A stretch of DNA of 64,000 nucleotides, taken from NCBI GenBank assembly GCA_965140415.1, contig OZ223209.1:293974-357973 (forward strand), in the 5' to 3' direction. Numbering within the stretch: the first letter of the stretch is position 1; each line of letters starts with the position of its first letter. The position numbers and the translations under genes are program-made. The notes below the pieces were generated by a model. The model searched no databases, was not told the origin of the DNA, and saw only the letters and a program-made list of their open reading frames with translations. Source of the stretch: Myxococcota bacterium. Lineage in GTDB: Bacteria > Myxococcota_A > SURF-8. Of the stretch, positions 1 to 64,000 are shown piece by piece.

Positions 1-1
1 T

Positions 2-1207
2 GGAACCCAGTACACCAGCGCCGGATTGCAGGATCTGATTCTGATCAAACTCAAACCGAACGGTGACCCGGATTGGGTGAAACAGTTCGGTTCCACCGGT
101 ACGGAAAACGGTGTGGATCTAACGGTTGATTCCATGGGCAATCTGATTCTAACCGGAACCTTTACCAGTGGATTCAGTTTTACAGCCGATACGACAGGCT
201 ACGTTCAAAGCAATGGTGGCCTGGATATCTACCTGGCCAAATTCGAAGCCGATGGAACTTTCACATGGGCAAAATCCTTCGGCGGCACGGATTTCGACGG
301 CATTCAGGATGTAGCCACTGATAGTGCGGACAATATTTACATTACCGGCCAATACAAGGGAACAATCAATTTCGGAACGACAGTGAACAGTGAAATGACT
401 TCCCATGGCGGGAATGACATTTACCTCGCCAAGTTCAATTCCTCCGGCGATCTACAATGGTCGAAAGGCTACGGAAACAGTGGTTCTTACCAGGATGGAA
501 TGGCGCTTGCGCTGGATGGCACGGAATCGGTGATTCTCGGCGGTTATTTTAGCGGTGACATGGATGTGGGCGGAAACACCTTACCCGAAGAAGGCTTGTA
601 CGATATCTTCGTAGCCAAATACGCTACCGACACCGGTCGCCACATCTGGTCGCATGTGTACGGCGACGCAGATGACGAGATGCTCAACGGTGTGGCAGTA
701 GGTCAGAACGGGCAGGTGATTGTAACCGGTTATTTCAATGGGACGATTACCTTCGACGACACACTCACGTCCACAGGGGGGGCGGATCTTTTCTATGCCG
801 TTCTGGATTCGGACGGCAGCGCGTTGTCTTCAAGACAATACGGCGATGGCAGCAACCAGTTCGGCGGACCGGTGCATACGGATTCCCAAAACCGAATCAT
901 CTGGGCTGGTGGTTTTTCGGGAACTTTGGATTTTGGTTTGGATTCGCCCATGGTCAGTCCCGGAGGCAGCGACATTTTCCTGGTTCTTTTCGAAGCGGAT
1001 GGAAGCATTGCATGGGGAAAGGCTTTCGGCAACACCAGTACAAACACACTCTCTTCCTTGGCTTTAGGAGGCGAACAGCGAATCGCCATCGGGGGGATTT
1101 ATCAGGGATGGATTGAATTCGTGCCGGGACAGGGACTTCCCATTTATGGAAATCGCGATATGTTTGCGGCCACCTTCCGGTATCCGCCGACAGCCAACAC
1201 CCCCTGA
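2..1207 (+). CDS. SBBP beta-propeller repeat protein, C-terminal fragment (5' end lies outside the window)
   Basis: Frame is open from the window edge with no upstream stop; the listed TTG at 26 is internal. Repeated ~45-aa units of the form DIYLAKF..DGT..W.K.FGG.D are typical of SBBP repeats. Stop at 1205-1207. Confidence 0.5.
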   Translation, partial: GTQYTSAGLQDLILIKLKPNGDPDWVKQFGSTGTENGVDLTVDSMGNLILTGTFTSGFSFTADTTGYVQSNGGLDIYLAKFEADGTFTWAKSFGGTDFDGIQDVATDSADNIYITGQYKGTINFGTTVNSEMTSHGGNDIYLAKFNSSGDLQWSKGYGNSGSYQDGMALALDGTESVILGGYFSGDMDVGGNTLPEEGLYDIFVAKYATDTGRHIWSHVYGDADDEMLNGVAVGQNGQVIVTGYFNGTITFDDTLTSTGGADLFYAVLDSDGSALSSRQYGDGSNQFGGPVHTDSQNRIIWAGGFSGTLDFGLDSPMVSPGGSDIFLVLFEADGSIAWGKAFGNTSTNTLSSLALGGEQRIAIGGIYQGWIEFVPGQGLPIYGNRDMFAATFRYPPTANTP

Positions 1208-1472
1208 TTCTTTACTGGGTATCGAGCGAATTTGGCGATACCTATCGCGATGTCATTTTATAACGACGAGACGTGAGTCCGGCTAAAAACGTCAACAATA
1301 ACGCTGGGCTTACGCACCACTGCCACAGAATTCAGAAAACATCTATCGCCAAAACCGATTACGAAAGGTTGTCTCGCGATACTTGAAATCATCAATTAAT
1401 ACTTTACAGCCAAGTCCAGATCGAACATACTCACGAACTGACTGGGAGTAGACCTGTTTCGGAGGATAAGCG

Positions 1473-4265
1473 ATGAAAGAGAAACGCTGGTTGGTAAAGG
1501 TTGTGTTGTTGTGTCTGGCTCTGATGCTATTCGGCTGCGGTTCCGGTTCCGATGCGGACCCCGCAGACGGTGATAGCGATACGGATGCGGCGACCGGCAG
1601 CTGTCTGCCCTTCTGCATGCGCGTGGTGGCTTGTGCGCCGGAAGTCGGCATCACGACCGCAAAATGCACCGCAGCCTGTGAAGATCCGGAATACTGGTTC
1701 TCCACCGTGGGCGGCACGGCCAGCTATTGCTGTGTCGAAAAGAGCGATTGCGACAGCTTCGTCGCCTGCCTGTTGGGCACGGATGGCTACCTCTGCGGGC
1801 AGACCGGCCCCTCCGGCGACTGCACCAACGGCGAGATGAGCTGCCAGGGTGACAGCACCATCGAATGCGAAAACGGCTCCTGGGCCGATCCCATTCCCTG
1901 CGGCGAAGGCAAAACCTGCAAAGATGGCGACTGCGTCGACAAAACCGTAACCAACGATTGCGAAGCGGACGTCGAAACCCGTTGCAAGGACGAAAACACC
2001 CTGCAAACCTGTAATGCCACCGGCGACGGTTGGGTGGATTCCGCCTGCGGCGACGATCTGTTCTGTTCCAACGGCCAGTGCGTCTCCCAGTTGTGCGAGC
2101 CGGAAACGGAAAAAAGCTGCGACGATCAGGGGCGCGTGGTGACCTGCAACGCCGCCGGCGATGGCTGGGAAGATCCCACCGAATGCTTGCAGGGTCAACG
2201 CTGCTTCGAAGGCCGCTGCATCAACGAGGGCGAATGGGTCTGTGAACCGCTTACGGAAACCCGCTGCACCGACGACGATCCGCCACGCCTGCAAACCTGC
2301 AACGCCGACGGCAGCGACTGGTCCACTCCGTTGAACTGCCCGGCGGGCACCGAGTGCATCGTCGATCATTGCGCCGAAGCGGCCTGCGAGCCGGGTGAGG
2401 ATTTCCGCTGCGCCGAGGATGGCCGCATTCAGTGGTGCAACACTTCCGGCAACGGTTACCTGCCGCCGGAAGACTGCCCCAGCGGCCTGACCTGCGTTAC
2501 CAATTCCGAAGACGGCTGCGGCGTTTCTACCAGTGTCTGTACGCCCAATGAATATTACTGCGAGGATCTGCACAACATCAAGCAATGCAACGCCACCGGC
2601 GACGGCTACCTGACGGGCCTGACTCCCTGCGATCCGAACTCGGTCGAAGGCAAGGAATGCCACAACGGCGAATGCATGGATCTGTGCGACATGGCCGAAG
2701 CCACCGATTCCTACATCGGCTGCGAATACTGGCCCATCGCCCTGCCCAATTCAGTGGACGACGACTTCAAAGAAGGTCAGGAATCCGAATTCGCGGTTGT
2801 CGTGGCCAATACCAACGAGGATTATACGGCGACCATCACCATTGAAAAAGGCATTTTCAACAAGGTCGTAACGATCCAGCCCGGCCAGCAAAAGACCATC
2901 CGCCTGCCCTACGATGACCGCGTGAACAGCTACAAGGCCAATTCCGCGTTTCGTTTGAGTTCCACCGTACCAGTTACGGTTTACCAGTTCAATCCGCTCA
3001 CCGCCGTGATCGGCTCCACCTACGCCAATACCAATGATGCTTCGCTGTTGTTACCGACTCACGTACTCGGCGAAGAGTATATGGTTATGAACTATCGCAC
3101 CTGGTATCGCTCCGCCGACAACATCACGTTTTCTGCCAGTAATTCTTTCTACACCATCGTCGGCACCGAAACCGGTACAACCGTTACGATCAAGCCTTCC
3201 GGTGAGACGGCTTCCGGCAGCGGCGTGCAGGCCATGTCACCGGGACAGGAATACACGTACACCTTGAATCGCGGTGAAGTATTGCAAGTGATCAGCAGTT
3301 CGGACAGCAGCCTGATCGATCAGAGTACCTGCGTGACGGAATCGAGTCCCTATACCACGATTAAGCAATACTGCCTGGGGCAGGAACTGACCGGAACGGA
3401 AATTCATACCAGCGCACCGGTGGCGGTTTACGCCGGTAACGAGTGCGAATTCGTGCCACATTATCGCTGGGCCTGTGACCATCTGGAACAGCAGATGTTC
3501 CCGACCGAATCCTGGACCACCCAGTATATCGCCGCCAAAATGCACACGCCGCTAAATACCGGCAGCACCGAGCAACCTAACCTGTATAAGATCGTCGCCT
3601 TGCAGGATGAAACGGTCATCACTACCGTACCGGAAGTCAATAACCAGTCCAGCCCCTTCCACAATCAGGCCTGTACCGGTCCTTTGGATCGCGGCGAGAG
3701 CTGCATCATCGAAACGCGCGACGATTTCATCCTGATGACCAACGCCGAGCATCCGGTGATGATCGGCCAGTTTTTAGTTGGACAGGATTTCTGGGGTATC
3801 AATTTAGTACCCTGTTACGCCGGTTGCGGTAGTGGTGAAATCTGTTACGATGCCGGTGGCTATTGCGTGCCTTCCTGCCAGGGTGGGTTACAATGCCCCG
3901 AAGGTAAGATCTGTCTGAACAACATGTACTGTATGGGCTACGGCGATCCGGCCTTCGTGCTGATTCCGCCGGTGGAACAATATCGCAAAGAATACGTATT
4001 CCTGGTACCCAGCACCTACGCCATCGATTATCTGACGCTGTTGACGACAAATCCTTCGGTGGAAATCACGCTGGACGGTTCGCCCTTGCAGACCAGCTTC
4101 ACGCAGATCGGCAGCCGCAACGCCTATCGCATGGAGATGAGCATCTCCGATGGTGCGCACACCTTAAGCGCAAGCAGCAAGGTGGGCTTGATGGTTTACG
4201 GCTACGACGCATATGTCTCTTACGCCTATCCGGGCGGACTGGATCTGTCGCTGGTGATCTACTAG
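1473..4265 (+). CDS. Cys-rich tandem-repeat lipoprotein with C-terminal beta-rich domain (IgGFc-binding/vWD-like)
   Basis: Signal peptide and lipobox (LMLFGCGSG), Asp-rich linker, then ~8 tandem ~40-aa repeats (C..C.D...TCNA.GDGW.D..C..G.C). C-terminal ~500 aa ends VYGYDAYVSYAYPGG, which I recall as IgGFc-binding-like. Confidence 0.55.
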   Translation: MKEKRWLVKVVLLCLALMLFGCGSGSDADPADGDSDTDAATGSCLPFCMRVVACAPEVGITTAKCTAACEDPEYWFSTVGGTASYCCVEKSDCDSFVACLLGTDGYLCGQTGPSGDCTNGEMSCQGDSTIECENGSWADPIPCGEGKTCKDGDCVDKTVTNDCEADVETRCKDENTLQTCNATGDGWVDSACGDDLFCSNGQCVSQLCEPETEKSCDDQGRVVTCNAAGDGWEDPTECLQGQRCFEGRCINEGEWVCEPLTETRCTDDDPPRLQTCNADGSDWSTPLNCPAGTECIVDHCAEAACEPGEDFRCAEDGRIQWCNTSGNGYLPPEDCPSGLTCVTNSEDGCGVSTSVCTPNEYYCEDLHNIKQCNATGDGYLTGLTPCDPNSVEGKECHNGECMDLCDMAEATDSYIGCEYWPIALPNSVDDDFKEGQESEFAVVVANTNEDYTATITIEKGIFNKVVTIQPGQQKTIRLPYDDRVNSYKANSAFRLSSTVPVTVYQFNPLTAVIGSTYANTNDASLLLPTHVLGEEYMVMNYRTWYRSADNITFSASNSFYTIVGTETGTTVTIKPSGETASGSGVQAMSPGQEYTYTLNRGEVLQVISSSDSSLIDQSTCVTESSPYTTIKQYCLGQELTGTEIHTSAPVAVYAGNECEFVPHYRWACDHLEQQMFPTESWTTQYIAAKMHTPLNTGSTEQPNLYKIVALQDETVITTVPEVNNQSSPFHNQACTGPLDRGESCIIETRDDFILMTNAEHPVMIGQFLVGQDFWGINLVPCYAGCGSGEICYDAGGYCVPSCQGGLQCPEGKICLNNMYCMGYGDPAFVLIPPVEQYRKEYVFLVPSTYAIDYLTLLTTNPSVEITLDGSPLQTSFTQIGSRNAYRMEMSISDGAHTLSASSKVGLMVYGYDAYVSYAYPGGLDLSLVIY

Positions 4266-4292
4266 CCGACGATACCTCATCGTAAACGTAAC

Positions 4293-4327
4293 GAAGGGAG
4301 CCGCAACCGGCTCCCTTCTGCTTTTAT
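4293..4327 (+). terminator. Rho-independent terminator between convergent genes
   Basis: Perfect 11-bp stem GAAGGGAGCCG/CGGCTCCCTTC with loop CAAC, followed by TGCTTTTAT; 28 nt after the stop of the 1473-4265 gene. Confidence 0.6.
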
Positions 4328-4364
4328 GGCATTCGGCGAATGGATTCGAAGCAACCGGTCGCAG

Positions 4365-6023
4365 TCAGTGATGATTTGACCGTTTCAGGCTTTCCAGATA
4401 GGCTCTGATTTCTTCATCCGGTCGATCCGCTTCACCGGGCTCTTGCAGCAGATCTTCCAGCACCGAGACGGCCTGATTCGTTTCACCCTGCGCCGCCAGG
4501 GCCTGGGCAAGGTGGAAACGGAACATGCCATGAGGCTGAATCTCATAAGCCTTCCGGAACAGGATCTGGGCCGCCGCAGGATTTCCCTGCTTGAGTTGAA
4601 TCCGACCGCAGACACTATTCGCGTTCGCCAGAAATTCACGATCGGTTTTCGTCCATGCGCGTTCCGATCGCAATGCGCTATCGATTCTGGGTAACATTTT
4701 TACGCACTGCTTCTCGGCGGCCTCGATCAACCGGTGTTCCGACAACCACGTGGCCAATGTGACATCGACGCGCAAAGTGGCCCTATCGCTCATCGAGTCG
4801 GCAGCAAAGAGCGTGCCGTCGCCCTGCCAGTCCAGCGATCGCAGATGAACTTTTGCGCCCCAGATGAGTGAAAGCAGGATCACAGCGGCAAAAGCGAGCC
4901 TGGCGATCCGCCGATTAGCTTGTACCTGTTGCAAACCCCAAGCCAGCAACAGCATGACGCCGACCAGCGGGAGATGAAGAAAACGGGGAGCGAAAATGCA
5001 ATAGGCCAGTATGACCATGTTGGAAGCCAGGCTCAAGGTGGCCGGATACCAGAGCATCATCCACAGATGGCCCGGTTTCTTTTTCCAGACCTTCCATGTA
5101 GCAAGTGCGTATGCAAGCAACAACAGCAGCGCAGCGCCTCCCTGCCAGGCAGGGGGGATTCCGGTTACCGGATAGGTGAAGTCCGCTCGAGCACCGGCGA
5201 ACCCGCTGAGATGCATCAGATAATTCAATTGAAGTCCGAGAGCGGCCCACCAGGCTTCAAGTCTCGGAAGTTCATGCAGTTGATTGTCCACCAGAGGCAC
5301 CTGGCTGCCTTCGAAAGCACCGAAGAGCAGCCTCTGATAAAGCAGGTAGGCCAAGGCGACTGCAATCAGTGACAGCGTGCAGGCTGCTTGAGAGGCAATG
5401 CGCCCGCCCTTTCGTTGGTCGGGAAACCAGATGAGGGCAAGGGCCGGAACGATCAACGTGATTCCGTTTTCCTTGGCCAGGATGGCGCAGAGATACAATA
5501 GGGCAGCCGCCAGTGCCACACGCTTGCTTGCTTGCGGAAATTTCAACAAGACAATAACAAGCAGCAGAGCGAAAATCGTACATAGAATTTCCGCTCGTCC
5601 GACGACGGGATTCACGTTTTCCGCCAGTACGGGATGCAATAGAAAAAGCAGGCTACAGGCAAAGGCCGGGATTCGATCGAAAAAGCGCCGCGCCAGCAGG
5701 AAAAGCAAAAAGGCCGAAAGAGCGTGCAGCAGAATATTGTTCAGTCTGAAGACGAAGGGATTGAAATCGAAAATCTGCTTCTCGAGCATGAAACTGGCCG
5801 TGGTCAGCGGCCTGAAAGTCCGGGCATAGGTGAACCAGTTGCTACTCAGCAGGTCCGACCATTGAAGCTCCGCAACCGTTGGGTTGTTAAGCAGCGCTTC
5901 ATGGTCATCGAATACGAAATTCCCGGATAAGGATGGAAAATAAGCCGCCATGGCACAAACGAGCAGGACAAACAGAATGAAAATGTTTGTACGAGCAACT
6001 TGATCACCGGAATAACTGTCCAA
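4365..6023 (-). CDS. TPR-repeat integral membrane protein (TMTC/PMT-like putative glycosyltransferase)
   Basis: Multi-pass membrane N-terminal region with YFPSLSGNFVFDDHEALLNNP motif and C-terminal TPR repeats. The listed ORF start (6257) is a translated intergenic repeat; the likely start is the TTG at 6021-6023 with a GGAAGGGG SD (alternative ATG at 5951). Confidence 0.5.
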   Translation of the reverse strand: MDSYSGDQVARTNIFILFVLLVCAMAAYFPSLSGNFVFDDHEALLNNPTVAELQWSDLLSSNWFTYARTFRPLTTASFMLEKQIFDFNPFVFRLNNILLHALSAFLLFLLARRFFDRIPAFACSLLFLLHPVLAENVNPVVGRAEILCTIFALLLVIVLLKFPQASKRVALAAALLYLCAILAKENGITLIVPALALIWFPDQRKGGRIASQAACTLSLIAVALAYLLYQRLLFGAFEGSQVPLVDNQLHELPRLEAWWAALGLQLNYLMHLSGFAGARADFTYPVTGIPPAWQGGAALLLLLAYALATWKVWKKKPGHLWMMLWYPATLSLASNMVILAYCIFAPRFLHLPLVGVMLLLAWGLQQVQANRRIARLAFAAVILLSLIWGAKVHLRSLDWQGDGTLFAADSMSDRATLRVDVTLATWLSEHRLIEAAEKQCVKMLPRIDSALRSERAWTKTDREFLANANSVCGRIQLKQGNPAAAQILFRKAYEIQPHGMFRFHLAQALAAQGETNQAVSVLEDLLQEPGEADRPDEEIRAYLESLKRSNHH

Positions 6024-6179
6024 TACAAAGTCCCCTTCCCTCGGGTTGCTTGTTTCTCGCTGGCCGCTTTTCGATGAGTTATTATAACGTAGAAGCGCAG
6101 ATGGAATCCAAGTATTATTCACACGCTTCACCGGCTGGGCAGCATCACAAGAAGTTGCAAACCTGTATGATTTCTGGGT

Positions 6180-6259
6180 GGCGCGGGCTAAGCCGCAGAC
6201 TTGCCCGTGGTCATCAAGAGCCACATGGGCATGCTCCGTTTCACTTCGCTTGGCCAATG
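6180..6259 (-). repeat. REP-like ~80-bp hairpin repeat, copy A
   Basis: Reverse complement aligns with copies at 28510-28586, 34038-34111 and 54709-54786; shared core GCTTGCCCATGTGGCTCT...GGCAAG.CTGCGG.TTAGCCCGCGC. Confidence 0.6.
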
Positions 6260-6388
6260 ATTCCCGTTTTCAAAGCCAATCGCAATATCTTGTGATGCAC
6301 CCTAACCACTTGAAGAAATATGGAAACTCTTGACAATCGGGGGCTTGCGGGTAATCGTGTCCTTTCCGTCTTAGGGAAAGGATTCAAG

Positions 6389-7366
6389 ATGTTCCGTTGT
6401 CTGTTGTTCTACCGTTTCTTCCTGCTTTGTCTTTCCATAACACTACTGCTGTTGGGCTGCCACTCGGATGACTCTCCTTCATATGAAGGCGATGATTCCG
6501 AATGGGATGAATCTTCCGATGGTGACCTGGATCTGGAAGCGGAACCGGATATCGAACCGGAAGCAGAGAGCGCACCAACTCCCCGGCGCTGCAATGGGTT
6601 TACCGAATTGTGCGAGCGCCGCTATAACGAAGTCGCCTACGCCACCAGCCACAATGCAATGAGCAACGAACAAGATGGCTGGGTGGCTGCCAATCAATAC
6701 CTGCCGATTCCGCGTCAATTGCAAGATGGTGTTCGTGGCTTCATGCTGGATGTCTATCTTTATGAAAACGAATTGCACCTTTGCCACGGCGACTGCCTGT
6801 TCGGAAAGATTCTGCTGCGTGATGCGCTGCAACTGTTCAAGGATTTCATGGACGAGAACCCGAACGAGATCTGTACCTTGATACTGGAAAGCTATGCAGA
6901 CAGCGACGCTATCTTTGCCATGTTTGAGCAAGTTGGGTTGTCCTCCATGCTGTTTCGGAAATCGGAGGAAAATGACTGGCCGAGTTTAAATGAGATGATC
7001 GATGCGGAAACCCGCTTGGTCGTTTTTACAGACGATCAGACGTCAACGGTGCCGGACTTTCATTATGTCTGGGATTATTGCTGGGACACACCATGGCAGG
7101 TGATGGAGCAGGAAGATTTCACGTGTCGAATTCTACGCGGCGACCGGCAAAACGAGTTGTTCATCCTGAATCACATCCTTTACGGCGCTTTCGATTTACC
7201 CGATGCGACTAAAGCCGAACAAGCCAATAGCAATCCGTTTTTCCTCTCACGCGCACAGCAGTGCCAGCAAGAAAGCGGCCAGCTACCCAACTTCATCACG
7301 GTCGATTTTTATTCGCTCGGTAATCTGTTCGATGTCGTTGACGCATTGAATGGCGTGCAACACTAA
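6389..7366 (+). CDS. Secreted lipoprotein, PLC-like phosphodiesterase (PI-PLC X-domain-like)
   Basis: ATG at 6389 with GGAAAGGA SD; signal peptide and lipobox (LLLLGC), D/E-rich linker, then CNGFTELCERRYNEVAYATSHNAM...LHLCHGDC, which resembles PLC-like phosphodiesterases. Confidence 0.4.
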   Translation: MFRCLLFYRFFLLCLSITLLLLGCHSDDSPSYEGDDSEWDESSDGDLDLEAEPDIEPEAESAPTPRRCNGFTELCERRYNEVAYATSHNAMSNEQDGWVAANQYLPIPRQLQDGVRGFMLDVYLYENELHLCHGDCLFGKILLRDALQLFKDFMDENPNEICTLILESYADSDAIFAMFEQVGLSSMLFRKSEENDWPSLNEMIDAETRLVVFTDDQTSTVPDFHYVWDYCWDTPWQVMEQEDFTCRILRGDRQNELFILNHILYGAFDLPDATKAEQANSNPFFLSRAQQCQQESGQLPNFITVDFYSLGNLFDVVDALNGVQH

Positions 7367-7394
7367 GGGACGTTTGTATTCGTCAATCGATCCT

Positions 7395-8939
7395 TCAGCG
7401 TCCGGATAAAAACTCATTGACGCGGTTGCAGGCGTCCAGACCCATGCTCTTAATGGCGGCGGGCGATTCGGGATCGGCAGCCAATACCGCTTCCAGATCG
7501 ACCAGCGGATAGTCGGTTCCCAGCCATTCGTTGATTGCCTCCAGGTAGAGATTGGCGACTACGGCATAGCCGGTATTGGTAAAGTGGGTGCCGTCCAGTC
7601 CGACCAGACCACCGAACTTTTGTACGCCAAGCTGCTCCGTGCCGACCGTCAATCCGTTTTCGGCAATTTCTTCCGCCCAGCCAAAAAGGTCGACAACATG
7701 AATATTATCATAGGGTTCCACTAGTTCCAGCAAGGCAGCGTTGGCCTGTGCACCCAGTTCGTCCACAGAGGCGATATCGGCGCTGATTTCGGCGGGCGTC
7801 ATGCCCGCTTCCAGCGAACGCGCCCCCTGATCGATGGCGCTTGGCAGTACGCTCGGGCGCGGCAGCGTTCCCAGAAACACATCCGCTCCACTATCGGCCA
7901 GCACCTGCAACACATCCGCCAGATTCGTGCGCAGTTCATCGATGGGTGTGGACAGCGAGAAGTCGATCTGATTGCCGCCACCCAACCCCCAGATGACATC
8001 GTTGCCAAAGAGATCGGTCGTCAATATCAGGCTGGGCGACTGATCCAGCACGTGATCGAGTTGCGCACCCTGCACGGGATCCAGAATTTCCGCATGGGGA
8101 TCGAATACCATGTGGCTTAGCAGTACACCGCCGGTATTGCCTTGATCGGGACCGTGCAGCATTTCACCGACAATGGTGTTGCCTACCGCCAGATTCGCCG
8201 GTTCCAGTTCGGGGCTAAGCAGCCCGTTATGGAAGGAAAAATCTCCAGTGTCGGGATCGGTGAATTTCGGCAGGACGCTGCTCAACGCTCCGACAATATG
8301 ATCCGCCGTGGCGGGCACGCGGCACTCGGGCGCAGGACCGATCTGCTCAGAACTGATACGCGGAAAGAGGCCGGGTTTCAATAATGGCAGCGGCATATAG
8401 GCTCCAAGCTGACGCGCCACCTGCGCTGCCGGACTCATCAAGGAACCCTGGTAACTGGGAACGCCGCACTGCACACCCTGCGTCAGGCTGGCACCAAAGG
8501 CCACCACGCGCGCAAGTTCCGGCTCGGTTGGCGTATCATAGGTAAAGCAGGTACCTAGCGGAACAGTATCTCCTCCTCTGGAAAGTTCAATCTCGACTGC
8601 GCCTCCCTGCGGGTGGCCTTGCACCATAATCGTCAGATCGCCGGATTCGGTGACTTCAAGATCGATCGCCGGAATGCCACCGACCGTTAACGCGTCGATA
8701 TCCTGTGCTTCGATATCCGTCTGGGAAAGTTGTAATGTGATCGGCACGTAACCGAACGCACTTGCACTGGAAGGTTCAACCCCACAAAGGCAATCCGTGA
8801 CAGTCGAATCGCCGTCCAGTTCCAGATCGCTGTCGCCATCTGCGCCGGAATCCGTATCGGAGTTACAACCGACAAATAACAGAGTCAGACAGAAAATAAA
8901 CAACGCCGCAGAGCCGCGCCATCCGTTAGCGATTCGCAT
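7395..8939 (-). CDS. SGNH/GDSL-family hydrolase lipoprotein
   Basis: Lipobox (LLFVGCNSD) with Asp-rich linker; VVAFGASLTQG block (GDS-like with Ser) and C-terminal DGTHFTNTGY (DxxH catalytic block). Confidence 0.5.
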   Translation of the reverse strand: MRIANGWRGSAALFIFCLTLLFVGCNSDTDSGADGDSDLELDGDSTVTDCLCGVEPSSASAFGYVPITLQLSQTDIEAQDIDALTVGGIPAIDLEVTESGDLTIMVQGHPQGGAVEIELSRGGDTVPLGTCFTYDTPTEPELARVVAFGASLTQGVQCGVPSYQGSLMSPAAQVARQLGAYMPLPLLKPGLFPRISSEQIGPAPECRVPATADHIVGALSSVLPKFTDPDTGDFSFHNGLLSPELEPANLAVGNTIVGEMLHGPDQGNTGGVLLSHMVFDPHAEILDPVQGAQLDHVLDQSPSLILTTDLFGNDVIWGLGGGNQIDFSLSTPIDELRTNLADVLQVLADSGADVFLGTLPRPSVLPSAIDQGARSLEAGMTPAEISADIASVDELGAQANAALLELVEPYDNIHVVDLFGWAEEIAENGLTVGTEQLGVQKFGGLVGLDGTHFTNTGYAVVANLYLEAINEWLGTDYPLVDLEAVLAADPESPAAIKSMGLDACNRVNEFLSGR

Positions 8940-9052
8940 TATCCATCTCCCTGATTCGAGTTTTACAAGGCATTACGCTGTTTCATGATGCGCTATCGTA
9001 GCACGAACGCGGGAAAAATCCAGCGCAACCGGTACAAAAAGCAGGGCAGGTT

Positions 9053-10378
9053 CTATGCCGTGGGTTGTGAATCAAAGGGTCCGGAGTTTGTTTTGGGCCA
9101 ACTCGTGAGGATGCTCGCTCCGCCCTCGGGGGCGTCTTCGATCCAGATCTTCCCGCCGTGTCGCTGTACGATACGCGATACGATGGCCAGTCCCAGGCCG
9201 ACGCCGCCCTGCTGGCGCGAACGGCTGGCCTCAATGCGCGAGAACGGCTCCAATACGCTCTGACGCAAATCGGCGGGAATGCCGGGGCCGTCGTCCCGAA
9301 TGGAGACAACAACGTGCTCTCCTTCGTCTTTTACTTCGATCGTGACATGCTTTTCGGCATAGCGTACTGCGTTGCGCAGCAGGTTTTCAATGGCGCGTTC
9401 GAAATGGGTGGGAACCGCCGAAATCGTGTATGATTCCGATTTATCGGGCAATTGCAACGTGATGTTCTTTCCGGGTGGGCAGTGATTTCCTTCAATCTCA
9501 GCCAGGACTTCCAAAGAAAAGCACAGATCCATTTCCACCGGTTTCAATACGGCGGCATCCGCTTCCACCCAGTCGATCAGCTCCTGTCCCAGTTCGTCCA
9601 GCTCGCATAGCTCATCGTCCAGTTGATTCAGCCGTTGCCGTTGCGCATCGTCCATCACGAGATTTCGCAGCAGTTCGATGTGAAAGCGCATGCGCGCCAA
9701 CGGCGTCCCGATTTCATGTGACACCGCCTGCAACAATTCCTGGCGTTGCTCGAAAAGATCCTTGAGCCGTTTGGCCATGGTGTTCATGCTCTTGGCTAAA
9801 AGGCTCAACTCATCCTTTCCGTACGCTTCAACGCGCGTGTCCAGATTGCCTCTGCTGATATCCTGCACTCCCTTGGTCAGTGCACGTACTCGTCGCCTGA
9901 GTGGAACTCCGATCAGGATTCCGACAATGACCATACCAAGAAAGAGAAAAGTCAACCAGACGATGGCAATGTGATAGGGGAACGCCGGTGAACGAAAAGG
10001 TCCGATGAGCAGGTAATGAGTTCCGCCGTGCAGCGGCAGATACGCGCGCCCTTTCTCGGGCGGGAAACCGCTTTCGAAATTGAAATCGTCGGGATCAAGC
10101 GGTTTTTGCAACTGGGTGGAGGCCTGTTCGACGGTCAGAATTTCCAGCGGCATATTGAAATGCGGTTGCATTTCTTCCAATAGCGCGGACCATTGCTCGG
10201 GGGGCGTCTGTTCCAGTTGAGCCTGTACCCAGTAGCCGCCGTATCCAAGAATCAGATTCATAAATTTTTCTGGGAATTCGTCCTCAAGCTGGCTGACAAT
10301 GATGACCATGACGATGATGGTCGTGGCCAGGGCAATCACAAGACCGAGAAAGATTTTTTGAAAGAGGTTGGGAATCAT
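9053..10378 (-). CDS. Sensor histidine kinase (membrane, OmpR-partner type)
   Basis: Two TM segments flanking a periplasmic domain; H-box SHEIGTPLARM; ATPase motifs (LLRNAVRYA, DDGPGIP, GGVGLGLAIV). Start overlaps the stop of the upstream response-regulator gene. Confidence 0.8.
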   Translation of the reverse strand: MIPNLFQKIFLGLVIALATTIIVMVIIVSQLEDEFPEKFMNLILGYGGYWVQAQLEQTPPEQWSALLEEMQPHFNMPLEILTVEQASTQLQKPLDPDDFNFESGFPPEKGRAYLPLHGGTHYLLIGPFRSPAFPYHIAIVWLTFLFLGMVIVGILIGVPLRRRVRALTKGVQDISRGNLDTRVEAYGKDELSLLAKSMNTMAKRLKDLFEQRQELLQAVSHEIGTPLARMRFHIELLRNLVMDDAQRQRLNQLDDELCELDELGQELIDWVEADAAVLKPVEMDLCFSLEVLAEIEGNHCPPGKNITLQLPDKSESYTISAVPTHFERAIENLLRNAVRYAEKHVTIEVKDEGEHVVVSIRDDGPGIPADLRQSVLEPFSRIEASRSRQQGGVGLGLAIVSRIVQRHGGKIWIEDAPEGGASILTSWPKTNSGPFDSQPTA

Positions 10379-11118
10379 CGACGCACCAGCAGATATCCGC
10401 TACCGCGAATCGATTTGATGTTTCTGGGATCGTAGCCGACCGCCTGTAGCTTGCGCCGAATCCGAGAAATATGAATGTCGATGCCGCGATCCAGGCCGTC
10501 GTAGGCGGCCCCCATAATATCGTTGTAAAGTTCGTCCCGGGTCACCACTTCCCCCGCCTGACGAGCCAGCAGCCAGAGAATGTCGAACTCGATACCGGTC
10601 AAGTCCACCAGATGTTCATTGATGCGCAATTCGCGCGATTGCCGGTCGATCACGAAACCGCTGATTTCGATCCGTTTGGGATTTGGCATTTTCTGCGAGC
10701 CCTGGTCGTCACATGGGTGCACACGGCGCAGAAGGCTGCGCAGGCGCGCCAACAATAAACGCGGTTCGACCGGTTTGGTGACGTAATCATCCGCGCCGGA
10801 TTCCAGCCCGACGACTTGATCGATTTCGGTTTTATTGGCGGTTAAAATCAGGATGCCGCCCTGGTACTCGCGCCGCACCCGCCGACAGACCTCAAATCCG
10901 TCGATACCCGGCAATTTCAGATCCAATACTACCAGATCTGGGTTTTTACTGAAAATATGTTCCACCGCCCTTTCTCCGTGACTCTCCACAGACACGTTGA
11001 AATGACTGGCGCTTAGATATTCTTCCAGTAATGCGGCCAGTTTGGCGTCGTCTTCGACAATTAAAATGCTGCTGGAATTCACGAGTTGGTCCTTGCTGTT
11101 AATGGAATCATTCCACAT
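10375..11118 (-). CDS. OmpR/PhoB-family response regulator
   Basis: Receiver domain (ILIVEDD...DLVVLDLKLPGIDG...TKP) plus winged-helix output domain (RIRRKL...GSGYLL). Confidence 0.85.
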   Translation of the reverse strand: MWNDSINSKDQLVNSSSILIVEDDAKLAALLEEYLSASHFNVSVESHGERAVEHIFSKNPDLVVLDLKLPGIDGFEVCRRVRREYQGGILILTANKTEIDQVVGLESGADDYVTKPVEPRLLLARLRSLLRRVHPCDDQGSQKMPNPKRIEISGFVIDRQSRELRINEHLVDLTGIEFDILWLLARQAGEVVTRDELYNDIMGAAYDGLDRGIDIHISRIRRKLQAVGYDPRNIKSIRGSGYLLVRR

Positions 11119-11237
11119 AACCCCAATTCATTTATCCTAACAAAGGCAACGTGAAAGATCCATGGCAGAAATGCTGAGAAACGTTACGTGGCACAATGAT
11201 ATTCCTAACAAAGACATACAAAATCCCTTTACACAAT

Positions 11238-11266
11238 CTTAACATTATCTTAACATTACGCTAACA
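11238..11266 (+). promoter_or_regulatory. Phased direct repeats (CTTAACA x2 and CTAACA, about 11-bp spacing), candidate response-regulator operator
   Basis: tCTTAACAtta tCTTAACAtta cgCTAACA; further CTAACA hexamers at about 11138 and 11205. Lies between the OmpR-type regulator gene and the phosphoesterase gene. Confidence 0.3.
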
Positions 11267-11359
11267 AAACGGGTTGGAGCACCCGTGGATGAGGGATGTC
11301 CATTCCTGAGTTGTACACCCTTCAAGAATAAAATCATGTTGGAAATCAAGAGGTTGCAT

Positions 11360-12661
11360 ATGAAACGTTCACAGGCGCTGTTGGCTTTGGTTGTAATGGT
11401 CTGGCTGTCACTGTTCTTGTTTGCCTGCAATGAGGATGATTCAACGCCGGATGGCGATACGGATTTCACGGAAGATGCGGAAGCGATCGATGGCGATCTG
11501 GAAGCGGAACAGGAAGAGATTCAGCCCAATCCCAATGATGAATTGGCCAAACTGACGATACACCCTTACATTCAGCGCGTGTCGGAACGCGAAATCACCA
11601 TCGCCTGGGAAACGGATTTAGAAGCCTCCAGTCGGGTGGAAATCACACCGCCGGAGGGCGACCCCTTCGAAGTACGTGGGGAAACCTTTAAAATCGAAAT
11701 CCGCGACGATCTCGACCTGGTGCGCATGGATGCTCCCGAAGGCTTCCAGCACGTTGTTGTCGTCAAAGAGCTGGAACCATCTACCAATTACGATTACCGC
11801 GTGGTCTCTTTGGAGGAAGCTTCCGAAAGCTACAACGTTCATACCGCGCCTGCACCGGGCGAACCGCTGCGTTTCGTCGCCTACGGTGATAACCGCACCA
11901 ACCCCGACATTCACGCAGAAGTTGCCGACGCCATTGCCGCGCAAACTCCCGATCTGGTGCTGAATACCGGGGATCTCGTCGAGACCGGCTTTGCGCTGGA
12001 CGAGTGGCTGGAATTCTTCGAGGCGGCTACATATGCCTCCTCCGCGCCGACACTTCCCGCCGTTGGCAATCATGAAGCGTTTGGTGGCTTCTCCCTGTTC
12101 GCCGGGTATTTCTCCAGTTTCTTCGAGAACATGAACATGGACGTCCCCCTGGCGACGACCTACCGCTACGGTGGTTTGTGGATTCTGGTGCTCAACTCCC
12201 AGTTGAACATCGAAGATGGCACCGATCTGCGCAAATTCGCGGAAGAAAAACTGAAGGAAGCCGATAACGATCCGGGAATTGAGTTTCGTTTCGTGATGCA
12301 CCATATTCCGCCGTATACCTGGTCCAATCACAGTTCCGAGGATTTCGTTTCTCTGGAAGGTCGGGAACAGTTGCACGCACTGTATAAAAAGCACAAGGTC
12401 ATGGCGGTACTGAACGGTCACAACCACTGCTACGAGCATTTCGAACGCGAAGGCATCCATTATCTGGTGCTGGGTGGTGGCGGCGCGCCGTTGTACTCGG
12501 CGGATAGCAATGCTATCGAAGAGGAGCGCCCCTTCCGCGTGATGGGCAAGAAGGCCAACCATTACGCCCTGTTCGAAAGCCGACAAGATGGCTTCCAGGT
12601 CAGCATCAAAGAAATTCCCGGTGATCTGGAAATCGAGAACTTCCTGATTCACAAACCGTAA
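11360..12661 (+). CDS. Calcineurin-like metallophosphoesterase lipoprotein (purple acid phosphatase-like)
   Basis: ATG at 11360 with AAGAGG SD; lipobox (LFLFAC) and acidic linker; metallophosphoesterase motifs GDNR, GDLVETG, GNHE, NGHNHCYEH. Confidence 0.7.
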   Translation: MKRSQALLALVVMVWLSLFLFACNEDDSTPDGDTDFTEDAEAIDGDLEAEQEEIQPNPNDELAKLTIHPYIQRVSEREITIAWETDLEASSRVEITPPEGDPFEVRGETFKIEIRDDLDLVRMDAPEGFQHVVVVKELEPSTNYDYRVVSLEEASESYNVHTAPAPGEPLRFVAYGDNRTNPDIHAEVADAIAAQTPDLVLNTGDLVETGFALDEWLEFFEAATYASSAPTLPAVGNHEAFGGFSLFAGYFSSFFENMNMDVPLATTYRYGGLWILVLNSQLNIEDGTDLRKFAEEKLKEADNDPGIEFRFVMHHIPPYTWSNHSSEDFVSLEGREQLHALYKKHKVMAVLNGHNHCYEHFEREGIHYLVLGGGGAPLYSADSNAIEEERPFRVMGKKANHYALFESRQDGFQVSIKEIPGDLEIENFLIHKP

Positions 12662-12688
12662 AAGCAGAGGTCTTTTGGGTATTGTAGC

Positions 12689-12722
12689 GGCGCGGGAGGT
12701 TTTCCTCTCGCGCCGTTTGTGG
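12689..12722 (+). terminator. Hairpin terminator between convergent genes
   Basis: 11-bp stem GGCGCGGGAGG/CCTCTCGCGCC (one G-U) with TTTT loop, followed by GTTTGTGG. Confidence 0.5.
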
Positions 12723-12881
12723 TTATGGGATTAAGTAACCTGAGTAAGATGGGCAACTGTTTTGCCTGGATCATACGGGATTACAATCCCGCTCGTAACG
12801 TTTCGGAATCAGGATACAATCCGGATGCATCGTAGGGTAATTGCGCTTCAGGACAGGCTTTCTCCCCGACATCAATTGGCT

Positions 12882-14102
12882 CTAAAATTCCCGGGAGGAT
12901 TTGTAGCGTCCGAACAACGCTTTCAAATCGATGGTCTTATAGGGACCATCGGTGGCGGGTCGGGATTCCATGGAAAGATACAGCTTTTTCGTGACCGGCT
13001 CGAAAATCATGGCCTGCAAGGTCAACCGATCCAGATGGACTCCGGCCAGTACCGCCTGCATGTCTTCGAGTGTCAATAAACTCGTGCTGGTGGATTTTGC
13101 GCTCTGGCGCAGGTGCAGAAAGCGCTCGTCTTCCTTGCGGTTCTTCCAGCTTTTACTTACGAAATAATTCGTGGCGTACAACGCATCCTGCACCGGATAG
13201 CGAAAGCGGGTGAAGTTGGGAGAAACTTCGCCGATGGTCGCCCGCCCGCGCCGATCCACCATCGTCAGGTTGATCGAACTGGCAGGACCGTTATTGCCCA
13301 AGATCTGCAAGGCGGCGTCCAGGGTTTCCGCTTCTTCCAGTATGCGTCGCACGAGCAACGTCACGGGATAGCCGCCGGGGATCTGATTGCCGGTGTAGGA
13401 AATATTCATCGTGACCGCCAGCCCGGCGGCATTCATACCACTGACGACACCCACCATTCCCGGCCAGCCGATGGCCACGAATGGAACTTTCCCGCTCTTG
13501 CGCACGTGCAGCAGCAGGTCATAGCGCCCAGCCAACCCATATGCAGGAAAATCGAGCGTGCGGCCAAGCAATGGAACGGTTTGTTGAGTTCGCCCGGCAC
13601 CCACGAAAAAGGTAGAGCAGAGCGCGGAAGGATCGAGATCCAGAAAGCTGTTGGCCAGCAGTATGTCGTCGTAGGACACCTCGGCGGCGTCCGCCAGGGC
13701 GTGCATTTCGGCCAGTACATCGTGTGGCAATGACGCCTCGAAGGTTTTCGCCGTTTCCCGCGCATGTTGCAGGCGCGCTTCGTCCAATTCGAAATAGCGT
13801 GGCAGGTAGGCATTCACCAGAATGCGCACCTGCTCGCCCAATAATCGCCCATGCGCTTCTCCCAAAGCACCGGCATCGCCCCAGAAGGTTGCAATAGGCA
13901 GACCCTGCAAACGTTCCAACTTGCCGCCGGGCGCTTCGGCGTTTTCTTCGTAGCCGCGCGGGATGGGATCTAACACCACATACGGCGAATACGGAAGCAG
14001 AGTCACGAACTGTGTAAGCAGTACAGCTATGACCGCGTGCAGAACAAGCAGTGCCAAAACGATACGCCAGCGGCGCAGCAGATAGCGATAAAGTGCTTTC
14101 AT
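12882..14102 (-). CDS. Membrane-anchored Ntn-hydrolase-like protein (peptidase C45 / acyl-CoA:6-APA acyltransferase-like)
   Basis: N-terminal signal anchor; candidate nucleophile block ALCSTFFVGAG. Likely ATG at 14102 (GGAG SD) rather than the listed TTG at 14126. Family assignment is tentative. Confidence 0.4.
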   Translation of the reverse strand: MKALYRYLLRRWRIVLALLVLHAVIAVLLTQFVTLLPYSPYVVLDPIPRGYEENAEAPGGKLERLQGLPIATFWGDAGALGEAHGRLLGEQVRILVNAYLPRYFELDEARLQHARETAKTFEASLPHDVLAEMHALADAAEVSYDDILLANSFLDLDPSALCSTFFVGAGRTQQTVPLLGRTLDFPAYGLAGRYDLLLHVRKSGKVPFVAIGWPGMVGVVSGMNAAGLAVTMNISYTGNQIPGGYPVTLLVRRILEEAETLDAALQILGNNGPASSINLTMVDRRGRATIGEVSPNFTRFRYPVQDALYATNYFVSKSWKNRKEDERFLHLRQSAKSTSTSLLTLEDMQAVLAGVHLDRLTLQAMIFEPVTKKLYLSMESRPATDGPYKTIDLKALFGRYKSSREF

Positions 14103-14122
14103 GAGACTCCGTGGGGTTTCAT

Positions 14123-14971
14123 TCAACCTTCATACAACAAAACGTTATCGATCAGCCGAACCGGACCGAAATGTGCGGCGACCGCCATCACTGCGGGTCG
14201 ATCCAACTGCACAAGCGCGTTCAGATCGTCTGTGGAAACAATTTGGACGTAGTCGATCTTTCCCGAACCAGCCTGTTGAATCTTTTCGCTTACTTCCGCG
14301 ATCAGTTTTTCGACATCCCGCTCCCCGGCCTGCACTGCGTCTTTGGCCGCGAACAACGCCTGTGAAATCACCACGGCGCGGCGGCGATCGTCTTCGGACA
14401 AGCGCGCGTTGCGGGAACTCATGGCCAGACCGTCGGCCTCACGCACGGTGGGAAAACCGATCACTTCGATATCGAAGTCCAGATCGCGCACCATGCGGCG
14501 GATGATCGCCAACTGCTGGAAATCCTTGGCTCCGAAAACGGTGTGAGTGGGTTGCACGACATTGAACAGTTTCGTGACCACCGTGGCGACACCGCGAAAA
14601 TGTCCGGGGCGCGTCGTTCCGCAGAGTTCGCGCTCCAAATCTTTCAATTGAACGTAGCTCGCGTATCCCGGCGGGTACATTTCTTCTGCGGAGGGGTAAT
14701 AGACCACCTCGCAGCCTTCATCGCGGCACTTTTGCAGATCGCCTTCTTCGTCGCGCGGGTATTTCTCCAGATCGCTGGGATCGTTGAACTGCGCCGGATT
14801 GACGAAAATCGAAACCACCAGCTTTTCCGCGTGGCGGTTGGATTCACGCATCAACTCCAAATGGCCTTCGTGCAAGTAGCCCATAGTGGGAACGAATCCG
14901 ATAGTATGGCCCGCCATTCGCTGCTGGGTGGACCAGTCGCGCATCTGCTTAACGTGTCGAATGATCTGCAT
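14123..14971 (-). CDS. panC: Pantoate--beta-alanine ligase
   Basis: N-terminal IGFVPTMGYLHEGHLEL signature; ~280 aa, the usual PanC length. Confidence 0.9.
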   Translation of the reverse strand: MQIIRHVKQMRDWSTQQRMAGHTIGFVPTMGYLHEGHLELMRESNRHAEKLVVSIFVNPAQFNDPSDLEKYPRDEEGDLQKCRDEGCEVVYYPSAEEMYPPGYASYVQLKDLERELCGTTRPGHFRGVATVVTKLFNVVQPTHTVFGAKDFQQLAIIRRMVRDLDFDIEVIGFPTVREADGLAMSSRNARLSEDDRRRAVVISQALFAAKDAVQAGERDVEKLIAEVSEKIQQAGSGKIDYVQIVSTDDLNALVQLDRPAVMAVAAHFGPVRLIDNVLLYEG

Positions 14972-15031
14972 GGTCGTTTCCTGTTATCGGTAAAGGGCCG
15001 CCCGTCGCGTTACCAAAGACGGCGGCAGGGA

Positions 15032-15706
15032 TCAATCGTTTTTACGGGGTCGTAACGGAAGATTGGTTTGCGGGCTGAAGTGATGCACTCCGCCCTTGAT
15101 CGACTGGATTTTCTCGTATAATTCCACAAAGTCTTCCGCCTGCTCCACGAAATCGATCTGTTCGGTGTTCACCATCAACAGCGGCGTTTCGCGATAGCTG
15201 AAGAAATAGTTGTTGTAGGCATTGACCACCCCCTCCAGGTAATGAGGGGTCATCGACGATTCATACTTCTTGCCGCGCTTGTTGACCCGTTCGATCAGAC
15301 GTTCCACCGAGGCGTACAGGTACACCACCAGATCCGGTTGAACCGGCGCTTCCTCGTTGACGACATGCTCGTAAAGCCGGTTGTACAGTTTCAACTCGGC
15401 GGCAGAGAGCGTCAATTCCGCGAACAAGCGATCCTTTTCGAACAGGTAATCGGAGACGGTGTTTTCGTGGAACAGATCGGGTTGAAAGAGTTCCTGCTGC
15501 TGTTTCCAGCGAGAAAGCAGAAAGAAAACCTGGGTTTGGAACGCACGCTGTTTGATGTTACCGTAATAATCGTGCAGGAACGGATTTTCCTCCACGTTTT
15601 CCATCACCATGCGCGCATCGAGCTTGGCCGCCAGCATTTCCGCCAACGTACTCTTACCCACCCCGATGGGGCCTTCGACCACAATGTATTTCGGCTTGTT
15701 CGCCAC
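15032..15706 (-). CDS. Deoxynucleoside kinase
   Basis: P-loop YIVVEGPIGVGKST followed by ENPFLHDYY, characteristic of the dNK/dGK family; ~224 aa. Confidence 0.8.
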   Translation of the reverse strand: MANKPKYIVVEGPIGVGKSTLAEMLAAKLDARMVMENVEENPFLHDYYGNIKQRAFQTQVFFLLSRWKQQQELFQPDLFHENTVSDYLFEKDRLFAELTLSAAELKLYNRLYEHVVNEEAPVQPDLVVYLYASVERLIERVNKRGKKYESSMTPHYLEGVVNAYNNYFFSYRETPLLMVNTEQIDFVEQAEDFVELYEKIQSIKGGVHHFSPQTNLPLRPRKND

Positions 15707-15806
15707 CGTTTACCCCGTATCAAAAACGTTGACAGTAGTATACCCAAACCGCCCGGCTTGTAAATGAACTTTCGGCAGCCTTTTTTACCGCTGGACGAGG
15801 CGGAAA

Positions 15807-17345
15807 TCAGGCCGGCTCGGCGTCTTTATCCTGCGGATCGTCCGGCGAATCTTCGTCGTGATCGGAAAGCACTTCAACACCTTCTCCGCCCTGAATCACC
15901 TTTTTCAGCAGCAAGATCAAAATCGGCGACGAAATCGTCATCAAGCCGATAATGTACCACATTATCTCGCCCTGACAGACGTGATGCGCCACCTCTCCAT
16001 CGCACATCCAGCGCACGACTTCCCCGGTGCATTCTCCATTGACCATCTCGCCCAGGCAGTGGTTTTCAAGCACCGTTCCCTTGCAATCCGGCGTTTGCGG
16101 GCAGTAGCCGTTCAGCATATAACCACTGACGCCACCGACCATCAACTTGGCAATAAACATCGGTGCCGCGGAAAGCGCCATGTAGGAACCTTCTCTTCCC
16201 TTTGGCGCGATCATGGCCGTGTATTCATACAGGCGCGGTGACCAGAACGCCTCGCCGATACTGAGCAGCACCACAAAACCGATGGCGGCCCAATACGGAG
16301 TGATCGAATCCAGAATGGGAATGGAACCGATACACAGGAAAAAGACCGACAGGCCCGAGACAATGGTGCCCCAGACAATCATTTTGAAGGCCGGAACCTT
16401 TGCCGTAAGGGCGGTGACAATCGGGACGATAAAGATAATAAGGAATGGATTGATGCCGATAATGGTTCCCCAGGGCGCATCGAAACCGAAGGTGCGTTCC
16501 ATGTATTTGGGGAAGGTGGCGTCCATATGACGGAAGATGAAGCGAACGCCGATCAATAACACGATGAACAGCAGAAAACGCCAGAAACGCGACGTGCTGG
16601 CGATTTCCCACATGATTTGCCAGGGCGTACCGGTTTTCGGCTTGAATTTCTGAGCCGCACCTTCCTGAGACACATCGATTTCACGAATGAAGAAGACGGA
16701 GACAATCAACATCAATAACGTGGCGATAGTGCCTGAAAGCAGCAGCAGGCGATAAGGCGTCAGATGCACCATGCTCCACATACCGAAGAAGTTGGTGTCG
16801 ATACCTTCGCGGAAACCTTCGCGGAAGCCATCTACCGCCGGAGCCGCCACCAGCGCGGCCACGTTCATCATGACGTAAAACAGCGAAAATCCGAAGGAAC
16901 GGTTGCTGTCGTTGGTATAACGCCGGATACCGGTCATCATAACGGGAATGCCAAGCGCAGTTCCCAATGGCAGCGCGGAATACAACATCGCCGACATCAC
17001 GTAAGTGTTTGTAGTGACAGTCAAAATGAATCGACTCGCCAGCAGGATCACCGAACCCAGGATCATCGATTTGCGCACGCCGAGATTGTCGATAACGAAA
17101 CCGATCAACAGACCGTACACGGAAATCAGCATGCCGAACAGGCCATAGGCCCAGCCCGCTTCTACATCGGTAAAGCCGAATTCCTTGGACAGGTACATCA
17201 CCAGCACGTAGGACATCGAAAAGTAGGCGTAGCTCTCCAGAAACTTCAGACCGTAAACGATCCACAGCTCGCGCGGCGCGCCCTTGAGTACGGCAAAACG
17301 TTGAAAGAAGGGTACTTTTTCTTCAGCAGCGGCCATGATCGTCAC
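15807..17345 (-). CDS. MFS transporter (POT/PTR2-like) with Cys-rich insert
   Basis: 12-TM-type hydropathy; N-terminal block ELWIVYGLKFLESYAYFSMSYVLVMYL resembles the POT signature; Cys-rich segment CPQTPDCKG...CLGEMVNGECTGEVVRWMCDGEVAHHVCQGE before the last TM. Confidence 0.5.
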   Translation of the reverse strand: MTIMAAAEEKVPFFQRFAVLKGAPRELWIVYGLKFLESYAYFSMSYVLVMYLSKEFGFTDVEAGWAYGLFGMLISVYGLLIGFVIDNLGVRKSMILGSVILLASRFILTVTTNTYVMSAMLYSALPLGTALGIPVMMTGIRRYTNDSNRSFGFSLFYVMMNVAALVAAPAVDGFREGFREGIDTNFFGMWSMVHLTPYRLLLLSGTIATLLMLIVSVFFIREIDVSQEGAAQKFKPKTGTPWQIMWEIASTSRFWRFLLFIVLLIGVRFIFRHMDATFPKYMERTFGFDAPWGTIIGINPFLIIFIVPIVTALTAKVPAFKMIVWGTIVSGLSVFFLCIGSIPILDSITPYWAAIGFVVLLSIGEAFWSPRLYEYTAMIAPKGREGSYMALSAAPMFIAKLMVGGVSGYMLNGYCPQTPDCKGTVLENHCLGEMVNGECTGEVVRWMCDGEVAHHVCQGEIMWYIIGLMTISSPILILLLKKVIQGGEGVEVLSDHDEDSPDDPQDKDAEPA

Positions 17346-17535
17346 CTGTTGGGTTGGGGGTTGTCCTCCACTCGACTCTGCAAAAAATTCACTTTAGAAT
17401 CCCATAGAAATGTGTCTGTAGTCATATCTCGGAACCGGGTTTGGGGTCAAGCGTTTTCGGGGGAATGGCGGGTTGACGCCTCGCCGCTACAGACAACATC
17501 AATGGTAATGATTGAGAACTTACGAGAAATTTCTC

Positions 17536-18102
17536 TTAACTGTTAGAGGATAACAGCTTTTCACGCACCTGGGCGCGGCTACGCTTCAATCGGGATTTGA
17601 CAGCGTCCTCGCTCAAATTGAAATGCTCGGCGAGTTGCCGGATGGATTCGTCCATGCCTTCATGACGAAACAGCAGTTCCCGGTTCACGCCCTCCAGCTT
17701 GTCGAGAGCTTCGTGTAAGCGCTCTCCCTGCTCACCCAGGATCAAGGATTCTTCCTGGTTCTGATCGCCGTTGTCTAAAAGAGATTCCTCCATGGAATAG
17801 TGCAGATTGGGATCGTTTATCTTGCCGCGCCGAACGCGCGCGCAGGAAGAGATCACGATTTTTTTCAGCCAGGCTTCCAAAGGCGCCTCACCCCGGTAGC
17901 CTCCAAGCGAGGTCATCATGGTCAACATCGTTTCCTGCAACGAATCCTGAGCCAGTTCATTATCTCGGCAGCGAGCCAGGGCAAAGTTGGAAAGTTGCCG
18001 GTGAAAACAGTGGGCTACCTGTTCGATCAATGATTGGTCCGGCTCCGTTTCCCGCAATAACGTTGCGAAATCCGGACATTTATTATCTCGATTCGAACTC
18101 AT
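17536..18102 (-). CDS. ECF-type RNA polymerase sigma-70 factor
   Basis: Region-2-like (LAQDSLQETMLTM) and region-4 HTH (LAEHFNLSEDAVKSRLKRSRAQVREKL). Start moved to the ATG at 18102 (AAGGAAAG SD), giving ~188 aa. Confidence 0.7.
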   Translation of the reverse strand: MSSNRDNKCPDFATLLRETEPDQSLIEQVAHCFHRQLSNFALARCRDNELAQDSLQETMLTMMTSLGGYRGEAPLEAWLKKIVISSCARVRRGKINDPNLHYSMEESLLDNGDQNQEESLILGEQGERLHEALDKLEGVNRELLFRHEGMDESIRQLAEHFNLSEDAVKSRLKRSRAQVREKLLSSNS

Positions 18103-18348
18103 TCGACTTTCCTTTGAAAACGACTTCGCACCCTGCATAGCACGAAGCTCGACAGGAGGCAAGAGACAGCATCGCTGAAAACCGGTAAGACGAGCTTTTG
18201 TCAAATTCTTCTCAAAGGCCTGTGAAACTCCAAGTCACTTTTTTACATTTTCTGCGACACCAATTCGATCCGAACTGGCTCCTGTTAAGGCGGAAGCAAA
18301 GTCACACAGTCCGCAGCACAATTAGCAAATTATCCGGGAGACAACGGA

Positions 18349-19749
18349 ATGACGCGAGTTGATGAAATGAAATTGTTTGTAATGATGTTGATAATTCTAG
18401 GAATTTCAGGAATTCCGCAGCTGTCCCGCGCAGAAGAAATGACTTTGGAAACCTGTTTTGAACGAGCGTTGGAGCATAATGAGAATTTAAAAGCGGCGCG
18501 TCTGGAGATTCAAGCTCGCGAACACGACAGCAAAAGCGTTCGCAGCCATTTTCTTCCCGTTTTACGAGCGGAAGCCAACGCCCTGTTCTGGGATTCGGGC
18601 AATCGCTACAGTTTCGATGTAAGTGGTTTTCAACAGCTTTTCGATGGTTTTGCCGGACAGCTCGGTTTTTCACCGGCTCCGCAAGTCCCGCCCATGGAAG
18701 TTCAAGTCCGCGAGGATATTACCATCGATACGACCGTGATGCTGATCCAGCCCCTGACCCAGTTGGTTCAACTTGCCTATGGATTTAAAGCCACCGAACA
18801 AATGGCCCAGGCTGCCCGCGCGGAAGGTCTGACCGAACGTCATCACCTGGAGCTGGAAGTCGTCAAGTCCTTCTTCGCGAATTTGAGCGCCAAGGAAATG
18901 CTGCTTTCCGTGGAACAGGCACAAAAACAGGTGGAAGCCTATATCGAACAGACTCAGAACTATTTGGAAAGCGGCCTGGTGGAAAAGGACGCCATGCTGA
19001 AGATTCAAGTGCAGGCAGCGGAATTGAAGCAGGCCCGCCTGCAAGCCGAAAAGGGCGTGCGCCTTACGACGGCGATGCTGAACATGTTGATGGGCCGCCC
19101 GCTAGACGCCGACTTGTCACTGTATTGCGCCAGATGCAAAAACCCGTCCCTGCAATTAGAAGAAACCCTGGATAGCCAGCAGAGAGCCGCCGTGGAAAAT
19201 CGTCCGGAGCTGATGAACGCTCGTTATCAGGCCACGGCAGCCCAGCATGCACGCTCGGTCGCCATTGGAGAAATGTTGCCTGAAATCAATCTGGTAGCCG
19301 CCTACAAGAACAATTATGGCATGGGCGATCTGATGCAGGAAAACGAGTTTTTCGGCGGGGTCATGCTGACTTGGAATGTCTGGGATTGGGGCGCAGGCTA
19401 CCACAAAGTGAAAGCTGCTGAGTTGCGGCGCGATCGCGCTCAAGCCAAGATTCGCGCCGCCGAGGACGGTATCCGGCTGGAAGTGGAACAGAAACGGCTG
19501 GATCTGAAAAATGCCAACGCGTTGTATGAAGTGGCCATGAGCAAGCTGCTGCTTGCCGAGGAAAACCTGCGTCTTGAGACCAATCGTTATGCCGCCCAGC
19601 AAACCACCACGACGGATCTGCTTTCCGCTCAAACTGCCGAACTTCGCGCCAGAAACGATGTCACCGTGGCTGCGATGACCATCGAGGTGGCGCGTCGGGA
19701 TTTAATGAAAACGCAAGGCATGGATTTGTTTGAAGACGAAACGAAATAG
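18349..19749 (+). CDS. TolC-like outer membrane efflux protein
   Basis: Signal peptide; two-repeat coiled-coil/beta architecture typical of outer membrane factors; first gene of a three-component efflux operon. Confidence 0.75.
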   Translation: MTRVDEMKLFVMMLIILGISGIPQLSRAEEMTLETCFERALEHNENLKAARLEIQAREHDSKSVRSHFLPVLRAEANALFWDSGNRYSFDVSGFQQLFDGFAGQLGFSPAPQVPPMEVQVREDITIDTTVMLIQPLTQLVQLAYGFKATEQMAQAARAEGLTERHHLELEVVKSFFANLSAKEMLLSVEQAQKQVEAYIEQTQNYLESGLVEKDAMLKIQVQAAELKQARLQAEKGVRLTTAMLNMLMGRPLDADLSLYCARCKNPSLQLEETLDSQQRAAVENRPELMNARYQATAAQHARSVAIGEMLPEINLVAAYKNNYGMGDLMQENEFFGGVMLTWNVWDWGAGYHKVKAAELRRDRAQAKIRAAEDGIRLEVEQKRLDLKNANALYEVAMSKLLLAEENLRLETNRYAAQQTTTTDLLSAQTAELRARNDVTVAAMTIEVARRDLMKTQGMDLFEDETK

Positions 19750-19836
19750 TACGCATTGCAAAACGAAGATACCGAATCGATTCCCGGTTCGGACAAGGAT
19801 TGAGGATTACGCAATTTCGACCGGAGGAAATGAAAC

Positions 19837-20925
19837 ATGAGGCAAGGTATTGTATGGACATTGGCGCTGGTGCTTATAAGCGGGGTTTCGCTTGGGGCCT
19901 GCTCGGAGCATCAAAGCATCTCTTTGGAGAAACCGCTTCCGACTGCCGTGGTCTCGGTAACGGAAGTTGAACCGAGTGCCGACGCAGCGTTTTTCCATGC
20001 CGTCGGTCGGGTTAAAAACGTGCGTGAATCCACCATCTCCGCGAAAGTAATGGGAAAAGTGACCCAGATCCGCGTGAAGGCCGGTGACAAGGTCAAGGCC
20101 GGAGAGGTACTGGCGCGCATCGACGATCGCGACTCGCGAGGGCGGGTCGAGCAGGCGCGAGGCGCATTGGCTCAGGCAAAAGCCGCAAAGAAAATCGCCA
20201 GACAGATGCTCGACCGCATCGAAAAGTTGAAAGAACAGGATTCGACCAGCCAGGCGAAATACGACAAAGCCCAGTTCGACTATCAGTCCGCAGTCGGTGC
20301 GGTATCCCAGGCGCAGGGCGCCTTGCAAACGGCGGAAAGCTATTTGCGGGAAACCGTGATCAAAGCTCCGTTTTCCGGTGCAATTGTGGACACCATGATC
20401 GAAGTCGGCGAGATGGCTTCGCCCGGTTATCCCATTCTGCGCATGGAAGGCGCGCCGGATCTGGAATTCGAAGCCACCGTCAACGGCCAGGATATCGAGT
20501 CGCTCTCGGTGGGACAGAAAGTGGTGGTCGATCTGGATGTCGCCAGGGACGAAAAGAAGGAAATTGCAGGCGAAATCCGTGAAATCGTGCCGAGCCAGGA
20601 CCAGATCACGCACTCGTCACTGGTGCGCATCCACTTGAATACAAAAGAGAAATTGCGTAGCGGCATGTTCGGACGCGCCCAGTTCCAACGGAGCGTGGGT
20701 AGTTGCCTGGGCTTGTTGATTCCGGAAAACAGGGTGCTGCGTAATGGCCAGCTTTCGGCGGTGTTCGTACTGGATGACAATCACATTCGCCTGCGGCTGA
20801 TCAAGGAAGGCCGCAAACAGGCTGACCGGGTGGAAGTGCTCGCCGGATTGAAAGCGGGCGACCGACTGGTGGCAAGCGAACTAGATGATCTGATCGACGG
20901 TCAACCGGCGACAACGGTGCAGTAA
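19837..20925 (+). CDS. Efflux RND periplasmic adaptor subunit (HlyD/membrane fusion family)
   Basis: Lipobox (SLGAC), coiled-coil hairpin region and beta-barrel domain; placed between the outer membrane factor and the RND permease. Confidence 0.8.
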   Translation: MRQGIVWTLALVLISGVSLGACSEHQSISLEKPLPTAVVSVTEVEPSADAAFFHAVGRVKNVRESTISAKVMGKVTQIRVKAGDKVKAGEVLARIDDRDSRGRVEQARGALAQAKAAKKIARQMLDRIEKLKEQDSTSQAKYDKAQFDYQSAVGAVSQAQGALQTAESYLRETVIKAPFSGAIVDTMIEVGEMASPGYPILRMEGAPDLEFEATVNGQDIESLSVGQKVVVDLDVARDEKKEIAGEIREIVPSQDQITHSSLVRIHLNTKEKLRSGMFGRAQFQRSVGSCLGLLIPENRVLRNGQLSAVFVLDDNHIRLRLIKEGRKQADRVEVLAGLKAGDRLVASELDDLIDGQPATTVQ

Positions 20926-20927
20926 AC

Positions 20928-23900
20928 GTGGAAGGTGGAAAATCAATGGCGGATACCAACGAACAAAACGAGCGCAACCGCAGACGCTTCGAGCGCAAGG
21001 AAGTCGGAACTGCAGGAAAGATTGCGGCGGCGTTTCAGGATAGCAAGCTAACCCCGATTCTCATTTTCGCATCGCTCTTTCTGGGATTCTTTGCAACCCT
21101 GATTACTCCCAGAGAGGAAGAGCCCCAGATTGTCGTTCCGATGGTGGATATTTTCACCATGGCTCCGGGGCTGGCATCCGAAGAGATCGAACAACTGGTC
21201 AGTACACCGATGGAAAAACTGCTTTGGGAGATTCCCGGTGTAGACGATGTTTACTCTACCAGCCGTCCGAACATGTCCATGGTCATCGTACGCTTTCACG
21301 TCGGTGAAGACGAAGAGGACAGCCTGGTCAAGATCTACAACAAAATCCAGGGAAACATGGATCGCATTCCCATCGGCGTGCAGCAGCCGCTGATCAAACT
21401 GCGCGGTATCGACGATGTGCCCGTAATGGCCGTTACGTTGCACTCGCGAGAATACGACGGATACTTCCTGCGTCAGGTCGCAGGCGAGGTCGCCACGGAA
21501 TTGAAAAAGGCCGAGGATGTCAGCGAAGTTACGATCATCGGCGGGGAACCGCGACAGATCAAAGTCGAGCTGGACCCGGAGCGATTGTCGGGTTACATGC
21601 TGAGTCCCTTGCAGGTGTATCAGGCCATTCATCGCGACAACCAGAATCTGTCGGCAGGCGCATTCGATCGCGGCGGAGTGAACTTCCTTGTTGAGGTAGG
21701 CGACTTCTTCCGTAATGCCGAGGAAGTCGGCAATACGGTAGTAGCCGTGTACAACAACCGCCCGGTGTACCTGTCGGATGTCGCCGAGATCACGGATGGT
21801 CCGGCTGAAGTTTCCAACTACGTGCTGCACCTGGATGGCGCAGCCAAGGGCGAAAAGGCGGATCGCGTGACGAGCGGGGGTGGCTGGCCCATGCAGGAAG
21901 AGCAGGCGGTGACCATCAGTATCGCCAAACGCACGGGTGCAAATGCCACGTGGTTGACGAAACATTTGCAGAAACGCTTGAAGGATTTCGAAGGGTCGTT
22001 GATCGTAAGCGGGATCGATTATGAAATCACACGTGATTACGGTAAAACGGCGGAGGAAAAAAGCAATGAGTTGATCTTCCACATGGCGCTGGCGACTGTT
22101 TCGGTGGTGATTCTGATGTGGATTTTCCTGGGATTCAAGGAGGCGCTGGTCGTACTTGTAGCCGTGCCGGTCACTTTGGCGTTAACCCTGTTCATCAGTT
22201 ACTTCTTCGGCTATACATTGAACCGGGTCACGCTGTTCGCCTTGATTTTCGCCATCGGGATTCTGGTAGACGATGCCATTGTGGTAGTGGAGAACATCCA
22301 TCGCCACTTCCGAATGGGCTGGGGCGATTTGAAGACAATTACCCCCTTCGCCACCGATGAAGTCGGCAATCCCACTATCCTGGCCACCTTCACCGTCATC
22401 TTTGCGTTAATGCCCATGGCCTTCGTCTCCGGCATGATGGGTCCCTACATGAGCCCGATTCCGATCAACGCCAGCGCGGCCATGATTTTCAGTTTGCTGG
22501 TGGCTTTTATCGTAACCCCCTGGATGACCAAACGCCTGCTGGCGATCAGCGAGCGCAGAGCCAACCGAAAACATGCCAAGCCTTCTCACCCGGGTGAACC
22601 CGGCGACGAGCACGATTCTCCGGTGCTAGTGGGTCGCGTATATCGCGCCATCGTAAGCCCCATGGTGGATCATGCCGGTATTCGCGCGGTTGCACTGGTT
22701 ACCGTGGTTGCACTGCTGCTCGGCTCCATGGCGCTTGTGTATGTTCGCGCAGTGAAAGTGAAAATGCTGCCGCATGACAACAAGTCCGAATTCCAGGTCA
22801 TCATCGACACCGATGAAGGTACGACGCTGGAAGAAACGGCTGCCGTCACCCGCGAAATCGCACAGTATATCGCCAAAGATCCGGTGGTCAGCGACGCACA
22901 GATCTACGTGGGCACCGCTTCGCCGATGAATTTCAACGGCCTGGTGCGTCATTACTTCCTGCGGGAAGGCGCAAACGTAGCGGATATCCAGGTCAACCTG
23001 GTAGACAAGCACGCCCGCAGCGAAAAGAGTCATGATATCGCCAAACGGCTACGCCCCGGAATCACGCGCATCGGCAACCGCTATGGAGCCGCCACCTTAG
23101 TGGCCGAAGTGCCTCCGGGTCCGCCGGTGCTCTCCACCATGGTCGCTGAAATCTACGGTCCGAATCTGGAAGGGCAACGGGAACTGGCGGGAGAAGTGAA
23201 AACCCTGTTCGAAAAAAGCGATGCCATCGTGGATGTGGACTGGTACATCGAAGCTCCACAACCCGAATTCACCTTGACGGTGGATAAGGCCAAGGCGGCG
23301 CTTTCCAATGTGACCACCGAGCAGATCACCAATACCGTCGGACTGGCGCTATACGGCAAAGCGGCGGGTCTGCTTTATACGCAGCGCGACCGGGAGCCGG
23401 TGCCGATTCACGTGCAGGTAAACCGCGACCAGCGCAGCAGTATCGACGATCTGTCCGAAATCAAGGTGCATGGGCGCGACGGTCGCCTGGTGGCCGTGAA
23501 GGAGTTGGCAAGTCAGGATCTGCATCAGCAGTCACCTTTCATCTACCACAAAAACCTGCGGCGCGTGGTGTATGTGACCGGCGAAGTAGCCGGAGAAGAG
23601 GAAAGCCCGGTTTATGCCATTTTGGACAACATGCCGAAAATCGATGCGCTTACAGGCCCGGACGGGCACCCGATCACCCAGGAAATGAGTGAACTGCCGG
23701 ACAACGAGGCACGCTATTCGCTGAAATGGGACGGTGAATGGCAGATCACTTACGAAGTCTTCCGCGATATGGGCATCGCTTTTGCCGTGGTACTGATTCT
23801 GATGTACGCCCTGGTCGTGGCCTGGTTCAAAAGCTTCATTACTCCGATCATCATCATGATTCCGATTCCGCTGACCTTGATCGGCATTCTGCCCGGTCAT

Positions 23901-24251
23901 TGGCTGACAGGCACCTACTTCACCGCTACAAGCATGATCGGCTTCATCGCCTTAGCTGGAATTATCGTTCGAAACTCGATTCTTATGGTCGACTTCATCG
24001 AACAGGAACTGGAGGCGGGATCGAAATTGAAAGATGCCGTTTTAGAAGCCGGTTCGATCCGTTTCCGCCCGATCTTTTTAACTGCCGCTGCATTGGTGGT
24101 GGGAGGTGCGGTCATCCTGCTCGATCCGATCTTCAGTGGTCTGGCAGTAAGTCTGATCTTCGGTGTCGTCATTGCAACGGCACTCACGTTGGTCGTCATT
24201 CCGATCCTTTATTACATGGTTCATCAATACATGAACAAAAAGGCCGTATAA
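20928..24251 (+). CDS. Efflux RND permease subunit (AcrB/CzcA superfamily)
   Basis: ~1100 aa with 12 TM segments and two large periplasmic loops. Heavy-metal versus multidrug subtype not resolved. Confidence 0.9.
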   Translation: MEGGKSMADTNEQNERNRRRFERKEVGTAGKIAAAFQDSKLTPILIFASLFLGFFATLITPREEEPQIVVPMVDIFTMAPGLASEEIEQLVSTPMEKLLWEIPGVDDVYSTSRPNMSMVIVRFHVGEDEEDSLVKIYNKIQGNMDRIPIGVQQPLIKLRGIDDVPVMAVTLHSREYDGYFLRQVAGEVATELKKAEDVSEVTIIGGEPRQIKVELDPERLSGYMLSPLQVYQAIHRDNQNLSAGAFDRGGVNFLVEVGDFFRNAEEVGNTVVAVYNNRPVYLSDVAEITDGPAEVSNYVLHLDGAAKGEKADRVTSGGGWPMQEEQAVTISIAKRTGANATWLTKHLQKRLKDFEGSLIVSGIDYEITRDYGKTAEEKSNELIFHMALATVSVVILMWIFLGFKEALVVLVAVPVTLALTLFISYFFGYTLNRVTLFALIFAIGILVDDAIVVVENIHRHFRMGWGDLKTITPFATDEVGNPTILATFTVIFALMPMAFVSGMMGPYMSPIPINASAAMIFSLLVAFIVTPWMTKRLLAISERRANRKHAKPSHPGEPGDEHDSPVLVGRVYRAIVSPMVDHAGIRAVALVTVVALLLGSMALVYVRAVKVKMLPHDNKSEFQVIIDTDEGTTLEETAAVTREIAQYIAKDPVVSDAQIYVGTASPMNFNGLVRHYFLREGANVADIQVNLVDKHARSEKSHDIAKRLRPGITRIGNRYGAATLVAEVPPGPPVLSTMVAEIYGPNLEGQRELAGEVKTLFEKSDAIVDVDWYIEAPQPEFTLTVDKAKAALSNVTTEQITNTVGLALYGKAAGLLYTQRDREPVPIHVQVNRDQRSSIDDLSEIKVHGRDGRLVAVKELASQDLHQQSPFIYHKNLRRVVYVTGEVAGEEESPVYAILDNMPKIDALTGPDGHPITQEMSELPDNEARYSLKWDGEWQITYEVFRDMGIAFAVVLILMYALVVAWFKSFITPIIIMIPIPLTLIGILPGHWLTGTYFTATSMIGFIALAGIIVRNSILMVDFIEQELEAGSKLKDAVLEAGSIRFRPIFLTAAALVVGGAVILLDPIFSGLAVSLIFGVVIATALTLVVIPILYYMVHQYMNKKAV

Positions 24252-24280
24252 GCGATGCAACCGACAAGAGAGGGTAAGTC

Positions 24281-24595
24281 ATGAACATGAATATGAAAAT
24301 GCTGATCATCATTGTGGATGTTCGCTTCCGAGACGACGTGGAGACGATCCTGGAGAAACATGAAGTGAACGGTTTCAGCGAAATTCCCATGGTGCTGGGC
24401 GAAGGTTTGAGTGGCAAGCGCTTGAATTCCCGCCTGCATCCGGATACGAACTCGATCATCTTCAGCATCGTCGAAGAATCCAAAGTGTCCTCGATCAGGC
24501 AGGATCTTCAATCTCAATGCACGGAAAACCGGGAAGACGGCGTTTGCGCCAGCCGGGTGCATCTGGCGGTGGTGAATGTCGAAGAGTTCGTTTAA
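24281..24595 (+). CDS. Small P-II-like (DUF3240-like) protein at the 3' end of the efflux operon
   Basis: ~100 aa; MLIIIVDVRFRDDVETILEKHEVNGFSEIP suggests a ferredoxin-like P-II fold. Start ambiguous among the ATGs of MNMNMKM. Confidence 0.3.
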   Translation: MNMNMKMLIIIVDVRFRDDVETILEKHEVNGFSEIPMVLGEGLSGKRLNSRLHPDTNSIIFSIVEESKVSSIRQDLQSQCTENREDGVCASRVHLAVVNVEEFV

Positions 24596-24729
24596 ATCCA
24601 CTATTGGTTGATTGTATAGGCAAACGGGTGCCCGGGTCTTCGATTCGGCACGAATCGATGGCCCGGTATCCTCTACCTTGCAAAAGAAAGGCCGAGCCAC
24701 CCTTGGCTGTGACTCAAGCACAGGAGGCA

Positions 24730-24936
24730 ATGATGATTGTCAGCGATTATATCGCCTTGATAGCGGGAACATTCATTTTGATCAGTGTAGCGCTGGGTAT
24801 CTGGGTTACACCCTGGGCTTTCGCCTTTACTGCCTTTGTCGGGGTGAACCTGGCTCAGTCGGCGTTCAGCAAAACCTGCCCGATGATTGCACTACTACGA
24901 AAACTGGGAGTTCCCAGCGAGAGAAGCGAGACTTAG
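24730..24936 (+). CDS. DUF2892 (YgaP-like) small membrane protein
   Basis: ATG at 24730 with AGGAGG SD; 68 aa with two TM segments and ...FVGVNLAQSAFSKTCPMIALLRKLGV, matching the DUF2892 pattern as I recall it. Confidence 0.55.
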   Translation: MMIVSDYIALIAGTFILISVALGIWVTPWAFAFTAFVGVNLAQSAFSKTCPMIALLRKLGVPSERSET

Positions 24937-24949
24937 ACCAGGTATTATT

Positions 24950-25079
24950 CACTGGTTCTATGAATTTGTGCCATAGTCTTACACGATCCGAGATCGTGGA
25001 AGGCTGTGTGTTTTCTTATAGTTACACACGGCTTCCCGGAATCTCCATTCCGTTAGAACAGGCCACATCCCGATTACTC
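24950..25079 (+). repeat. 130-nt structured dispersed element, copy 1 (candidate ncRNA)
   Basis: About 87% identical to 41361-41490 in the same orientation; three predicted hairpins. Begins 13 nt after the DUF2892 stop. Confidence 0.6.
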
Positions 25080-25101
25080 CCTATAATGAATGATATCTGC
25101 T

Positions 25102-26664
25102 CTAGTTCTTGTTTGAAGCTTCCCGATCGAGCAGAAAACGGATTCCATGGGTCAGACGTCCCAGGTTGATGGGTTTATGAACCCATTGGGCGTGGGCAAA
25201 TCTCTTTGCTTTCAGGCTTTTTTCCATCTTGGGATCACCTACCACAAATACAAACGCTTGATCGGCTTTGATTTTTCGGATGTCTTCGGCGATGCTGGCC
25301 GGATCGAGCATGCTGTGCAGATCCGTATCGAAAATCACCAGATGGATTTCATCCTGCAATTGCTCGAACAAGGTGATGCCGTCTGCCGTGGTATTGGCGG
25401 GAATCACGCGGTATCCAAGGCGCGTCAAACTGCTTTGCAGCAAACTGCGTACCACTTCTTCCTCGCTGATCACCAGTACGCTTTCTTCGCCCCGCAACGG
25501 TTTCTCGCGTTCTTCCTCGTGTTTTTCCATCGCGGGGGTATGTCGAGGCAGCATGATACTGACCGTGGTGCCTCCATCGGAACCCATATCCACGAAAACC
25601 CGTCCGCCGTGACTGCGAGCAATGACATCCACCATGGAGAAGCCGAGACTGAAGGGATCTTTGTTCGGGTTATTACTGAATTCGTAATCGAGCAATGACT
25701 TCAAACTCTCTTCATCGATTGCTCGCCCCGTATCGGAGAGACAAATCAATACATGCTTACCGGCGGCCAGACCGCGCTGCGACCATTCATCGCCTTCGCG
25801 TACCACTTCCGCACGGGTCGATAATGTCACTTTGCCTTCGGTCATGGTGTCATTGACGTTGATGCACAGATTCAGCATCATCTGCTGAATTTGCGCCGGA
25901 TCTCCCTTGATTTGCAGGCTGTGCGAACTGATGCGCTGCAATAAGCGGATCGAGGTCTTCATCGTGACGAGCATGATCTTGTAGACGTATCGCACCACGG
26001 AATTGATATCGAAGATTTCGGTGACTTTCGTGCGCTGACGCGAAAACTGCAACAGTTGTTGAGTCAGATCCGCTGCACGAACGCAACTGTCCTCGATAAT
26101 CTGCGAATATCCCGCTAAGGTTTCATCATCTTCACAAAGAGCGTGAATCAAGTTGGCGTATCCCAGGATGCCGGAAAGCAGATTGTTGAAATCATGCGCG
26201 ATGCCACCGGCCAGACTGGCAACAGCTTCCATGCGTTTGGCATACACCAGATCCTGTACCAGGGAATTGCCGTCTTGGGATTGATTTAAACCGATCACCC
26301 GCCTTACCAGAGCGGGGAGGATCAAGGTCCAGTTGTTATCCAGAACCAGGTAGCTGACCGCGCCATGGTCCAAAGCCAGGGGAACTCGGCTGATATTGCC
26401 GGGTTCGACCAACACCAATACGGGAACATCCGCCAATTGTTCCGACCATTCCAGGGCTTGCCGATCGATTGGATTTGTGGAATTTTCCAACACGACCAGA
26501 GCCAGATCGGCGGGAGAAACCGAGACTTCGTCGGTGATTGCTTCCAGTGAAGATACGGGGATCAGCGATAGGGATTCCTGGACATTACCCAGAACCAATT
26601 CGCAGGTCGATACGAATTCCTTATCCGCTCCAACAACCAGAATACGCCACTCAACCTGTTTCAT
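25102..26664 (-). CDS. Hybrid sensor histidine kinase with C-terminal receiver and degenerate N-terminal receiver-like domain
   Basis: HisKA (GGIAHDFNNLLSGILGY) and HATPase core; C-terminal receiver with the conserved Asp (VIFDTDL); N-terminal receiver-like fold has Glu at the phospho-acceptor position (LVVLEN). Confidence 0.8.
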   Translation of the reverse strand: MKQVEWRILVVGADKEFVSTCELVLGNVQESLSLIPVSSLEAITDEVSVSPADLALVVLENSTNPIDRQALEWSEQLADVPVLVLVEPGNISRVPLALDHGAVSYLVLDNNWTLILPALVRRVIGLNQSQDGNSLVQDLVYAKRMEAVASLAGGIAHDFNNLLSGILGYANLIHALCEDDETLAGYSQIIEDSCVRAADLTQQLLQFSRQRTKVTEIFDINSVVRYVYKIMLVTMKTSIRLLQRISSHSLQIKGDPAQIQQMMLNLCINVNDTMTEGKVTLSTRAEVVREGDEWSQRGLAAGKHVLICLSDTGRAIDEESLKSLLDYEFSNNPNKDPFSLGFSMVDVIARSHGGRVFVDMGSDGGTTVSIMLPRHTPAMEKHEEEREKPLRGEESVLVISEEEVVRSLLQSSLTRLGYRVIPANTTADGITLFEQLQDEIHLVIFDTDLHSMLDPASIAEDIRKIKADQAFVFVVGDPKMEKSLKAKRFAHAQWVHKPINLGRLTHGIRFLLDREASNKN

Positions 26665-26981
26665 GGTTTTGTACCCATACAGAAATTTACCATAATTATA
26701 TCAGATTATAATACTGTTTGCAACAAAAACTGGCATGAAGTAAATTTTGGGTGAATGCATTTTATTGAGTGATTTTTGGGGATTTACTTTTTCTCACCCG
26801 ATTTCCCGTCATCCCGCTGACGCTCGTAGCGCTACGTAGAAAGATCGCACCGGCCAGCCTTCCCGGTCGAGACCGCTAACTCACCCATTTAACTATATAA
26901 GCCCGGACTTACATTGCAGAGCGGAACCGGCTGCATTGGTACGATTTACAAAATTTTGACACCCTATAAAGCAATTCAACA

Positions 26982-27010
26982 TTGCCAGATAGCTCGATTG
27001 CTGGTATGAT
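26982..27010 (+). promoter_or_regulatory. Candidate sigma-70 promoter (TTGCCA-N17-TATGAT)
   Basis: -35 TTGCCA at 26982-26987, 17-nt spacer, -10 TATGAT at 27005-27010; 40 nt upstream of the regulator ATG at 27051. Confidence 0.3.
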
Positions 27011-27050
27011 ACGCATTCTGGGGTGTTTAATTGCAGCGGCTAAATCCACA

Positions 27051-28445
27051 ATGAGTCGAAAATATAAAATTCTGGTTGTTGATGACGAACCAACCGTCCG
27101 AACGGCTATCGCCAGTTATCTGCGTACCTTCAATTTCGAAGTTGAAGAAGCGGAAGATGGTGAATTTGCTAAAGATCTTTTAGGCAAAGCCCACTTCGAC
27201 CTGATCGTGACCGATGTCACCATGCCACGTTTCGACGGTCTCCAATTGACTGCGTATGCCAAGGAGCACAATCCACAGGCGGAAGTCATCGTCATTACCG
27301 GCTACGGCACAATTGAAATGGCGGTCGAGGTCATGAAGCGCGGAGCCTTCATGTTCCTGCAAAAGCCCATCAAGCTGCCGGATTTAAAAGATCAGGTGGA
27401 AAAAGCACTGGGTCTGATGCTCGACAGCAACTTCACGGCCAGTTCCATTCGCAATAACGTGGCCAAAGAGGGGGTCATCGGTCGACTGGTTAAAAGCGAC
27501 GATGCCAAAATGACCGAACTGTTCAGCATCGCCAAGGTGATTGCTCCCACCGATTCGACGGTATTGATTACCGGTGAAAGCGGTACCGGAAAAGAGCTGT
27601 TGGCGCAATACATTCATTTCAACAGCGGTCGTGCCGAAGGCCCCATGATTCCGATCAATTGCGGAGCCATTCCGGAAAGCCTGATGGAAAGCGAATTCTT
27701 CGGGCATGTCAAAGGAGCCTTCACTGGCGCAGTCAACGCCCGCAAAGGTCGCCTGAGGCTGGCCGATAACGGCACGCTCTTTCTGGATGAGGTCGGCGAA
27801 TTACCGCTGCACATGCAGGTCAAGCTGCTGCGCGTATTACAGGAAAAAAGCTTCGAACCGGTCGGCTCCAGCAAATCCGAAAATTCCGATTTTCGCGTGA
27901 TCGCGGCCACCAATAAAGACCTGGAAAAAGCGGTACAGGAAGAACAGTTCCGCGAGGATCTCTATTACCGTCTCAACGTCATCCCGCTGCATCTGCCGCC
28001 GCTACGGGCGCGACGCGGGGACATCATGAAGCTGGCCAACTATTTCGTCGATCGGTTCAACAGGGAAAAGAACTGTCGGATCAGCGGTTTCAGTGACGAT
28101 GCCGGAAACGTGCTAAGCGCTTATTCCTGGCCGGGAAACATTCGCGAACTGGAAAACATCGTAGAGCGCATGGTGATCATTCATCAGCGCGGTTTGATCG
28201 AAGTGGAAGACTTGCCCCAGAAAATCCGCAGTGGGTCATCCGTGAAAGCCCCCACCAAAATGGAAGACGAGGAAATCCCGGATAACGGCATCAACTTCGC
28301 CGATGAAGTGGATCGGCTGGAACGCAAGTTGATCGGGTTGGCCTTGCAACGCACGGGCGGCAACCGCAACCAGGCGGCAAAGATTCTGAACTTGAATCGT
28401 ACAACACTCGTCGAAAAAATCAAAAAGAAGAAAATAGAGATTTAG
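27051..28445 (+). CDS. Sigma-54-dependent response regulator (NtrC family)
   Basis: Receiver (KILVVDDEP...LIVTDVTMP), AAA+ sigma-54 activator core (VLITGESGTGKELLA, GAFTGA, ESEFFGH) and C-terminal HTH (QAAKILNLNRTTLVEKIKK). Start moved to ATG 27051. Confidence 0.85.
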   Translation: MSRKYKILVVDDEPTVRTAIASYLRTFNFEVEEAEDGEFAKDLLGKAHFDLIVTDVTMPRFDGLQLTAYAKEHNPQAEVIVITGYGTIEMAVEVMKRGAFMFLQKPIKLPDLKDQVEKALGLMLDSNFTASSIRNNVAKEGVIGRLVKSDDAKMTELFSIAKVIAPTDSTVLITGESGTGKELLAQYIHFNSGRAEGPMIPINCGAIPESLMESEFFGHVKGAFTGAVNARKGRLRLADNGTLFLDEVGELPLHMQVKLLRVLQEKSFEPVGSSKSENSDFRVIAATNKDLEKAVQEEQFREDLYYRLNVIPLHLPPLRARRGDIMKLANYFVDRFNREKNCRISGFSDDAGNVLSAYSWPGNIRELENIVERMVIIHQRGLIEVEDLPQKIRSGSSVKAPTKMEDEEIPDNGINFADEVDRLERKLIGLALQRTGGNRNQAAKILNLNRTTLVEKIKKKKIEI

Positions 28446-28509
28446 AGCAGATACTGTCCACTTCTGCTCATCGAGTAATCGAGATGTCTCATGGCCTCAC
28501 GGTGTGTGG

Positions 28510-28586
28510 CATGGGCCAAGCGGAGAAAAACGAAGCTTGCCCATGTGGCTCTCGAACACAGGCAAACCTGCGGTTTAGCCCGCGCC
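28510..28586 (+). repeat. REP-like ~80-bp hairpin repeat, copy B
   Basis: Aligns with copies A, C and D; the listed ORF 28491-28706 is just a translation of this repeat. Confidence 0.6.
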
Positions 28587-28642
28587 CCCCTGAAATCAAC
28601 TATAGGAGTTATTATCCATTATTCGCGATGTCTTACTGTAGC

Positions 28643-28667
28643 GGCGAGGCGTAAGCCCGCCGTTTTC
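28643..28667 (+). terminator. GTAA-tetraloop hairpin with T-tract (terminator-like), related copy at 33955-33977
   Basis: GGCG-a-GGC [GTAA] GCC-CGCC then GTTTTC; shares the string GTAGC.GCG.AGCGTAAGCCCGCC with the second copy. Confidence 0.4.
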
Positions 28668-28711
28668 AATATGCTTTTCAGCGCCACTACAGGAAAAACC
28701 TTGTAATCGCT

Positions 28712-29947
28712 TCAGTGAATCCGGGGGGTGGGATCGTCCTCATCGTCATTCGAAGGATGCTCGGGATCTACCCATTGCAAGCGCTTCAATGGTGAACTGG
28801 ACGGTGTTTCTTGACTGCTTTGCCGTGTCGTTTCCATGGGATTACGTCGTTCGGAACGATTCAAGCTGGACAGGCTGGAAACGTTTTGTTCCTGCCGATT
28901 CGGAACCAACTGAAGATGGCCGGTACGCCGTAGCGGTTGCGGTTCATTAAGCGAGCGAAGCGTCCGGTCCATGGCTTGCTCTTCCGCTTCCCATGCATCC
29001 ATCTTCTTCTTCCTATCGCGCCGCCGTTTGAAATAGCCCATTAAAAACAGGATGGAAGCCACCGTCCAGACCGTCGTTCCCGACATGATCAGCGGAATCC
29101 AGTTGTAATTCATTTTCAAACTGGAAAGCCACTTTATTTCGATCTCGTTCTGGGTTTTGCCATAGGTTTCTTCCAATGCGGAAGCGAACGCTTCTCCTTT
29201 TCCCAGGCGCTTGAAGAAACGATGAAATTTCTCTTCTCCGAATTCTCCCACCATGTAGTTCACGAACTCGAAGCTCTGATCGTAGGCCAGGTGCACATCC
29301 ATGGGATTGGAAGGAAACCTCTGAGTCAGATCGTCCATCGGCATCAAGCGACCGGAAATCAACGCTTTACTTAAACGCAAGGCGCGTTCCAGTTCGAACT
29401 GTCTGGCCTGCCACTGCGCCAGCCCCTCGACGAACCATTTCGGCATGGGATTGTCGCCTACGACGTTTCGCAGAATGATGTGCGACATTTCGTGGCGAAA
29501 GGTTTCCATCAGATCGATGGCCTGCCCCTGCGATCCCGCCTGCCGAAGCAGAACCACATTAAGCCGGGTATAGGCAATGCCCGCCACCCAGTCGGGCACT
29601 CGACGTCCCCCCGGCTGCATCGTCTGGAAATCCTTGCCGTTTGCGGCCAGATACACGCGAGTTTTTCCCGGCGGATCGACGCCGATCTCGGCGACCAGTT
29701 GAGCGCGAATCGATTCTGCCTGAGCCATGATGGCATCGGCGCGGGTTTTGCCGCGTTGTGGGAAGGTAAATAGATAATGCTCGGTTTCATTTTCCGCATA
29801 GCCATCGGGAAGTTGGATCGAAGTGCTGGATAATTCATGACTTTCCAGAACTCGTTCCCGTAGCGGTCCTTCCGGTGCCTGTTCGGCCATCACCGATGGA
29901 ACGACCCCGAGACTCATGAAAGAGAGGAATATGATGAGTAATGACAA
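28712..29947 (-). CDS. Putative zinc metallopeptidase (HExxH) with C-terminal membrane anchor
   Basis: Signal peptide; HEMSH zinc-binding motif within FRHEMSHIIL; C-terminal TM helix then a basic tail (KRRRDRKKK). Confidence 0.45.
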   Translation of the reverse strand: MSLLIIFLSFMSLGVVPSVMAEQAPEGPLRERVLESHELSSTSIQLPDGYAENETEHYLFTFPQRGKTRADAIMAQAESIRAQLVAEIGVDPPGKTRVYLAANGKDFQTMQPGGRRVPDWVAGIAYTRLNVVLLRQAGSQGQAIDLMETFRHEMSHIILRNVVGDNPMPKWFVEGLAQWQARQFELERALRLSKALISGRLMPMDDLTQRFPSNPMDVHLAYDQSFEFVNYMVGEFGEEKFHRFFKRLGKGEAFASALEETYGKTQNEIEIKWLSSLKMNYNWIPLIMSGTTVWTVASILFLMGYFKRRRDRKKKMDAWEAEEQAMDRTLRSLNEPQPLRRTGHLQLVPNRQEQNVSSLSSLNRSERRNPMETTRQSSQETPSSSPLKRLQWVDPEHPSNDDEDDPTPRIH

Positions 29948-30015
29948 GATGTTGCGCTTTAATCGTTTCGGATGGAAAATGATCGCTCCTTACTGCGAGG
30001 AAAAAAATAACCGGC

Positions 30016-30312
30016 TTAGGCCACTTCTAAAATAGAGGCTGCTGTTTCCGGCTTTATGCCCACAATCCGAATCCGCTTGCGCCGCGAGCTGCTCCCGGCT
30101 TCAAGTTGCACCGCCTGTTTGGGAACGCCGAACCGTTTACTGAAAAAAGCGATCAGTTCCTTATTGGCCGCTCCATCCACCGGCGGAGCTTTCAAGCGGA
30201 CTTTCAAGCGACCGTCATGCTCGCCGATGACTTCGCTTTTCGAAGCGCGCGGCTGTACCAGCACTTCCAGCAGTACGTCGTTTTTTTCTTGCCGCAGCCA
30301 GTCGCGGCTCAT
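30016..30312 (-). CDS. DUF167/YggU-family protein
   Basis: ~98 aa; LKVRLKAPPVDGAANKELIAFFSKRFGVPK is the typical YggU pattern; sits in the conserved division cluster. Confidence 0.7.
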   Translation of the reverse strand: MSRDWLRQEKNDVLLEVLVQPRASKSEVIGEHDGRLKVRLKAPPVDGAANKELIAFFSKRFGVPKQAVQLEAGSSSRRKRIRIVGIKPETAASILEVA

Positions 30313-30314
30313 AC

Positions 30315-30869
30315 TCAGTTCTCCTCGGAAAAGGCGTCGCCGCTTTCCTCTTCATCTTCTCGTTCATACGAGTCGAAGGAATCTTCCTCATGTTGCTCGA
30401 TGGACTGCGCCGAGCGCCGCTCCTGTTCGTTTAACGCATCCAGCATTTTCAAATGCACTTCGATGGAACTGCGCAAAGTCGTTTCGAACTGGATTTTCTG
30501 GCGTTTCAAGTCGTGAATGTCACTGATCAAATCCCTCCGACGCAGTTCCGCATCCTGCATAAAGCGTTCCGCTTCGACTTCCGCCTTGGAAATCAAAGCC
30601 TGCGCTTCGCGTTCGGCGATGGCCTTTAAATCTTCGCTCATTTTCTGAGCGGTTAAAAGCGTTTGTTTTAATGTCTGTTCGCGGTCGCGATGCTCTAACA
30701 AACGTTCTTCCAACTCGGACACGCGCCCTTTCAACTCGTTGTTATCGCGAACCAGTTCTTCCATTTCTTCGGAGACGAGTTGCAGAAATTCCTCGACTTC
30801 CTGCTGGTCGATACCCCGAAAGGAACTTTGAAAGCGTTTTTGTTTGACCTCTAACGGAGTCAGCTTCAT
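30315..30869 (-). CDS. divIVA: DivIVA-domain cell-division protein
   Basis: N-terminal MKLTPLEVKQKRFQSSFRGIDQQEVEEFL followed by extended coiled coil. Confidence 0.8.
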   Translation of the reverse strand: MKLTPLEVKQKRFQSSFRGIDQQEVEEFLQLVSEEMEELVRDNNELKGRVSELEERLLEHRDREQTLKQTLLTAQKMSEDLKAIAEREAQALISKAEVEAERFMQDAELRRRDLISDIHDLKRQKIQFETTLRSSIEVHLKMLDALNEQERRSAQSIEQHEEDSFDSYEREDEEESGDAFSEEN

Positions 30870-31174
30870 CAGAAACCTCCCTTCAAGGATCGGGCGTAAT
30901 CGAACAGGTTCGCCACCAGGGCGTATTGCAGAAAGTAGATGATGCCCAGCGCGACCAGCGGGGTAAAGTCCAAACCGCCGACATTGCGCAAAAAGGGCAG
31001 GTAGCGACGCAATTTTCTGAACAACGGCTCGGTCGCGCGCATCAGGATACGAACGATCGGATTGTATGGATCGGCGTTCACCCAGGAGATGATCACGCGA
31101 CCCAGCACGATAAACATGTAAACCTGTAGAAACATGTCCAACACGCTAGCTATTCCAAAAAGAACGTTTGCCAT
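30869..31174 (-). CDS. yggT: YggT-family membrane protein
   Basis: ~100 aa, two TM segments, VLGRVIISWVNADPYNPIV motif. Confidence 0.75.
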   Translation of the reverse strand: MANVLFGIASVLDMFLQVYMFIVLGRVIISWVNADPYNPIVRILMRATEPLFRKLRRYLPFLRNVGGLDFTPLVALGIIYFLQYALVANLFDYARSLKGGF

Positions 31175-31198
31175 GATCTTTATAACCTCCCGGTTTTC

Positions 31199-31894
31199 TT
31201 AAGTATGATAGTTTCGCGGTCCGAAAATATCCGTACCGATGCGCACCATCGTTGCGCCTTCCTCCACCGCTGCTTCCAGATCGGTGGACATGCCCATCGA
31301 CAATTCCGGCAGCGCCAACCCGCTATCTTGCCGCAGCTTTTCTGCCAACAGGCATAAGCGCTTGTGGAAGGGCCGAATCAATTCCGGGTCGTCGTAAAAG
31401 GGCGGTATCGACATCAACCCCAACACCCGAACGTGTTCGAGCCCAGTTGCCGTTTCCAATAATTCCGCCGCCTGCTTTTCCGATACGCCGCCTTTGCTTT
31501 CCTGCTCGCCGACGTTGATTTCCAGCAGGCAATCCGTCACGATATCCAACGCCGCGCTGCGTTTTTCGATTTCACGCAGCAGCTTTGGGCGATCCACCGA
31601 ATGAATCAGCTCCACCTGTCCCACGATCTGCCGCACCTTGTTCGATTGCAGCCGTCCGATAAAATGCCAGTGCACCGTGTTTGGACATTGCGGCTTGATT
31701 TCCAATAGTTCCTGGGCGTAGTTCTGCGCGATTTCCATCTGCCCGGCTTCAATCGCTTCCAGTACGCGTGAGGCAGGCTGCGTTTTGGCGACAGCCAGGA
31801 GACGTACCGATTCCGGAGCGCGTCCGGCTTTTTCGCAGGCCCGTTGGATGCGTTGCTGCACCTGTACCAAATTGGCAGCCACGTCTACACTCAT
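31199..31894 (-). CDS. yggS: YggS-family pyridoxal-phosphate homeostasis protein
   Basis: LLAVAKTQP (PLP-binding Lys) and HFIGRLQSNK motif; ~230 aa. Confidence 0.85.
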   Translation of the reverse strand: MSVDVAANLVQVQQRIQRACEKAGRAPESVRLLAVAKTQPASRVLEAIEAGQMEIAQNYAQELLEIKPQCPNTVHWHFIGRLQSNKVRQIVGQVELIHSVDRPKLLREIEKRSAALDIVTDCLLEINVGEQESKGGVSEKQAAELLETATGLEHVRVLGLMSIPPFYDDPELIRPFHKRLCLLAEKLRQDSGLALPELSMGMSTDLEAAVEEGATMVRIGTDIFGPRNYHT

Positions 31895-32466
31895 AACGAA
31901 ACTCCCACTTTCTTCAGCAGTTCCAGGGTTTCGGTCAATGGTAGACCGATGACGTTGGTGTAGGAACCGTGTACGCTCTCTACCATCGCGCCGCCTTCAC
32001 CTTGAATGGCGTAGGCTCCGGCTTTGTCGTGCGGTTCGGGAGTGGCGACGTAGCGCCGGATGCTCGCTTCGCTCAACGCCCTGAACGTAACCGGAGTACT
32101 TACGACCTGTTCGTAGCAGCTTCGATCCCGACCCAGTACACAAATACCGGTAAATACGACATGCGTTCGACCCGATAGCCGTTGAAGCATCTTCACTGCA
32201 TCTTCCGGATCGCGTGGCTTACCGAGAATATCGTCATCCAGGGTAACGATTGTATCCGCCGCCAGAATCGGCGCGCCCGATTCGTGATCGCCACGATCGA
32301 AGGAAGCCTGGGCTTTTTCGCGCGCCAGCCGACGCACGAAGGCTTCGGGCGTTTCACCTGACTTCAGGCTTTCATCGATGTCCACCGGACGAATATCAAA
32401 CTGCAACCCCGCCGAAGTCAATAGGCGTTTGCGGCGAGGGGATTGTGAGGCCAGAATCAACATCAT
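31891..32466 (-). CDS. maf: Maf-like nucleoside-triphosphate pyrophosphatase
   Basis: N-terminal LILASQSPRRKRLL signature; ~190 aa; overlaps the yggS start by 4 nt. Confidence 0.85.
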   Translation of the reverse strand: MMLILASQSPRRKRLLTSAGLQFDIRPVDIDESLKSGETPEAFVRRLAREKAQASFDRGDHESGAPILAADTIVTLDDDILGKPRDPEDAVKMLQRLSGRTHVVFTGICVLGRDRSCYEQVVSTPVTFRALSEASIRRYVATPEPHDKAGAYAIQGEGGAMVESVHGSYTNVIGLPLTETLELLKKVGVSL

Positions 32467-32754
32467 CGTTCTCTTTTACTTCTGCATGGTTGCCAACATT
32501 TGCGCTCGATTTTGCATTGAACATGTAAAATCAAGGCGCATTATTATAGCCAGCAAGCGCTTACAAGTCAACGAAACATAGAAATTCCAATAGTTTAAAA
32601 GACATTCCAAGCAGGCTCGATCTTGCGGGAGTTTGAACTTTTTTCCGTTATATAGGACAGACTATGTCCATAGTGGGGTTGTCAAGCGTATTCGGAAGGG
32701 ATAGGCTTATTCTTGATACGAAAAGATATCGCGCATTTTTACGGGAGGGATATC

Positions 32755-33813
32755 ATGACAACGGGGCGTCCCAAGGGGAAGTATACACAAGCCTATCGCC
32801 TGGTAAAAATCATGGAGATGCTGCAAACCAAGCAGCAGGTCACGATCGGCATGCTGGTAAATGAGTTCGGTGTAAGTCGCCGAACGGCGAACCGCGATCT
32901 GGCGACCTTGCAGGAAACCTACTCCATCGAAGAAGTCGGCCAACTGGATGACAAGCAGAAAATCTGGCGGCTATCGAGCAGAGGCGGTAGTGAGTTCATC
33001 AAGCTGAGCGTGATGGAAATGGCGGCGCTATTTATGGGGAAAAACCTGTTCAATTTCACGCGCGGCACGGCACTGAAGGACAGTATCGATTCGTTATACA
33101 GTAAAGTTTCTCATCGCTTGACTTCTCAACGCAGCGCCTACAGCGAAAACCTGGAATTCAAATTCTACTGCACCCCCGGCGCACCCAAGGATTACGCCCA
33201 GCGCGACGATCAACTGAACGAAATCGTTACCGGTCTGCTGGAGGAGCAGAAAGTGCGCGTGTTGTATCGACCGCCCAATCGCAAATCCTACGAGGTCGTG
33301 TTGCATCCCTGGACGCTGGTGGCGCATCATAACGGCCTGTATCTGATCGCCTTTTCCGAACGTTCGCAAACCATTCGCACCTTTGCGGTGGAGCGCATTC
33401 TCGATGCGAACTGGCTGCGCGGGGAGTCGTTTCCTTTTCCCGAAAACTACGACCCTCAAAAATATCTGTCACAGGCCTTTGGAATCACGGTTGGCAGCCC
33501 TGCCGAAGTCGTTCTCAGAGCAGGACAGGATACGGTGGAATACTTCCAGCAGCGGCAATGGCATCACAGCCAACGTCTGGAAGAGAGTGCCGATGGAGTG
33601 ACCTACATTCACTTGCAGGTTCCGCTGACACCGGAACTGATTTCCTGGATTCTTTCTTTCGGTTCGAAAGTGGAAGTGCTGCGCCCGGAAAAACTGCGGC
33701 ACCAGATCCGGCATATTATCGATGCTATGGCTCGCCTTTATTCCGACGACGAGTCACCTGCCGGAGAGGAACAGGATTCCACCACTCACAGCAACAAGAT
33801 CGGAACAACCTGA
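32755..33813 (+). CDS. WYL-domain transcriptional regulator (HTH-WYL architecture)
   Basis: ATG at 32755 with GGGAGGG SD; N-terminal HTH (MLVNEFGVSRRTANRDLATL), central WYL-like block (YRPPNRKSYEVVLHPWTLVAHHNGLYLIAFS...RTFAVERI), C-terminal extension. Confidence 0.65.
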   Translation: MTTGRPKGKYTQAYRLVKIMEMLQTKQQVTIGMLVNEFGVSRRTANRDLATLQETYSIEEVGQLDDKQKIWRLSSRGGSEFIKLSVMEMAALFMGKNLFNFTRGTALKDSIDSLYSKVSHRLTSQRSAYSENLEFKFYCTPGAPKDYAQRDDQLNEIVTGLLEEQKVRVLYRPPNRKSYEVVLHPWTLVAHHNGLYLIAFSERSQTIRTFAVERILDANWLRGESFPFPENYDPQKYLSQAFGITVGSPAEVVLRAGQDTVEYFQQRQWHHSQRLEESADGVTYIHLQVPLTPELISWILSFGSKVEVLRPEKLRHQIRHIIDAMARLYSDDESPAGEEQDSTTHSNKIGTT

Positions 33814-33954
33814 AACAATTCGGTTTAATTGGAGGAGTTGCCATTCCCTTCGATGGATCGGGATTGCAATTCTAGAGTGGTAGCATCATTTTCCCGTAGG
33901 TCGGCTCCAGTGTAGCCGACAATTCTGAGCAAATGTCTAAAAATTCCCGTAGCA

Positions 33955-33977
33955 GCGGAGCGTAAGCCCGCCTTTTT
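33955..33977 (+). terminator. GTAA-tetraloop hairpin with T-tract (terminator-like), related to 28643-28667
   Basis: GCGG-a-GC [GTAA] GC-CCGC then CTTTTTAT; ~140 nt downstream of the WYL regulator stop. Confidence 0.4.
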
Positions 33978-34037
33978 ATACCGGTTCTTAGTCATTTCTA
34001 GCCACGAATTTCAATAACGTGTGCCATCTATAATAGA

Positions 34038-34111
34038 GGGTCTAAGCCGCAGGCTTACCCGTGAGAGCCACATGGGCAAGCTCCGATTCCTTTCCGTTTT
34101 CCAAGCCCATC
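34038..34111 (-). repeat. REP-like ~80-bp hairpin repeat, copy C
   Basis: Reverse complement aligns with copies B and D (CGGAGCTTGCCCATGTGGCTCTCACGGGTAAGCCTGCGGCTTAGACCC); stem kept through G-U pairing. Confidence 0.55.
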
Positions 34112-34239
34112 TTAACATTCAATGACACACCCAGTAGGGATATAAGGATATCCTGTCGCTCCTGCTTGACTTTCCCCCCATGGCTGCGGTAGGTTGTCTG
34201 CGATAGTTGAATTATATATTAGGAAGTAAGGGTAAAACG

Positions 34240-35610
34240 ATGAGGGTACAGCAATCACCGAGGCCTGCTCTCGTGGCCGTATTTTTTGCGGTCCTGATTT
34301 CTCTTGTTTTTCTAGTAGGTTGTGGCGCGAAAGCACGACCGGAGGCGCAGACTGCCGCCGAACCGCTGGCCATTAAGAATATCCAGGTCAGTGCGGAATC
34401 GGGTCGTCTGCGCATACAATGGAGCCTGCCGGCAGCGGAAATCAGCAAGGTGGCCGGTGTGCGCATTTACCGCAAACACTGGCCCACCGGCACCGCCGAT
34501 CCGGCGCAGATCAAAACCCTGCTGATGGGCGAACTGCCCGCCACGAAACAGAGTGTAGACGGTCGCCTGGTTTATGACGACCGCGACATCCAAACGACCA
34601 ACAGCTACGAATACCATCTGTTCGCCTACGACGCGGAAAAGAAACTGGGACCGGACTACATGATTGGCCCCTTTACTCCCGTTTTCCCGACGGAGCAGGT
34701 AAAGGGCCTGGTCGCCCAGGCGGGAGACGGCGTGGTGCAACTTAGCTGGATGGCAGTCACGGGCGCAGTCGATCCGGAAAGCGGTGAAATCGCCAACGAC
34801 ACCGGCCTGCGCGTCGATCTCTATCGCGCCGAGGGCGAGCAGGGACCGTACACGCCCCAGGCCATCAACGATAAGCCCCTTGTTTCAACTGGTTACGAAG
34901 ACTACGACGTGCGCCCCAGCAAGAAAATGCGTTACCAGGCCCGGCTGGTGCGTATCGAAAAGGGAGTGCGTCTGCTCGGTCCGTTGACCCCGGAAGTCTC
35001 CGTTACGGTGCAGGACAATACGCCCCCTGCGGCGGCACAGGTGCTTGAAAGCGAAGCCATCGAAGGCGGCGTGCGGCTGTTGTGGCAGCCGGTGCCGGAT
35101 CGTGGTTTGCTGGGTTATCAGGTTTTACGCCGCAGCGCCAAACAGGAGCCGAAGGCATTTGCCCCGGTTTCCGGCCTGTTGACGGTGGACGAATTCACCG
35201 ACCGCACAGTGGCCGATCCCGATACCTACGTGTATCAGGTGATTGCCATCGATCGCGCGGGGAATCGTTCGCAGTCCGCCGAACGATCCATCGTGTACCC
35301 CAAACCGGAATCTCCGGCGCCCGCTCCGGCTCCGACGGAGGGAACGACTCCCGCCGCCGAAGAAAAACCTGTAGCCGCTCCGGCTGCAACCGCCGCCCCC
35401 GCAACGGAAAAGAAACCCGAAGCGGCTCCGGCGACGACGGAAGCTCCCGCAGCAGTCGCCGAACCGAAAAAAGAAGCCGCACCTGCAACAGCCGAACCGG
35501 TAGCTCCCGCAGAGGAAAAGAAAACGGAAGCGGCTCCGGCTCAGTCGGAACAGACAGAGCCTGCCGTAGAAGAGCCGCCCATCGTGCCGGTGCTGGTGCC
35601 TTTGCAATAA
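34240..35610 (+). CDS. Secreted lipoprotein with beta-sandwich (FN3-like) repeats and Pro/Ala/Glu-rich C-terminal tail
   Basis: ATG at 34240; lipobox (FLVGCGA); C-terminal ~100 aa are low-complexity (PAPAPTEGTTPAAEEKPVAAPAATAAP...). Confidence 0.45.
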   Translation: MRVQQSPRPALVAVFFAVLISLVFLVGCGAKARPEAQTAAEPLAIKNIQVSAESGRLRIQWSLPAAEISKVAGVRIYRKHWPTGTADPAQIKTLLMGELPATKQSVDGRLVYDDRDIQTTNSYEYHLFAYDAEKKLGPDYMIGPFTPVFPTEQVKGLVAQAGDGVVQLSWMAVTGAVDPESGEIANDTGLRVDLYRAEGEQGPYTPQAINDKPLVSTGYEDYDVRPSKKMRYQARLVRIEKGVRLLGPLTPEVSVTVQDNTPPAAAQVLESEAIEGGVRLLWQPVPDRGLLGYQVLRRSAKQEPKAFAPVSGLLTVDEFTDRTVADPDTYVYQVIAIDRAGNRSQSAERSIVYPKPESPAPAPAPTEGTTPAAEEKPVAAPAATAAPATEKKPEAAPATTEAPAAVAEPKKEAAPATAEPVAPAEEKKTEAAPAQSEQTEPAVEEPPIVPVLVPLQ

Positions 35611-35657
35611 GCGCACTACGCCTGCCTAACTCGAACTTCAAGGATAGGAGGAGCGAC

Positions 35658-36533
35658 TTGGAACTCCATGGTGTTCTAACAGCATTAATCACACCGTTTA
35701 AAAACGGTGAAATCGATATTCCGGCTTTAAAAGCGCTGGTGAAACGACAATTGGACGCGGGTGTCCATGGTCTTGTGCCGCTTGGATCGACCGGCGAAGC
35801 CGCGACCATTTCGTTTGAGGAACGGGAAACCGTCATTCGCGTCGTGTTGGAAGAAGTCGCAGGGCGCGTACCCGTCGTGGTTGGTGCGGGAACCAATTCG
35901 ACCGCCAGCACCATCGACATGGTGAAACAGGCCAAGGAACTGGGCGCGGACTACGCCATGAGCGTGACGCCCTATTACAATAAGCCGACACCGGAAGGCA
36001 TGCTCGCGCACTATCGCGCCATTCTGGAGGCGGTGGATATTCCGTTGTTAGCATACAACGTTCCGGGCCGTACCGGGATCAACGTCGCACCCGCACTGGC
36101 GGCTCAGTTGGCCGAATTGCCTGGTTTGGTGGGTTTGAAGGAAGCCAGCGGCAACATCATGCAAGTCAGTGAGATCGCTTCGTTAACGGAAGGAAAACTG
36201 GCGCTGTTCTCCGGCGAGGATCAACTCTTTTACTCGATTCTGACACTGGGTGGCGCGGGCGTCATCTGTACCTGCTCCAATATCCAGCCGGAACGGTTCG
36301 TGGAGTTGTACAAGCGCTATACGGATGGCGATCTGGCGGGTGCGCGCAAGATTCAATGGGAATTGCTGCCATTAATCAAGCTGATGTTCACCTTTACCAA
36401 CCCGGTGGCGGTCAAGGCGGCTTCTACCCTGCTTGGGCTGGTGGGTAACGAACTGCGCCTGCCGTTGACGCCGTTGGACGGCGCACAGCTTGATTCTATT
36501 CGCACCGGATTGAACAAAATCGGTTTACTCTAA
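35658..36533 (+). CDS. dapA: 4-hydroxy-tetrahydrodipicolinate synthase
   Basis: TTG start at 35658 with AGGAGG SD; motifs GVLTALITPF, GLVPLGSTGE, YNKPT. The upstream part of the listed ORF is an out-of-context Arg/Ser-rich extension. Confidence 0.85.
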   Translation: MELHGVLTALITPFKNGEIDIPALKALVKRQLDAGVHGLVPLGSTGEAATISFEERETVIRVVLEEVAGRVPVVVGAGTNSTASTIDMVKQAKELGADYAMSVTPYYNKPTPEGMLAHYRAILEAVDIPLLAYNVPGRTGINVAPALAAQLAELPGLVGLKEASGNIMQVSEIASLTEGKLALFSGEDQLFYSILTLGGAGVICTCSNIQPERFVELYKRYTDGDLAGARKIQWELLPLIKLMFTFTNPVAVKAASTLLGLVGNELRLPLTPLDGAQLDSIRTGLNKIGLL

Positions 36534-36551
36534 ATTCGAACGGGAGGATCT

Positions 36552-37355
36552 ATGCCCCTTGGCATCGGAATTTACGGAGCCGCAGGCCGAATGGGCCAGA
36601 CCCTGCTGCGGCTGATTTTTCAGGCCGACGATCTGCACCTGGCGGCGGCTTACGAAGCGGACGGCCATCCCCTGCTCGGCAAGGACGCAGGCAGCCTTTG
36701 TGGATTGGAAGAATGCGGCGTTTTGCTGCAAGCGCTCCCCGAGAAAATCGATGTAGATGTGCTGATCGATTTTTCCCTGCCGCAAGGCACCGCTACGTTA
36801 TTGGATAAACTACAAACACAACCGCTACCCTACATCTGCGGCACGACCGGTTTGGATGAAGCCATGCAGGCGCGTTTACACGACCTGGCCAAACTGACAG
36901 CAGTGGTGTGGGCGCCGAATTTCTCTACCGGCGTGAGTCTGCTGTTCGATCTGGTTTCAAAAGCGGCGAGCATTTTAGGTGTGGAATCGGATATCGAGAT
37001 TACGGAAATCCATCACCGCCACAAAAAAGACGCCCCCAGCGGTACGGCGGCCAAGCTGGCTGAACTGGCGGCGCTCGGGCGCGGATCGGACCCGAAGCAG
37101 GATCTGCTTTACGGACGCAAAGGCATTTCCGGCGAGCGCGAACGCGCCACCATCGGCGTGCATGCGCTGCGCGGCGGTGAAGTCGTCGGCGAACATACGG
37201 TGCATTTTCTGGCCGACGGTGAACGGCTGGAACTGACGCATCGTGCGGGATCGCGCGAAGCCTTTGCCGGTGGCGCGCTCAAAGCGGCTCGCTGGGCGGT
37301 TACAAAAGAAGCGGGAATGTATGACATGATGAACGTATTGGGATTAGGAAAGTAA
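36552..37355 (+). CDS. dapB: 4-hydroxy-tetrahydrodipicolinate reductase
   Basis: N-terminal GIYGAAGRMG Rossmann motif and ITEIHHRHKKDAPSGTA signature; ~267 aa. Confidence 0.85.
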   Translation: MPLGIGIYGAAGRMGQTLLRLIFQADDLHLAAAYEADGHPLLGKDAGSLCGLEECGVLLQALPEKIDVDVLIDFSLPQGTATLLDKLQTQPLPYICGTTGLDEAMQARLHDLAKLTAVVWAPNFSTGVSLLFDLVSKAASILGVESDIEITEIHHRHKKDAPSGTAAKLAELAALGRGSDPKQDLLYGRKGISGERERATIGVHALRGGEVVGEHTVHFLADGERLELTHRAGSREAFAGGALKAARWAVTKEAGMYDMMNVLGLGK

Positions 37356-37360
37356 GAATT

Positions 37361-38539
37361 ATGGCAGCAAAACGTAAATCTATTCTGGCGCAGCGGGTTC
37401 AAGAGCTGCCGCCTTATCTGTTCGCACGTATCGACAAACTACGCGACGAAGTTCGCGCACAAGGGGTAGACGTCATCGATTTGGGTGTCGGCGACCCGGA
37501 TCTGCCCACACCGGCACCGATCGTTCAGGAAATGGCGCGTGCCATCGAGCGCCCGGCCAATCATCGCTATCCGGCCTATCAAGGCTCCTATGCCTTTCGG
37601 CAGTCCTGCGCGAAATATCTGAAGCGCCGCCTTAAACTCAAGCTGGACCCGGACAAGGAAGTGCTGACGCTGATCGGCTCCAAAGAGGGCATCGCCCACT
37701 TGCCGCTGGCCTATGTCGATCCGGGTGACGTGGTGCTAGTTCCCAACCCCGGCTATCCCGTGTACGCCATTTCAACGCGCTTCTGCGGCGGCGAACCGGT
37801 CTTTATGCCGTTATTGCAGGAAAACGATTTTCTGCCCGACTTCAAGAAGATTCCGGCCAGGGTCTGGAACAAAGCCAAAATCATGTTCCTGAATTACCCG
37901 AACAACCCCACCGGGGCGCGGGCCACGGAAGAATTCTTTAAAGAGGCGATTCGCTATGCCGCGAAATACAACGTGTTGATCGCACACGATGCCGCCTATT
38001 TCGAAATCTACAGCGGACGCAAACGGCCCCTGTCGATTCTGGAGCTGGAAGGCGGACGTGATGTGGCCATCGAGTTGTACTCGCACAGCAAAAGCTACAA
38101 CATGACCGGCTGGCGCGTCGGTTTCGCCGCCGGACAGCCGGAGGCCATCGACGCCCTTGGGCGCATCAAAAACAACGTAGATTCCGGTGTGTTCACCGCC
38201 ATTCAAGAAGCGGGCATCGCCGCCAACGAAATGGCGGTTTCTGCACAGAACGAACTACGCCGCGTGTACAGCGATCGACGCAAAGCCGCCTTGAAAGTGT
38301 TAACCAAAGCCGGTTTCGATGTGTTCGACGCCGGGGCGACCTTTTACATCTGGATTCGCACGCCGAACAACCAACCGGCGGCAAGCTTTGCCATGCGCGC
38401 CCTTTCCGAAGCTGGAGTCGTGGTGACGCCGGGAACCGGTTTCGGTGAGTCGGGCGAAGGTTACTTCCGCTTGGCGCTATGCACCAGTCAAGAGCGCGTG
38501 GCCGAAGCGGTGCAGCGTCTGGCTGCTTTGGCGGACTGA
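37361..38539 (+). CDS. dapL: Class-I aminotransferase, probably LL-diaminopimelate aminotransferase
   Basis: Fold-type-I aminotransferase with PLP-lysine block SHSKSYNMTGWRVGF; immediately downstream of dapA-dapB; no dapD or dapE seen in the window. Confidence 0.6.
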   Translation: MAAKRKSILAQRVQELPPYLFARIDKLRDEVRAQGVDVIDLGVGDPDLPTPAPIVQEMARAIERPANHRYPAYQGSYAFRQSCAKYLKRRLKLKLDPDKEVLTLIGSKEGIAHLPLAYVDPGDVVLVPNPGYPVYAISTRFCGGEPVFMPLLQENDFLPDFKKIPARVWNKAKIMFLNYPNNPTGARATEEFFKEAIRYAAKYNVLIAHDAAYFEIYSGRKRPLSILELEGGRDVAIELYSHSKSYNMTGWRVGFAAGQPEAIDALGRIKNNVDSGVFTAIQEAGIAANEMAVSAQNELRRVYSDRRKAALKVLTKAGFDVFDAGATFYIWIRTPNNQPAASFAMRALSEAGVVVTPGTGFGESGEGYFRLALCTSQERVAEAVQRLAALAD

Positions 38540-38545
38540 CAAGCG

Positions 38546-39037
38546 ATGCCGTTGGCCGCGATTTCCATCGGCTCCAATATCGGCGATTCGCGCCAGCAGG
38601 TTCGGGTGGCGTTCGAGGAGTTGAACGCATTGCCGCAAACTCGGCTCGTCGCCCATTCGAACCTGTACGAAACCGAACCGGTGGACGTCGTGACTCAACC
38701 CTGGTTCGTCAACGCTGCCGCAATTATTGAAACCGATCTTACGCCTGAACAATTATTGCAGGCGATGCTTGACATTGAGGCCAAAGCAGGCAGAATTCGA
38801 ACAGTGGATTCCATTAAGGGGCCACGTCCCCTGGATCTGGATCTGTTGCTGTTCGAGGATCGCGTGATCGATACGGAGCGTTTGTGCCTGCCCCACCCGC
38901 GTATGATGCAACGGCGTTTCGTTTTAGAGCCTCTACATGAAGTTGCCGCCGATTGGGTGCATCCCGTATGCGGGAAATCCATTTCGGCGTTATTCATTGA
39001 CTGTACGGACCCGGCCACGGTGCGACGCATCGAATAA
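38546..39037 (+). CDS. folK: 2-amino-4-hydroxy-6-hydroxymethyldihydropteridine pyrophosphokinase
   Basis: AAISIGSNIGD...HSNLYETEPV...PRPLDLDLL motifs of HPPK; ~160 aa. Confidence 0.85.
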   Translation: MPLAAISIGSNIGDSRQQVRVAFEELNALPQTRLVAHSNLYETEPVDVVTQPWFVNAAAIIETDLTPEQLLQAMLDIEAKAGRIRTVDSIKGPRPLDLDLLLFEDRVIDTERLCLPHPRMMQRRFVLEPLHEVAADWVHPVCGKSISALFIDCTDPATVRRIE

Positions 39038-39125
39038 CCGGTAACGATATCTGTTTTTTAAGATACTGTCAGAAGCTCAAAATCGCTGGGGTAAGAAACC
39101 GCAGCACCTACAAGGAGAATCGGAA

Positions 39126-39770
39126 ATGAAATTCTTTATCGACACCGCTGATGTCAATGAAATCAAGGAAGCCATCAGCTATGGTCTGGTGGACGGCGTT
39201 ACGACCAACCCGTCCTTGATCGCCAAAACCGGGCGCTCCTTCGACGACGTGGCCAAGGAAATCCTGCAACTGGTCAGCGGGCCGGTCAGCCTGGAAGTCA
39301 CCGCACTGGATACTGAAGGTATGCTGAGTCAGGCGCGTGAACTGGCCAAACTGGGCGACAACGTCGTGATCAAGATCCCGATGACCATGGAAGGTATCGC
39401 AGCGGTACGCACCCTGGCGCAGGAAGGCATCAAGACCAACGTGACCCTGGTTTTCTCGCCGATGCAGGCTCTTTTGGCCGCCAAAGCGGGCGCGACCTAC
39501 GTTTCCCCGTTTGTGGGTCGGCTGGACGATATTTCCGAAGTGGGCATGGATTTGATCGAACAGATCGTACAAATCTACGAAAACTACGGTTTCACCACCG
39601 AAGTGCTGGTGGCTTCGATCCGCAACCCCGTACACGTGGTGGAAAGCGCATTGATGGGCGCAGACGTGGCGACGATCCCTCTGGGTGTCATCAAGCAACT
39701 GGCCAAGCATCCGTTGACGGATATCGGTCTGGACAAGTTCATGAAGGACTGGGAGAAAGTCCCGAAATAG
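39126..39770 (+). CDS. tal: Transaldolase / fructose-6-phosphate aldolase (short Tal/Fsa type)
   Basis: [15 protein letters not shown]...GVTTNPSL...VIKIPMT motifs; ~214 aa. Confidence 0.85.
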
Positions 39771-39850
39771 TTTCGTTCATCACGAAGAAGAATCATCATC
39801 CAAGCAGACGCAATCCGTTGCTGTAAGAAACGGGCGCAGGAGAGAGTGGT

Positions 39851-40516
39851 ATGAAAATCGAGAATGGCTGTTACGTTCGCTTTAATTATCTGTTCCGCAA
39901 TTCGGAAGGCGAAATCGTTTACGAAAGCAATGTGGACGAGCCGACCTGGTACATTCACGGGCAGAATCTGATTCTGGGAGCCTTCGAAGAAGCCATGGCA
40001 GGGCACGAGCAGGGCGAACGCCTGACGATCGATCTGAAACCGGAAGATGCGTTCGGAGAGCGGCGCGACGAATTGATCAGCGAAGTAACTTTCGATATGT
40101 TACCGGAGGGTTTCGAACCGAAGCTGGGCGAAATTCTGGAAGCCACCAACGATGACGGCATGGTGCTTCCGATGCAGATTACCGAAGTCAAAGAGAACAG
40201 CGTCATCTTGGACGGCAACCATCCGCTGGCCGGAATGACGCTCGTTTGTGACTTGATGGTCGAGGAAGTGCGCGAAGCCACGAGTGAGGAAACCGCGGAA
40301 ATGGATCGCCTGATGGCCTCGCCCGGTTCGCAGGAAGAGGAAAGCGATGAAGCCTCGCCGTTGATCATGGAATTCGGCGGAGACGACGAAGAGGGTACGG
40401 AAGTAGACACTCCGACGTGCAGCACCTGTTCCGGCTGTGCGCCTGTGGTGATCAAAGGAGATAAAGACAAAGGTGGTTCGGGCGGTTGCGGCCCGGACGG
40501 ATGTTGTGGCTGTTAG
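39851..40516 (+). CDS. slyD: FKBP-type peptidyl-prolyl isomerase, SlyD-like with Cys-rich tail
   Basis: FKBP core with insert-in-flap region, acidic linker and C-terminal CSTCSGC...GGCGPDGCCGC tail. Confidence 0.65.
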   Translation: MKIENGCYVRFNYLFRNSEGEIVYESNVDEPTWYIHGQNLILGAFEEAMAGHEQGERLTIDLKPEDAFGERRDELISEVTFDMLPEGFEPKLGEILEATNDDGMVLPMQITEVKENSVILDGNHPLAGMTLVCDLMVEEVREATSEETAEMDRLMASPGSQEEESDEASPLIMEFGGDDEEGTEVDTPTCSTCSGCAPVVIKGDKDKGGSGGCGPDGCCGC

Positions 40517-40576
40517 TAGTCGCTCGGATGTACGTATAGCATAGTCGGGGAACCGGCACAGGAAGGTGGGTGTAGA

Positions 40577-41284
40577 ATGAAAGCGTGTAGACATTTCATG
40601 GTGGTTTTAATGGGATGCCTGGTGCTGAATCTGTCTGGCGTCGCGTGGGCACAGCAAACGGATGCCGCTGCCCCACCTGCTGAAGAATCTGGTGCCGATG
40701 CGGTGGAACAACCGACCGAACAAGCGGTTGAAAAGACTACCGATACCGCCGAAGCAAAAGAAGCCGAGGCCACTAAGGAAGGTTGCGCAGAAGCACAAGA
40801 CTGCAAAGAAGATATGACGATGGATCTCGGCGTTCCCGGCGAACCGCCGTTGCCGGGTGCCGTTGCCGTACAGGCAGAGCAGCCGGAACCGGAAGTCACG
40901 ACGTTGCGCACGCATGGTGGACGCCTGATCGGCTCCGGCGTGTTTTTCGCGATTGCCGGTGGCGTGTTGACCGGTGTGGGTGCTGACCAGAATGCCGATG
41001 AAGCCTTGTATGCCGGAATCAGCGGGCTGGGAATAGCAGCCATTCTAGCGGCGGTCGGTATTCCGTTGTTCGTGATGAATCCGGAAGAAGACGTGCAAAA
41101 AGAAGAAATGGTTACCTTGCAGTCGAAACCGAAAAACGGCAACGTGCAGGTTCTGGAAATGGACGATTTCGAGGCGCAATTGCGCTACGTTGCAAGCCAG
41201 CAGACGGCACCCAAGCCGGTTTTGAGCATCGCTCCCGCTATTTCGCCGGAATCCGCCGGACTTTTCATGCAGCTCGGATTTTAA
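40577..41284 (+). CDS. Hypothetical secreted/membrane protein
   Basis: Signal peptide (AWAQQ), acidic low-complexity region, Gly-rich hydrophobic segment; no recognisable domain. Confidence 0.4.
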   Translation: MKACRHFMVVLMGCLVLNLSGVAWAQQTDAAAPPAEESGADAVEQPTEQAVEKTTDTAEAKEAEATKEGCAEAQDCKEDMTMDLGVPGEPPLPGAVAVQAEQPEPEVTTLRTHGGRLIGSGVFFAIAGGVLTGVGADQNADEALYAGISGLGIAAILAAVGIPLFVMNPEEDVQKEEMVTLQSKPKNGNVQVLEMDDFEAQLRYVASQQTAPKPVLSIAPAISPESAGLFMQLGF

Positions 41285-41297
41285 GCTGATTTACAAT

Positions 41298-41330
41298 GCC
41301 CTTCGGCTTTACTGTCGAAGGGCATTTTTG
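41298..41330 (+). terminator. Rho-independent terminator
   Basis: Stem GCCCTTCG/CGAAGGGC with 10-nt loop, followed by ATTTTTGTGTG; 14 nt after the stop at 41284. Confidence 0.65.
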
Positions 41331-41360
41331 TGTGTAGACTAGGTATCAGTCATATTTAGC

Positions 41361-41490
41361 CACTGATTCCATGAATTTGTGCCATAGTCTTACGCGATCG
41401 AAGATCGTGGAAGGCTGTGTGTCTTCAATAGGTTACACACGGCCTCCCGGAATTTTCATTCCGTGAGACCATGGCACATCCCGATTACTC
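41361..41490 (+). repeat. 130-nt structured dispersed element, copy 2 (candidate ncRNA or larC leader)
   Basis: About 87% identical to 24950-25079; differences sit in predicted loops or keep pairing. Lies between a terminator and the larC start 50 nt downstream. Confidence 0.6.
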
Positions 41491-41539
41491 GATGGACAGG
41501 AATGAGTAGTATCTATTCGAAATACAAGGGAGACGAATC

Positions 41540-42697
41540 ATGAGCAAGCGCTTGCATCTGGATTGCACGGGCGGCATTGCCGGAGATATGTTTATTTCCG
41601 CTCTCACCGGCTTGCCCATGGATATCGAAGCCTGGTGGGAGATCATGGATCGTCTGCCGCTGCCGGAATGGGAAGCGTCGTTTCCGGAGCGGTCGGAATG
41701 CGGCTTGATGTGCCGTACTTTGAAATTGACGTTGCCCGGCGGCCCCGGCGACCCGCGCGACGTGCGCTCGATCCGGCAGACCATCTTACAAGCCAAGCTG
41801 CCTTCCGAAGTGGAAGAGAATTCGTTGGCGCTATTGCAACTGCTGGCCGAAGCCGAAGGCAAGGTGCATGGCGAAGAACCGGATCTGGTTCATTTTCACG
41901 AACTGGCCGGATTCGATTCCATCTTCGATCTGGTCGGTGCGGCGGCGGCGGTGCATCTGCTGCAGCCGGTGACGATCAGTTGCTCGTCGTTGCCATTGGG
42001 ACACGGTACGGTGCAGACCGCGCACGGCGAATTGCCACTGCCGGTTCCGGTGGCGCTGGAACTGCTCGATGGCCTGCCGGTGCATCCGGTTGATATTGCA
42101 GGTGAAACCATTACCCCCACCGGGGCGGCCATTGCGCGTCATTTTGCAGGTTCCTTTTCCACTTTTGCCCAAGGTGCGATTCTGGCTCACGCCCAAAGCG
42201 CCGGGACAAGAAAGAATGCGCGTATTCCCAACATGCTGCGCGCCATCTTATTGGAGGAAGACGCCGGGGATTCGGAAACGCTGTGGGTATTGGAATGCAA
42301 CCTGGACAATATGAATCCCGAACATACGGATTTTCTTTTCGCCCGCCTGTTCGAAGCCGGGGCGCTGGATGTCTGGCTCAGTTCGATTCAGATGAAGAAA
42401 AACCGCCCGGCCCAGACCGTTTCCGTTTTAGTGCGCCCGAATCTGGCCGACGAGATGCAGCGGCTGCTCTACCTGCACACACCGACAATCGGTGTTCGGC
42501 GCTTTGCGGTGCAGCGTCATGCTCTTAAACGCAGCGAGGAGTTCCGTGAAACTCCATTGGGGACCGTGCGCGGAAAGCGCATCGACGCACCAGACGGTTC
42601 ACGCTGGATGCCGGAATACGATGAACTGGCTCGTATCGCCTCAGAGCGCGGCTGGTCGATTCGTCAGGTGTTGGAAGCGCTTTCAGCCACGAGCTAA
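41540..42697 (+). CDS. larC: LarC-family nickel insertion protein (DUF111)
   Basis: N-terminal LHLDCTGGIAGDMFISAL, central HFHELAGFDSIFDLVGAAAA and TPTGAAI blocks. No larB or larE seen in the window. Confidence 0.7.
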   Translation: MSKRLHLDCTGGIAGDMFISALTGLPMDIEAWWEIMDRLPLPEWEASFPERSECGLMCRTLKLTLPGGPGDPRDVRSIRQTILQAKLPSEVEENSLALLQLLAEAEGKVHGEEPDLVHFHELAGFDSIFDLVGAAAAVHLLQPVTISCSSLPLGHGTVQTAHGELPLPVPVALELLDGLPVHPVDIAGETITPTGAAIARHFAGSFSTFAQGAILAHAQSAGTRKNARIPNMLRAILLEEDAGDSETLWVLECNLDNMNPEHTDFLFARLFEAGALDVWLSSIQMKKNRPAQTVSVLVRPNLADEMQRLLYLHTPTIGVRRFAVQRHALKRSEEFRETPLGTVRGKRIDAPDGSRWMPEYDELARIASERGWSIRQVLEALSATS

Positions 42698-43720
42698 AGG
42701 CGGGTTTTCGAATGATGCATAGCGGGAAGCGGCGGACTCGAAACGGTCGTCCAGTCCCGCTGCCGCCTGCAAGGCACGTCGTAGGAAATACCCACGCGCG
42801 GCTTCATCCTTTCTCATATGAAAAAACAACGCCGTCTGAACTCCGAAAATGAATCCGTAATAGTTCAGTTTGCTTTTGTATTTGGGCGGGAAAGAGCGCT
42901 GCGCCTCGTAGCCGTCGTGAATGAGTTGATAGAAATCCGCTTCGTGTACGTGGGTGTATAGCGAGCAGATATCGACCAGTGGAGATCCGGCGGCGGCCTG
43001 GGTGAAGTTGACGAACCCGGTGATTTTTTTCTGCTCTCGATCTACCCATAGATTGGCGAACTGCAAGTTATTGTGCGTCAGTCCCAACGATTCCCCGATC
43101 ATCACCGATTTAGATTTCTCACCGAATTCCAGTAGTTGCTGGACCAACCCTTCATCGAGCATCTGGCTGGCCTGCACGTGTTTCATGACCGTATCCGCCA
43201 TCAAACCAAAATACTTCTGCCAGGGGCCTGGATGCACCCCGTTGCCTTCGACTGAAATCAGCCCGGCACCTTTGACCTGAATGGAATGGATACGCGCCAG
43301 AAAGCGGCCAATCTGTTCTCCGATTTTCTCTTTTTCATCATTCGAAAACGAATCACCTGCGGCATAGCTGCGTGCAATCGGTTCGCCGTCGATTTTCTGT
43401 ACAACCAAAGCGGGGCGCTCCACAAACTCGCTGTTGGACTCTACCCCAATCGGCCTGGTCAGCGGAACGTGCAGGTTCAAATCCAACGTGGAACGATTGA
43501 AGCGATCCAGTTGATCGAGAATGTTGTATTCCCGGTGAAGGATGGTAAAGTCACGGTTTTTCGGTTCCGCTTTCAGAATTTTGACCCAATAATCACCAAC
43601 CTCGTAGGTATCGCAGGCCGGATCGATCGGAACGCCATGAACCTGTTCCGGATCGGTTTCAAAATCCGATTTGAATTTCTGTATGAGTGAGATCAGATTT
43701 TCGGCGTTCGCTTGACTCAT
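42683..43720 (-). CDS. Aminoglycoside-phosphotransferase-fold protein, possibly a pseudokinase
   Basis: ATG at 43720 with GGAGGAA SD. Kinase-like fold; catalytic-loop position reads THNNLQFANLW and the metal-binding position reads FVNFT (Asn where Asp is expected). 3' end overlaps larC convergently by 15 nt. Confidence 0.5.
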   Translation of the reverse strand: MSQANAENLISLIQKFKSDFETDPEQVHGVPIDPACDTYEVGDYWVKILKAEPKNRDFTILHREYNILDQLDRFNRSTLDLNLHVPLTRPIGVESNSEFVERPALVVQKIDGEPIARSYAAGDSFSNDEKEKIGEQIGRFLARIHSIQVKGAGLISVEGNGVHPGPWQKYFGLMADTVMKHVQASQMLDEGLVQQLLEFGEKSKSVMIGESLGLTHNNLQFANLWVDREQKKITGFVNFTQAAAGSPLVDICSLYTHVHEADFYQLIHDGYEAQRSFPPKYKSKLNYYGFIFGVQTALFFHMRKDEAARGYFLRRALQAAAGLDDRFESAASRYASFENPPLARG

Positions 43721-43998
43721 GGGTTCCTCCATCGGCGTATTGATCGATGCTGAAACTGTAACAGAGAATGGGCGTTGACGCACCTTCTTTTCGCAGTTGA
43801 ACATCTGCGTTACACCAAACCCACAGCGGCAATTGACACGCATTCCCGGTCATGTTACCTTTATGTGTAAGGCGTATCATCACGGTTTTGTATTGCACCG
43901 AATCGCCAGGAATTCCGAGCCGTTTCCGCTCTGCAAGTGGAGCGGTCCTTTGTTTTGCCTTTCGAACCATTCGGCAGGCACGCCACGATGAGGATAGC

Positions 43999-44211
43999 AT
44001 GAGTGACGAGCAAAAAGACGACCTGCAAAAAGAGAAGAAACTGCCGGCGTTCGAAAACAACCGGGATTTACTGCTGTTTCTGTACGTTCTGATCAAGCAG
44101 AACCGCAAGTGGTGGCTGTTGCCCTTCTTGTTCGTGCTGGGAATTTTAAGTCTCTTCGTCAGCTTGACCGGCAATACCTCGCTGTTGCCCGCCATTTACG
44201 CCCTGTTCTAG
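43999..44211 (+). CDS. DUF5989-like small membrane protein
   Basis: ATG at 43999 with GAGGA SD; 70 aa with charged N-terminus and hydrophobic tail ...NRKWWLLPFLFVLGILSLFVSLTGNTSLLPAIYALF, matching the DUF5989 pattern as I recall it. Confidence 0.45.
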   Translation: MSDEQKDDLQKEKKLPAFENNRDLLLFLYVLIKQNRKWWLLPFLFVLGILSLFVSLTGNTSLLPAIYALF

Positions 44212-44225
44212 GTCGGGATTCAGAA

Positions 44226-45698
44226 ATGGGTCAAGCTCCGACGCCAAGGCGTTTTCTCTTTATCCGCACCTTCAAGTTTCTCAAAGCCGGAGGACCGATT
44301 CCCCCGTTGGGGTTGTTGTACCTGGCTGCCTGTCTACGCAAACGCTTTGGTGACGACTTCCAGTTGCGCTTGGTCGATACCGGTTTGCTCGGGTTGGACG
44401 GCGTTAAACAGGCCATCACGGAATTCAACCCGGATTACATCGGTATCAGCAGCATGAGTTGTGAAGAGGATTATCTCTTCGAGCTTTCCCGCTTTTGCAA
44501 GCAACAACACCCTGATTCTACAGTGATTGTCGGTGGACCACATGCCACCGTAAGAAAGGAAGCGCTGCTTTCGGAACGCTCGCTGGATTATCTCGTTTTC
44601 GGCGAAGGCGAGGAAACGCTGGTGGAATTATTGGAAGCGCTGGAAAACAAGAGCGATCCTTTGCAAGTGGCCGGAATCGCGGCGCGAACGGAACAGGGAG
44701 TGCAGACCAGTGAACAGCGTGCTCCGATTGAAGATCTGGATGCCTTGCCCTTTCCGGCCTGGGATCTGATCGATGCCAGGGAATACGCCCGTTTTCCCAA
44801 CTGGAACGGCTCGCTGAAAAAAGAATTCTACGCCGTGCTGGCCTCCTCGCGCGGTTGTCCCTACGGCTGTTTCTTTTGTCACAATCTGTTCGGTAAAACC
44901 GTGCGCGCCCGCTCGCCGGAAAGCGTCTTTGCCGAGTTGAAGTGGCTGCACGAAGAATACGGCGTGGAAGAAGTCCACATCCTGGACGATATCTTCAATT
45001 TCAACGCCGCACGTGCAACTCGTGTAATGGAACTGGTGCTGGAATCGAAGATCGATTTCGCCTTTGCGTTTCCAAACGGTTTACGCGCCGACATCATGAC
45101 CGAAGAACTGATCCGCATTCTCGCCAAAGCCGGAACCTATAAAATCAACTATGGTTTCGAAACGGCTTCTCCCCGCCTGCAAAAGCTGATCGGGAAAAAC
45201 CTGAACGTGGAGAAAGCGGCGCGAACCTTCGAGTTGACCAGCCGGGCGGGTATTATTACCGGGGCTTATTTCATGCTGGGTTTTCCCACGCAGACGAGAG
45301 CGGAAATAGAGCATACCATCGACTTCGCCGCTCATTCCGCCCTGGATGTCGCTTACTTTTTCAAGGCGACGCCGTACCCTGGCAGTGGATTCTTTAACGA
45401 GGTCTTCGAGCAATCGTCCGATGAAGCTTCCGGGTTGAAGCAGATCGAGAATTACGGCGACTACCACTTCTATTCCGTCTCGCGTTCTTATGGCGAAGTG
45501 GATACAAACGAGTTGAACCTGTTGATGTTGCAGGCGCAACACCGGTTTTATTTCCGTTTCAGCCGCATCTGGCGCGTGTTCTGGAAAAGCAGCAAGAAAA
45601 TGGAATTTCTGCATAACCTGTTGGAAGTCTTCGCGCTGTTGATTCAATCGTTTTTACTGAAACATCTGCTGGCAAGCGGCAAGGAGAAGACGCCGTGA
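44226..45698 (+). CDS. B12-binding-domain radical SAM protein
   Basis: N-terminal cobalamin-binding-like domain (PLGLLYLAACL...VIVGGPHAT) and radical SAM cluster motif GCPYGCFFC. Starts 14 nt after the DUF5989-like gene. Confidence 0.8.
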   Translation: MGQAPTPRRFLFIRTFKFLKAGGPIPPLGLLYLAACLRKRFGDDFQLRLVDTGLLGLDGVKQAITEFNPDYIGISSMSCEEDYLFELSRFCKQQHPDSTVIVGGPHATVRKEALLSERSLDYLVFGEGEETLVELLEALENKSDPLQVAGIAARTEQGVQTSEQRAPIEDLDALPFPAWDLIDAREYARFPNWNGSLKKEFYAVLASSRGCPYGCFFCHNLFGKTVRARSPESVFAELKWLHEEYGVEEVHILDDIFNFNAARATRVMELVLESKIDFAFAFPNGLRADIMTEELIRILAKAGTYKINYGFETASPRLQKLIGKNLNVEKAARTFELTSRAGIITGAYFMLGFPTQTRAEIEHTIDFAAHSALDVAYFFKATPYPGSGFFNEVFEQSSDEASGLKQIENYGDYHFYSVSRSYGEVDTNELNLLMLQAQHRFYFRFSRIWRVFWKSSKKMEFLHNLLEVFALLIQSFLLKHLLASGKEKTP

Positions 45699-45868
45699 AG
45701 CGCATTCTGGCGTATCTAATCTGCCTGTTCGCCTTGCTGTTGCCCTGGCGGCTGCGGGTGGCCTTTGCCGGGTTATTGGGTTGGATTACCCAGGGGATTT
45801 ACGGCCTGCTCTATGCCGTGATGCGCATTCTGGTTAAAAACCTTCGTAACGACTCGGACAGCACATGA
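45695..45868 (+). CDS. Small hydrophobic protein (57 aa), translationally coupled; not in the ORF track
   Basis: GTG start overlaps the radical SAM stop (GTGA), AAGGAGAAG SD; MKRILAYLICLFALLLPWRLRVAFAGLLGWITQGIYGLLYAVMRILVKNLRNDSDST; its stop overlaps the next ATG (ATGA). Confidence 0.4.
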   Translation: MKRILAYLICLFALLLPWRLRVAFAGLLGWITQGIYGLLYAVMRILVKNLRNDSDST

Positions 45869-46755
45869 CCAAAAGCCGTCAGATCGCCATTCTGTTTTCA
45901 GGCGGTACGGATTCGACTGCTGCCACAGCGCTGCTTGCCGAGCAATATGACCGGGTGCATCTGCTTTCCTATTTTCATTCCGGTTCGGCGCAGCCGAAAA
46001 ACGCCGCCACCAACATTCCCAAGTTGGTCGAGTTGTACGGCGACAAGTTCGAGCATCACATTTTTTCCACCGACAAGTTATTTCGCCATTTCACCTACGA
46101 GCGCTATTTCAAAAACCTGCGCCGGTACGGCTTGTTCAACCTGACGAGTTGCGGTTTCTGCAAACTGGCCATGCACGTGCGCACGCTGGTTTATTGCCTG
46201 GATCATGATATTATCGAAGTTGCAGACGGTGCCAACCGGCACATGTCGCACTTTCCGGCACAGATGAAAGCCATGCTCGATCCGCTGCGTGAACTGTACG
46301 CCCATTTTCACATTTCGTTTGAAAATCCGGTGTTCGAATACGAGAACCCGCGTGAAATCGATTGGATACACAAGCTCGGCCTGGCGGATCTGGCGCAATC
46401 GTCCTCCAAAAAGAAGCTTGCTGAAAAAGAGGAAGCAGCTGAGGTTTCTGCAAAAACCACCGGCGATTTGCTACTGGAGCGCGGTATTCTTTCCAACGCG
46501 AATGTCAAAGGGACGGCGACCGACCGCAAGATGCAGGCGCGTTGCTTTCAACTGACGCTGCTAAACGCCTTTGCTTTAGGCTACTTCATTCCAACAAAGG
46601 GCATGGATGCCTACCAGCAGGGCATCTCGCGCTTTTATACGGAAAAGATTTCCGTGGCGGAAGAGTTGTTACAGGACTATCGGGAGCGAGGAAACGAAAG
46701 CCGTTTGGCCGGGCTAGTCGAGCGTAATGATCTTGGGGAACATGATGCCTCGTAA
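45865..46755 (+). CDS. PP-loop superfamily ATP pyrophosphatase (QueC-like N-terminus)
   Basis: N-terminal IAILFSGGTDSTAAT (SGGxDS PP-loop) and DRVHLLSYFHSG; Cys motif SCGFCK. Subfamily not assignable by eye. Confidence 0.6.
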   Translation: MTKSRQIAILFSGGTDSTAATALLAEQYDRVHLLSYFHSGSAQPKNAATNIPKLVELYGDKFEHHIFSTDKLFRHFTYERYFKNLRRYGLFNLTSCGFCKLAMHVRTLVYCLDHDIIEVADGANRHMSHFPAQMKAMLDPLRELYAHFHISFENPVFEYENPREIDWIHKLGLADLAQSSSKKKLAEKEEAAEVSAKTTGDLLLERGILSNANVKGTATDRKMQARCFQLTLLNAFALGYFIPTKGMDAYQQGISRFYTEKISVAEELLQDYRERGNESRLAGLVERNDLGEHDAS

Positions 46756-48031
46756 AACCTCGGCAGACACCACGATGTCCTATCCGGTTTTAGGAAAACT
46801 GCTGGCTTTGGGATTCGGCCTGTTTCTGCTGGTCGTACTGGAACTGGTTGCCAGACTCGCCCTGCCGGAAAGCCACCTGGATCGGATTCTGGATATTTTA
46901 CAGCAGGACGCAACCCTCTTCTGGCGACAGCGACCCGAATTGAATACGATGTTCGCCGGAACCGAAGTCACGACCAATGAAATCGGGCTGCGCATTGCAC
47001 CTGACTCGAACGCATCGATTTTGAAGAAGCAGGCAGAAGTTCCGCGCATCGTCTGCATGGGCGCTTCGCCGACCTTCGGTTGGGGAGTTACGGAGAAACA
47101 AGCCTACAGCCGCCGGCTTGAACCGCTGCTTTCCGAAAAACTGGGGAAGCCGGTCGAAGTCATCAACGGCGGGATGATCGGGTATTCCTCGCTGCAAGGT
47201 GCGCGTTTTTTCGAGCGGGAAATCCTGCCATTGCAACCGGATTGGATCACGGTCTCCTACGTTATCAACGATGTGGACAAATACCGCTTTTTCCGCACGG
47301 ATGGCCGCCCGGATCGTGAACTGAAACCGCTGGATGAAACGGGCGTCTGGCTGCGGAATCTGCTGATGAAAAGTGCGTTTTATCGACTGTATGAGCGCAG
47401 CCTGCATGTGATGCTGCAACGGCGCGGACAGTTGGACGGAAAACCGCTGCGGCTTTATCGCCCCGGCGAGGTGCGTGTACCACCGCAAGATTACGTAAGC
47501 AACCTGGCGACCTTTGCCGATCTCTGCAAGCAGCACCATATCGGCCTGCTGTTTGTTGCCATGCCCATCAATCTGCCTGTTGGAAAAAAGCTGTCGGCCA
47601 AAGAGCGACAACGAGCGTCGGAGTTTTTGCAGGAAGGTCTGCGCCTGGCGGCTGCCGATCGGTGCGAGCAGGCGTTAGAGCCTTTACAGAAAGCGGTTGA
47701 ATTGAATCCCGACGCCAGCGAGGCGCACTACCAGCTTGGTGTCTGCTATTCCGAACTGGGTAAGGAGCCGGAGGCGCGCGCGGCTTTCGACGCCGCCATG
47801 CTCAGCGAGGCTCATCGCTGTGGAGCGGATGGACTGCGCTACAACGACCTGCTACGCGAATTTGCCGGGCAACGACGCATTCCCCTGGCGGATGTCGCAA
47901 GCGTCTTTAGAAACGAACAGGAAGAATTGTTTCTGGTGCAGGCCGGAGACCCGATTCACCCCAACGCCAAAGGCCACGCCATCATCGCCCGACTGTTGGC
48001 CGAGACGCTGTCGAACTTCATGACACGCTGA
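46742..48031 (+). CDS. SGNH-hydrolase-like protein with C-terminal TPR repeats
   Basis: N-terminal signal anchor; RIVCMGASPTFGWGV and NGGMIGYSS blocks; DPIHPNAKGH (DxxH); TPR-like repeats in the C-terminal ~100 aa. Start uncertain (46727, 46742 or 46775). Confidence 0.5.
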   Translation: MMPRKTSADTTMSYPVLGKLLALGFGLFLLVVLELVARLALPESHLDRILDILQQDATLFWRQRPELNTMFAGTEVTTNEIGLRIAPDSNASILKKQAEVPRIVCMGASPTFGWGVTEKQAYSRRLEPLLSEKLGKPVEVINGGMIGYSSLQGARFFEREILPLQPDWITVSYVINDVDKYRFFRTDGRPDRELKPLDETGVWLRNLLMKSAFYRLYERSLHVMLQRRGQLDGKPLRLYRPGEVRVPPQDYVSNLATFADLCKQHHIGLLFVAMPINLPVGKKLSAKERQRASEFLQEGLRLAAADRCEQALEPLQKAVELNPDASEAHYQLGVCYSELGKEPEARAAFDAAMLSEAHRCGADGLRYNDLLREFAGQRRIPLADVASVFRNEQEELFLVQAGDPIHPNAKGHAIIARLLAETLSNFMTR

Positions 48032-48323
48032 GTGTTGGGGTTTTTCTACTCATCGCCGTCAATTTCCGTACAACCAATGCAATCCATGTCCAGCTATAAG
48101 TCAGGCAGATTTTACCCGACAAAAAACATATCGGACTACGACTGGGGTTGCTCAACCCATGATGATTTCACCTTGCTTAGAATTGGACAAAACCTGGTGA
48201 AAGGTGTAAGAATATAGGAACTTACGAAGCAGGCGGACGGATTCAATCGGTGGATGTTGTGGCAACAGTCCCAAGATACCTGGTGCGCCTGTGCATAGCC
48301 CGGAAATTCAAACGGAAACAACC

Positions 48324-50699
48324 ATGAACCAGACTGAAAACAAACGTGCGATCCTGCTGCCGTTCGTGGTATTCATCACCATTTCCCTGGTCTTTCTGGG
48401 GATCTGGGTGTCCTCTCGGCAACAGCAAAAGAATGTTCGGGAAAACCGCACTGCCCAGATTGCCGAACAGGTAGCGATCCGGCTGGAAACCTATTTCGAA
48501 ACTCGTTTCGATATTGTAGGCATGATGAAAGTCGAATGGGAGCAGGGCAGGCTTCATCAAAAAGATGAATTCCGCAAGCGCGCACTGTATATCCAGAAGC
48601 AATTCGAAGGGCTACTGGCCATCAACTGGATCGATCCCGAGGGGGTGATTCGCTGGGTGGTGCCGGAGGAAGAAAACCATTCCGCACTGAATCGTGATCT
48701 GAAACGCCATCCCGGTGGTGCCTCGAAAACATTCATGCTGGCTTATGAAAGCAGCCAATTTCAGGTTACGCCGCCCATCGATCTGTTGCAGGGCGGACGT
48801 GGTATTGCCGGGTATTTCCCTTTGTCTCTCCAAGGCAAACAGGACGGATACTTAAACGCTGTTTTCCGATTGAAACCTTTGGTGGAAAACTGCCTGTCGC
48901 GCGGTGTGTTGAAAAACTACGCCTTTGTTCTGCACGATGGTGCGCACAAGGTGTATCAGAACGGAACGGATGACGCTTTGGCCGGGAACATCATGCAATC
49001 CGCGCAAATGCTGACCGTCGGAAACCGGCAGTGGAGCCTGCAACTGATGCCCATGCCGGCGACTCTGGCTCGATACCAGACCAATATGCATCATTACTTT
49101 CTGGCCCTGGGTTTCGTGCTGGCTTTCGGGCTGGCCTATCTTACCCGGCGTCTGATTCTTCGCGAACAGGCCTTATCCGAAAGTGAGCATAAGTTCCGCG
49201 CGCTGGCCGACTCTACCAGCGCCGCGATTTTCATTTCCTATGACGATCACTATATCTATGCCAACCCAGCGGCCATTCGCCACACCGGGTACAGTTTCGA
49301 AGAGCTTTGCAAGATGAACCCGGAACAGATCCTGCACCCGGATAGCATGGCCTACATCATGCGCTTGCGTGAACGGGCAAGGCGGTTGAATGAAGCAATA
49401 CCTTCCCGGCTGGAGCTACGAGTGGTTACGGCGGATGAAAGTGAACGTACCGTAGAGGTGACTTACGGAAGCTTCGAGCTTGGCGGAGTTCCTGCCGTGA
49501 TTACCACCTCTTTCGACGTCACCGAGCGCAAACAGGCGGAACAGAAACTACGCGAGGAGGAGCATAAATACCGTACCATTTTCGAGACCAGCGGCAGCGC
49601 CATGGTGAGTCTGGATAAGGACGCCATCATTTTACTGGCCAATAAGGAATTCGAGAAACTGAGCGGATACACCCGGAAGGAAATCGAAGGCACGAACCTC
49701 TGGTCGAAGCTGCTCGATGCGGAAAGTCTGCAAAAACTGGAGAAACTCCGCAAACTGGACGATCTGGACGAGAAACTGACGACACATAGCCAGGAAATGG
49801 TTCTGATTAACCGCAACGGGAAAACCATCGATTGTCTCAGCCTGATCAACGTGGTTCCCGGTACCGATCAATGGGTCATGTCGTTTGTGGATATCAGCGA
49901 ACGTAAACAGGCCGAATTGCAGATGCTGCGCGCGGAGAAAATGGCGGCTTTGGGGCAGATTATCGCCGGTGTCGCGCACGAGATCAATAACCCCAACAAC
50001 TTTATCTATTTCAATCTTCCCATTCTCAAGCGCTATGTGGATGCCATCCGACCGATCCTCGATCGGGAGGCCGAGGAAGTAGAGCATCTGCGCATTTTGA
50101 ACATGTCCTACCATGCCTTTTTGGAGGATCTGTACAAGCTGATTGAAAACATGCAGGACGGCTCGGAGCGCATTACGGGAATCGTATCCGAATTGAAGAA
50201 TTATATCCGCAGTCACGAAGCGCAGGAGAAAAAGCCGGAGCCGATTGCGGCGATGGTCGATCGTGTCATGATCCTGGTGGGCAAGCAGGTTCGGAAAATG
50301 GTCAAGCATATGGAAATCGAACTCGATCCCGACCTGCCCAAGGTGCTGGTGCATTCGGGAAAAATCGAACAGGTGCTGATCAACCTGATCATCAATGCAG
50401 GCCAGGCGGCGAATAAAGCGGACAGTCGCGTGCGCGTGTCCGCCAATCGACACCCGCAAAACCGGAAAATCGTACAATTGCGTATACAGGACAACGGCTC
50501 GGGCATCGACAAAGAATTGCGCGAGAAGATCTTCGATCCCTTTTTTACCACCAAAAGCCGGGATTCAGGCACCGGACTGGGCCTGGCGATCAGTCAGCGT
50601 ATCATCGAAGAACATGACGGTCGCCTCTTTCTCGACGAAACGGAAGCGGAAACGACCTTTATTATTGAACTTCCCATGGCAGAAAGCGAATACGCATGA
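48324..50699 (+). CDS. Sensor histidine kinase with periplasmic sensor and PAS domains (NtrB-like partner)
   Basis: TM-periplasmic-TM N-terminus, PAS domains, HisKA ([16 protein letters not shown]) and HATPase ([23 protein letters not shown]). Start moved to ATG 48324. Confidence 0.8.
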
Positions 50700-52057
50700 G
50701 AGCGTCTGTGTTGATTGTAGATGACGAACAGGCTTTTTTAGATAGTCTGGCGCGGATGCTGCGCATGGAAGGATACGAAAATCTCTGTATCCGTTCCGAT
50801 TCGACCCAGGTTCCGCAACTCATTGAAAAGCAGCGTTTCGATGTGGCTTTTCTGGATGTAACCATGCCCGAGCTAGATGGCATGGACCTGTTGAAAATCA
50901 TTAAAGAAAAACAACCCCAGACGGAATGCATCATGTTGACGGCGCAGGACAGCATCCAGACCGTCATGCAGGCCACACGCTTGGGTGCTTATGATTATCT
51001 GATAAAACCGATTCTGCCGGAGCGGGTGATTCACAGCCTGGAAAAAGCACTGGAACATCGACGTTTACTGGAATCGCTGCGCATGCGTTCGGAAACCGCA
51101 CAAGCGCAGACACTGAATCAACCTGAAGCCTTTCAAGCCATCGTGACCGGCAATTCGCGAATGCTGAAACTGCTGCACGAAGCGGAACTGCATGCCGCCA
51201 GCAGAATTCCGGTTCTGATTACCGGTGAAACCGGAGTCGGCAAGGAACTGTTGGCGCAGGCGGTGCATCGTTGCAGCCGGATGCGGCAGGGAGCCTTCGT
51301 TCCCGTAAATATGCTGGCGCTTTCGCCTACGTTATTCGAGTCGGAATTTTTCGGCCATGTCAAAGGTGCATTCACCGGCGCGGAGCGCAACAAAACGGGC
51401 TATCTTGCCTCTGCCGATCAGGGCAGCCTGTTCCTGGATGAAATCGGCGATTTGAGCCTGGAAATACAAGGCAAGCTGCTGCGTATTTTACAAGAGGGAG
51501 AATTCACTCCGGTCGGCAGCAGCCAATCCCGACCGGCAAACGTCCGCTTCATCGCCGCGACCAATCAGAATCTGGAAGAACAGGTCCGCAAACAGCTTTT
51601 CCGCAAGGATCTGTTTTATCGACTTCAATTCGCCCATTTGCATCTGCCTCCTTTGCGGGAGCGCCGCGACGATATTCCTCTTTTGTGCGCACACGCGCTG
51701 GAGCGGTTCGGCAAGGAAGACATGTGCCTTTCAGATGCCGCGCTACAGCGCTTGCAGCAGCACGACTGGCCCGGCAATGTGCGCGAATTGATGGGAATTC
51801 TGGAGGCGGCGGTCAACCTGGCCGAGCAGGGAGAAATTCTTCCATCTCACTTGCGGTTACCAAAATCTTCCAGCCCAAAACCTTTGCCTGCCAATCCGTT
51901 GGCAATGGATGAGCTGCAACCGCTGGAAGACATCGAACGGGAGCATATTCTACGTGTTTACAATGCGTTGGATCACAATAAAAGCCAAACTGCGCGCGCC
52001 TTGGGCATCGGTCTGCAAACCCTGCATCGAAAACTGAAAAGTTACGAAGTTTCCTGA
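50696..52057 (+). CDS. Sigma-54-dependent response regulator (NtrC family)
   Basis: Receiver (VLIVDDEQ...VAFLDVTMP), AAA+ sigma-54 activator core (VLITGETGVGKELLA, GAFTGA) and C-terminal HTH; ATG overlaps the kinase stop. Confidence 0.85.
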   Translation: MRASVLIVDDEQAFLDSLARMLRMEGYENLCIRSDSTQVPQLIEKQRFDVAFLDVTMPELDGMDLLKIIKEKQPQTECIMLTAQDSIQTVMQATRLGAYDYLIKPILPERVIHSLEKALEHRRLLESLRMRSETAQAQTLNQPEAFQAIVTGNSRMLKLLHEAELHAASRIPVLITGETGVGKELLAQAVHRCSRMRQGAFVPVNMLALSPTLFESEFFGHVKGAFTGAERNKTGYLASADQGSLFLDEIGDLSLEIQGKLLRILQEGEFTPVGSSQSRPANVRFIAATNQNLEEQVRKQLFRKDLFYRLQFAHLHLPPLRERRDDIPLLCAHALERFGKEDMCLSDAALQRLQQHDWPGNVRELMGILEAAVNLAEQGEILPSHLRLPKSSSPKPLPANPLAMDELQPLEDIEREHILRVYNALDHNKSQTARALGIGLQTLHRKLKSYEVS

Positions 52058-52257
52058 ATCCACCTGAATGGGAATTTGTCTGATTATTCTGGACTATACC
52101 ATTTTGGTACAATTCCAAAGTTCAGCTCTGATATTATGAACTTATCCTCGTGGTGTACCATTTTGAGATAGTTGAATCTCTCCGTAAGAACTAACCGTCT
52201 TTTGTTAAAATTTCGCAACAACATGAAAATACACAAGATTGTCTGCGACCAAAGAGT

Positions 52258-52273
52258 TGGTATGTGCCTTGCA
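52258..52273 (+). promoter_or_regulatory. Candidate sigma-54 (-24/-12) promoter
   Basis: TGGTAT-GTGCC-TTGCA with exact GG-N10-GC spacing (GG 52259-52260, GC 52271-52272); upstream of the orphan receiver and downstream of the NtrC-type regulator. Confidence 0.45.
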
Positions 52274-52352
52274 AATACTATTTGCGAAGTTAACATGGTT
52301 GGCGGAAAAAAGTATGTTTATTGAAACGCAACAAACGGAAGTTTTTCATAAA

Positions 52353-52757
52353 ATGGCAGATAAGAAAATCACTGTACTGCTAGTGGATGACGAGCCAGTG
52401 CAGGTTGAGAGCATCTGTCGAGGCTTGTTCATGTATCAGTACGAGTGGCAAACCGCAAGTAATGCAAAAGATGCCATGGAAATCCTGCAAGGACCGCAAG
52501 GAGTGAATATCGATTTACTTTTAACGGACTTGACGATGCCGGGTCGTAGCGGCCTGGAATTGATTCAGCAAGCACGCACGCTCTTTCCCTCGCTGAAAGT
52601 CATGATCATCAGCGGACTGGGACTGACCCCGGCAATTTTGCAGGTAGCCGAGCAAGGCATTCCGATTCTAGAAAAACCTTTCAGCCCGGATAAGCTGGAC
52701 CAGCGCATTCGCAACCTGGTTTTCTCTTCCGAGGCCATCACAGGAAAGGAACAATAA
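52353..52757 (+). CDS. Single-domain response regulator (CheY-like receiver)
   Basis: MADKKITVLLVDDEP...LLLTDLTMPGRSG...KPF receiver motifs. Start at 52353 preferred over the listed 52239; 52314 is an alternative. Confidence 0.7.
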   Translation: MADKKITVLLVDDEPVQVESICRGLFMYQYEWQTASNAKDAMEILQGPQGVNIDLLLTDLTMPGRSGLELIQQARTLFPSLKVMIISGLGLTPAILQVAEQGIPILEKPFSPDKLDQRIRNLVFSSEAITGKEQ

Positions 52758-52832
52758 GAGTTTTCCCACCACAATTACCCAATCCCCAAGTAGTATTTCC
52801 CAAAGCCCCCATCCCCTATCCCCACTATTTGT

Positions 52833-52858
52833 CCGGAGGAGGCGCAAGCCTCCTCCGG
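52833..52858 (+). terminator. Strong hairpin between convergent genes (bidirectional terminator candidate)
   Basis: Perfect 11-bp stem CCGGAGGAGGC/GCCTCCTCCGG with GCAA loop, between the receiver gene end (52757) and the cysK end (52890); weak U-tract. Confidence 0.5.
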
Positions 52859-52889
52859 GAAGCCTACCTTTATGGGATAGCTATTAACG

Positions 52890-53819
52890 TTATTGCTGGT
52901 TGAACAAGGGAGTGGAAAGATAGCGCTCGCCGTTACTTGGAATGATAACGACGATCAGCTTGCCTTTCATGTCCGAGCGCTGCGCCAGCTTCAACGCGGC
53001 GGTGACGTTGGCTCCCGAACTGATGCCCGCCAGAATGCCCTCTTCCTTGGCCAGGCGCCGCGACATTTCGAAGGCTTCGTCATTGGTTACGGTAACGATT
53101 TCGTCCACCAGATCCATTTGCAGCACGTCCGGAACGAATCCTGCACCGATTCCTTGGATTTTGTGCGGTCCCGGCGTTCCGCCCGACAAAACGGGAGAAT
53201 CCGTCGGTTCTACGGCAACAGCCAGCAAACCGGGTTTGCGTTCCTTCAATACCTGGCTCAATCCGGTAATCGTGCCGCCGGTACCCACTCCGGCTACAAC
53301 GACATCCACCTGGCCATCGGTGTCTTCCCAGATTTCTTCGGCGGTAGTGAGGCGATGCGCTTCCGGGTTGGCGGGATTCGCGAATTGCTGCGGCATGAAA
53401 TACTTTCCGGGATCTTTGGCTGCAATCTCCTCGGCTTTGGCAATCGCGCCCTTCATGCCTTCGCCACCCGGTGTCAGGATGATTTCCGCCCCATAGGCCT
53501 TGAGCAGTAAGCGTCGTTCCTGGGACATCGTCTCGGGCATGGTAAGAATGCAACTGTAGCCCTTGGCGGCGGCAACGAAGGCCAGTGCGATACCGGTGTT
53601 TCCAGAAGTCGGTTCGACGATGGTCATCCCGGCTTGCAGGCGACCATCGGCTTCTGCGGCGGCAATCATGTTGCTGCCGATACGATCCTTTACACTGCCT
53701 GCCGGATTGTAATATTCCAGTTTAGCCACGATTTTGGCTCCGGCATTATAGGTGATCCGATTCAGTTTCACCAGCGGCGTATGGCCGACTAACTCCACGA
53801 CATTGTCATATATTTTCAT
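52890..53819 (-). CDS. cysK: Cysteine synthase A (O-acetylserine sulfhydrylase)
   Basis: ATG at 53819 with AGAGGAA SD; PLP-lysine block [10 protein letters not shown] and [10 protein letters not shown] signature; ~310 aa. Confidence 0.9.
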
Positions 53820-53896
53820 AACGGTTCCTCTTTGTTTGACTGTGGTTGCTTTTCCCACATGCAAATCGTAGCGATACGATTCAAGACAGTTTTCAC

Positions 53897-54346
53897 TTAG
53901 ATGTAATACATGTTTTCCTGGCTGTTTTGAGCGTGTAGCTCAAGCTGTCGATTGGCTACATCGGCCAAGCTGCGATTTTCGAGAATGTTGCTGATGGCGT
54001 CGTGAACTTCGTCCCACAATTCATGTGTCGCGCAGCGCCGCACAAGACGACAGGGATGGTTGTCATGGCTACACTCCACCGGGGCAAGCGACCCTTCCAG
54101 TGCCTGCAAAATGGTGGAAATATAAACTTCCTCCGGAGGGTTGCTCAATCGATAGCCGCCACGCGCACCACGCACACCCAGCACCAATCCGGCAGCCCGT
54201 AGCGGTGTTACCAATTGTTCCAGATACTTAAGCGATACCATTTGCCGACGGGCGACATCTTTAAGCAGCACCGAACCTTCGTTGTAATGAATTGCCAGAT
54301 CCACCATAGCACGTAGACCGTATCGACCGCGAGTTGAGAGCTTCAT
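53897..54346 (-). CDS. Rrf2-family transcriptional regulator (CymR/IscR-like)
   Basis: N-terminal [18 protein letters not shown] and [11 protein letters not shown] winged-helix signature; directly upstream of cysK. Confidence 0.8.
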
Positions 54347-54708
54347 GTTTCCGCCTCCGAAGATGAATTCCTATTATTCATATCAGATAACCAATGAGAC
54401 GAAAAGGTATCTTGTATTATTCCCACTGTCAACCAAATAATACGATTATTATTAAATAATAGTATGAAATAAATATGTGTTGTTATTACATCGGAATATC
54501 AGAATTTGACAACATGTCAGTATTCCTTGGTGTTTTCATATAGCTATCTGAATGTAGCCGGAATATAGGTATCTGATATTCGGGATACCCTTTTGTTGTC
54601 TCTATCGTATCGTAAAACCCACCGTATCGCTAGGTGAAGCACGGGTGCTGGTTAGGCCGATCCAACGAAGCGCATCACAAATAGTACGATTGCTTTTGAA
54701 AGCGGGTG

Positions 54709-54786
54709 CCAGGGGCAAAGCGAAGAGAAACGAAGCTTGCCCATGTGGCTTTCGAACACGGGCAAGCCTGCGGCTTGGCCCGCGCT
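54709..54786 (+). repeat. REP-like ~80-bp hairpin repeat, copy D
   Basis: Perfect 8-bp stem GCTTGCCC/GGGCAAGC around ATGTGGCTTTCGAACAC; aligns with copies A-C; lies in the AT-rich divergent region between the Rrf2 gene and the oxidoreductase gene. Confidence 0.6.
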
Positions 54787-54911
54787 ACCCAAAGTTAAGA
54801 AGCGGTTGAAAGATTTTGTACTGCACCCCAGACCGCAGGTTGTGCTTGCGTTGATGACACACTGTGTTAAAATCGGCATTGGATTGAATTGAAACAGGAT
54901 GCGAGGCGGGT

Positions 54912-56816
54912 ATGACAAAGCTCCAGTTTACCGAGCAACAGCGGGATATTCTTTACCATTTGGGACAATGCATCATCATTCCCGGTAGGGTCTTTCCACC
55001 CTTCTCCCGCGATGTCGTCACACGCATCGAGTCTTATTTACAACAGACCCCGCCACATGTGCTGCGTATGTATGCCAACTTCCTGATGCTGCTCGAACGA
55101 GGCGCATGGACGCGCTATTTCAAACCGATGAGCCGCCTGAATTCCAAACAGCGACACGACTATGTCACTTCCTGGCAGCAGGGATCGGTTGCCAAGCGTA
55201 CGATAATGAAAGCACTTGTAGCGCCCATCAAAGTCAACTACTACGACGATCCCGGCCTGTTCGAACAACTGGGCTTGCAATACGGAAAGCCGCCGGTGAA
55301 GGTGGAAACCGATCGCTGGCAGGAACGGATTACGGCTGGCAAGGATATCCACGAAGATCTGCAACTTGAATGCGAAGTCGTGGTTGTAGGCAGTGGTGCC
55401 GGGGGTGCGGTTGTTGCCGCCGAACTGGCGGAAAAAGGCGACGCCGTGATTCTCGTCGAGCGCGGCGATTACTTCGACCGCTCGCATTTCAGTGGCCGCC
55501 CCTTCGCCATGATGCGCGACTTGTACGTGCAGCAGGGACTATTGGGAACGGTGGGAAACGCCTACATTCTGGCTCCGGCGGGCAGAACCGTAGGCGGCAC
55601 CACAACCGTCAACTCGGGTACCTGCCTGCGTCCTCCGCGTCGCACCTTGCGCCGCTGGCGCGAAGAATACGGCTTGACGGAATACGCTCCCGATAAACTG
55701 GAAGCATATTTTCGCTCGGTGGAATCGATTTACCAGGTCGCGCCCGCCAAAGCCGAGCAGATCGGCAAAAACGGCGAGATCATCGCTCGCGGCGCGCAAC
55801 GGCTCGGTTATCGCCACGGACCGCTTCCGCGCAACGCCCCCGACTGCGACGGCCAGGGCGTTTGCCCATTCGGTTGTCCGACCGACGCCAAACGCTCCAC
55901 CAACGTCAGTTACGTGCCGCGCGCCTTAAAGCAGGGCGCATCGCTGCTAACGGGCGTGGAAGTCAATGAAATTATAATCAAAAACGGCCAACCCACCGGC
56001 ATTCGCGGCTTCTGTTGTTCCTCCGGAAGGCAGGTGACGATTAACGCCAAGATCGTCGTACTGGCGCTGGGTGCCTATTTCACTCCGCTGTTATTGATGA
56101 AACAGAAGCTGGGGAATAGTTCGGGGCAACTCGGGCGCAACCTGTCGATTCATCCCAGCACCGGTGTCGGGGCGCTGATGGCCGAACGCCTCAACGCCAG
56201 CAACTGTATCCCCCAGGGATACATGGTGGATGAATTCGAAGAAGAAGGCATCATGTTCGAAGGCAGCCACATGCCCATGGATCTGGCCAGCCTGATCTAC
56301 CCCGGCTTCGGTTCTCCGTTGCAACAGACTATGGAGGCCTACGAGCGGCTCTCCCTGTTCGGCCTGATGATCGAAGACAGCACCCGTGGCGTGATCCGTC
56401 CCCGAAAAGACGGATTGCCCTTGATCCGCTACATGATGAATCGAAACGACGTCGCGCTGATGCAGCGCGGAATCGGCATCCTGTGCCGCATCTATCTGGA
56501 AGCCGGAGCCTTGCAGGTCGTTGCACCGGTGCACGGCTGGAAAACGATTCGCTCCGCCTCCGATCTGGAAGCCAATTTAAGCCGAAAGCTGCATGCCTGG
56601 GATCTGGATATGAGCGCCTATCATCCCCTGGGTAGCTGCCACATGGGAGGGGATCGCACCAACTATGTTTGCAGTCCCGATGGCGAACTGTACGACATGC
56701 CCAATGTTTTCGTTTGCGATGGCTCGGCCATCCCACCCGCCTTGGGAGTCAACCCGATGATCACCATTTCGGCAGTCGCCGCCCGAAACGCCGAGGTCAT
56801 TCATTCTCGGTTGTAG
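54912..56816 (+). CDS. GMC-family FAD-dependent oxidoreductase
   Basis: FAD-binding VVVVGSGAGGAVVAAELAEKGDAVILVERG and a C-terminal GMC-type region; ~634 aa. Confidence 0.75.
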   Translation: MTKLQFTEQQRDILYHLGQCIIIPGRVFPPFSRDVVTRIESYLQQTPPHVLRMYANFLMLLERGAWTRYFKPMSRLNSKQRHDYVTSWQQGSVAKRTIMKALVAPIKVNYYDDPGLFEQLGLQYGKPPVKVETDRWQERITAGKDIHEDLQLECEVVVVGSGAGGAVVAAELAEKGDAVILVERGDYFDRSHFSGRPFAMMRDLYVQQGLLGTVGNAYILAPAGRTVGGTTTVNSGTCLRPPRRTLRRWREEYGLTEYAPDKLEAYFRSVESIYQVAPAKAEQIGKNGEIIARGAQRLGYRHGPLPRNAPDCDGQGVCPFGCPTDAKRSTNVSYVPRALKQGASLLTGVEVNEIIIKNGQPTGIRGFCCSSGRQVTINAKIVVLALGAYFTPLLLMKQKLGNSSGQLGRNLSIHPSTGVGALMAERLNASNCIPQGYMVDEFEEEGIMFEGSHMPMDLASLIYPGFGSPLQQTMEAYERLSLFGLMIEDSTRGVIRPRKDGLPLIRYMMNRNDVALMQRGIGILCRIYLEAGALQVVAPVHGWKTIRSASDLEANLSRKLHAWDLDMSAYHPLGSCHMGGDRTNYVCSPDGELYDMPNVFVCDGSAIPPALGVNPMITISAVAARNAEVIHSRL

Positions 56817-56851
56817 GGGGTGGAGAGAGCAAAAGGAAAATGTTCCCCGTT

Positions 56852-56888
56852 GGAGCATGGCTCCCGTCATGCTCCTGACGTTTGTTTT
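56852..56888 (+). terminator. Rho-independent terminator (possibly bidirectional)
   Basis: Stem GGAGCATG/CATGCTCC with 8-nt loop, followed by TGACGTTTGTTTTC; 36 nt after the oxidoreductase stop. Confidence 0.55.
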
Positions 56889-57015
56889 CATGGTCGGGAC
56901 AGGAGCCCCGACCGGAAACCTGTGGTTCAAGACAGGAGCCTTGAACCATCCACAAAGCATGGCAAATGCCCATCCTACAAGATATAAGCAGCGAGACATC
57001 AACCCGCCGTACTGC

Positions 57016-60000
57016 TTACTGGCAGTAACTCTTTTCCGGATAGGCCGCGCAGCAATGCGCCTGCACGTCGAAAGCGGTCACGTCTTCCCATAAGCCCAGG
57101 TTGTAGAAGTAGTCGCACAGATGCTCGGAACGGCAATAGGGCACAAAGCTTTCATCCGTCTCGGCACGGGTGTGCATCGGGGGTGGTGTGAAACCCGGTT
57201 CTCCATCCAGTTCGATGAAAATCGGATTGCTTACGGCGAACGATGGCGTCCAGGGATAGGTCGGATACAGATCCTCCATGGCGTCGCCAAAAGCGAAGAC
57301 CACCGCGTAGGCGTCGTGGCCGTTGGTGCGGCTGACGTTGGTAGCAAAGCTGCGATTCATGCGCACCGGAGCGGAAACGCTGCCGGGAACCATGTGGTTA
57401 CTGTCCATCGGGTAGCCGTTGATGCAGACATAGATGTGATTGACTTTGACGTAAGGCGGCGCCTGTACCTTGACGTTGAACTCCAGGCGCACCGAATTTT
57501 CCGTACCCGGCGGCGTGTAGGTGTCGCCCGGCAAGGCATTGCCTAAACGCATGGTGACGGTGGGACCGGTGGTCACGATGTTATGTCCCTGCCCCAGACG
57601 CAGAATCTGATCGAGGGCTGAATTGGGCGAAAGCGTTTCCTGATCCGAAATCACCAAGTTGATCGGTGAGCCGATGTGCCGGAAGTCTTCTTTGGAAGCG
57701 GCTTGCAGCTCGCTATTGGCAGTGATCGGTTTGTAGTAGCCCTGATGCAATAAAGAGAGCCAATCCTGAATGGCCGCATACGTATAAGCAAAGGGCTCCT
57801 CGCCGTTGATCACCTCCATGGTGTCCCAGTTTTCCATTTGGCTGCGCACCAGAAACTGCAAGGAATCGATGCCCTCGAAAGGATCGTAACCTTCCGATTT
57901 TCCAAACACATCGAAAAAGGCTGGAGCGTCTTCCACGCCGCGCGGACGGCTGATCTGTACGAAGCTTGCGCCGTAGTTTTCTTTCAACTGCTGCCAGATT
58001 TCTCCCGGCGGCTGCAAGCCGGCATACGTGCCGTTTTCCTGATCGTAGGCCGTAGACCAGACCCCGGTATATTCCGGGCTATCCTGCGGTTTCAGTACAT
58101 TTACGCCAAGATATTGGCCGTTATTGGAAGTGATCTGCATGCCCGGTACCCAATGCACTGGATGCGCACCGCCGCTGGCCCCGGTTTCGGAAAGCGCCTC
58201 GGTATAGTCGCCGATGGTCTCCGCGTCGGAGCCGACAAACACTTCCACGCCCTCTGCGCGCAGGTTGTTCACGCGCTCGGTTTTCGTCATATCCGAATAA
58301 AGCGAAGCGTTACTGTGAATGTTCAGATCCGCCGTATGCAGGTACATGCCCGCTTCGCCGGGCGGCATTTCGATCGTGGGATCGACGATGCGGCGTAACA
58401 CGACGTTTCGTGGTCCCTGCTTTTCGCCATCGCCCAGATACGCGCGATAGGTGTGCTGCTCCGCGCAGACCGAATAATGGATGCCGCAGGAAACCACTAC
58501 CGAATACTGGCTGTTGACGGCCCCTCCCAACGGCAGACGCACCTGAATTTCTCCCGGCGTTTCGGTGGTAAAGACCGTTCGTTCAATCGGAATGTTGCCC
58601 GGCATGGAGCCGGTCGGACCGAAGTCCAGTAAACCATGATAAAAGTCCACCCGCGCTCCCAGCGGGAAAGTGCCTTCGTCGCGCTCTTCATTCACCGAAA
58701 TGGTTACGACCGCGCCACGCGGCGGAGCGGGAACTTCCAGCCCCTGCAAGGATTCTTCCTCTACCACCGTGACGTCCAGTGCATCGGAACGTTCGCCCCA
58801 AGGAGCGACAGTAACCAGGTGCCAGTCTCCGGCGGGCAACTGCAATTCGAATGCGCCCTGCGCGTCGAGGTAGCTGCTGGCGTGGATGTAGTCGTGATAT
58901 TTCGGGTTTTCCGCGCTGCCGCCGATTTTTCGCGTTTCGATGGCGATGATTTCCACTTCCTGCGCCTGTAAATCCACACGGTCGCTGAAATCCACCGTCC
59001 CAGAAACCGAGCTTGTTGCAACAACTTTGTTCGGAAGGCTTTCTTCCCGGAAAGCCTGCATATCGGCAAAGACCTGTTCCGCCGGACCTTCGCTGATCAT
59101 GAATACCAGCGATTGCGTGTTGGGGGCGATCTCGGTAACGGCAAAGTCTTGATATCCAAGGATAAATGCCGGTTTGGGCAGCAGCATCATGGAGAACAGG
59201 TTTTTGGCTTCACCGGAAGTGACCGCATAGGAAAAGTCCGATTTGCTGAAGGCGTAATAGGGATGATAGTAGCCCTGGAAACTGCGTCCGCCATCGAAAA
59301 TGGCGATGCCGTCCGTATCCTGGCCCGGATAAAAGGGAGTCAGGCTCGAATCGGTCATGACGCCCAACCCGGGACGCACGTATTCCAGTGTCAGATCCAC
59401 CGGGTCGATATCGATTTCTGCGGTTTCCGTACCCGCCTCTTCCATATCCAGATCGCCATCGGCGTCCTGCGGCTGCTGATAGATGGAAACCGTCATGTCC
59501 ATGCGTAGGTAGGTGGCATCGGCATCCAGGTAATAATCCACGGTTAATGCCACCTTGGGATTGATGGGCGCGGCGAGCATGTTGTCTACCTGCTGAATCG
59601 GCCAGTCGATGCCGCTGGCGCGCACGTGTGCCGGGAAACCGCCCGAACCATTGTGAATCAGTTCGATTTTATCGGCGCGGAACATATGGATATTGCCGTC
59701 GTAGGGGAGCACGTCGGTATTGGAGCTGATCACCGGGAAAGCGTCGAACAGCAGGTCTTCGGTGCGCGTATCGCCGTTACTGTCGAGCAGCACCGCGTCC
59801 AACAACGAACCGCCGGTCAAATTGAAACCGCGACCAGGCCCGGCTGCGGCGATGACGAAGGCTGCCTTGCTGTTATACAGTTTGAAATCGCCCACCTGCC
59901 CCTGGCCATCGGAGGCCGGAAGCTGGCTGCGTTCGCCCACCACACCCGCACGGACTTCGCCGTCCTCCAGTGCGTCGCCGACATTCAAAGGCGTGGTGTC

Positions 60001-60231
60001 GTTGGGATCGCCAAGATCCGTATCGGTGTCGAGATCGCCGTCGTTCTCCGAATCCGCGTCTTCGACATCCGCGTTTTCATCGTCGCCGTCGGTGATGACG
60101 TCGTCGCCATCGGTGGGCGGCTGATAATAGGTCGTATCGTCGTTACAGGCGAAAACGAAGAGCAACACGACAAGAAGAACGATCGCTGCAAAAGGATAGT
60201 ACAACGTTCCTTTTAATTGAGAATGGATCAC
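57016..60231 (-). CDS. Large secreted lipoprotein, hypothetical (possible metal-dependent hydrolase-like region)
   Basis: Signal anchor and lipobox (FVFACNDD); long D/E-rich linker; 1071 aa; HTADLNIHSNASLYSD segment weakly resembles PHP/amidohydrolase metal-site motifs; Cys-rich C-terminus. Confidence 0.45.
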   Translation of the reverse strand: MIHSQLKGTLYYPFAAIVLLVVLLFVFACNDDTTYYQPPTDGDDVITDGDDENADVEDADSENDGDLDTDTDLGDPNDTTPLNVGDALEDGEVRAGVVGERSQLPASDGQGQVGDFKLYNSKAAFVIAAAGPGRGFNLTGGSLLDAVLLDSNGDTRTEDLLFDAFPVISSNTDVLPYDGNIHMFRADKIELIHNGSGGFPAHVRASGIDWPIQQVDNMLAAPINPKVALTVDYYLDADATYLRMDMTVSIYQQPQDADGDLDMEEAGTETAEIDIDPVDLTLEYVRPGLGVMTDSSLTPFYPGQDTDGIAIFDGGRSFQGYYHPYYAFSKSDFSYAVTSGEAKNLFSMMLLPKPAFILGYQDFAVTEIAPNTQSLVFMISEGPAEQVFADMQAFREESLPNKVVATSSVSGTVDFSDRVDLQAQEVEIIAIETRKIGGSAENPKYHDYIHASSYLDAQGAFELQLPAGDWHLVTVAPWGERSDALDVTVVEEESLQGLEVPAPPRGAVVTISVNEERDEGTFPLGARVDFYHGLLDFGPTGSMPGNIPIERTVFTTETPGEIQVRLPLGGAVNSQYSVVVSCGIHYSVCAEQHTYRAYLGDGEKQGPRNVVLRRIVDPTIEMPPGEAGMYLHTADLNIHSNASLYSDMTKTERVNNLRAEGVEVFVGSDAETIGDYTEALSETGASGGAHPVHWVPGMQITSNNGQYLGVNVLKPQDSPEYTGVWSTAYDQENGTYAGLQPPGEIWQQLKENYGASFVQISRPRGVEDAPAFFDVFGKSEGYDPFEGIDSLQFLVRSQMENWDTMEVINGEEPFAYTYAAIQDWLSLLHQGYYKPITANSELQAASKEDFRHIGSPINLVISDQETLSPNSALDQILRLGQGHNIVTTGPTVTMRLGNALPGDTYTPPGTENSVRLEFNVKVQAPPYVKVNHIYVCINGYPMDSNHMVPGSVSAPVRMNRSFATNVSRTNGHDAYAVVFAFGDAMEDLYPTYPWTPSFAVSNPIFIELDGEPGFTPPPMHTRAETDESFVPYCRSEHLCDYFYNLGLWEDVTAFDVQAHCCAAYPEKSYCQ

Positions 60232-60398
60232 GACTCCTCCTTACAACCAGATTTCATCCCACGCTATAGCGCAGATTGGATAAACGATAGAACTGCGGAC
60301 TTTCAGTTGAAGAAACGGAAGGCGGCTTCACTCTCCGGTCGGGTGGCGAGGTTCGATGCGCAGGCCGGAAGGGGCGAAACCCCCGTATTCAAACTAGT

Positions 60399-61574
60399 TT
60401 ATCCGCAAACGGAAGTTTGTGCAAATAGATAGTTGCCCATGCGTAACAGTCCCCGGATATCGTGGATATCTTCGTTGAAGATCGGAACGCAGGCGATTTT
60501 CTCTCCGCCTCCAAGGGCCTTATCCAGGCGTTCCACGTTCTCTCGGGCAATGGAATTCAATTGTTCGGCAACCTGCTTCAATCCTGCCAGTTTATCCACC
60601 AGACCGGGTAGACTCTGTTGCATACCCGGTTCGCTTTCAACCACCTGCTTGATGCTTTCCCCATCGAAAAGCGTTGCAAGTTCCTCTGGCTTGGGAACCA
60701 GTTTTTCCGATAATTCGAAGGCGCGGTTAACGATTACCGCCTCCAGCGGAATGTCGGCTTCGACCAGTTTATTGTGGAAATACAAGGCTTCGGATAAGGC
60801 ATTCTGCTCGGCGCTGGTGACCAGTACGAAAACGGTAGAGGAATTGCGCAGTAATTCGTTAACTTTGCGTGCGCGTTCGGCAAAACCTTCCGTCAAGCCG
60901 GTCATCGCCTGGAAGAAGTTCGTCAGATCCTGGATGAACTTGTCTCCCACCAATAATCCCAATAACTTGAAGACGACCTCGCCTCCCTTGTGAAACAGCA
61001 GCGAACGCATGCTTTTCTTGGCCGGTTGCGTAAACCATTTGACGACGTTCTCGTCTAAAAAGGAGGCCAGACGACTGGGAGCGTTCAAGAAGTCGAGTGC
61101 ATTCTTCGTCGGCGGTGTATCGAGCACCACCAGGTCGTAGTCACGCTGCTGCATCAGTTCGTACAGACGCTCCATGGCGACATATTCCTGCGAACCGGCG
61201 ATGGCGTTGGTAAACTGGCGGTAAATCATGGTATCGGTGATCTGCTTCTCTTGCTTTTCATCGCGTGCAATGCGCCGGATCAGGCTATCCAAGCTGGCCT
61301 TGGTGTCCAGCATGGCTGCCCACAACGACCCTTTGACCTCTACCCCGGCATCCACGAAACGATCCATGGGTACCTGGCGTTCCTCGTTGGTAAGTCCTTC
61401 CAAACCAAGCGATTGCGCCAGACGGCGGGCCGGATCGATGGTGATAACCATGGTTTTTTTGCCGCTTTGAGCAGCGTGCAAGGCGATAGCGGCGGAAGTG
61501 GTTGTTTTGCCGACTCCACCGGAGCCGCAACAAACAACCAGTTTACGATCCTGCAACACTCGGTTCAATTTCAT
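60399..61574 (-). CDS. ArsA/GET3-family P-loop ATPase
   Basis: N-terminal deviant Walker A VVCCGSGGVGKTTTSAA and ArsA-type blocks (ITIDPARRL, DTPPT); overlaps the upstream paralogue by 4 nt. Confidence 0.75.
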   Translation of the reverse strand: MKLNRVLQDRKLVVCCGSGGVGKTTTSAAIALHAAQSGKKTMVITIDPARRLAQSLGLEGLTNEERQVPMDRFVDAGVEVKGSLWAAMLDTKASLDSLIRRIARDEKQEKQITDTMIYRQFTNAIAGSQEYVAMERLYELMQQRDYDLVVLDTPPTKNALDFLNAPSRLASFLDENVVKWFTQPAKKSMRSLLFHKGGEVVFKLLGLLVGDKFIQDLTNFFQAMTGLTEGFAERARKVNELLRNSSTVFVLVTSAEQNALSEALYFHNKLVEADIPLEAVIVNRAFELSEKLVPKPEELATLFDGESIKQVVESEPGMQQSLPGLVDKLAGLKQVAEQLNSIARENVERLDKALGGGEKIACVPIFNEDIHDIRGLLRMGNYLFAQTSVCG

Positions 61575-62539
61575 GAGGTCGCCTCCGCCGGAGTTTGCAA
61601 CAACTGCTGAGCCAGCCGTTGCAGAGCGGAAACATCCAATTGTCCGATCAGCAGACGCGGCAGGGTGACAAGCGTCAAGCCGACGCGCTCGGATAAGGTT
61701 CGCAGGTGGCCGTCGCAGCGCCGTTGACGATCCAGGGCGGCGGCTCCCGCTTCCAGGGCGGATTGCAGATCCTGGGTGTGAAAGTCGAGCTGGCTTAACT
61801 TGTCAAGCAGGTTCTGCTCGTCGCGGTTGAATGTACGTTCGCGCACGCCGTTGACGAACAGCAGGCCCATGTTCATTGGAACTCGTTTCTTAAGATTTTC
61901 ATACAGTTCGATGGTTTCCGTTACCGGCATCTCTTCAGGTAAAGTCACTAAGTTTAGCAAGGTGGTGCGTGCATCACTAAAGAGTGTTTCATAGCGCTTC
62001 AAAATGCGCGACAGAGCACCGACACCGACCAGTTGCTGCAACATCTGTGGCGTTTGCAAAAATGACAAGGCGTGACCGGTTGCCGGAAGATCGACCAGGA
62101 TCACGTCGTATTGCGGCATCCGTGTGCCCGGTTCCCGCTCTTTTAGCAGGTTGTACAGTTTGTTGATGGAAACCAGTTCGTTGACCGCCGGAGCGGTTTT
62201 GAAGAAATACTGCAAGACGGAATTTTTACGGATCAGATCGGCAACCATCTGCAACCTGACGTGTTGCTGGATGTATTCGGCCAGCGCCTCATCCGGGTTG
62301 ATGCTGATCGCCCAGACATCGTCGAGCATTTCCATTGGTTCGAAGCCGACGAACGGCACGTTGAAAATACGTTTCATGCTGCTTTCGGTATCGATTTCCA
62401 CGATCAGGGCGCGCTTGCCCATATGCGTTGCCGCCAAGGCCAAACTGGCCACGACGGTGGATTTTCCCACGCCGCCTTTGCCGGTGAAAAACAGCAAGCG
62501 ACGCGTGAAGAGATCCGAAATCTGCAATTGTCCGTTCAT
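61571..62539 (-). CDS. ArsA/GET3-family P-loop ATPase (paralogue)
   Basis: LLFFTGKGGVGKSTVVASLA Walker A; same family as the downstream gene, so a tandem pair. Confidence 0.75.
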   Translation of the reverse strand: MNGQLQISDLFTRRLLFFTGKGGVGKSTVVASLALAATHMGKRALIVEIDTESSMKRIFNVPFVGFEPMEMLDDVWAISINPDEALAEYIQQHVRLQMVADLIRKNSVLQYFFKTAPAVNELVSINKLYNLLKEREPGTRMPQYDVILVDLPATGHALSFLQTPQMLQQLVGVGALSRILKRYETLFSDARTTLLNLVTLPEEMPVTETIELYENLKKRVPMNMGLLFVNGVRERTFNRDEQNLLDKLSQLDFHTQDLQSALEAGAAALDRQRRCDGHLRTLSERVGLTLVTLPRLLIGQLDVSALQRLAQQLLQTPAEATS

Positions 62540-62667
62540 ATTCTGGTTCCTCTTTCATTCGAGCCGTGGATTATACTGTATTGATCGATCTTCTTAAAGT
62601 AAAAAGTCTGCAAATGAAGTAATTCCTTGTTTTTCATACGGAATCCAATTATAATCAAAAATTAACA

Positions 62668-62970
62668 ATGGGTTTGTTGAAAAAGCTCGGAGATCTCCCC
62701 ATGCCCAAAAAGAAAGATTTCGTGTTCTCGCTGTCCGCTTCGAACGACATCATCGCCGATCATCTGGAGGCTCTGGCACGAGGATTTCGCTCGGGTGAGA
62801 TTATTCTGGCAATGAACGAAAAAGAACTGGCTCTACAACCGATACAAGATATTGACCTGGATTTGCATGCTAAAATCGACGGTATTCACCAATCCGTTTC
62901 GTTTTCGATGCACTGGTATTCCAAAACAGGGGAAAAACCGGACCTGAGCATCCGTTCCGGGAAGGATTAG
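62668..62970 (+). CDS. Small hypothetical protein (amphi-Trp-domain-like)
   Basis: 100 aa; FVFSLSASNDIIADHLEALARGFRSGEIIL...SFSMHW resembles the amphi-Trp pattern as I recall it; divergent from the ArsA pair. Confidence 0.35.
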   Translation: MGLLKKLGDLPMPKKKDFVFSLSASNDIIADHLEALARGFRSGEIILAMNEKELALQPIQDIDLDLHAKIDGIHQSVSFSMHWYSKTGEKPDLSIRSGKD

Positions 62971-63029
62971 CAGTTGGTGTGACAACGGCAGTGAACGTGA
63001 AAAAGCAGGCGAGGGAACTGGTTACTCAG

Positions 63030-64000
63030 ATGGTGGGTGCGGTTCGTTCTCAATTGCGAACGGCGGTCGCCGCTTTTGTGGATCGCGACTCCCAACTGGC
63101 CAACACCGTCATTGAGCGTGACGACTACATCGACAATCTCTACGTTTACACCGAAGGAAAAATCTTCAAACTGATGACCGGCTGTTCCGATGAAGCCCGG
63201 CTGGCCGTGTTGCGGACATCGTTGAAGATGGCCAAAGGTATGGAAAAGATTGCCGATTATGCCGAAAACCTGGCCAAGCAGGCGCTCTATCTTCCTTCCG
63301 GTCAATCCGACGAAATGGAACTGGACATTCAGCACTGCTACGAGCAGGTTCGAGAAGGACTCGATCAGGTTTTGAAGGGCTTTTTGAAGCTGGATGCCAA
63401 AACCATCGTGCGCGCTGCGAAAAAAGAAGCTGCGTTGGATGCGCTTTATGCCGATCTGCTGCGGCGTATCATCCAGCGTTTGCGTGAACCGGGCGCGGAT
63501 GTAGATATGCTGATTACGGAAATGTTTGCCGCCAAGCACATGGAGAAGATCGGCGATATTATTCTGGATATGTCCGAAGAAATTCTTTCGTTGATCTATG
63601 GCGAACGGTTGAAGGTGCACCAGGTGCTGCACATGGATGACCTGGCGAATGCACGCGGAAAAGCCAGCTTCAACACCGAGGGCATCTGGGGAACGCGCAG
63701 CGGTGCTTCGGTGTTTAAACTGGGAGTCAATGGCAAAGAAGAATATATCTACAAAGAAGGCACCCCAGCAAAAATCAATCGTGAAATCGAGCGTTTGAAA
63801 AAGTGGAACGAAATCGAGCCCGGCCTTGTACCGGAGGTGCAGTCCACTAATTCCGATCAAGTCAACGGACGCGAAGTGCTGGTTACCAATTATTTCCATG
63901 GGGTGACTCTGAAAGATCTGTACGAAAATTTCGAGTGGTCCGCCAAAAAGCGCGTGACATTGCAGTTGCTACAGTTATTGGAGCGGATCTGGGAAAAGAC
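63030..64000 (+). CDS. PhoU-domain protein fused to a protein-kinase-like domain (3' end outside the window); not in the ORF track
   Basis: Frame open from about 62970 to the window end; two PhoU repeats (DDYIDNLY...MEKIADYAENL and MEKIGDIILDM) then a kinase-like region (GTRSGASVFKL, EYIYKEG). Start codon uncertain (ATG 63030 or an upstream GTG). Confidence 0.5.
   Translation, partial: MVGAVRSQLRTAVAAFVDRDSQLANTVIERDDYIDNLYVYTEGKIFKLMTGCSDEARLAVLRTSLKMAKGMEKIADYAENLAKQALYLPSGQSDEMELDIQHCYEQVREGLDQVLKGFLKLDAKTIVRAAKKEAALDALYADLLRRIIQRLREPGADVDMLITEMFAAKHMEKIGDIILDMSEEILSLIYGERLKVHQVLHMDDLANARGKASFNTEGIWGTRSGASVFKLGVNGKEEYIYKEGTPAKINREIERLKKWNEIEPGLVPEVQSTNSDQVNGREVLVTNYFHGVTLKDLYENFEWSAKKRVTLQLLQLLERIWEK

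Follow-up and report, generated by a model that had tools for sequence, protein, structure and literature searches.

Introduction

Small palindromic repeats are common and often yield false candidates for structured RNAs. The doublets of REP sequences (REPINs or BIMEs), moved by RAYT transposases, are dispersed hairpin units in which structure is conserved over sequence, and their recognition probably takes place on single-stranded DNA.

The bacterial elements known as MITEs are under 200 bp long, encode no protein and are AT-rich, with inverted ends, TA termini and transcripts that form long stem-loops (Delihas review, PMC2229807). Elements of the IS630 family use TA as their target, which is duplicated upon insertion (PMC2170065), and RUP of Streptococcus pneumoniae is a small MITE with inverted ends that is moved into TA sites by IS630-Spn1 (PMC2229807). 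The Correia elements of Neisseria, or NEMIS, are ∼100-155 bp in length, with ∼24 bp inverted ends, a TA duplication and stem-loop transcripts that can be cleaved by RNase III (PMC2229807). ERIC occupies intergenic, co-transcribed positions and is conserved across genera with no known mobilising enzyme (PMC2229807). Two MITE families of Coxiella burnetii, QMITE1 and QMITE2, were first spotted as small RNAs (PMC5896051).

The stretch of DNA analysed here (the window) covers 64 kb of a 5.98-Mb genome and holds two full copies, A and B, and two partial copies of a repeat that is comparable with these systems. Like ERIC/IRU (127 bp), it is a non-coding imperfect palindrome, intergenic, with TA termini and a long stem-loop (PMC2229807); unlike ERIC, it has a branched three-hairpin core, it is longer, and copy B has no sequence similarity to anything in 5,426 E. 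coli genomes by blastn. It shares small size, inverted ends and stem-loop folding with the Correia/NEMIS elements and differs from them in lineage and sequence, and in that a consensus scan of copies A and B gave no promoter except for a weak minus-strand match at the right end of copy A. The ends of RUP match those of a known insertion sequence (IS), whereas the present repeat has no partner found and its ends are its least conserved part. In contrast with REP doublets, it has no conserved GTAG motif and the window has no RAYT gene; the GTAG-type hairpins that lie nearby are distinct from it in sequence. The QMITE families show that copies of a MITE can resemble or yield structured RNAs (PMC5896051), although their sequences and sizes are unrelated to those of the present repeat.

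A sequence-only reading of the window had proposed that the cores of copies A and B are a candidate structured RNA under selection. We prefer, with a probability of roughly 0.55, to explain the copies as a new family of dispersed palindromic repeats, small and non-coding, of the MITE or ERIC kind, in which the folded core is the constrained part.

Extent and layout of the repeat

Two copies of 130 nt are present at 24950-25079 and 41361-41490 in the same orientation, as the sequence-only reading had it. Its figures of ∼87% identity and about 17 differences come to 18 differences in 130 columns (86.2%) when computed on an ungapped alignment, and the two cores match each other at E 3e-36 (blastn, inside the window). 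The extent of 130 nt is too short: homology continues on both sides to the unit boundaries given in Table 1, and the two 130-nt stretches are the cores of a non-coding palindromic repeat of ∼170-185 bp. Beyond these boundaries the sequences of the copies are unrelated, the homology dropping off sharply at both ends. The right boundary is shared by copies A and B and by one of the partial copies, with homology stopping at ...CTGCTCTA.

Imperfect palindromic symmetry spans the unit, whose inverted ends are ∼20 nt long. In copy A, 16 of 20 positions match between the left end and the reverse complement of the right end, and the symmetry runs through the whole length: comparison of the left half with the reverse-complemented right half gives values of 38 for copy A and 50 for copy B, against a shuffle maximum of 30. 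The palindrome is closer to perfect in copy B, which has a minimum free energy (MFE) of -71.9 kcal/mol. The GC content of copy A is 43% and that of the units 43-45%, compared with 53.8% for the window, which makes the unit AT-richer than its surroundings. The repeat has several of the traits by which a MITE is recognised: it is non-coding, shorter than 200 bp and AT-rich relative to the window, with terminal inverted repeats in A and B. TA is present at five of the six recognisable ends, the exception being the right end of copy B, which is GA; the terminal TA may equally be the last bases of the inverted ends. Between A and B, conservation is higher in the core than at the ends.

Copies A and B share no conserved open frame and have no coding signal. 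The longest ORF through the element, of 69 residues in copy A, has no homolog by protein search. A gene for a small protein or toxin was rejected, since a ribosome-binding site is lacking, the two copies have their stops at different positions, and the majority of the changes are non-synonymous.

Table 1. Features of the repeat and of its surroundings; coordinates are those of the window unless another contig is named.
Feature	Coordinates	Strand	Details
Copy A, full unit	24934-25104	+	171 bp, counting the flanking TA on either side
Copy A, left inverted end	24934-24953	+	TAGACCAGGTATTATTCACT
Copy A, right inverted end	25085-25104	+	AATGAATGATATCTGCTCTA
Copy A, hairpin 1	24982-24998	+	CACGATC cga GATCGTG, 7 pairs
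Copy A, hairpin 2 (central)	24999-25035	+	12 pairs, AT-rich 12-nt loop
Copy A, hairpin 3	25037-25052	+	CGGAAT ctcc ATTCCG
Copy B, full unit	41335-41520	+	186 bp; between terminator and larC start codon, 20 nt from larC
Copy B, hairpins 1-3 (41393-41463)	41393-41409, 41410-41446, 41448-41463	+	
Intrinsic terminator ahead of copy B	41295-41326		Copy B begins 8 nt past the stem
Partial copy, right-end module only	28443-28502	-	78% over 63 nt, E 1.6e-9 (blastn)
Partial copy, left-end module only	33977-34027	+	70.6% over 51 nt, E 0.002 (blastn)
Ends with TA			A-left, A-right, B-left, right end of the right-end partial copy, left end of the left-end partial copy
End sequence of the element			TAGACYAGGTAT...
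Orthologous alleles, cydA / TonB-dependent receptor intergenic site	L022 13773-13872; L023 15113-15264		
Second repeat family, copy 1	6136-6298	+	
Second repeat family, copy 2	28506-28598	-	
Second repeat family, copy 3	34039-34104	+	
Second repeat family, copy 4	54672-54791	-	
GTAG-type hairpin 1	17467-17490	-	
GTAG-type hairpin 2	28638-28661	+	
GTAG-type hairpin 3	33949-33972	+	
GTAG-type hairpin 4	about 33895-33922	+	

Genomic positions and partial copies

Both copies had been described as sitting just 3' of a plus-strand gene, which is accurate in part. Copy A does start exactly at the stop codon of the upstream plus-strand gene, but its other end coincides with that of a convergent gene, so that it takes up the entire gap between the two; one of these genes encodes a YgaP-like membrane protein, the other a hybrid histidine kinase. 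Copy B comes after an intrinsic terminator and directly precedes larC. The setting therefore differs with each copy: convergent genes for A, the upstream side of larC for B and a divergent region for the homolog described below.

Both stop codons that flank copy A are supplied by its own terminal TA plus a G. When copy A and one TA are removed in silico, one strand reads GAG ACT TAG and the other AAG AAC TAA, with in-frame stops for both genes. This reconstructed empty site fits an insertion into the TA of overlapping stop codons, with a chance likelihood of ∼1 in 4. The stop codon of an NtrC-type gene is likewise made up of the terminal TA of the right-end partial copy plus a G.

The two partial copies have the same outer boundaries as copies A and B, and each is fused to a core sequence from a second repeat family (copies 2 and 3 of that family in Table 1, joined to the right-end and left-end modules, respectively). 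The left-end module begins at a TA immediately past a GTAG-type hairpin and its T run. Splitting of end modules from their core, and their joining to a different repeat, is typically seen in DNA that is repetitive or mobile, and not in RNA gene families.

Consensus scans found no promoter or terminator inside copy A or copy B, save that the right end of A has one weak minus-strand match resembling a promoter. A sigma-54 promoter, suggested by TGGCAC in the right arm, was discarded by eye: there is no -12 GC element at the right spacing. No transposase was found among the 28 larger ORFs of the window scanned against Pfam. Nor does the window contain an IS with matching ends, and the end sequences of the element are not repeated elsewhere in it.

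Three hairpins and their pairing

The three hairpins of the sequence-only reading are borne out, with 25 of 25 pairs forming in copy A and in copy B, and so are its two pairing-preserving differences (A-U to G-U and G-U to G-C). Both of these are one-sided, and there are zero two-sided changes between A and B. The concentration of differences in loops is also real: 10 of the 18 lie inside the 21 loop columns, with 2 in the 50 paired columns and 6 in the 59 tail columns. Comparison of paired with unpaired columns gives a Fisher p of 0.0095, and 18 changes spread uniformly would leave every one of the 25 pairs intact with a probability of ∼0.002-0.02; since several of the differences are multi-base events, the true significance is weaker than these computed values. 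The contrast is mostly one of hypervariable loops, the stems having no clear conservation advantage over the tails.

Copy B has an alternative fold, a long hairpin of 63 pairs, at -71.9 kcal/mol. Read in copy A, this fold has 2 two-sided and 4 one-sided changes that preserve pairing; a further 8 pairs are broken and 13 fall in gaps, a picture resembling neutral decay. Loop 1 is complementary to loop 3 by eye in A, B and the homolog (GA/UC, GAA/UUC and GGA/UCC), and this may reflect the alternative extended hairpin.

The folding z-scores are -2.6, -6.4 and -2.5. The two strands are close in folding stability, the plus strand being ahead by 2-7 kcal/mol each time, and the three-hairpin fold on A and B evaluates equally for either strand. 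The covariance model R1, made from the cores of A and B, also matches the reverse strands of these elements, with scores of 52 and 37 bits. On the plus strand, the imperfect hairpin pairs are all G-U.

A homolog in a distant genome

The whole window yields 0 matches to Rfam 15 at gathering thresholds, a check that had been proposed for the two copies, and permissive thresholds around A, B and the homolog yield chance-level matches only (E above 0.3). Exact pattern searches gave one chance match in a genome collection, in a Bacillota coding region, for GATCGTGGAAGGCTGTGTGT, no match in a metagenome collection for ATGAATTTGTGCCATAGTCTTAC, and one chance match in the metagenome collection for a 20-mer; three patterns searched in a viral collection gave chance matches only, as checked with covariance models. 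Plasmids, phages and the 5,426 E. coli genomes contained nothing that matched copy B by blastn.

The source genome is phylogenetically isolated, and the window has a GC content of 53.8%. The nearest relatives in the collections are distant, with 53% identity for the best LarC and 74% for the best CysK. A gene order of cysK, a gene for a ∼1070-residue protein and two ArsA-type ATPase genes is syntenic with ena:ERZ21869602:ctg94825l.

Regions of ∼20 kb around CysK and LarC homologs of relatives, ∼190 kb in total, were searched with a covariance model. One clear homolog was found, at 15101-15191 of contig L023 (ena:ERZ21831104:ctg97090l), scoring 45 bits (E 2e-8) with a model built from A and B alone and matching at 70.6% over 85 nt by blastn (E 2e-7). 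The ∼190 kb contains no further copy. Weak model matches at 11706-11788 and 12608-12703 of another contig, L024, have E ∼0.5 and are without hairpin 2, and we find them unconvincing.

On one side of the homolog is cydA, on the other a gene for a TonB-dependent receptor. Common to A, B and L023 is only a core of ∼95 nt, composed of TGCC..TTAC, hairpins 1-3 and TGAGAC.ATGGC; it is ∼70% identical between genomes whose CysK proteins are merely 74% identical. The inverted ends are not significant in L023 (p 0.62). All 25 pairs are kept in the three sequences, 4 of them changed on both sides, 5 on one side and 0 broken, in counts that come from three sequences with one extra genome and an alignment fitted to the structure, and that are therefore biased towards structure. 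The two-sided changes in L023 comprise one in hairpin 1 and two in hairpin 3. The observed pairing values were reached by 5 of 500 shuffles, and pairing falls to 31-44% when partners are slid sideways. The two arms come together in a closing helix, in which pairing reaches 82%, with zero compensating changes. This pattern is suggestive of distant genomes conserving the fold of the core and not the ends, the reverse of what a classical MITE, reliant on its inverted ends, would show.

The same site in contig L022, whose flanks are nearly identical to those of L023, holds a shorter, rearranged and non-folding version (z +1.16) that retains the F1-like sequence GCGATCGA..TCACGGAAAGGCT. The two contigs thus carry differing alleles of the element, neither being an empty site. 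Their divergence is too large for point mutation in such close genomes, which points to a recent replacement or conversion from another family member. An intact fold is dispensable at the locus between cydA and the TonB-dependent receptor gene; its loss in L022 argues against locus-specific regulation and for a multi-copy, recombining repeat family.

Nature of the repeat

The palindrome, the reverse-strand matches of the covariance model, the TA ends, the AT-richness and the fused end modules all count in favour of a mobile palindromic repeat. On the other side are the presence of only two full copies in the window, the lack of a partner IS and the GA at the right end of copy B. A classical MITE would not account for a core that is better kept than the ends, nor for hairpins that are preserved beyond chance. 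We infer that the copies are mobile and that a TA was duplicated on insertion: they would have spread as DNA, either through TA insertion of the kind carried out by IS630/Tc1-type enzymes or via an as yet unknown enzyme. The part under selection would be the branched fold of the core in its single-stranded state. The source of this constraint may be recognition by the mobilising enzyme, or the hairpin may be tolerated or useful in co-transcribed mRNAs. ERIC and Correia elements are reported to affect the stability or processing of transcripts; any such effect of the present repeat on neighbouring genes would be secondary.

This explanation keeps one half of the earlier proposal of selection on RNA structure. 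The structural half is upheld by L023, where all the hairpins are retained with 4 two-sided changes and none broken. The RNA half is not: there is no Rfam match, consensus scans gave no promoter or terminator beyond the weak minus-strand match, the opposite strand folds almost equally well, and the model matches the reverse strand. The fold of the repeat matters, and nothing shows that it acts as an RNA gene. The sequence-only reading had set a passive MITE, free of structural constraint, against its own proposal. Much of that scenario is in evidence, in the palindrome, the inverted ends, the TA and the fused fragments, but a structural constraint does appear to be present.

A more far-reaching reading concerns the ∼95-nt core, which could be an undescribed structured element, found across genera, that works in single-stranded form: a new class of non-coding RNA carried on a mobile palindrome, or a site in folded DNA recognised by the mobilising enzyme. 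We regard this as speculative, with the odds clearly against it.

Small RNAs derived from MITEs are known, and so the mobile-repeat and RNA readings are not fully exclusive. We nevertheless think it unlikely that the element is a structured RNA serving the host, whether as a small-RNA family or as a cis-acting UTR element, with a closing helix and three hairpins. What speaks for such an RNA is that every hairpin pair forms in A, B and L023, none of the nine changed pairs being broken, that the loops are hypervariable, that the imperfect pairs on the plus strand are all G-U, that this strand is favoured in stability throughout, that the core keeps its identity of ∼70% despite the divergence in CysK, and that the folding z-scores are all negative. 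However, the element belongs to no Rfam family, consensus scans detect no promoter or terminator on its strand (the one weak match, at the right end of A, being on the minus strand), and its contexts are inconsistent, from convergent genes to the upstream side of larC to a divergent region. A degenerate version occupies the orthologous site in L022, fragments are joined to another repeat family, and the three-hairpin fold of A and B is equal on both strands. The covariation itself comes from a single added sequence in a structure-fitted alignment.

A classical passive MITE, on whose inverted ends an IS630/Tc1-type transposase acts and whose hairpins are an unconstrained by-product of the palindrome, is quite improbable. 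It would explain the inverted ends, the TA ends, the small size and the relatively high AT content, and it has a precedent in the TA insertion and duplication of the IS630 family (PMC2170065) and in RUP (PMC2229807). The long hairpin of copy B, with 8 pairs broken against 6 kept in copy A, also resembles neutral decay. The ends of the present repeat are, however, less conserved than its core, and L023 keeps the core without the ends; the local hairpins are preserved beyond chance, with compensating changes; and no partner IS was found in the window. Chance similarity, or segmental duplication of gene flanks, has the low copy number in its favour and nothing else, and is negligible given the E value of 3e-36 between the cores, the unrelated flanks and neighbours, the sharp ends of the homology, the additional partial copies and the homolog in another genome.

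Further feature types were also set aside. An integron attC site would have RYYYAAC ... GTTRRRY boxes at its ends and would sit in arrays behind gene cassettes; on reading of copies A and B the boxes are absent, and the copies lie 16 kb apart among ordinary operons. The defining features of the template or variable repeat of a DGR, of a retron and of a Y RNA are missing, as judged by reading of the sequence and by Rfam.

The inverted ends, the TA and the chimeric fragments guard against misannotating the repeat as an RNA gene. What is unusual among repeats of this kind is that the core fold, and not the ends, is conserved across distant genomes, the same unexplained pattern as that of ERIC. 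If the covariation is confirmed, the repeat would offer a tractable case for what maintains such folds, an enzyme that reads folded DNA or a role at the level of RNA.

Other repeats in the window

The second dispersed family has four copies in the window, with 75-86% identity and no Rfam match. Its central hairpin has 13-14 bp, AGGCTTGCCCGTGT / ACATGGGCAAGCTT, and in the copy at 6125-6316 the inverted ends measure ∼34 nt (p 0.005). Of the four, two are fused to end modules of the element studied here.

The GTAG-type hairpins are REP-like, with the sequence GTAGCRGCGRRGCGTAAGCCCGCC followed by a short T run. The terminator scan did not call them as terminators, and no RAYT-like gene is found in the window. 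Two of these hairpins directly adjoin the chimeric partial copies.

Two further repeats in the window have their source in paralogous genes for sigma-54-dependent response regulators, at 26982-28445 and 50696-52057, the first of which terminates exactly at the right end of a partial copy. Lastly, four in-frame repeats of 49 nt, spaced 135-288 nt apart at 1985-2609, lie within the gene for a 930-residue IgGFc-binding-like protein and correspond to repeated protein modules.

Follow-up and report, generated by a model that had tools for sequence, protein, structure and literature searches.

A probable lineage-specific family of imperfectly palindromic MITE/ERIC-like intergenic repeats in a Myxococcota bacterium

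What kind of element is the hairpin-forming sequence that lies between two genes at positions 28,510 to 28,586 of a 64,000-nucleotide stretch of a Myxococcota genome (hereafter the window), and why does it recur elsewhere in the same stretch? The original prediction, made from the sequence, described a REP-like hairpin of about 80 bp in four intergenic copies, which would mislead gene callers. Both the motif scan and a covariance model found the four copies where they had been placed, in both orientations. With up to three mismatches allowed, the core motif GCTTGCCCATGTGGCTCT had four matches in the 64-kb window, compared with 0.06 expected by chance, and a second core motif, GGCAAGCCTGCGGCTTAGCCC, likewise had four matches with 0.00 expected (Table 1). 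A covariance model made from the four repeat cores (R1) retrieved, when the full window was searched without filters, exactly four copies with scores of 80-110 bits, the next best match reaching 11.6 bits. Neither this model nor blastn with short words detected further degenerate copies or solitary arms in the window. The repeat is real and not a product of chance. When the real starts of the neighboring genes are used, all four copies are intergenic, and the description of an interspersed, hairpin-forming, intergenic repeat present in both orientations was borne out.

Table 1. Positions of the repeat copies and of associated features in the window.
Feature	Position	Strand	Length	Core (covariance model)	GCTTGCCCATGTGGCTCT match	Score (bits)	Remarks
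Copy 1	6133-6307	-	175 nt	6168-6268	6217-6234	105.9	Most intact; terminal inverted arms at 6282-6307 and 6133-6158
Copy 2 (flagged)	~28506-28625	+	~120 nt	28501-28598	28535-28552	106.5	5′ arm lost; inner hairpin at ~28535-28567
Copy 3	33981-34137	-	157 nt	34022-34115	34064-34081	80.3	Most diverged
Copy 4	54649-54836	+	188 nt	54701-54798	54735-54752	110.4	15-nt insertion in 5′ arm; inner hairpin pairs 54735-54746 with 54756-54767
Second palindromic family	24945-25079	+
Second palindromic family	41356-41523	+					Upstream of larC (start 41540)
Second palindromic family	28440-28507	-					Partial, inverted; abuts copy 2
GTAG-tagged hairpin GTAGCGGCGAGGCGTAAGCCCGCC	28638-28661	+					Followed by T run (to 28666)
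GTAG-tagged hairpin GTAGCGGCGAGGCGTAAGCCCGCC	33949-33972	+					Followed by T run
GTAG-tagged hairpin GTAGCGGCGAGGCGTAAGCCCGCC	17467-17490	-					No T run
Sigma-54-type -24/-12 look-alike TGGCATGGGCCAAGC	28507-28521	+					GG-N10-GC; TGGCAT-N5-AAGC
Terminator-like hairpin GGTATCTGATATTCGGGATACC	54568-54589	+					Followed by T run
Mechanical ORF	4365-6257	-					PMT_2/TPR protein; reads through copy 1
Mechanical ORF	5987-6295	+					Crosses a copy
Mechanical ORF	28491-28706	+					Reads through copy 2
Mechanical ORF	54652-54918	-					Reads through copy 4
Lipoprotein ORF beside copy 1	6320-7366	+					Over-extended; real start ATG 6389
Lipoprotein ORF beside copy 3	34207-35610	+					Over-extended; real start ATG 34240
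dapA ORF	35082-36533	+					Over-extended
Sigma-54 response-regulator ORF	26982-28445	+					Assigned by Pfam; NtrC type
Sigma-54 response-regulator ORF	50696-52057	+					Inferred from DNA similarity

The repeated unit turned out to be longer than predicted. Instead of ~80 bp, the homologous unit measures 157-188 nt, with arms that are homologous among copies 1, 3, and 4, and the whole forms an imperfect palindrome with a conserved core of ~98 nt. A full unit of ~175 nt comprises terminal inverted arms of ~26 nt around a GC-rich central hairpin, which is kept in all four copies and reads GCTTGCCC-A-TGTGG ... CCACA-C-GGGCAAGC, the apical loop varying in length. The putative end sequence of the element is GGTTAGGGTGCATCACAAG, and an invariant 13-mer, TGCCCATGTGGCT, lies within the central inverted repeat. 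In copy 1, a repeat finder reported 26-nt terminal inverted arms that are 77% complementary. Copy 4 carries a near-perfect inner hairpin (12 nt, 92% complementary). In copy 2, a fragment of a second family of palindromic repeats, in inverted orientation, stands where the 5′ arm would be, and the 3′ arm is degenerate, while copy 3 has internal deletions that remove 13-17 alignment columns on the 5′ side of the core and shorten the apical loop (7 nt). Over the core, copies 1, 2, and 4 are 84-87% identical to one another and 67-73% identical to copy 3; arm identity between copies (28-65%) lies below the core identity of 67-87%. For copies 1 and 4, the core is 87% identical and the arms are 65% and 58% identical, and the core is significantly better conserved. 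The possibility that the copies are fragments of a longer known mobile element had been named as one that would overturn the original prediction: they do belong to a longer element, but not to a known one.

The size and anatomy of the unit do not support the label “REP-like.” REPs are palindromes of 20-40 bp that end in GTAG or CGTC and are linked to RAYT genes (PMC3733652). The element studied here is 4-8 times longer than a REP; copy 1 contains neither GTAG nor CTAC, no conserved tag is present at either end of the alignment, and no Y1/RAYT or other transposase gene was recognized among the ~39 larger ORFs of the window that were scanned. It also differs from a REPIN, which consists of two inverted REP units and a short spacer, in that its two halves are inverted homologues of which neither is a GTAG-tagged REP hairpin. 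REP families often exceed 100 copies per genome; the density of the present element is four copies in 64 kb. What it shares with REPs and BIMEs is that it is an extragenic palindromic repeat, and that copies 2 and 3 lie in mosaics with short GTAG-tagged hairpins.

[quoted passage not shown] The small size, the lack of a transposase gene, the dispersed copies, and, in copy 1, the long stem-loop fold are all found here. As comparison families we took Correia/NEMIS of Neisseria, Chunjie of Geobacter uraniireducens (178-235 bp), Nezha, and RUP, the likeness to which is one of description and not of compared sequences: size below 200 bp, no transposase, several copies dispersed between genes, and an extended RNA stem-loop (PMC3184786). 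Further features shared with bacterial MITEs are terminal inverted repeats (in the intact copy), truncated or internally deleted variants, and the extension or creation of ORFs (PMC3184786). Unlike in a typical MITE, however, the terminal inverted repeats are less conserved than the core, and they are clear in copy 1 only, being weak in copy 4, while copy 2 has no 5′ end. Within 8 nt on either side of the inferred, and uncertain, ends there was no consistent target-site duplication (GGT, GTGCT, and TATA occur at differing offsets), and no parent insertion sequence was found in the window.

The element also resembles ERIC sequences, which are likewise imperfect palindromes of more than 100 bp that are extragenic, inserted in either orientation, non-coding, and able to form an RNA hairpin when co-transcribed with a gene. 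ERIC differs in its length (~127 bp, compared with 157-188 nt here) and in its host lineage (the nearest relatives of our source organism are metagenome-assembled genomes [MAGs] labelled Myxococcales), and no TA-flanked target duplications of the ERIC type were seen. Because blastn of 5,426 E. coli genomes (28 Gb; word size 11, E <= 0.01), which carry ERIC, returned no match, this likeness is one of architecture only. Other classes were considered and rejected. Rfam 15 gave no match at gathering threshold over the window, and permissive thresholds added only chance-level snoRNA matches (E > 1); no tRNA or tmRNA was found; and GTTAGGC in copy 4 fits the GTTRRRY consensus of integron attC sites, but no such fit is seen at the opposite end, and the neighbors are housekeeping genes rather than cassettes. 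Given that the size, non-coding nature, multiplicity, and fold are those of MITEs, and that the size and tag of REPs are lacking, we filed the element as a lineage-specific MITE/ERIC-like repeat.

We next consider how widely the family is distributed. With a 23-base gapped pattern to which all four copies conform, scans of 185,579 GTDB species genomes and of JGI metagenomes, collections that do not include the source genome, returned chance matches inside coding sequences only, and IMG/VR gave none; blastn found no match in plasmids and phages. In eight loci (145 kb) from the nearest relatives, chosen around the dap operons and the orthologues of the GMC oxidoreductase gene, the covariance model produced chance-level matches only, which on inspection did not resemble the element. 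These relatives share 69-75% identity in DapL and 55-56% in the GMC enzyme with the source organism and are not syntenic with it at the insertion sites. The source organism is phylogenetically isolated, with best non-self identities of 75% (DapL) and 56% (GMC oxidoreductase) to MAGs, some of which are labelled Myxococcales or Thermodesulfobacteriota. As far as tested, the family thus appears to be restricted to the source lineage, and its absence from the nearest relatives and from all scanned collections fits a young, lineage-restricted selfish repeat. This is an ordinary kind of element whose sequence family is new and has so far been seen in this genome only.

Taken together, we favor, with a probability of roughly 0.6, the view that these are interspersed repeats of the MITE/ERIC/Correia type, which are non-coding and imperfectly palindromic and form a family specific to this lineage. 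The copies would have spread to intergenic sites in the past through a trans-acting transposase encoded outside the window, and would now be decaying by truncation, internal deletion, and substitution. The signs of such decay are the missing 5′ arm of copy 2, which abuts another repeat, the deletions in copy 3, and the finding that copy 1 alone folds better than shuffled sequence. A copy located in a transcribed region may fold, on either strand, as a long RNA hairpin and could thereby affect how mRNA is processed or how stable it is. Gene callers are misled by the reading frames and start codons that the copies supply. Since two more hairpin repeat families occur in the window, the genome accumulates such elements. 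One feature is the reverse of what is typical for MITEs: the core is better conserved than the arms, which hints at some constraint on the core.

Folding was examined copy by copy, and the conservation of pairs was examined on the alignment. As RNA, copy 1 is predicted to fold into a single rod (-76.4 kcal/mol; z = -4.07, and z = -1.8 when folded as DNA), while the folds of copies 4, 3, and 2 do not surpass those of shuffled sequence (z = -0.96, -0.91, and -0.29, respectively). When the structure of copy 1 was imposed on the four-copy alignment, 77% of cells were paired, compared with 34-43% when the partner columns were slid, a comparison that is biased toward copy 1, from which the structure came. 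Pairs changed on both sides numbered 10, compared with 2-5 in the slid controls, and such counts are weak with only four sequences. Over the inner helix, pairs were kept at 17 of 19 positions in copy 4, 15 of 16 in copy 3, and 15 of 19 in copy 2, where controls with partner columns moved by 1-3 were roughly 20-50% paired; the middle helices were kept in copies 4 and 2 (11 of 13 pairs each). The outer arms pair convincingly in copy 1 only: copy 4 retains 13 of 26 pairs, compared with 6-10 of 26 in slid controls, and pairing in copy 3 did not rise above its slid controls. By eye, the outer arms of copy 3 seemed to contain compensatory changes, but a register-controlled count did not bear these out. 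The 8-bp stem described in the original prediction as kept by G-U pairs is perfect in copy 4 and contains one G-U pair in copy 3, but it is interrupted by an A-A mismatch in copy 1 and by two C-A mismatches in copy 2. The two strands are about equal in folding: copies 1 and 3 do better as the sense strand and copies 2 and 4 as the antisense strand, so that no consistent strand asymmetry in folding energy, and no sign of one functional RNA strand, is seen across the four copies.

We then looked at the genomic setting of the copies. Copy 1 lies between divergent genes for a PI-PLC-like lipoprotein and a PMT_2/TPR membrane protein, and copy 2 lies between convergent genes for a sigma-54 regulator of the NtrC type and an MA-type peptidase. 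Copy 3 is located between the end of a gene for a WYL-domain regulator (33813) and a lipoprotein gene that heads a lipoprotein-dapA-dapB-dapL operon. Copy 4 is placed 76 nt upstream of the start of a GMC oxidoreductase gene (54912), in a region that is divergent with an Rrf2 regulator gene. The flanking genes of the four copies are unrelated and have no common theme, and with two copies in divergent regions, one in a convergent, and one in a tandem region, the element has no fixed relation to transcription units. A leader shared by paralogues was rejected as an explanation, as the genes 3′ of copies 1 and 4 (630 and 634 aa) encode a PMT_2/TPR protein and a GMC oxidoreductase, respectively, without similarity to each other (BLASTP E > 5). 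Several further features were noted. Two sigma-54-dependent response-regulator ORFs, the second of them a putative one (Table 1), share 71-87% DNA identity in blocks, and a sensor kinase gene adjoins each. A terminator-like hairpin followed by a T run closely precedes copy 4, within the AT-rich stretch between the divergent Rrf2 regulator and GMC oxidoreductase genes, and might terminate a short transcript that is not annotated. The relatives encode a DapA of 291-293 aa within the same unknown-dapA-dapB-dapL-HPPK-transaldolase cluster.

Of the alternatives to a MITE/ERIC-type repeat, the one that survives best, though we regard it as unlikely, is that the conserved core of ~90-100 nt is a functional structured RNA, either a multi-copy sRNA or a cis-acting hairpin bound by a host protein or RNase, and that the arms are incidental. 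The much better conservation of the core than of the arms, the retention of the inner helix in all four copies, with G-U substitutions, and the excess of pairs changed on both sides over slid controls are consistent with this idea, as are the orientation of copies 1 and 4 toward the downstream gene and the hairpin with T run that follows copy 2. At the boundary of copy 2 there is also a sigma-54-like sequence, directly downstream of the gene for the NtrC-type activator. This sequence may owe its existence to chance, however: it straddles the junction of two repeat fragments, and as a promoter module of the element it was rejected, since TGGCAT-N5-AAGC is present in copy 2 only and the GG of the -24 element corresponds to AT in copy 1 and to GC in copy 4. 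Against a functional RNA stand the lack of an Rfam match at either threshold, the truncations and deletions, the better fold of the antisense strand in two of the four copies, and the lack of any relationship among the downstream genes. Neither was a homologue found in the 145 kb from relatives, which include the regions upstream of their GMC and dap orthologues. It is the inconsistent orientation to genes, the truncations and deletions, the shuffle-level folding of three of the four copies, and the absence from relatives that led us to rate a functional RNA as low as we did.

A broader version of the same idea is that selection holds the core of ~90-100 nt, which would then not be a decaying selfish repeat, in one of several undescribed capacities: a multi-copy structured RNA, for instance an sRNA family or a module acting in processing or stability, or a single-stranded DNA hairpin, put to use by the host or a novel enzyme of the HUH type, with copy 2 perhaps having gained a sigma-54-type promoter next to the NtrC-like regulator gene. 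We consider this decidedly unlikely.

Two additional repeat families were encountered in the window (Table 1). The first is a second long palindromic intergenic family, two copies of which are 85% identical over 135 nt, while the third is the fragment next to copy 2. Its copy upstream of larC forms a hairpin of ~100 nt (z = -5.18), and the family has no Rfam match. The other is the short GC-rich hairpin with a GTAG tag and a GTAA loop, which occurs three times in the window, compared with 0 expected; two of the three lie 9-13 nt from the 3′ ends of copies 2 and 3. By the definition of REPs, it is this short hairpin that is the real REP-like candidate in the window.

The proximity of these hairpins bears on another alternative, namely that the long element is a REP/REPIN-type or RAYT-associated repeat with long terminal inverted repeats, and that a domesticated Y1 transposase (IS200/IS605-like), with its gene elsewhere in the genome, moved it in the form of a single-stranded DNA hairpin. 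An extragenic, hairpin-forming palindrome in both orientations, which twice forms BIME-like mosaics with GTAG-tagged hairpins, would suit such a history, and RAYT genes flanked by long terminal inverted repeats, as well as moderately abundant families of such repeats, have been reported (PMC3733652). We nevertheless give this origin little chance: 157-188 nt is far above the 20-40 bp of a REP, copy 1 has neither a GTAG nor a CGTC tag, the element is no inverted pair of REP units, and the window ORFs that were scanned include no Y1 transposase gene. Smaller still is the chance that the copies are immobile palindromic binding sites for a host protein (a nucleoid-associated protein or global regulator) retained at promoters and terminators, for although the 13-mer in the central inverted repeat is invariant and two copies lie in divergent promoter regions, homology over 160-190 nt far exceeds the needs of a binding site, one copy lies between convergent gene ends, the neighboring genes have no theme in common, and an invariant run of 13 in ~80 columns is, by a rough estimate, near chance for four sequences of ~85% identity.

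Having placed the element with MITE/ERIC-type repeats, we turn to its effect on gene calls. As predicted, the three listed ORFs that had been named read through copies, and one additional mechanical ORF also crosses a copy (Table 1). The predicted consequence, over-extended or invented genes, was supported in its first part. A search of 5.8 billion proteins with the repeat translated in all six frames gave a single match, P0241 (619 aa), the public version of the window's PMT_2/TPR protein, whose start codon, GTG 6224, lies inside the repeat core. In an exhaustive HMMER search, homologues of P0241 align only from residue 78-92 on, so that its annotated N-terminus is unsupported; residues 3-530 of the closest homologue (65% identity, 552 aa), for example, align to query residues 86-613. 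About 70-85 N-terminal residues of P0241 are thus unsupported, and 31 of these derive from the repeat. The alignments suggest that translation more likely starts near TTG 6023 than at GTG 6224. By contrast, the ORFs that read through copies 2 and 4 are not among the public proteins, and invented genes are therefore shown for the mechanical ORF list only.

A small peptide gene was considered as well and rejected: in copies 1, 2, and 4 one reading frame runs uninterrupted through the core, but a 7-nt deletion shifts it in copy 3, the copies share neither a start nor a stop, and the numbers of synonymous and non-synonymous differences are similar. Mechanical over-extension was also seen in neighboring genes. 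The ORFs of both lipoprotein genes begin too early, as their lipobox signal peptides start at ATG 6389 (MFRCLLF...LLLLGC) and ATG 34240 (MRVQQS...FLVGC), and a purine-rich ribosome-binding site lies ahead of each of these codons. The dapA ORF is too long by ~190 codons, with the DapA domain starting at residue 197, and overlaps the upstream gene.

Together with the two other hairpin repeat families of the window, the repeat generates spurious ORFs, and gene calling in this poorly sampled lineage would benefit if such families were masked. If the core proves to be under selection, it would represent a new structured element in a little-studied group. The repeat family could also be used to type strains and to follow recent genome dynamics.

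Follow-up and report, generated by a model that had tools for sequence, protein, structure and literature searches.

A rare, conserved gene cassette combining a YcfA-like PP-loop enzyme, small membrane proteins, a class B radical SAM enzyme and an SGNH hydrolase in a Myxococcota bacterium

Among described systems, the closest counterpart of the PP-loop enzyme considered here is found in YcfA-YcfC, the thioamide system of 6-thioguanine biosynthesis in Erwinia amylovora (PDB 9kq6; PMC12494993). Other PP-loop proteins, the [4Fe-4S]-dependent sulfur insertases (TtuA, NcsA and Thermotoga LarE, with ThiI as a relative), carry three conserved cysteines in the arrangement CXXC...C, and in LarE of Thermotoga the CXXC-C motif formed by Cys92, Cys95 and Cys172 binds a [4Fe-4S] cluster (PMC9283937). 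The sxtI-sxtJ-sxtK-sxtL genes of saxitoxin clusters encode a carbamoyltransferase, two small proteins of no known function and a GDSL lipase (PMC2679770, PMC2684587), and an SGNH-type leader peptidase, CgnD, takes part in crocagin biosynthesis (PDB 8a2n; PMC10070186). The locus described here has elements in common with each of these systems. No description of it was found in the full-text literature on DUF5989, DUF7411 and the gene combination, and no curated NCBIfam, Pfam or PADLOC model gives a function to its proteins, in agreement with an earlier sequence-only reading that did not recognize the combination as a described pathway. Searches with the PADLOC models returned a single generic radical SAM match (PDC-M51A, 67.5 bits) and a weak QueC match (17.6 bits); no PADLOC system model was matched, and a known anti-phage defence system was rejected.

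The window, a stretch of 64,000 nucleotides from a Myxococcota bacterium, contains five genes packed on the + strand at 43999-48031:

43999..44211, + strand, DUF5989 small membrane protein, 70 aa (Pfam PF19451)
44226..45698, + strand, class B (B12-binding) radical SAM enzyme, 490 aa (Pfam B12-binding and Radical_SAM)
45695..45868, + strand, 57-aa hydrophobic protein of an unnamed conserved family (homologues in related loci; called gene)
45865..46755, + strand, PP-loop ATP pyrophosphatase with a YcfA-like fold, 296 aa (SGGxDS(T) motif)
46745..48031 (ORF opens at 46727), + strand, membrane-anchored SGNH hydrolase with a TPR-like insert, 428 aa (Lipase_GDSL_2 and TPR)

All five open reading frames are present at these coordinates, and an exact-sequence look-up found a gene call in the source record for each of the products of 70, 490, 57, 296 and 428 aa. 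The close spacing reported in the sequence-only reading is borne out by the coordinates and by direct reading of the sequence: a 14-nt gap (44212-44225) separates the DUF5989 and radical SAM genes, the radical SAM gene overlaps the 57-aa frame in GTGA at 45695-45698, with an AAGGAG Shine-Dalgarno sequence 8 nt upstream of the GTGA start at 45695, and the 57-aa frame overlaps the PP-loop gene in ATGA at 45865-45868. The 57-aa gene is translationally coupled on both sides. The PP-loop and SGNH genes overlap by 11 nt when the latter starts at 46745, the likeliest start, which has GGGGA 5 nt upstream and is also used in the public annotation (428 aa). The family labels given in that reading also hold, with Pfam backing four of them (DUF5989, B12-binding plus Radical_SAM, Lipase_GDSL_2 plus TPR, and the SGGxDS PP-loop protein, which scores below every family cut-off). 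A LarC gene lies 3 kb upstream of the operon and is not conserved as a neighbour in related loci.

The five-gene set is a genuine, rare gene cassette and not a chance neighbourhood. Its synteny is kept across at least seven bacterial phyla, which upholds the proposal of a single functional unit. The PP-loop protein itself is rare: 77 clusters represent it among 5.8 billion proteins, and it occurs in about 160 of 185,579 species. Among the 52 related loci whose flanks reach 7 kb or more on either side, 48 have the 57-aa peptide gene, which in almost every case directly precedes the PP-loop gene and usually overlaps it. The SGNH family of the window is found in 38 of these loci, DUF5989 in 36 and a radical SAM gene of either of two types in 31. 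The complete window-type set of five is present in 16, and 29 contain every partner type. In the wider set of 87 loci, 80 have the peptide gene, 55 have DUF5989 at most 10 kb from the PP-loop gene, and 54 have an orthologue of the SGNH gene; the B12 radical SAM gene immediately precedes the peptide gene in 32, and 14 contain a PA0069-like radical SAM gene. The peptide/PP-loop overlap measures 4-14 nt in most related loci, and the two proteins are an obligate, translationally coupled pair. The reverse approach, starting from SGNH orthologues, led to two loci in which a PP-loop gene, DUF5989 and a radical SAM gene are likewise present; in one of the two a peptide gene is called as well. As the radical SAM gene is a member of a very extensive family and is exchanged for another radical SAM type in other loci, the specific core of the cassette is the peptide, PP-loop and SGNH genes, not all five genes equally.

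For the PP-loop protein, the sequence-only reading had named QueC, LarE, TtuA and asparagine synthetase as possible types. It belongs to none of the four, and by far its best match, in sequence as well as in fold, is YcfA, with the 4-thiouridine synthetase ThiI as the second-best fold match. QueC was rejected with the curated model (TIGR00364, 20 bits against a cut-off of 150.3) and with Pfam (20.9 against 22, over the N-terminal 40 residues only), and so was LarE of the nickel-pincer cofactor pathway (TIGR00268, 12 bits against 150; the neighbouring LarC gene is not conserved). Within the family SGGxDS(T), C96-x2-C99, C227 and Q133 are invariant, the three cysteines in all 50 aligned sequences, and C111 is kept in 95%. 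The protein has the SGGxDS, KLxxH and FPxQ motifs in common with YcfA, the last comprising the base-contacting residues F132 and Q135 of YcfA, here F130 and Q133. Nevertheless, identity to YcfA is only about 20%, and YcfA has Leu and Glu where the cassette enzyme has its invariant C96, C99 and C227. The residues R18, Y128, Q129 and E134, used by YcfA for the L-cysteine adduct and guanine deprotonation, are replaced by T15, H126, M127 and A132, and the mechanism therefore cannot match that of YcfA in detail. In addition, the YcfA system has no 57-aa membrane partner, no extra C-terminal helical domain as in the cassette protein and no radical SAM/SGNH/DUF5989 setting. The positions of C96, C99 and C227 resemble those of the cluster-binding cysteines of Thermotoga LarE, and the motif could be a putative Fe-S site, with structural zinc as the alternative; in contrast to the [4Fe-4S] PP-loop insertases, the cassette enzyme lacks sequence-level membership of these families (see the LarE score above) and tRNA-binding domains. 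YcfA and ThiI both adenylate a carbonyl oxygen and then exchange it for sulfur. Because the PP-loop enzyme is YcfA-like in sequence and fold, it points to thiolation.

The 490-aa protein is, by its domains, evidently a class B radical SAM enzyme, with B12-binding (68.9 bits) and Radical_SAM (85.6 bits) both above cut-off, a CxxxCxxC motif that reads GCPYGCFFC and a conserved amphipathic/hydrophobic C-terminal helix. It reaches none of the characterized subfamilies (BchE, HpnJ, ApyD, PhpK, TsrM, TokK and others); BchE is the best curated model at 175 bits against a cut-off of 481, the others lie further below theirs, and the nearest solved relatives, AprD4 and TokK, are both distant (PDB matches of at most 69.5 bits).

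Transmembrane segments are predicted in three products, the DUF5989 protein, the 57-aa peptide and the SGNH protein. The DUF5989 protein (PF19451, E=4e-12, 46.3 bits against a cut-off of 27) has a charged N-terminus, one transmembrane segment (residues about 36-63, by hydropathy) and a C-terminal tail, LPAIYALF-COOH, that is identical in 43 of 45 relatives and predicted to lie outside the membrane. The 57-aa protein has the consensus ..iC...lLPWRLR..y.E.LGW..Q..Y.. and gave no match in family-model searches (Pfam and curated models). The sequence-only reading had left open whether the small hydrophobic proteins are membrane partners or precursor peptides; since the conservation of both spans phyla and covers their full functional length, membrane partners are favoured and variable precursors disfavoured.

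The SGNH protein (Lipase_GDSL_2, 63.3 bits, and TPR families; about 80 full-length orthologue clusters) consists of an N-terminal transmembrane helix and an SGNH domain with a TPR-like helical insert, the fold being supported by an AF2 model (pLDDT 91.9) and by fold search. Across 48 sequences S108, G146, N175, D402 and H405 are invariant, corresponding to the catalytic Ser, the oxyanion Gly/Asn and DxxH. The catalytic domain is predicted to face outward, by the positive-inside rule only. Its closest fold match is CgnD (8a2n; Foldseek E=2.4e-9, TM 0.63 on target), and generic GDSL esterases follow at E-values only about 100-fold worse. Both CgnD and the cassette protein have enlarged SGNH folds (13-14% identity), but CgnD is soluble and lacks the TPR insert and membrane anchor. 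Periplasmic polysaccharide O-acyl relays (AlgI/AlgJ/AlgX, PatA/PatB) also employ membrane-anchored, outward-facing SGNH enzymes, often two per locus, alongside small membrane proteins and an enzyme that makes the donor in the cytoplasm. By analogy, the cassette may resemble such relays: a second, NonGDSL-type SGNH gene is found in 38 of 88 loci, and an AlgX-domain protein at L006. However, the cassette has no MBOAT or acyltransferase-3 protein, AlgX and PatB are not among the top SGNH fold matches, and the donor chemistry would differ.

Further neighbours recur in related loci. Directly after the PP-loop gene, many relatives encode a membrane protein whose N-terminus carries a CCG motif, and a cysteine desulfurase of the SufS type (each in 35 of the 87 loci). 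This aminotransferase scores 396 bits to SufS and keeps RxGxHC with the persulfide Cys; a class V PLP enzyme is encoded beside the PP-loop gene in the YcfA-YcfC system too, but YcfC is a C-S lyase without the persulfide Cys, and a cysteine desulfurase is also the sulfur source of the [4Fe-4S] PP-loop insertases. Genes for GT2, GT9 and GT-C (PMT_2/YfhO) proteins recur in 25 loci, and glycan genes flank only about 25 of 86; Wzy genes are present at L025, L030, L089 and L090, and L006 has a WbuX-like N-acetyl-sugar amidotransferase and the AlgX-type SGNH protein beside the PP-loop gene. L090 is a plain glycan cluster that contains DUF5989, SGNH and B12 radical SAM genes but no PP-loop gene. Some loci recall sxtI-sxtJ-sxtK-sxtL, with a NodU-type carbamoyltransferase (23 of 87), a 131-aa SxtJ-like membrane protein (9 of 87; Pfam SxtJ, 23.6 bits against a cut-off of 24.4), DUF5989 (about 50-75 aa, a range that includes the 54 aa of sxtK) and SGNH/GDSL side by side. 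Partners of the PP-loop, 57-aa peptide and B12 radical SAM kinds are, in contrast, missing from saxitoxin clusters, and no SxtK- or SxtL-named sequence was among the matches of protein searches with DUF5989 and SGNH. In the window, no cysteine desulfurase or other PLP enzyme, CCG protein, glycosyltransferase or carbamoyltransferase is found near the operon, and carbamoyltransferase and SxtJ are absent from its full 64 kb.

The reading we consider best, at somewhat less than an even chance, is that the cassette is a membrane-associated tailoring module that thiolates a carbonyl on an envelope glycoconjugate and adds a change by radical chemistry. The earlier suggestion of a small-molecule, lipid or peptide modification module stands, with the PP-loop class refined to YcfA-like. 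The PP-loop enzyme would be docked on its 57-aa partner at the inner membrane face and would adenylate, with ATP, the carbonyl of an amide, lactam or carboxyl group in its substrate; sulfide or persulfide, delivered via the putative Cys-ligated Fe-S site, would yield a thioamide, thiocarbonyl or thiocarboxylate. As no dedicated desulfurase is present in the genome of the window, housekeeping desulfurases or free sulfide would serve there as the sulfur source. The radical SAM enzyme would make a radical change on the same substrate, most simply methyl transfer, and DUF5989 and the outward-facing SGNH-TPR protein would then process the product on the outer side of the cytoplasmic membrane, hydrolysing an ester or transferring an acyl group. 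The likeliest target would be an envelope glycoconjugate or a lipid-linked precursor.

The fold match to YcfA and ThiI would be equally compatible with a glycan and with a nucleotide or nucleoside as the substrate, and the cassette might instead make a thionucleotide or thionucleoside antimetabolite like 6-thioguanine, the PP-loop enzyme thiolating a nucleobase, the radical SAM enzyme and, in other loci, the carbamoyltransferase tailoring it, and the membrane proteins and SGNH enzyme providing export, deprotection or self-protection. YcfA and ThiI both thiolate nucleobase carbonyls, the guanine-stacking Phe and base/ATP-bridging Gln of YcfA are conserved, and a toxin would suit the predatory or host-dependent lineages to which many of the hosts belong (Bacteriovoracaceae, Myxococcota, Omnitrophota). 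We nevertheless regard this as unlikely: the general base E134 and the cysteine-adduct residues of YcfA are absent, three of five products are membrane proteins, and the recurrent neighbours are glycosyltransferases, with no nucleotide-metabolism, transporter or resistance genes recurring in related loci.

Two further explanations appear less probable still. The PP-loop protein could be an enzyme like QueC, WbuX or NAD synthetase, acting as an amidotransferase or forming a nitrile, its four cysteines binding structural zinc, as weak N-terminal matches to QueC and asparagine synthase and the lack of a desulfurase beside the operon in the window might suggest. Yet these families score far below YcfA, ThiI and their own curated cut-offs, the cysteine positions match the CXXC-C of Fe-S LarE and not the zinc site of QueC, which is C-terminal, and related loci show no recurring glutaminase or HisH/HisF-type ammonia donor, while SufS with its catalytic Cys follows the gene as described; we consider it improbable. 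By a narrow step the least probable is a RiPP-like or peptide-derived-cofactor pathway, in which a small protein, likeliest the invariant DUF5989 tail, would be the substrate, modified by the radical SAM enzyme, thioamidated by the PP-loop enzyme and then cut off by the SGNH enzyme acting as a peptidase, much as CgnD releases the C-terminal core of crocagin (PMC10070186). The weak similarity of the radical SAM enzyme to the RiPP enzymes ApyD and rSAM_ocin_1 and the SPASM/twitch radical SAM genes in 26 related loci are consistent with this, but the CgnD match exceeds generic esterases by little, the DUF5989 tail would lie on the opposite side of the membrane from the radical SAM and PP-loop enzymes, which are cytoplasmic, and DUF5989 also occurs without the PP-loop gene, beside a carbamoyltransferase or in glycan clusters. 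A RiPP biosynthetic cluster in the usual sense was rejected, as both small proteins are conserved, transmembrane and without a variable core, and no RRE/PqqD domain was found in family-model searches.

Taken with the envelope-tailoring reading, and at its same, slightly less than even, confidence, the operon of this Myxococcota bacterium would be a minimal form of a conserved tailoring cassette associated with the membrane.

The operon comprises five plus-strand genes, each supported both as an open reading frame and as a called protein:

43999-44211, + strand: DUF5989 gene, 70 aa
44226-45698, + strand: B12-binding radical SAM gene, 490 aa
45695-45868, + strand: 57-aa ORF (the peptide gene)
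45865-46755, + strand: PP-loop gene, 296 aa
46745 (ORF opens at 46727) to 48031, + strand: SGNH/TPR gene, 428 aa

Direct reading of the DNA confirmed the GTGA and ATGA gene overlaps within the operon, and 14 nt separate the DUF5989 gene from the radical SAM gene. The GTG start of the 57-aa ORF has a Shine-Dalgarno sequence (AAGGAG) 8 nt 5' of it. For the SGNH/TPR gene we favour the start at 46745, which has GGGGA 5 nt 5', matches the public 428-aa annotation and makes the gene overlap the PP-loop gene by 11 nt. The five products are all called proteins of a single 5.98-Mb contig, where each forms a cluster of one at 90% identity, and the GC content is 0.540 for the operon and 0.538 for the window. 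A riboswitch or leader RNA was dropped as a reading of the region, as Rfam gave no match at E<=1 across 43500-48400. A terminator-like hairpin (43926-43945, + strand; eight pairs, then a T-rich run), itself without an Rfam match, lies in the 155-nt leader before the DUF5989 gene, between the divergent APH-like gene and the DUF5989 start; it is a candidate attenuator, or a terminator for antisense transcription.

The genes flanking the operon in the window are unrelated, housekeeping or regulatory, and no glycan genes lie beside it. Upstream are genes for DapB, an aminotransferase, HPPK, a transaldolase, a SlyD-like FKBP and LarC, followed by a divergent APH-type kinase; downstream are a PAS histidine kinase, a sigma-54 regulator and further genes. 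Neither the APH-type kinase, LarC and SlyD-like FKBP nor the histidine kinase and sigma-54 regulator are kept beside the cassette in related loci, and for want of conserved adjacency the kinase, histidine kinase, regulator and SlyD were excluded as members of the unit. The LarC nickel-insertion gene (41540-42697, + strand; Pfam Ni_insertion, 376 bits) and the SlyD-like FKBP gene (39851-40516, + strand; Cys-rich C-terminal tail) are located 1.3-4 kb upstream. The genes for the histidine kinase (48291-50699) and the sigma-54-dependent response regulator (50696-52057, both + strand) share a 4-nt overlap; the pair begins 260 nt past the operon and could control the cassette in the genome of the window.

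The sequence-only reading had made its proposal of a five-gene unit depend on co-occurrence of the genes in related genomes. They do co-occur, as assessed in a tblastn census of 87 loci in which partners were counted within 10 kb of the PP-loop gene, together with seven contexts read by hand.

Partners of the PP-loop gene (loci among all 87; loci among the 52 flanked by 7 kb or more on each side)
57-aa peptide gene: 80/87; 48/52
DUF5989: 55/87; 36/52
Orthologous SGNH: 54/87; 38/52
B12 radical SAM orthologue: 32/87; 18/52
PA0069-like radical SAM: 14/87; 13/52
SufS-type desulfurase: 35/87; 25/52
CCG membrane protein of about 120 aa: 35/87; 27/52
NodU-type carbamoyltransferase: 23/87; 19/52
SxtJ-like protein: 9/87; 8/52

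The gene directly 5' of the PP-loop gene is the peptide gene in nearly every case, and in most loci the two overlap by 4-14 nt. Of the 52 full-flank loci, 29 have all four partner types together and 16 have the exact five of the window. The nearest relative, a locus in a Myxococcota MAG (56% identity), has the same gene order and an additional SGNH gene upstream. Members of the PP-loop family are rare, making up 77 clusters (90% identity) among 5.8 billion proteins and occurring in about 160 of 185,579 species genomes; their hosts include Myxococcota, Thermodesulfobacteriota, Omnitrophota, Elusimicrobiota, Bacteriovoracaceae/Halobacteriovorax, Planctomycetia and one Gottesmanbacteria genome. 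About equally rare is the SGNH-TPR family (roughly 80 full-length clusters); starting from it, two loci were found that also carry DUF5989, radical SAM and PP-loop genes, the peptide gene being called in L089. Since the B12 radical SAM enzyme and DUF5989 come from wider families (a very large one and a broader Pfam family, respectively), the specific core consists of the peptide, the PP-loop enzyme and this SGNH family. A link to the cell-division (dcw) cluster was confined to two loci (L001 and L089) and taken as coincidence. In the related loci L006 (6949-8004, 10800-11799) and L051, a WbuX-like N-acetyl-sugar amidotransferase gene lies directly 5' of the PP-loop gene; downstream, a 93-aa peptide-like gene is followed by a second PP-loop paralogue, shortened to 241 aa, as if the pair had been duplicated in tandem.

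The PP-loop enzyme had been considered a possible QueC or LarE, among other types, and membership failed for both. Matches to QueC, DUF7411 and Asn_synthase are confined to the first 40 residues and all fall below cut-off; a LarE role, hinted at by a LarC gene lying 3 kb upstream, was rejected, since the LarE model was not reached and LarC is not a conserved neighbour. The protein is predicted to be soluble from its hydropathy, and its AF2 model is confident (pLDDT 89.9). The nearest solved protein is the 6-thioguanine biosynthesis enzyme YcfA (profile E=3.9e-21; Foldseek E about 1e-11), which adenylates guanine nucleotides, attaches free L-cysteine and passes the adduct to the C-S lyase YcfC (PMC12494993). 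In the cassette enzyme the YcfA residues of the cysteine-adduct route (R18, Y128, Q129, E134) are substituted, and the base-stacking Phe and bridging Gln are retained; the enzyme lacks the catalytic and partner features that define YcfA/YcfC. An alignment of 50 sequences revealed invariant SGGxDS, C96, C99, C227, Q133, KLxxH and FPxQ, with C111 kept in 95%. The invariant C96-x2-C99 stands where YcfA carries Leu and Glu. In Thermotoga LarE, Cys92, Cys95 and Cys172 hold a [4Fe-4S] cluster that carries the transferred sulfide, as in TtuA (PMC9283937), and this CXXC...C triad occupies positions similar to C96/C99/C227. At the sequence level the protein has the CXXC...C pattern of Fe-S sulfur insertases, and by likeness to Thermotoga LarE its [4Fe-4S] binding is putative.

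In 35 of the 87 loci, the two genes directly after the PP-loop gene encode a membrane protein with an N-terminal E/D-C-C-G and then a SufS-type enzyme. The latter scores 396 bits to SufS and retains the catalytic cysteine of RxGxHC, which marks it as a persulfide-forming desulfurase, unlike YcfC. The membrane protein belongs to an unnamed family of about 120 aa with a second conserved Cys, its gene always lying between the PP-loop and SufS-type genes (e.g., L002 8860-9225; L003 7972-8343; L005 8822-9172; L088 13157-13525), and it may be a membrane sulfur relay. Taken together, the similarity to YcfA, the CXXC...C triad and the SufS and CCG neighbours make sulfur insertion via a cluster or persulfide route, not the cysteine-adduct route of YcfA, the best-supported chemistry for the PP-loop enzyme.

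The 57-aa protein belongs to no known family in profile searches. Its consensus across 80 loci is ..iC...lLPWRLR..y.E.LGW..Q..Y.., after which comes a variable charged tail; conservation extends from Myxococcota through Elusimicrobiota, and the hydropathy indicates a hydrophobic hairpin-like stretch. A variable precursor would not be expected to look like this; judged from sequence, the pattern is that of a structural subunit or membrane tether of the PP-loop enzyme. Of the two roles proposed earlier for the small proteins, membrane partner and precursor, this favours the former. Long ORFs fusing it to the PP-loop or radical SAM enzyme were discarded as open-frame artefacts of high-GC DNA. The DUF5989 assignment was confirmed by Pfam; the protein has one transmembrane segment by hydropathy, and in the cassette its C-terminus is LPAIYALF-COOH in 43 of 45 sequences.

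The radical SAM gene has the expected Pfam B12-binding and Radical_SAM domains, and its product has a conserved amphipathic C-terminal helix by hydropathy. It falls in no curated subfamily (best BchE, 175 bits against a cut-off of 481), and the relatives with solved structures, AprD4 and TokK, are remote. Exclusivity to the cassette was ruled out: the family has 8,795 matches at E<=1e-30, and more than 150 representatives (50% identity) score above 288 bits. The top matches include giant proteins of 3,500-7,500 aa with four or five such radical SAM units each (P0228, P0229, P0231, P0234, P0249). In the 87-locus census, the B12-type and PA0069/SplB-like genes share no locus, and the PA0069-like genes are mostly accompanied by the carbamoyltransferase. 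This pattern suggests two product variants or a non-orthologous replacement.

The SGNH protein was confirmed as Pfam Lipase_GDSL_2 plus TPR, with one transmembrane segment forming an N-terminal anchor by hydropathy, and the invariance of S108, G146, N175, D402 and H405 points to an active enzyme. Its model is confident (pLDDT 91.9), with as best fold match CgnD (E=2.4e-9), the SGNH-type enzyme that frees the crocagin core (PMC10070186). Ordinary GDSL esterases and acetyl-xylan esterases follow only about 100-fold weaker, and the modelled fold would be compatible with an esterase, acyltransferase or peptidase. From the positive-inside rule we infer an outward orientation for both the SGNH-TPR domain and the DUF5989 tail; the TPR insert might bind the tail. 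Another family of membrane-anchored SGNH proteins (about 400-510 aa; Pfam NonGDSL/Lipase_GDSL_2), absent from the window, occurs in 38 of 88 loci, often directly 5' of DUF5989 (e.g., L001 4650-6140; L088 14786-16321; L090 7789-8994).

Recurrent neighbours outside the core include GT2, GT9 and GT-C (PMT_2, YfhO-like) genes in 25 loci, SPASM or twitch radical SAM genes in 26, and Wzy genes in L025, L030, L089 and L090. In L006, the WbuX-like enzyme and an AlgX-domain protein adjoin the PP-loop gene. The L090 locus (7614-10685) has two DUF5989 genes, a NonGDSL SGNH gene and a B12 radical SAM gene that overlaps the DUF5989 stop as in the window, within a plain glycan cluster (two PMT_2, GT4, three GT2, Wzy_C). 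As this cluster has neither a PP-loop nor a 57-aa gene, the trio of DUF5989, SGNH and radical SAM exists independently. In other loci, DUF5989 and an SGNH gene are joined with the carbamoyltransferase and the SxtJ-like protein. Saxitoxin clusters carry a gene set of this same kind, sxtI-J-K-L, in which J and K are unexplained and L is a GDSL lipase (PMC2679770, PMC2684587). Naming DUF5989 SxtK and the SGNH protein SxtL was dropped, as large protein searches with both yielded no sequences so named.

From these contexts we infer that DUF5989, SGNH and a cytoplasmic enzyme that makes the group (either a carbamoyltransferase or a radical SAM enzyme) could form a general envelope-tailoring module, to which the peptide and PP-loop pair, alone or accompanied by the CCG protein and SufS, would be a sulfur-inserting add-on. 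The window would carry a minimal B12 radical SAM form, without a dedicated sulfur relay. Tentatively, the cassette might place a thiocarbonyl (e.g., a thioamide from an acetamido or carbamoyl group) on an envelope glycan or lipid-linked sugar via a membrane-tethered Fe-S PP-loop insertase, though we regard this as less likely than not. We know of no thiocarbonyl envelope modification of this kind in bacteria, and that the cassette makes a new envelope modification is a genuine possibility, at roughly the same level of probability.

A competing explanation is a thionucleotide-type antimetabolite, like 6-thioguanine. The fold neighbours of the PP-loop enzyme and the predatory hosts agree with such a product, but the membrane proteins and the glycan context are at odds with it. 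The invariant DUF5989 tail and the CgnD match of the SGNH protein would instead fit a RiPP-like or peptide-derived product from that tail; the predicted topology, the missing RRE domain and the presence of DUF5989 in clusters without a PP-loop gene speak against this. The possibility that the PP-loop enzyme is an amidotransferase or a zinc-site protein is weakened by the linkage to SufS, and by the much better matches to YcfA and ThiI.

No description of the cassette was found in curated models, defence-system models or the literature searched, in agreement with the initial impression that the combination is not a described pathway. A defence system was rejected, as PADLOC yields just a generic radical SAM match and a weak QueC match. 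We rate the parts as known enzyme kinds, and the subunit of the PP-loop insertase, the partner set and the membrane setting as new. Closthioamide is one case of PP-loop thiolation that is neither ribosomal nor directed at tRNA. The few known cases also include 6-thioguanine (PMC12494993) and the LarE cofactor pathway (PMC9283937).

With this family, PP-loop thiolation would gain a membrane-tethered form that has a small subunit to itself and, in many genomes, a dedicated sulfur relay (SufS and the CCG membrane protein), tied to radical SAM and extracytoplasmic SGNH enzymes. The tentative thiocarbonyl system would be common to Myxococcota, Bdellovibrionota, Omnitrophota, Elusimicrobiota, Planctomycetota, Desulfobacterota and at least one CPR lineage. 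The conserved cassette also provides a first functional handle on DUF5989 and on the unnamed 57-aa protein family, as well as on the widespread module of DUF5989, SGNH and carbamoyltransferase or radical SAM, which resembles sxtJ/K/L, the unexplained genes in saxitoxin clusters.

Follow-up and report, generated by a model that had tools for sequence, protein, structure and literature searches.

The end of the 64,000-nucleotide stretch of DNA analysed here (the window) very probably holds two independent units: a minus-strand unit built around a pair of BagA/BagB-like ATPases, and a plus-strand unit consisting of an amphi-Trp protein and a PhoU-kinase fusion, for which a phosphate-responsive switch is proposed. 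The AT-rich divergent spacer would then be common to two independent transcription units in this lineage only. The features of the region are the following.

57016..60231, minus strand: predicted lipoprotein, 1,071 aa (open reading frame with a weak NF038032 match)
60399..61574, minus strand: BagB-like ArsA/Get3-fold ATPase, 391 aa (NF053621, PDB 6bs3_B)
61571..62539, minus strand: BagA-like ArsA/Get3-fold ATPase, 322 aa (NF053622, PDB 6bs3_A)
62540..62700, no strand assigned: putative divergent AT-rich regulatory region (GC 0.31, back-to-back -10-like boxes)
62688-62691, plus strand: GGAG Shine-Dalgarno sequence of the amphi-Trp/kinase operon, 9 nt upstream of ATG 62701
62701..62970, plus strand: amphi-Trp domain protein, 89 aa (100 aa if ATG 62668 is used; TIGR04354)
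62979..64000, plus strand: PhoU/APH-fold kinase fusion, residues 1-340 of 549 (PF01895; the gene runs off the window end)

Layout of the region and linkage of the two units

The four genes named in the initial annotation proved to be real, with open reading frames at the coordinates listed above. The two ATPase frames overlap by 4 nt in an arrangement of the ATGA type, read directly on the minus strand as ...ACC TCA TGA / ATG AAA, and both matched ArsA_ATPase (PF02374) in a Pfam search (E = 1.3e-34 for the protein at 60399-61574 and 2.9e-30 for that at 61571-62539), in agreement with their earlier description as paralogous ATPases of the ArsA/GET3 class. The spacer at 62540-62667 is 128 bp long and, as had been reported, AT-rich: its GC content is 0.31 versus 0.54 for the whole window, which places it in the lowest 0.4% of the 128-bp segments of the window. 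A TATAAT sequence was found on each strand of the spacer (62575-62570 on the minus strand and 62650-62655 on the plus strand); together these make up the inverted repeat I2 of our inverted-repeat listing, and the minus-strand box is part of a TTAAGA-16-TATAAT match at 62597-62570, on the side of the ATPase operon. The promoter scan of the region found one site versus 2.0 expected, and the promoter call is not significant.

The initial annotation had also implied that the four genes work as one unit, and it was this claim that was not supported. Such a system would consist of a heterodimeric Get3-like ATPase that chaperones or targets a client under the control of the divergent PhoU-kinase and amphi-Trp protein. 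The common spacer with its -10-like boxes on both strands is in keeping with this idea, as is the matching neighbourhood found in one close relative (L001, 49% identity). However, when 84 PhoU-kinase loci plus the window were searched with the ATPase proteins, no locus other than L001 and the window had the ATPase pair near the fusion gene; the adjacency was absent from the other 82 PhoU-kinase loci and from all four additional BagB-like loci, and even L001 has about 860 bp, with another called ORF, between the two units. A close relative represented by loci L003 and L087 carries both units on a single contig with about 540 kb between them, and the SURF_8 metagenome has each unit on a separate contig. 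For the ATPase pair, this is the outcome that the initial annotation had named as refuting its reading. Given this lack of conserved linkage, the four-gene functional system is largely refuted, and we consider it highly improbable.

The BagA/BagB-like ATPases and the downstream lipoprotein gene

The 391-aa ATPase scored 303.7 bits against the BagB model (NF053621, E = 1.9e-90; below the equivalog cut-off of 521) versus 67.9 bits against the BagA model, and the 322-aa ATPase scored 136.6 bits against the BagA model (NF053622, E = 1.2e-39; below the equivalog cut-off of 400) versus 47.4 bits against the BagB model. In comparisons with structures, the former matched chain 6bs3_B (Rv3680) at 8.8e-62 and the latter chain 6bs3_A (Rv3679) at 1.7e-24. 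The BagB-like P-loop, VVCCGSGGVGKTT, is without the signature lysine of the deviant Walker A motif, and aligns with VVCCGAGGVGKTT in M. tuberculosis. The cores of the aligned P-loops, window and M. tuberculosis respectively, are GSGGVGKTT and GAGGVGKTT for BagB, and GKGGVGKST and GKGGTGKST for BagA; the BagA-like ATPase thus carries the canonical deviant Walker A motif (TGKGGVGKST), and it also has a DLPATGH switch motif. The BagA-like gene is upstream of the BagB-like gene, an order that recurs in loci L001 and L085-L088. Judged by gene order, reciprocal best hits and the BagB P-loop, the pair is of the BagA/BagB type, its members being homologues at the level of an orthologous group whose equivalence is not certified. 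The initial annotation did not recognise the pair as BagA/BagB orthologues.

M. tuberculosis BagA/BagB (Rv3679/Rv3680) is a 'bacterial Get3-like' heterodimeric ATPase with structures PDB 6BS3-6BS5 (Hu et al. 2019; Whitaker et al. 2020, as cited in PMC10597346), and the mycobacterial phenotypes given in PMC10597346 are protection from glycerol/methylglyoxal and from nitric oxide toxicity. The two ATPases of the window, presumably translationally coupled, would form a heterodimeric ATPase, as judged from their homology to the crystallised BagAB of M. tuberculosis. The BagA/BagB-type family is very large, and the pair is an ordinary and widely distributed one.

The conserved partner of the ATPase pair in this lineage is the gene that follows it, not the divergent genes. 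A gap of 167 bp separates this gene from the BagB-like gene upstream of it. The 1,071-aa product carries a signal peptide that ends in ...VFAC/NDD, an acidic linker rich in Asp/Glu and a weakly matching metallohydrolase domain of the CehA/McbA type (NF038032, 52.8 bits, below the cut-off of 80). In L001, L085, L086 and L088, the gene immediately 3' of the ATPase pair encodes a homologue of 960-1,080 aa. Three of these homologues are 34-37% identical over about 1,000 aa, the match is weaker for L088, and lipobox-like N-termini are present in all of them. The lipoprotein gene is probably the third gene of the ATPase unit, on the assumption that transcription continues across the 167-bp gap. The conserved association of the ATPase pair with a large acidic lipoprotein in this clade offers a small lead on the working partners of BagAB-type ATPases.

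The amphi-Trp protein, the PhoU-kinase fusion and the GAK neighbourhood

The small plus-strand protein had been described as a 100-aa amphi-Trp-like protein. The family assignment was upheld, as the 100-aa frame at 62668-62970 scored 36.9 bits against TIGR04354 (cut-off 31), with PF20068 at 26.1 versus a cut-off of 27; the length was not. The database copy (P0135) is 89 aa long, 100% identical and begins at ATG 62701, which is most likely the true start; it has GGAG 9 nt upstream and yields a length that fits the family. In alignments and conservation profiles the protein keeps the invariant Trp and lacks the E-S-x-Q-D motif of mainstream members, and it is classed from these features as a divergent subtype.

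The fusion gene starts with GTG at 62979, 8 nt past the amphi-Trp stop codon, and stays open to the window end. Its full 3' end was obtained from the source genome, where the complete protein (P0001) has 549 residues and is 100% identical; the fusion is consequently not an edge or assembly artefact. The PhoU-kinase fusion described in the initial annotation is genuine. The PhoU domain (PF01895, E = 1.3e-27 in the Pfam search of the frame) is a six-helix bundle at residues ~4-207, and the kinase begins at about residue 230; full-length P0001 also matches PF01636 APH (32.9 bits versus a cut-off of 23.2) and PF02958. In Foldseek comparisons of the AlphaFold model (pLDDT 89.3), the PhoU part matched PhoU crystal structures with TM scores of 0.84-0.90, and the kinase matched APH(3'), choline/ethanolamine kinases and macrolide phosphotransferases with TM scores of about 0.6. 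Residues K259, E269, H410, D412, N417 and D431 were invariant in 13 aligned members (27-48% identity to P0001), and the invariant kinase elements in these members comprise the beta-3 Lys, the alpha-C Glu, the HGDxNxxN motif and the Mg-binding Asp. With its catalytic residues invariant, a confident model and clear fold matches, the kinase looks active and is predicted to be catalytically competent.

Family searches at E <= 1e-30 gave a compact family of 321 clusters at 50% identity, nearly all of ~530-560 aa and with mostly end-to-end alignment among the matches listed. At least 312 relatives occur in species-representative genomes of Desulfobacterota, Myxococcota, Planctomycetota, Nitrospinota, and Alpha- and Gammaproteobacteria. 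The architecture, previously called unusual, is uncommon rather than rare. No specific NCBIfam model for a PhoU-APH kinase was matched, only the general PhoU and APH(3') models below their cut-offs.

The GAK system is a computationally defined NCBIfam/TIGRFAMs neighbourhood with no known function. Its models are TIGR04354 (amphi-Trp), TIGR04355 (HprK-related kinase B), TIGR04356 (ATP-grasp), TIGR04357 (CofD-like) and TIGR04358 (XXXCH). In 60 of 85 loci the amphi-Trp gene is directly upstream of the kinase gene and on the same strand, 58 of the 60 fully flanked PhoU-kinase loci contain it at some position, and every one of 36 sampled amphi-Trp neighbours matched PF20068. The pairing is conserved in many bacterial phyla. 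In most lineages it is embedded in the widely conserved GAK neighbourhood, of which it is the persisting part. The kinase gene is directly followed by the GAK ATP-grasp gene in 72/80 loci (TIGR04356, 459 bits), and HprK-related kinase B (TIGR04355, 312 bits) and the GAK CofD-like gene (TIGR04357, 528 bits) come after it in 64/76 and 30/70 loci, respectively. Upstream, pstB (TIGR00972, 405 bits) is present in about a fifth of the loci (15/68). A stand-alone phoU (TIGR02135, 197 bits) is also found there in about 10 loci, sometimes as pstB-phoU directly before the fusion gene, which indicates that the fusion exists as an extra paralogue beside phoU and does not replace it. Phosphatase-type genes (metallophosphoesterase, histidine phosphatase, SixA-Nudix) are carried in these neighbourhoods as well. 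The near-constant presence of a PhoU-APH kinase in GAK neighbourhoods is a result of this analysis and not an existing annotation; curated NCBIfam/TIGRFAM models for GAK exist, and literature searches on PhoU-APH kinases, amphi-Trp proteins and GAK systems found nothing relevant, with nothing written on GAK itself.

The clade of the window appears to keep only the amphi-Trp and kinase genes, as judged from the window up to position 64000 and the relatives L001, L003 and L005. A profile built from 60 orthologues detected no GAK ATP-grasp in the 64-kb window, and the gene was absent within 8-10 kb in the three relatives. HprK-related kinase B was likewise missing from the window and from the same relatives, and no CofD-like (TIGR04357), XXXCH (TIGR04358) or 394-aa GAK-neighbourhood family member was found in the window.

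Two other accounts of the plus-strand pair were considered. One is that the pair is left over from a GAK cluster, is decaying and has no independent function in this lineage; this would explain why the ATP-grasp, HprK-B, CofD-like, XXXCH and 394-aa family genes are missing from the window, L001, L003 and L005, and would sit well with the many transposase genes that flank L003 and with the loss of the E-S-x-Q-D motif. Yet four genomes that form their own clade in the kinase tree (kinases 45-49% identical to that of the window) carry the two genes intact and closely coupled, and the catalytic and PhoU motif residues are all retained; this pattern is the one left by purifying selection when a pair is functional, and decay is accordingly unlikely. 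Less probable still is a role of the kinase in antibiotic resistance or other small-molecule detoxification, as a phosphotransferase of the aminoglycoside/macrolide type that happens to have a PhoU-like helical domain. APH(3') enzymes and macrolide phosphotransferases are its best structural matches, and there is a weak match to the APH(3') model NF033068, but the score is 44.2 bits versus a cut-off of 205 (NF033059, 24.1 versus 400) and identity to the structural matches is mostly 12-21%. Moreover, the conserved context is one of phosphate and phosphoester genes (pstB-phoU, phosphatases, ATP-grasp, HprK-like), not of resistance or mobile elements, and members of the family are encoded on the chromosomes of environmental anaerobes and marine bacteria.

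Our preferred reading of the plus-strand unit is a phosphate-responsive kinase switch. Stand-alone PhoU reports phosphate status with PstB and PhoR, and how it transmits that status is still debated. The N-terminal PhoU bundle of the fusion may report phosphate status in the same way and would gate the fused kinase, which in turn might target the amphi-Trp protein or, together with this protein, a small phosphorylatable ligand. The nearest folds, those of small-molecule kinases (APH, choline kinase), speak against a protein substrate. Amphi-Trp proteins of the window's clade lack the Ser/Asp-containing E-S-x-Q-D motif, so a conserved phospho-acceptor on this protein is unsupported here. Adjacency to pstB-phoU, seen in about a fifth of the loci only, also weighs against the proposal, as does the lack of any noticed pst gene between 41.5 kb and the window end. 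A wider and rather doubtful proposal is that the amphi-Trp protein and the PhoU-APH kinase constitute the irreducible core of GAK, a second device for sensing phosphate, built on PhoU, that uses phosphorylation for signalling and is separate from PhoR/PhoB, with the window's clade holding a natural minimal version of two genes. If that were true, the clade would allow a sensor-kinase/partner pair to be examined apart from the ATP-grasp, HprK-like and CofD-like accessory enzymes. A PhoU bundle fused to an intact kinase gives a direct handle on PhoU sensing and enzyme control, and the two-gene form in this lineage is a convenient experimental entry point.

Comparison with known systems

The window ATPases share a P-loop fold family with ArsA and Get3/TRC40, as reflected in their PF02374 and TIGR00345 matches. 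ArsA is a single fused polypeptide of ~580 aa with two homologous halves, encoded beside arsB, arsR and arsD, whereas the window has two separate ATPase genes. None of the genes between 41.5 kb and the window end matched an ars family in a Pfam search, and the ATPases scored only 63.7 and 74.5 bits against the ArsA model TIGR04291 (cut-off 650); an arsenical pump was rejected on these grounds, in line with the earlier opinion that arsenic resistance is unlikely. The Get3 dimer consists of two identical subunits with a CXXC zinc site as the bridge; the window pair, in contrast, comprises two distinct subunits, and direct inspection of both translations found no CXXC motif.

The likeness to M. 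tuberculosis BagA/BagB is closer, with adjacent paralogous ArsA/Get3-fold genes in A-then-B order, each best-matching a different chain, a BagB P-loop variant of the form VVCCG[A/S]GGVGKTT and a canonical KGG[T/V]GKS in BagA. The differences are that the window pair reaches 304 of 521 and 137 of 400 bits, that the host appears to be Myxococcota-like and not an actinobacterium, and that the pair is followed by the conserved ~1,000-aa lipoprotein gene.

As in canonical PhoU, the N-terminal 210 residues of the fusion form a two-repeat six-helix bundle with conserved E/D-xxx-D-type motifs. Canonical PhoU, however, is a stand-alone protein of ~210-240 aa encoded with pstSCAB, whereas the fusion carries a kinase of ~320 aa and scores 90 bits against TIGR02135 (cut-off 130); no pst genes were noticed from 41.5 kb to the window end. 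Relative to the GAK system, the window's clade is distinguished by being without the ATP-grasp, HprK-B, CofD-like and XXXCH genes; the likeness is that the small protein of the window passes the amphi-Trp model and that orthologues of its kinase adjoin the GAK ATP-grasp gene elsewhere.

Gene organization and linkage of the two units

The four reading frames described in the initial annotation are all present in the ORF list, together with a long gene downstream of the ATPase pair:

57016-60231, minus strand: gene for a 1,071-aa protein, 167 bp downstream of the ATPase pair
60399-61574, minus strand: BagB-like ATPase, 391 aa (PF02374 ArsA_ATPase, E = 1.3e-34)
61571-62539, minus strand: BagA-like ATPase, 322 aa (PF02374 ArsA_ATPase, E = 2.9e-30)
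62540-62667: spacer, 128 bp, with a G+C content of 31% versus 54% in the window
62668-62970, plus strand: amphi-Trp ORF, 100 aa (TIGR04354 of NCBIfam, 36.9 bits, cut-off 31)
62979 (GTG start, 8 bases past the amphi-Trp stop), plus strand: PhoU-domain ORF, open at 64000

The 4-nt overlap of the ATPase genes was found in the sequence as the four bases ATGA, and the AT-rich character of the spacer was borne out by a G+C content among the lowest 0.4% of 128-bp windows. A repeat search within the spacer returned two opposed TATAAT boxes and nothing else, and a promoter scan gave no excess over the shuffled expectation. The small protein had been described as an amphi-Trp-like product of 100 aa; the identity stands, as the TIGR04354 cut-off was passed, and the length is most likely to be revised, since the public copy of the protein (P0135) has 89 aa and begins at ATG 62701. 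A GGAG sequence lies 9 nt upstream of this codon, and an 89-aa product fits the 89-97 aa typical of the family. Since the source genome encodes, on a contig of 5.98 Mb, a complete fusion protein of 549 aa that is 100% identical (P0001), the PhoU-kinase fusion is genuine and cannot be put down to the window edge.

The proposal that the four genes are linked did not survive comparison with other genomes. An alignment of 13 PhoU-kinase proteins was used to scan species-representative genomes, resulting in at least 312 relatives (best match, 47% identity); 80 loci with flanks of up to 10 kb were retained, four earlier loci were added, and all of their ORFs were searched with the window proteins. 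Among these 84 PhoU-kinase loci and the window, the ATPase pair and the lipoprotein gene beside it occurred in two cases only, the window itself and L001 (the locus of its closest relative, 49% identity). In L001 the two units are separated by ~860 bp with another called ORF inside. In the genome that carries both L003 (a PhoU-kinase locus) and L087 (an ATPase locus), the units lie on one 1.2-Mb contig, ~540 kb apart, and separate contigs carry them in the SURF_8 metagenome. The initial annotation had itself named absence of linkage in other genomes as evidence against its proposal, and for the ATPase pair this is what the neighbourhood search found. A four-gene system is not supported; the region holds two separate conserved units. 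Positions 1-6564 of L003, upstream of its amphi-Trp/kinase pair, hold ten or more genes for transposase fragments (DDE_Tnp_1, DDE_3, rve). The arrangement suggests that rearrangement broke synteny in L003, a relative without the ATPase pair beside its amphi-Trp/kinase genes.

The PhoU-kinase fusion and its amphi-Trp partner

An AlphaFold model of the fusion, built from a 13-sequence alignment, was confident (pLDDT 89.3, pTM 0.76). Residues 4-207 form a six-helix bundle with TM scores of 0.84-0.90 to the PhoU crystal structures 1sum, 4q25, 2i0m and 1t8b, and residues ~230 to 540 were modelled as an APH-fold kinase, the nearest structures of which are APH(3') enzymes, choline/ethanolamine kinases and macrolide phosphotransferases (TM ~0.6, mostly 12-21% identity). 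Across 13 members that are 27-48% identical to P0001, the catalytic set K259, E269, H410-G-D412-x-N-x-x-N417 and D431 is invariant, as are the E/D-xxx-D-type motifs of the PhoU part. The protein is a predicted kinase that has the full catalytic apparatus and is joined to a PhoU fold. An exhaustive HMM search over 1.84 billion representatives (E <= 1e-30) delineated a compact, well-defined family of 321 clusters, nearly all of 530-560 aa, with mostly end-to-end alignments among the matches listed. A word-indexed protein search gave 14 kinase homologues, thereby understating the family relative to the genome scan and the exhaustive HMM search, and detected no amphi-Trp homologue besides P0135 itself. 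The fusion scored far under the cut-offs of the resistance APH models, and a role in a defence system was rejected, the PADLOC defence library having produced weak P-loop noise and no PhoU-kinase match. A second, stand-alone APH-family phosphotransferase gene (42683-43843, minus strand, 386 aa, PF01636 E = 2.8e-14) is located ~19 kb away, with a LarC-type nickel insertion gene and a B12-binding radical SAM gene as neighbours.

With an iterated profile built from the small protein of the window, 60 of 85 loci were found to have an amphi-Trp gene directly upstream of the kinase gene in the same orientation, and 58 of the 60 fully flanked loci had one at some position; PF20068 was matched by all 36 sampled neighbours (36/36). 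The small protein is an obligate partner of the kinase. Single-sequence AlphaFold modelling of the amphi-Trp protein reached a pLDDT of 58, which is too low for a fold search, and a 36-protein amphi-Trp profile revealed no relatives among solved structures. Literature searches on amphi-Trp, the GAK system, HprK-related kinase and PhoU-APH fusions yielded nothing useful except one proteomics table, in which an amphi-Trp protein of Dissulfuribacter thermophilus ranks with the most abundant proteins of one growth condition (PMC13490349), demonstrating that at least one member of the family is highly expressed.

The GAK neighbourhood and its probable reduced two-gene form

Neighbouring ORFs were classified by all-against-all clustering and NCBIfam scans. 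The gene after the kinase is, in most lineages, a GAK system ATP-grasp gene (72/80 loci; TIGR04356, 459 bits), with HprK-related kinase B next (64/76 loci; TIGR04355, 312 bits) and then often a GAK CofD-like protein (30/70 loci; TIGR04357, 528 bits). The upstream side holds an unnamed family of 394 aa and a protein with an XXXCH domain (TIGR04358). The "GAK system" label comes from NCBIfam model names, and we take the acronym to stand for Grasp, Amphi-Trp, Kinase; no mention of the system or of its TIGR/Pfam models was found in the searched literature. A gamma-/alphaproteobacterial variant (L054, L060 and L065-L084) constitutes a second architectural type, in the order Nudix, PhoU-kinase, ATP-grasp, HprK-B, SixA-Nudix, histidine phosphatase and metallophosphoesterase, with the amphi-Trp gene last, at the operon end, rather than ahead of the kinase gene. 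The gene pstB is present upstream in 15 of 68 loci (TIGR00972, 405 bits), and a stand-alone phoU lies just upstream of the cluster in ~10 loci (TIGR02135, 197 bits), sometimes with a PhoB-like regulator. In L009, L013, L018, L027, L044, L045, L049, L068 and L073 both pstB and stand-alone phoU immediately precede the GAK-type cluster; this placement ties the cluster to phosphate transport and signalling. Over the family as a whole, genes for kinases, phosphatases and phosphate transport abound in the surroundings of the fusion gene. Carriers of the module include Maridesulfovibrio, Desulfovibrio caledoniensis, Enhygromyxa salina and Roseibium (L041, L042, L026 and L076).

The window protein and those of L001, L003 and L005 formed a separate clade when 83 kinases were placed in a neighbour-joining tree, and these four loci (the window as far as position 64000) contain the amphi-Trp and kinase genes only; nine GAK-neighbourhood family profiles had no match anywhere in the 64-kb window. 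The amphi-Trp proteins of this clade retain the hydrophobic pattern as well as the invariant Trp and are devoid of the E-S-x-Q-D motif, of which the Ser and Asp are found in ~80% of upstream amphi-Trp copies and in 90% or more of the 36-member sample. That both genes have stayed intact and closely coupled in four genomes, with kinases only 45-49% identical to that of the window, argues for a functional two-gene unit rather than decay. The PhoU-kinase/amphi-Trp pair is a real, conserved module, and the form found here is probably a reduced variant of the GAK neighbourhood.

As a tentative model, which we consider possible but doubtful, the PhoU bundle would sense phosphate status and thereby gate the fused kinase, with the amphi-Trp protein serving as substrate or adaptor. 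Between these two roles we lean towards an adaptor or regulator over a protein substrate, because the nearest structures are small-molecule kinases and the clade of the window has no conserved acceptor residue on amphi-Trp.

The ATPase pair and its lipoprotein neighbour

The 1,071-aa protein encoded downstream of the ATPase pair has a lipoprotein-type N-terminus (...VFAC followed by NDD), an acidic Asp/Glu-rich linker and a weak match to CehA/McbA (PHP-type) metallohydrolases. Homologues of 960-1,080 aa with similar N-termini are encoded directly downstream of the pair in L001 and in three additional BagB-like loci:

L001, 1495-4737: lipoprotein homologue
L085, 8219-11386: lipoprotein homologue
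L086, 8206-11388: lipoprotein homologue
L088, 8226-11111: lipoprotein homologue

L087 is the exception, with an ATPase pair and no lipoprotein homologue directly downstream. Within this Myxococcota-like clade, the gene that is conserved beside the ATPase pair is that of the lipoprotein and neither of the divergent genes, which suggests that the pair and the ~1,000-aa lipoprotein gene make up a three-gene unit. In the window, a PLP-dependent, cysteine synthase-like gene (52890-53864, minus strand) is directly preceded by an Rrf2-family regulator gene (53897-54346, minus strand). A PALP gene is located near the lipoprotein gene of L085, hinting at local synteny between the window and its relatives.

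An ArsA identity was rejected, as the ATPases are encoded by two separate genes and score 64-75 bits with the ArsA model (cut-off 650); between 41.5 kb and the end of the window no ars gene was detected, in agreement with the initial annotation, which had judged arsenic resistance unlikely. Classical Get3 was likewise dismissed, given two different subunits and the absence of a CXXC motif. Within NCBIfam the 391-aa ATPase is closest to BagB (NF053621, 303.7 bits; cross-score 67.9) and the 322-aa ATPase to BagA (NF053622, 136.6 bits; cross-score 47.4). Both scores are below the NCBI equivalog cut-offs (521 for BagB and 400 for BagA), and we therefore name the proteins BagAB-type homologues, not certified equivalents. 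The pair is unexceptional within its very large family, for which at least 7,964 matches were counted at E <= 1e-20.

The best solved-structure matches of both proteins are to the M. tuberculosis Rv3679/Rv3680 complex (6bs3_B at 8.8e-62 for the 391-aa ATPase and 6bs3_A at 1.7e-24 for the 322-aa ATPase). BagAB is reported to be a heterodimeric ATPase that shields mycobacteria from glycerol-derived and nitric oxide toxicity (work cited in PMC10597346), and by homology a comparable mechanism may apply to the pair in the window. Alignments revealed that the P-loop asymmetry of BagAB of M. tuberculosis is common to both systems, the BagB-type P-loop reading VVCCG[S/A]GGVGKTT without the signature lysine and the BagA-type P-loop reading GKGG[V/T]GKST, and the A-then-B gene order is identical to that of the window pair.
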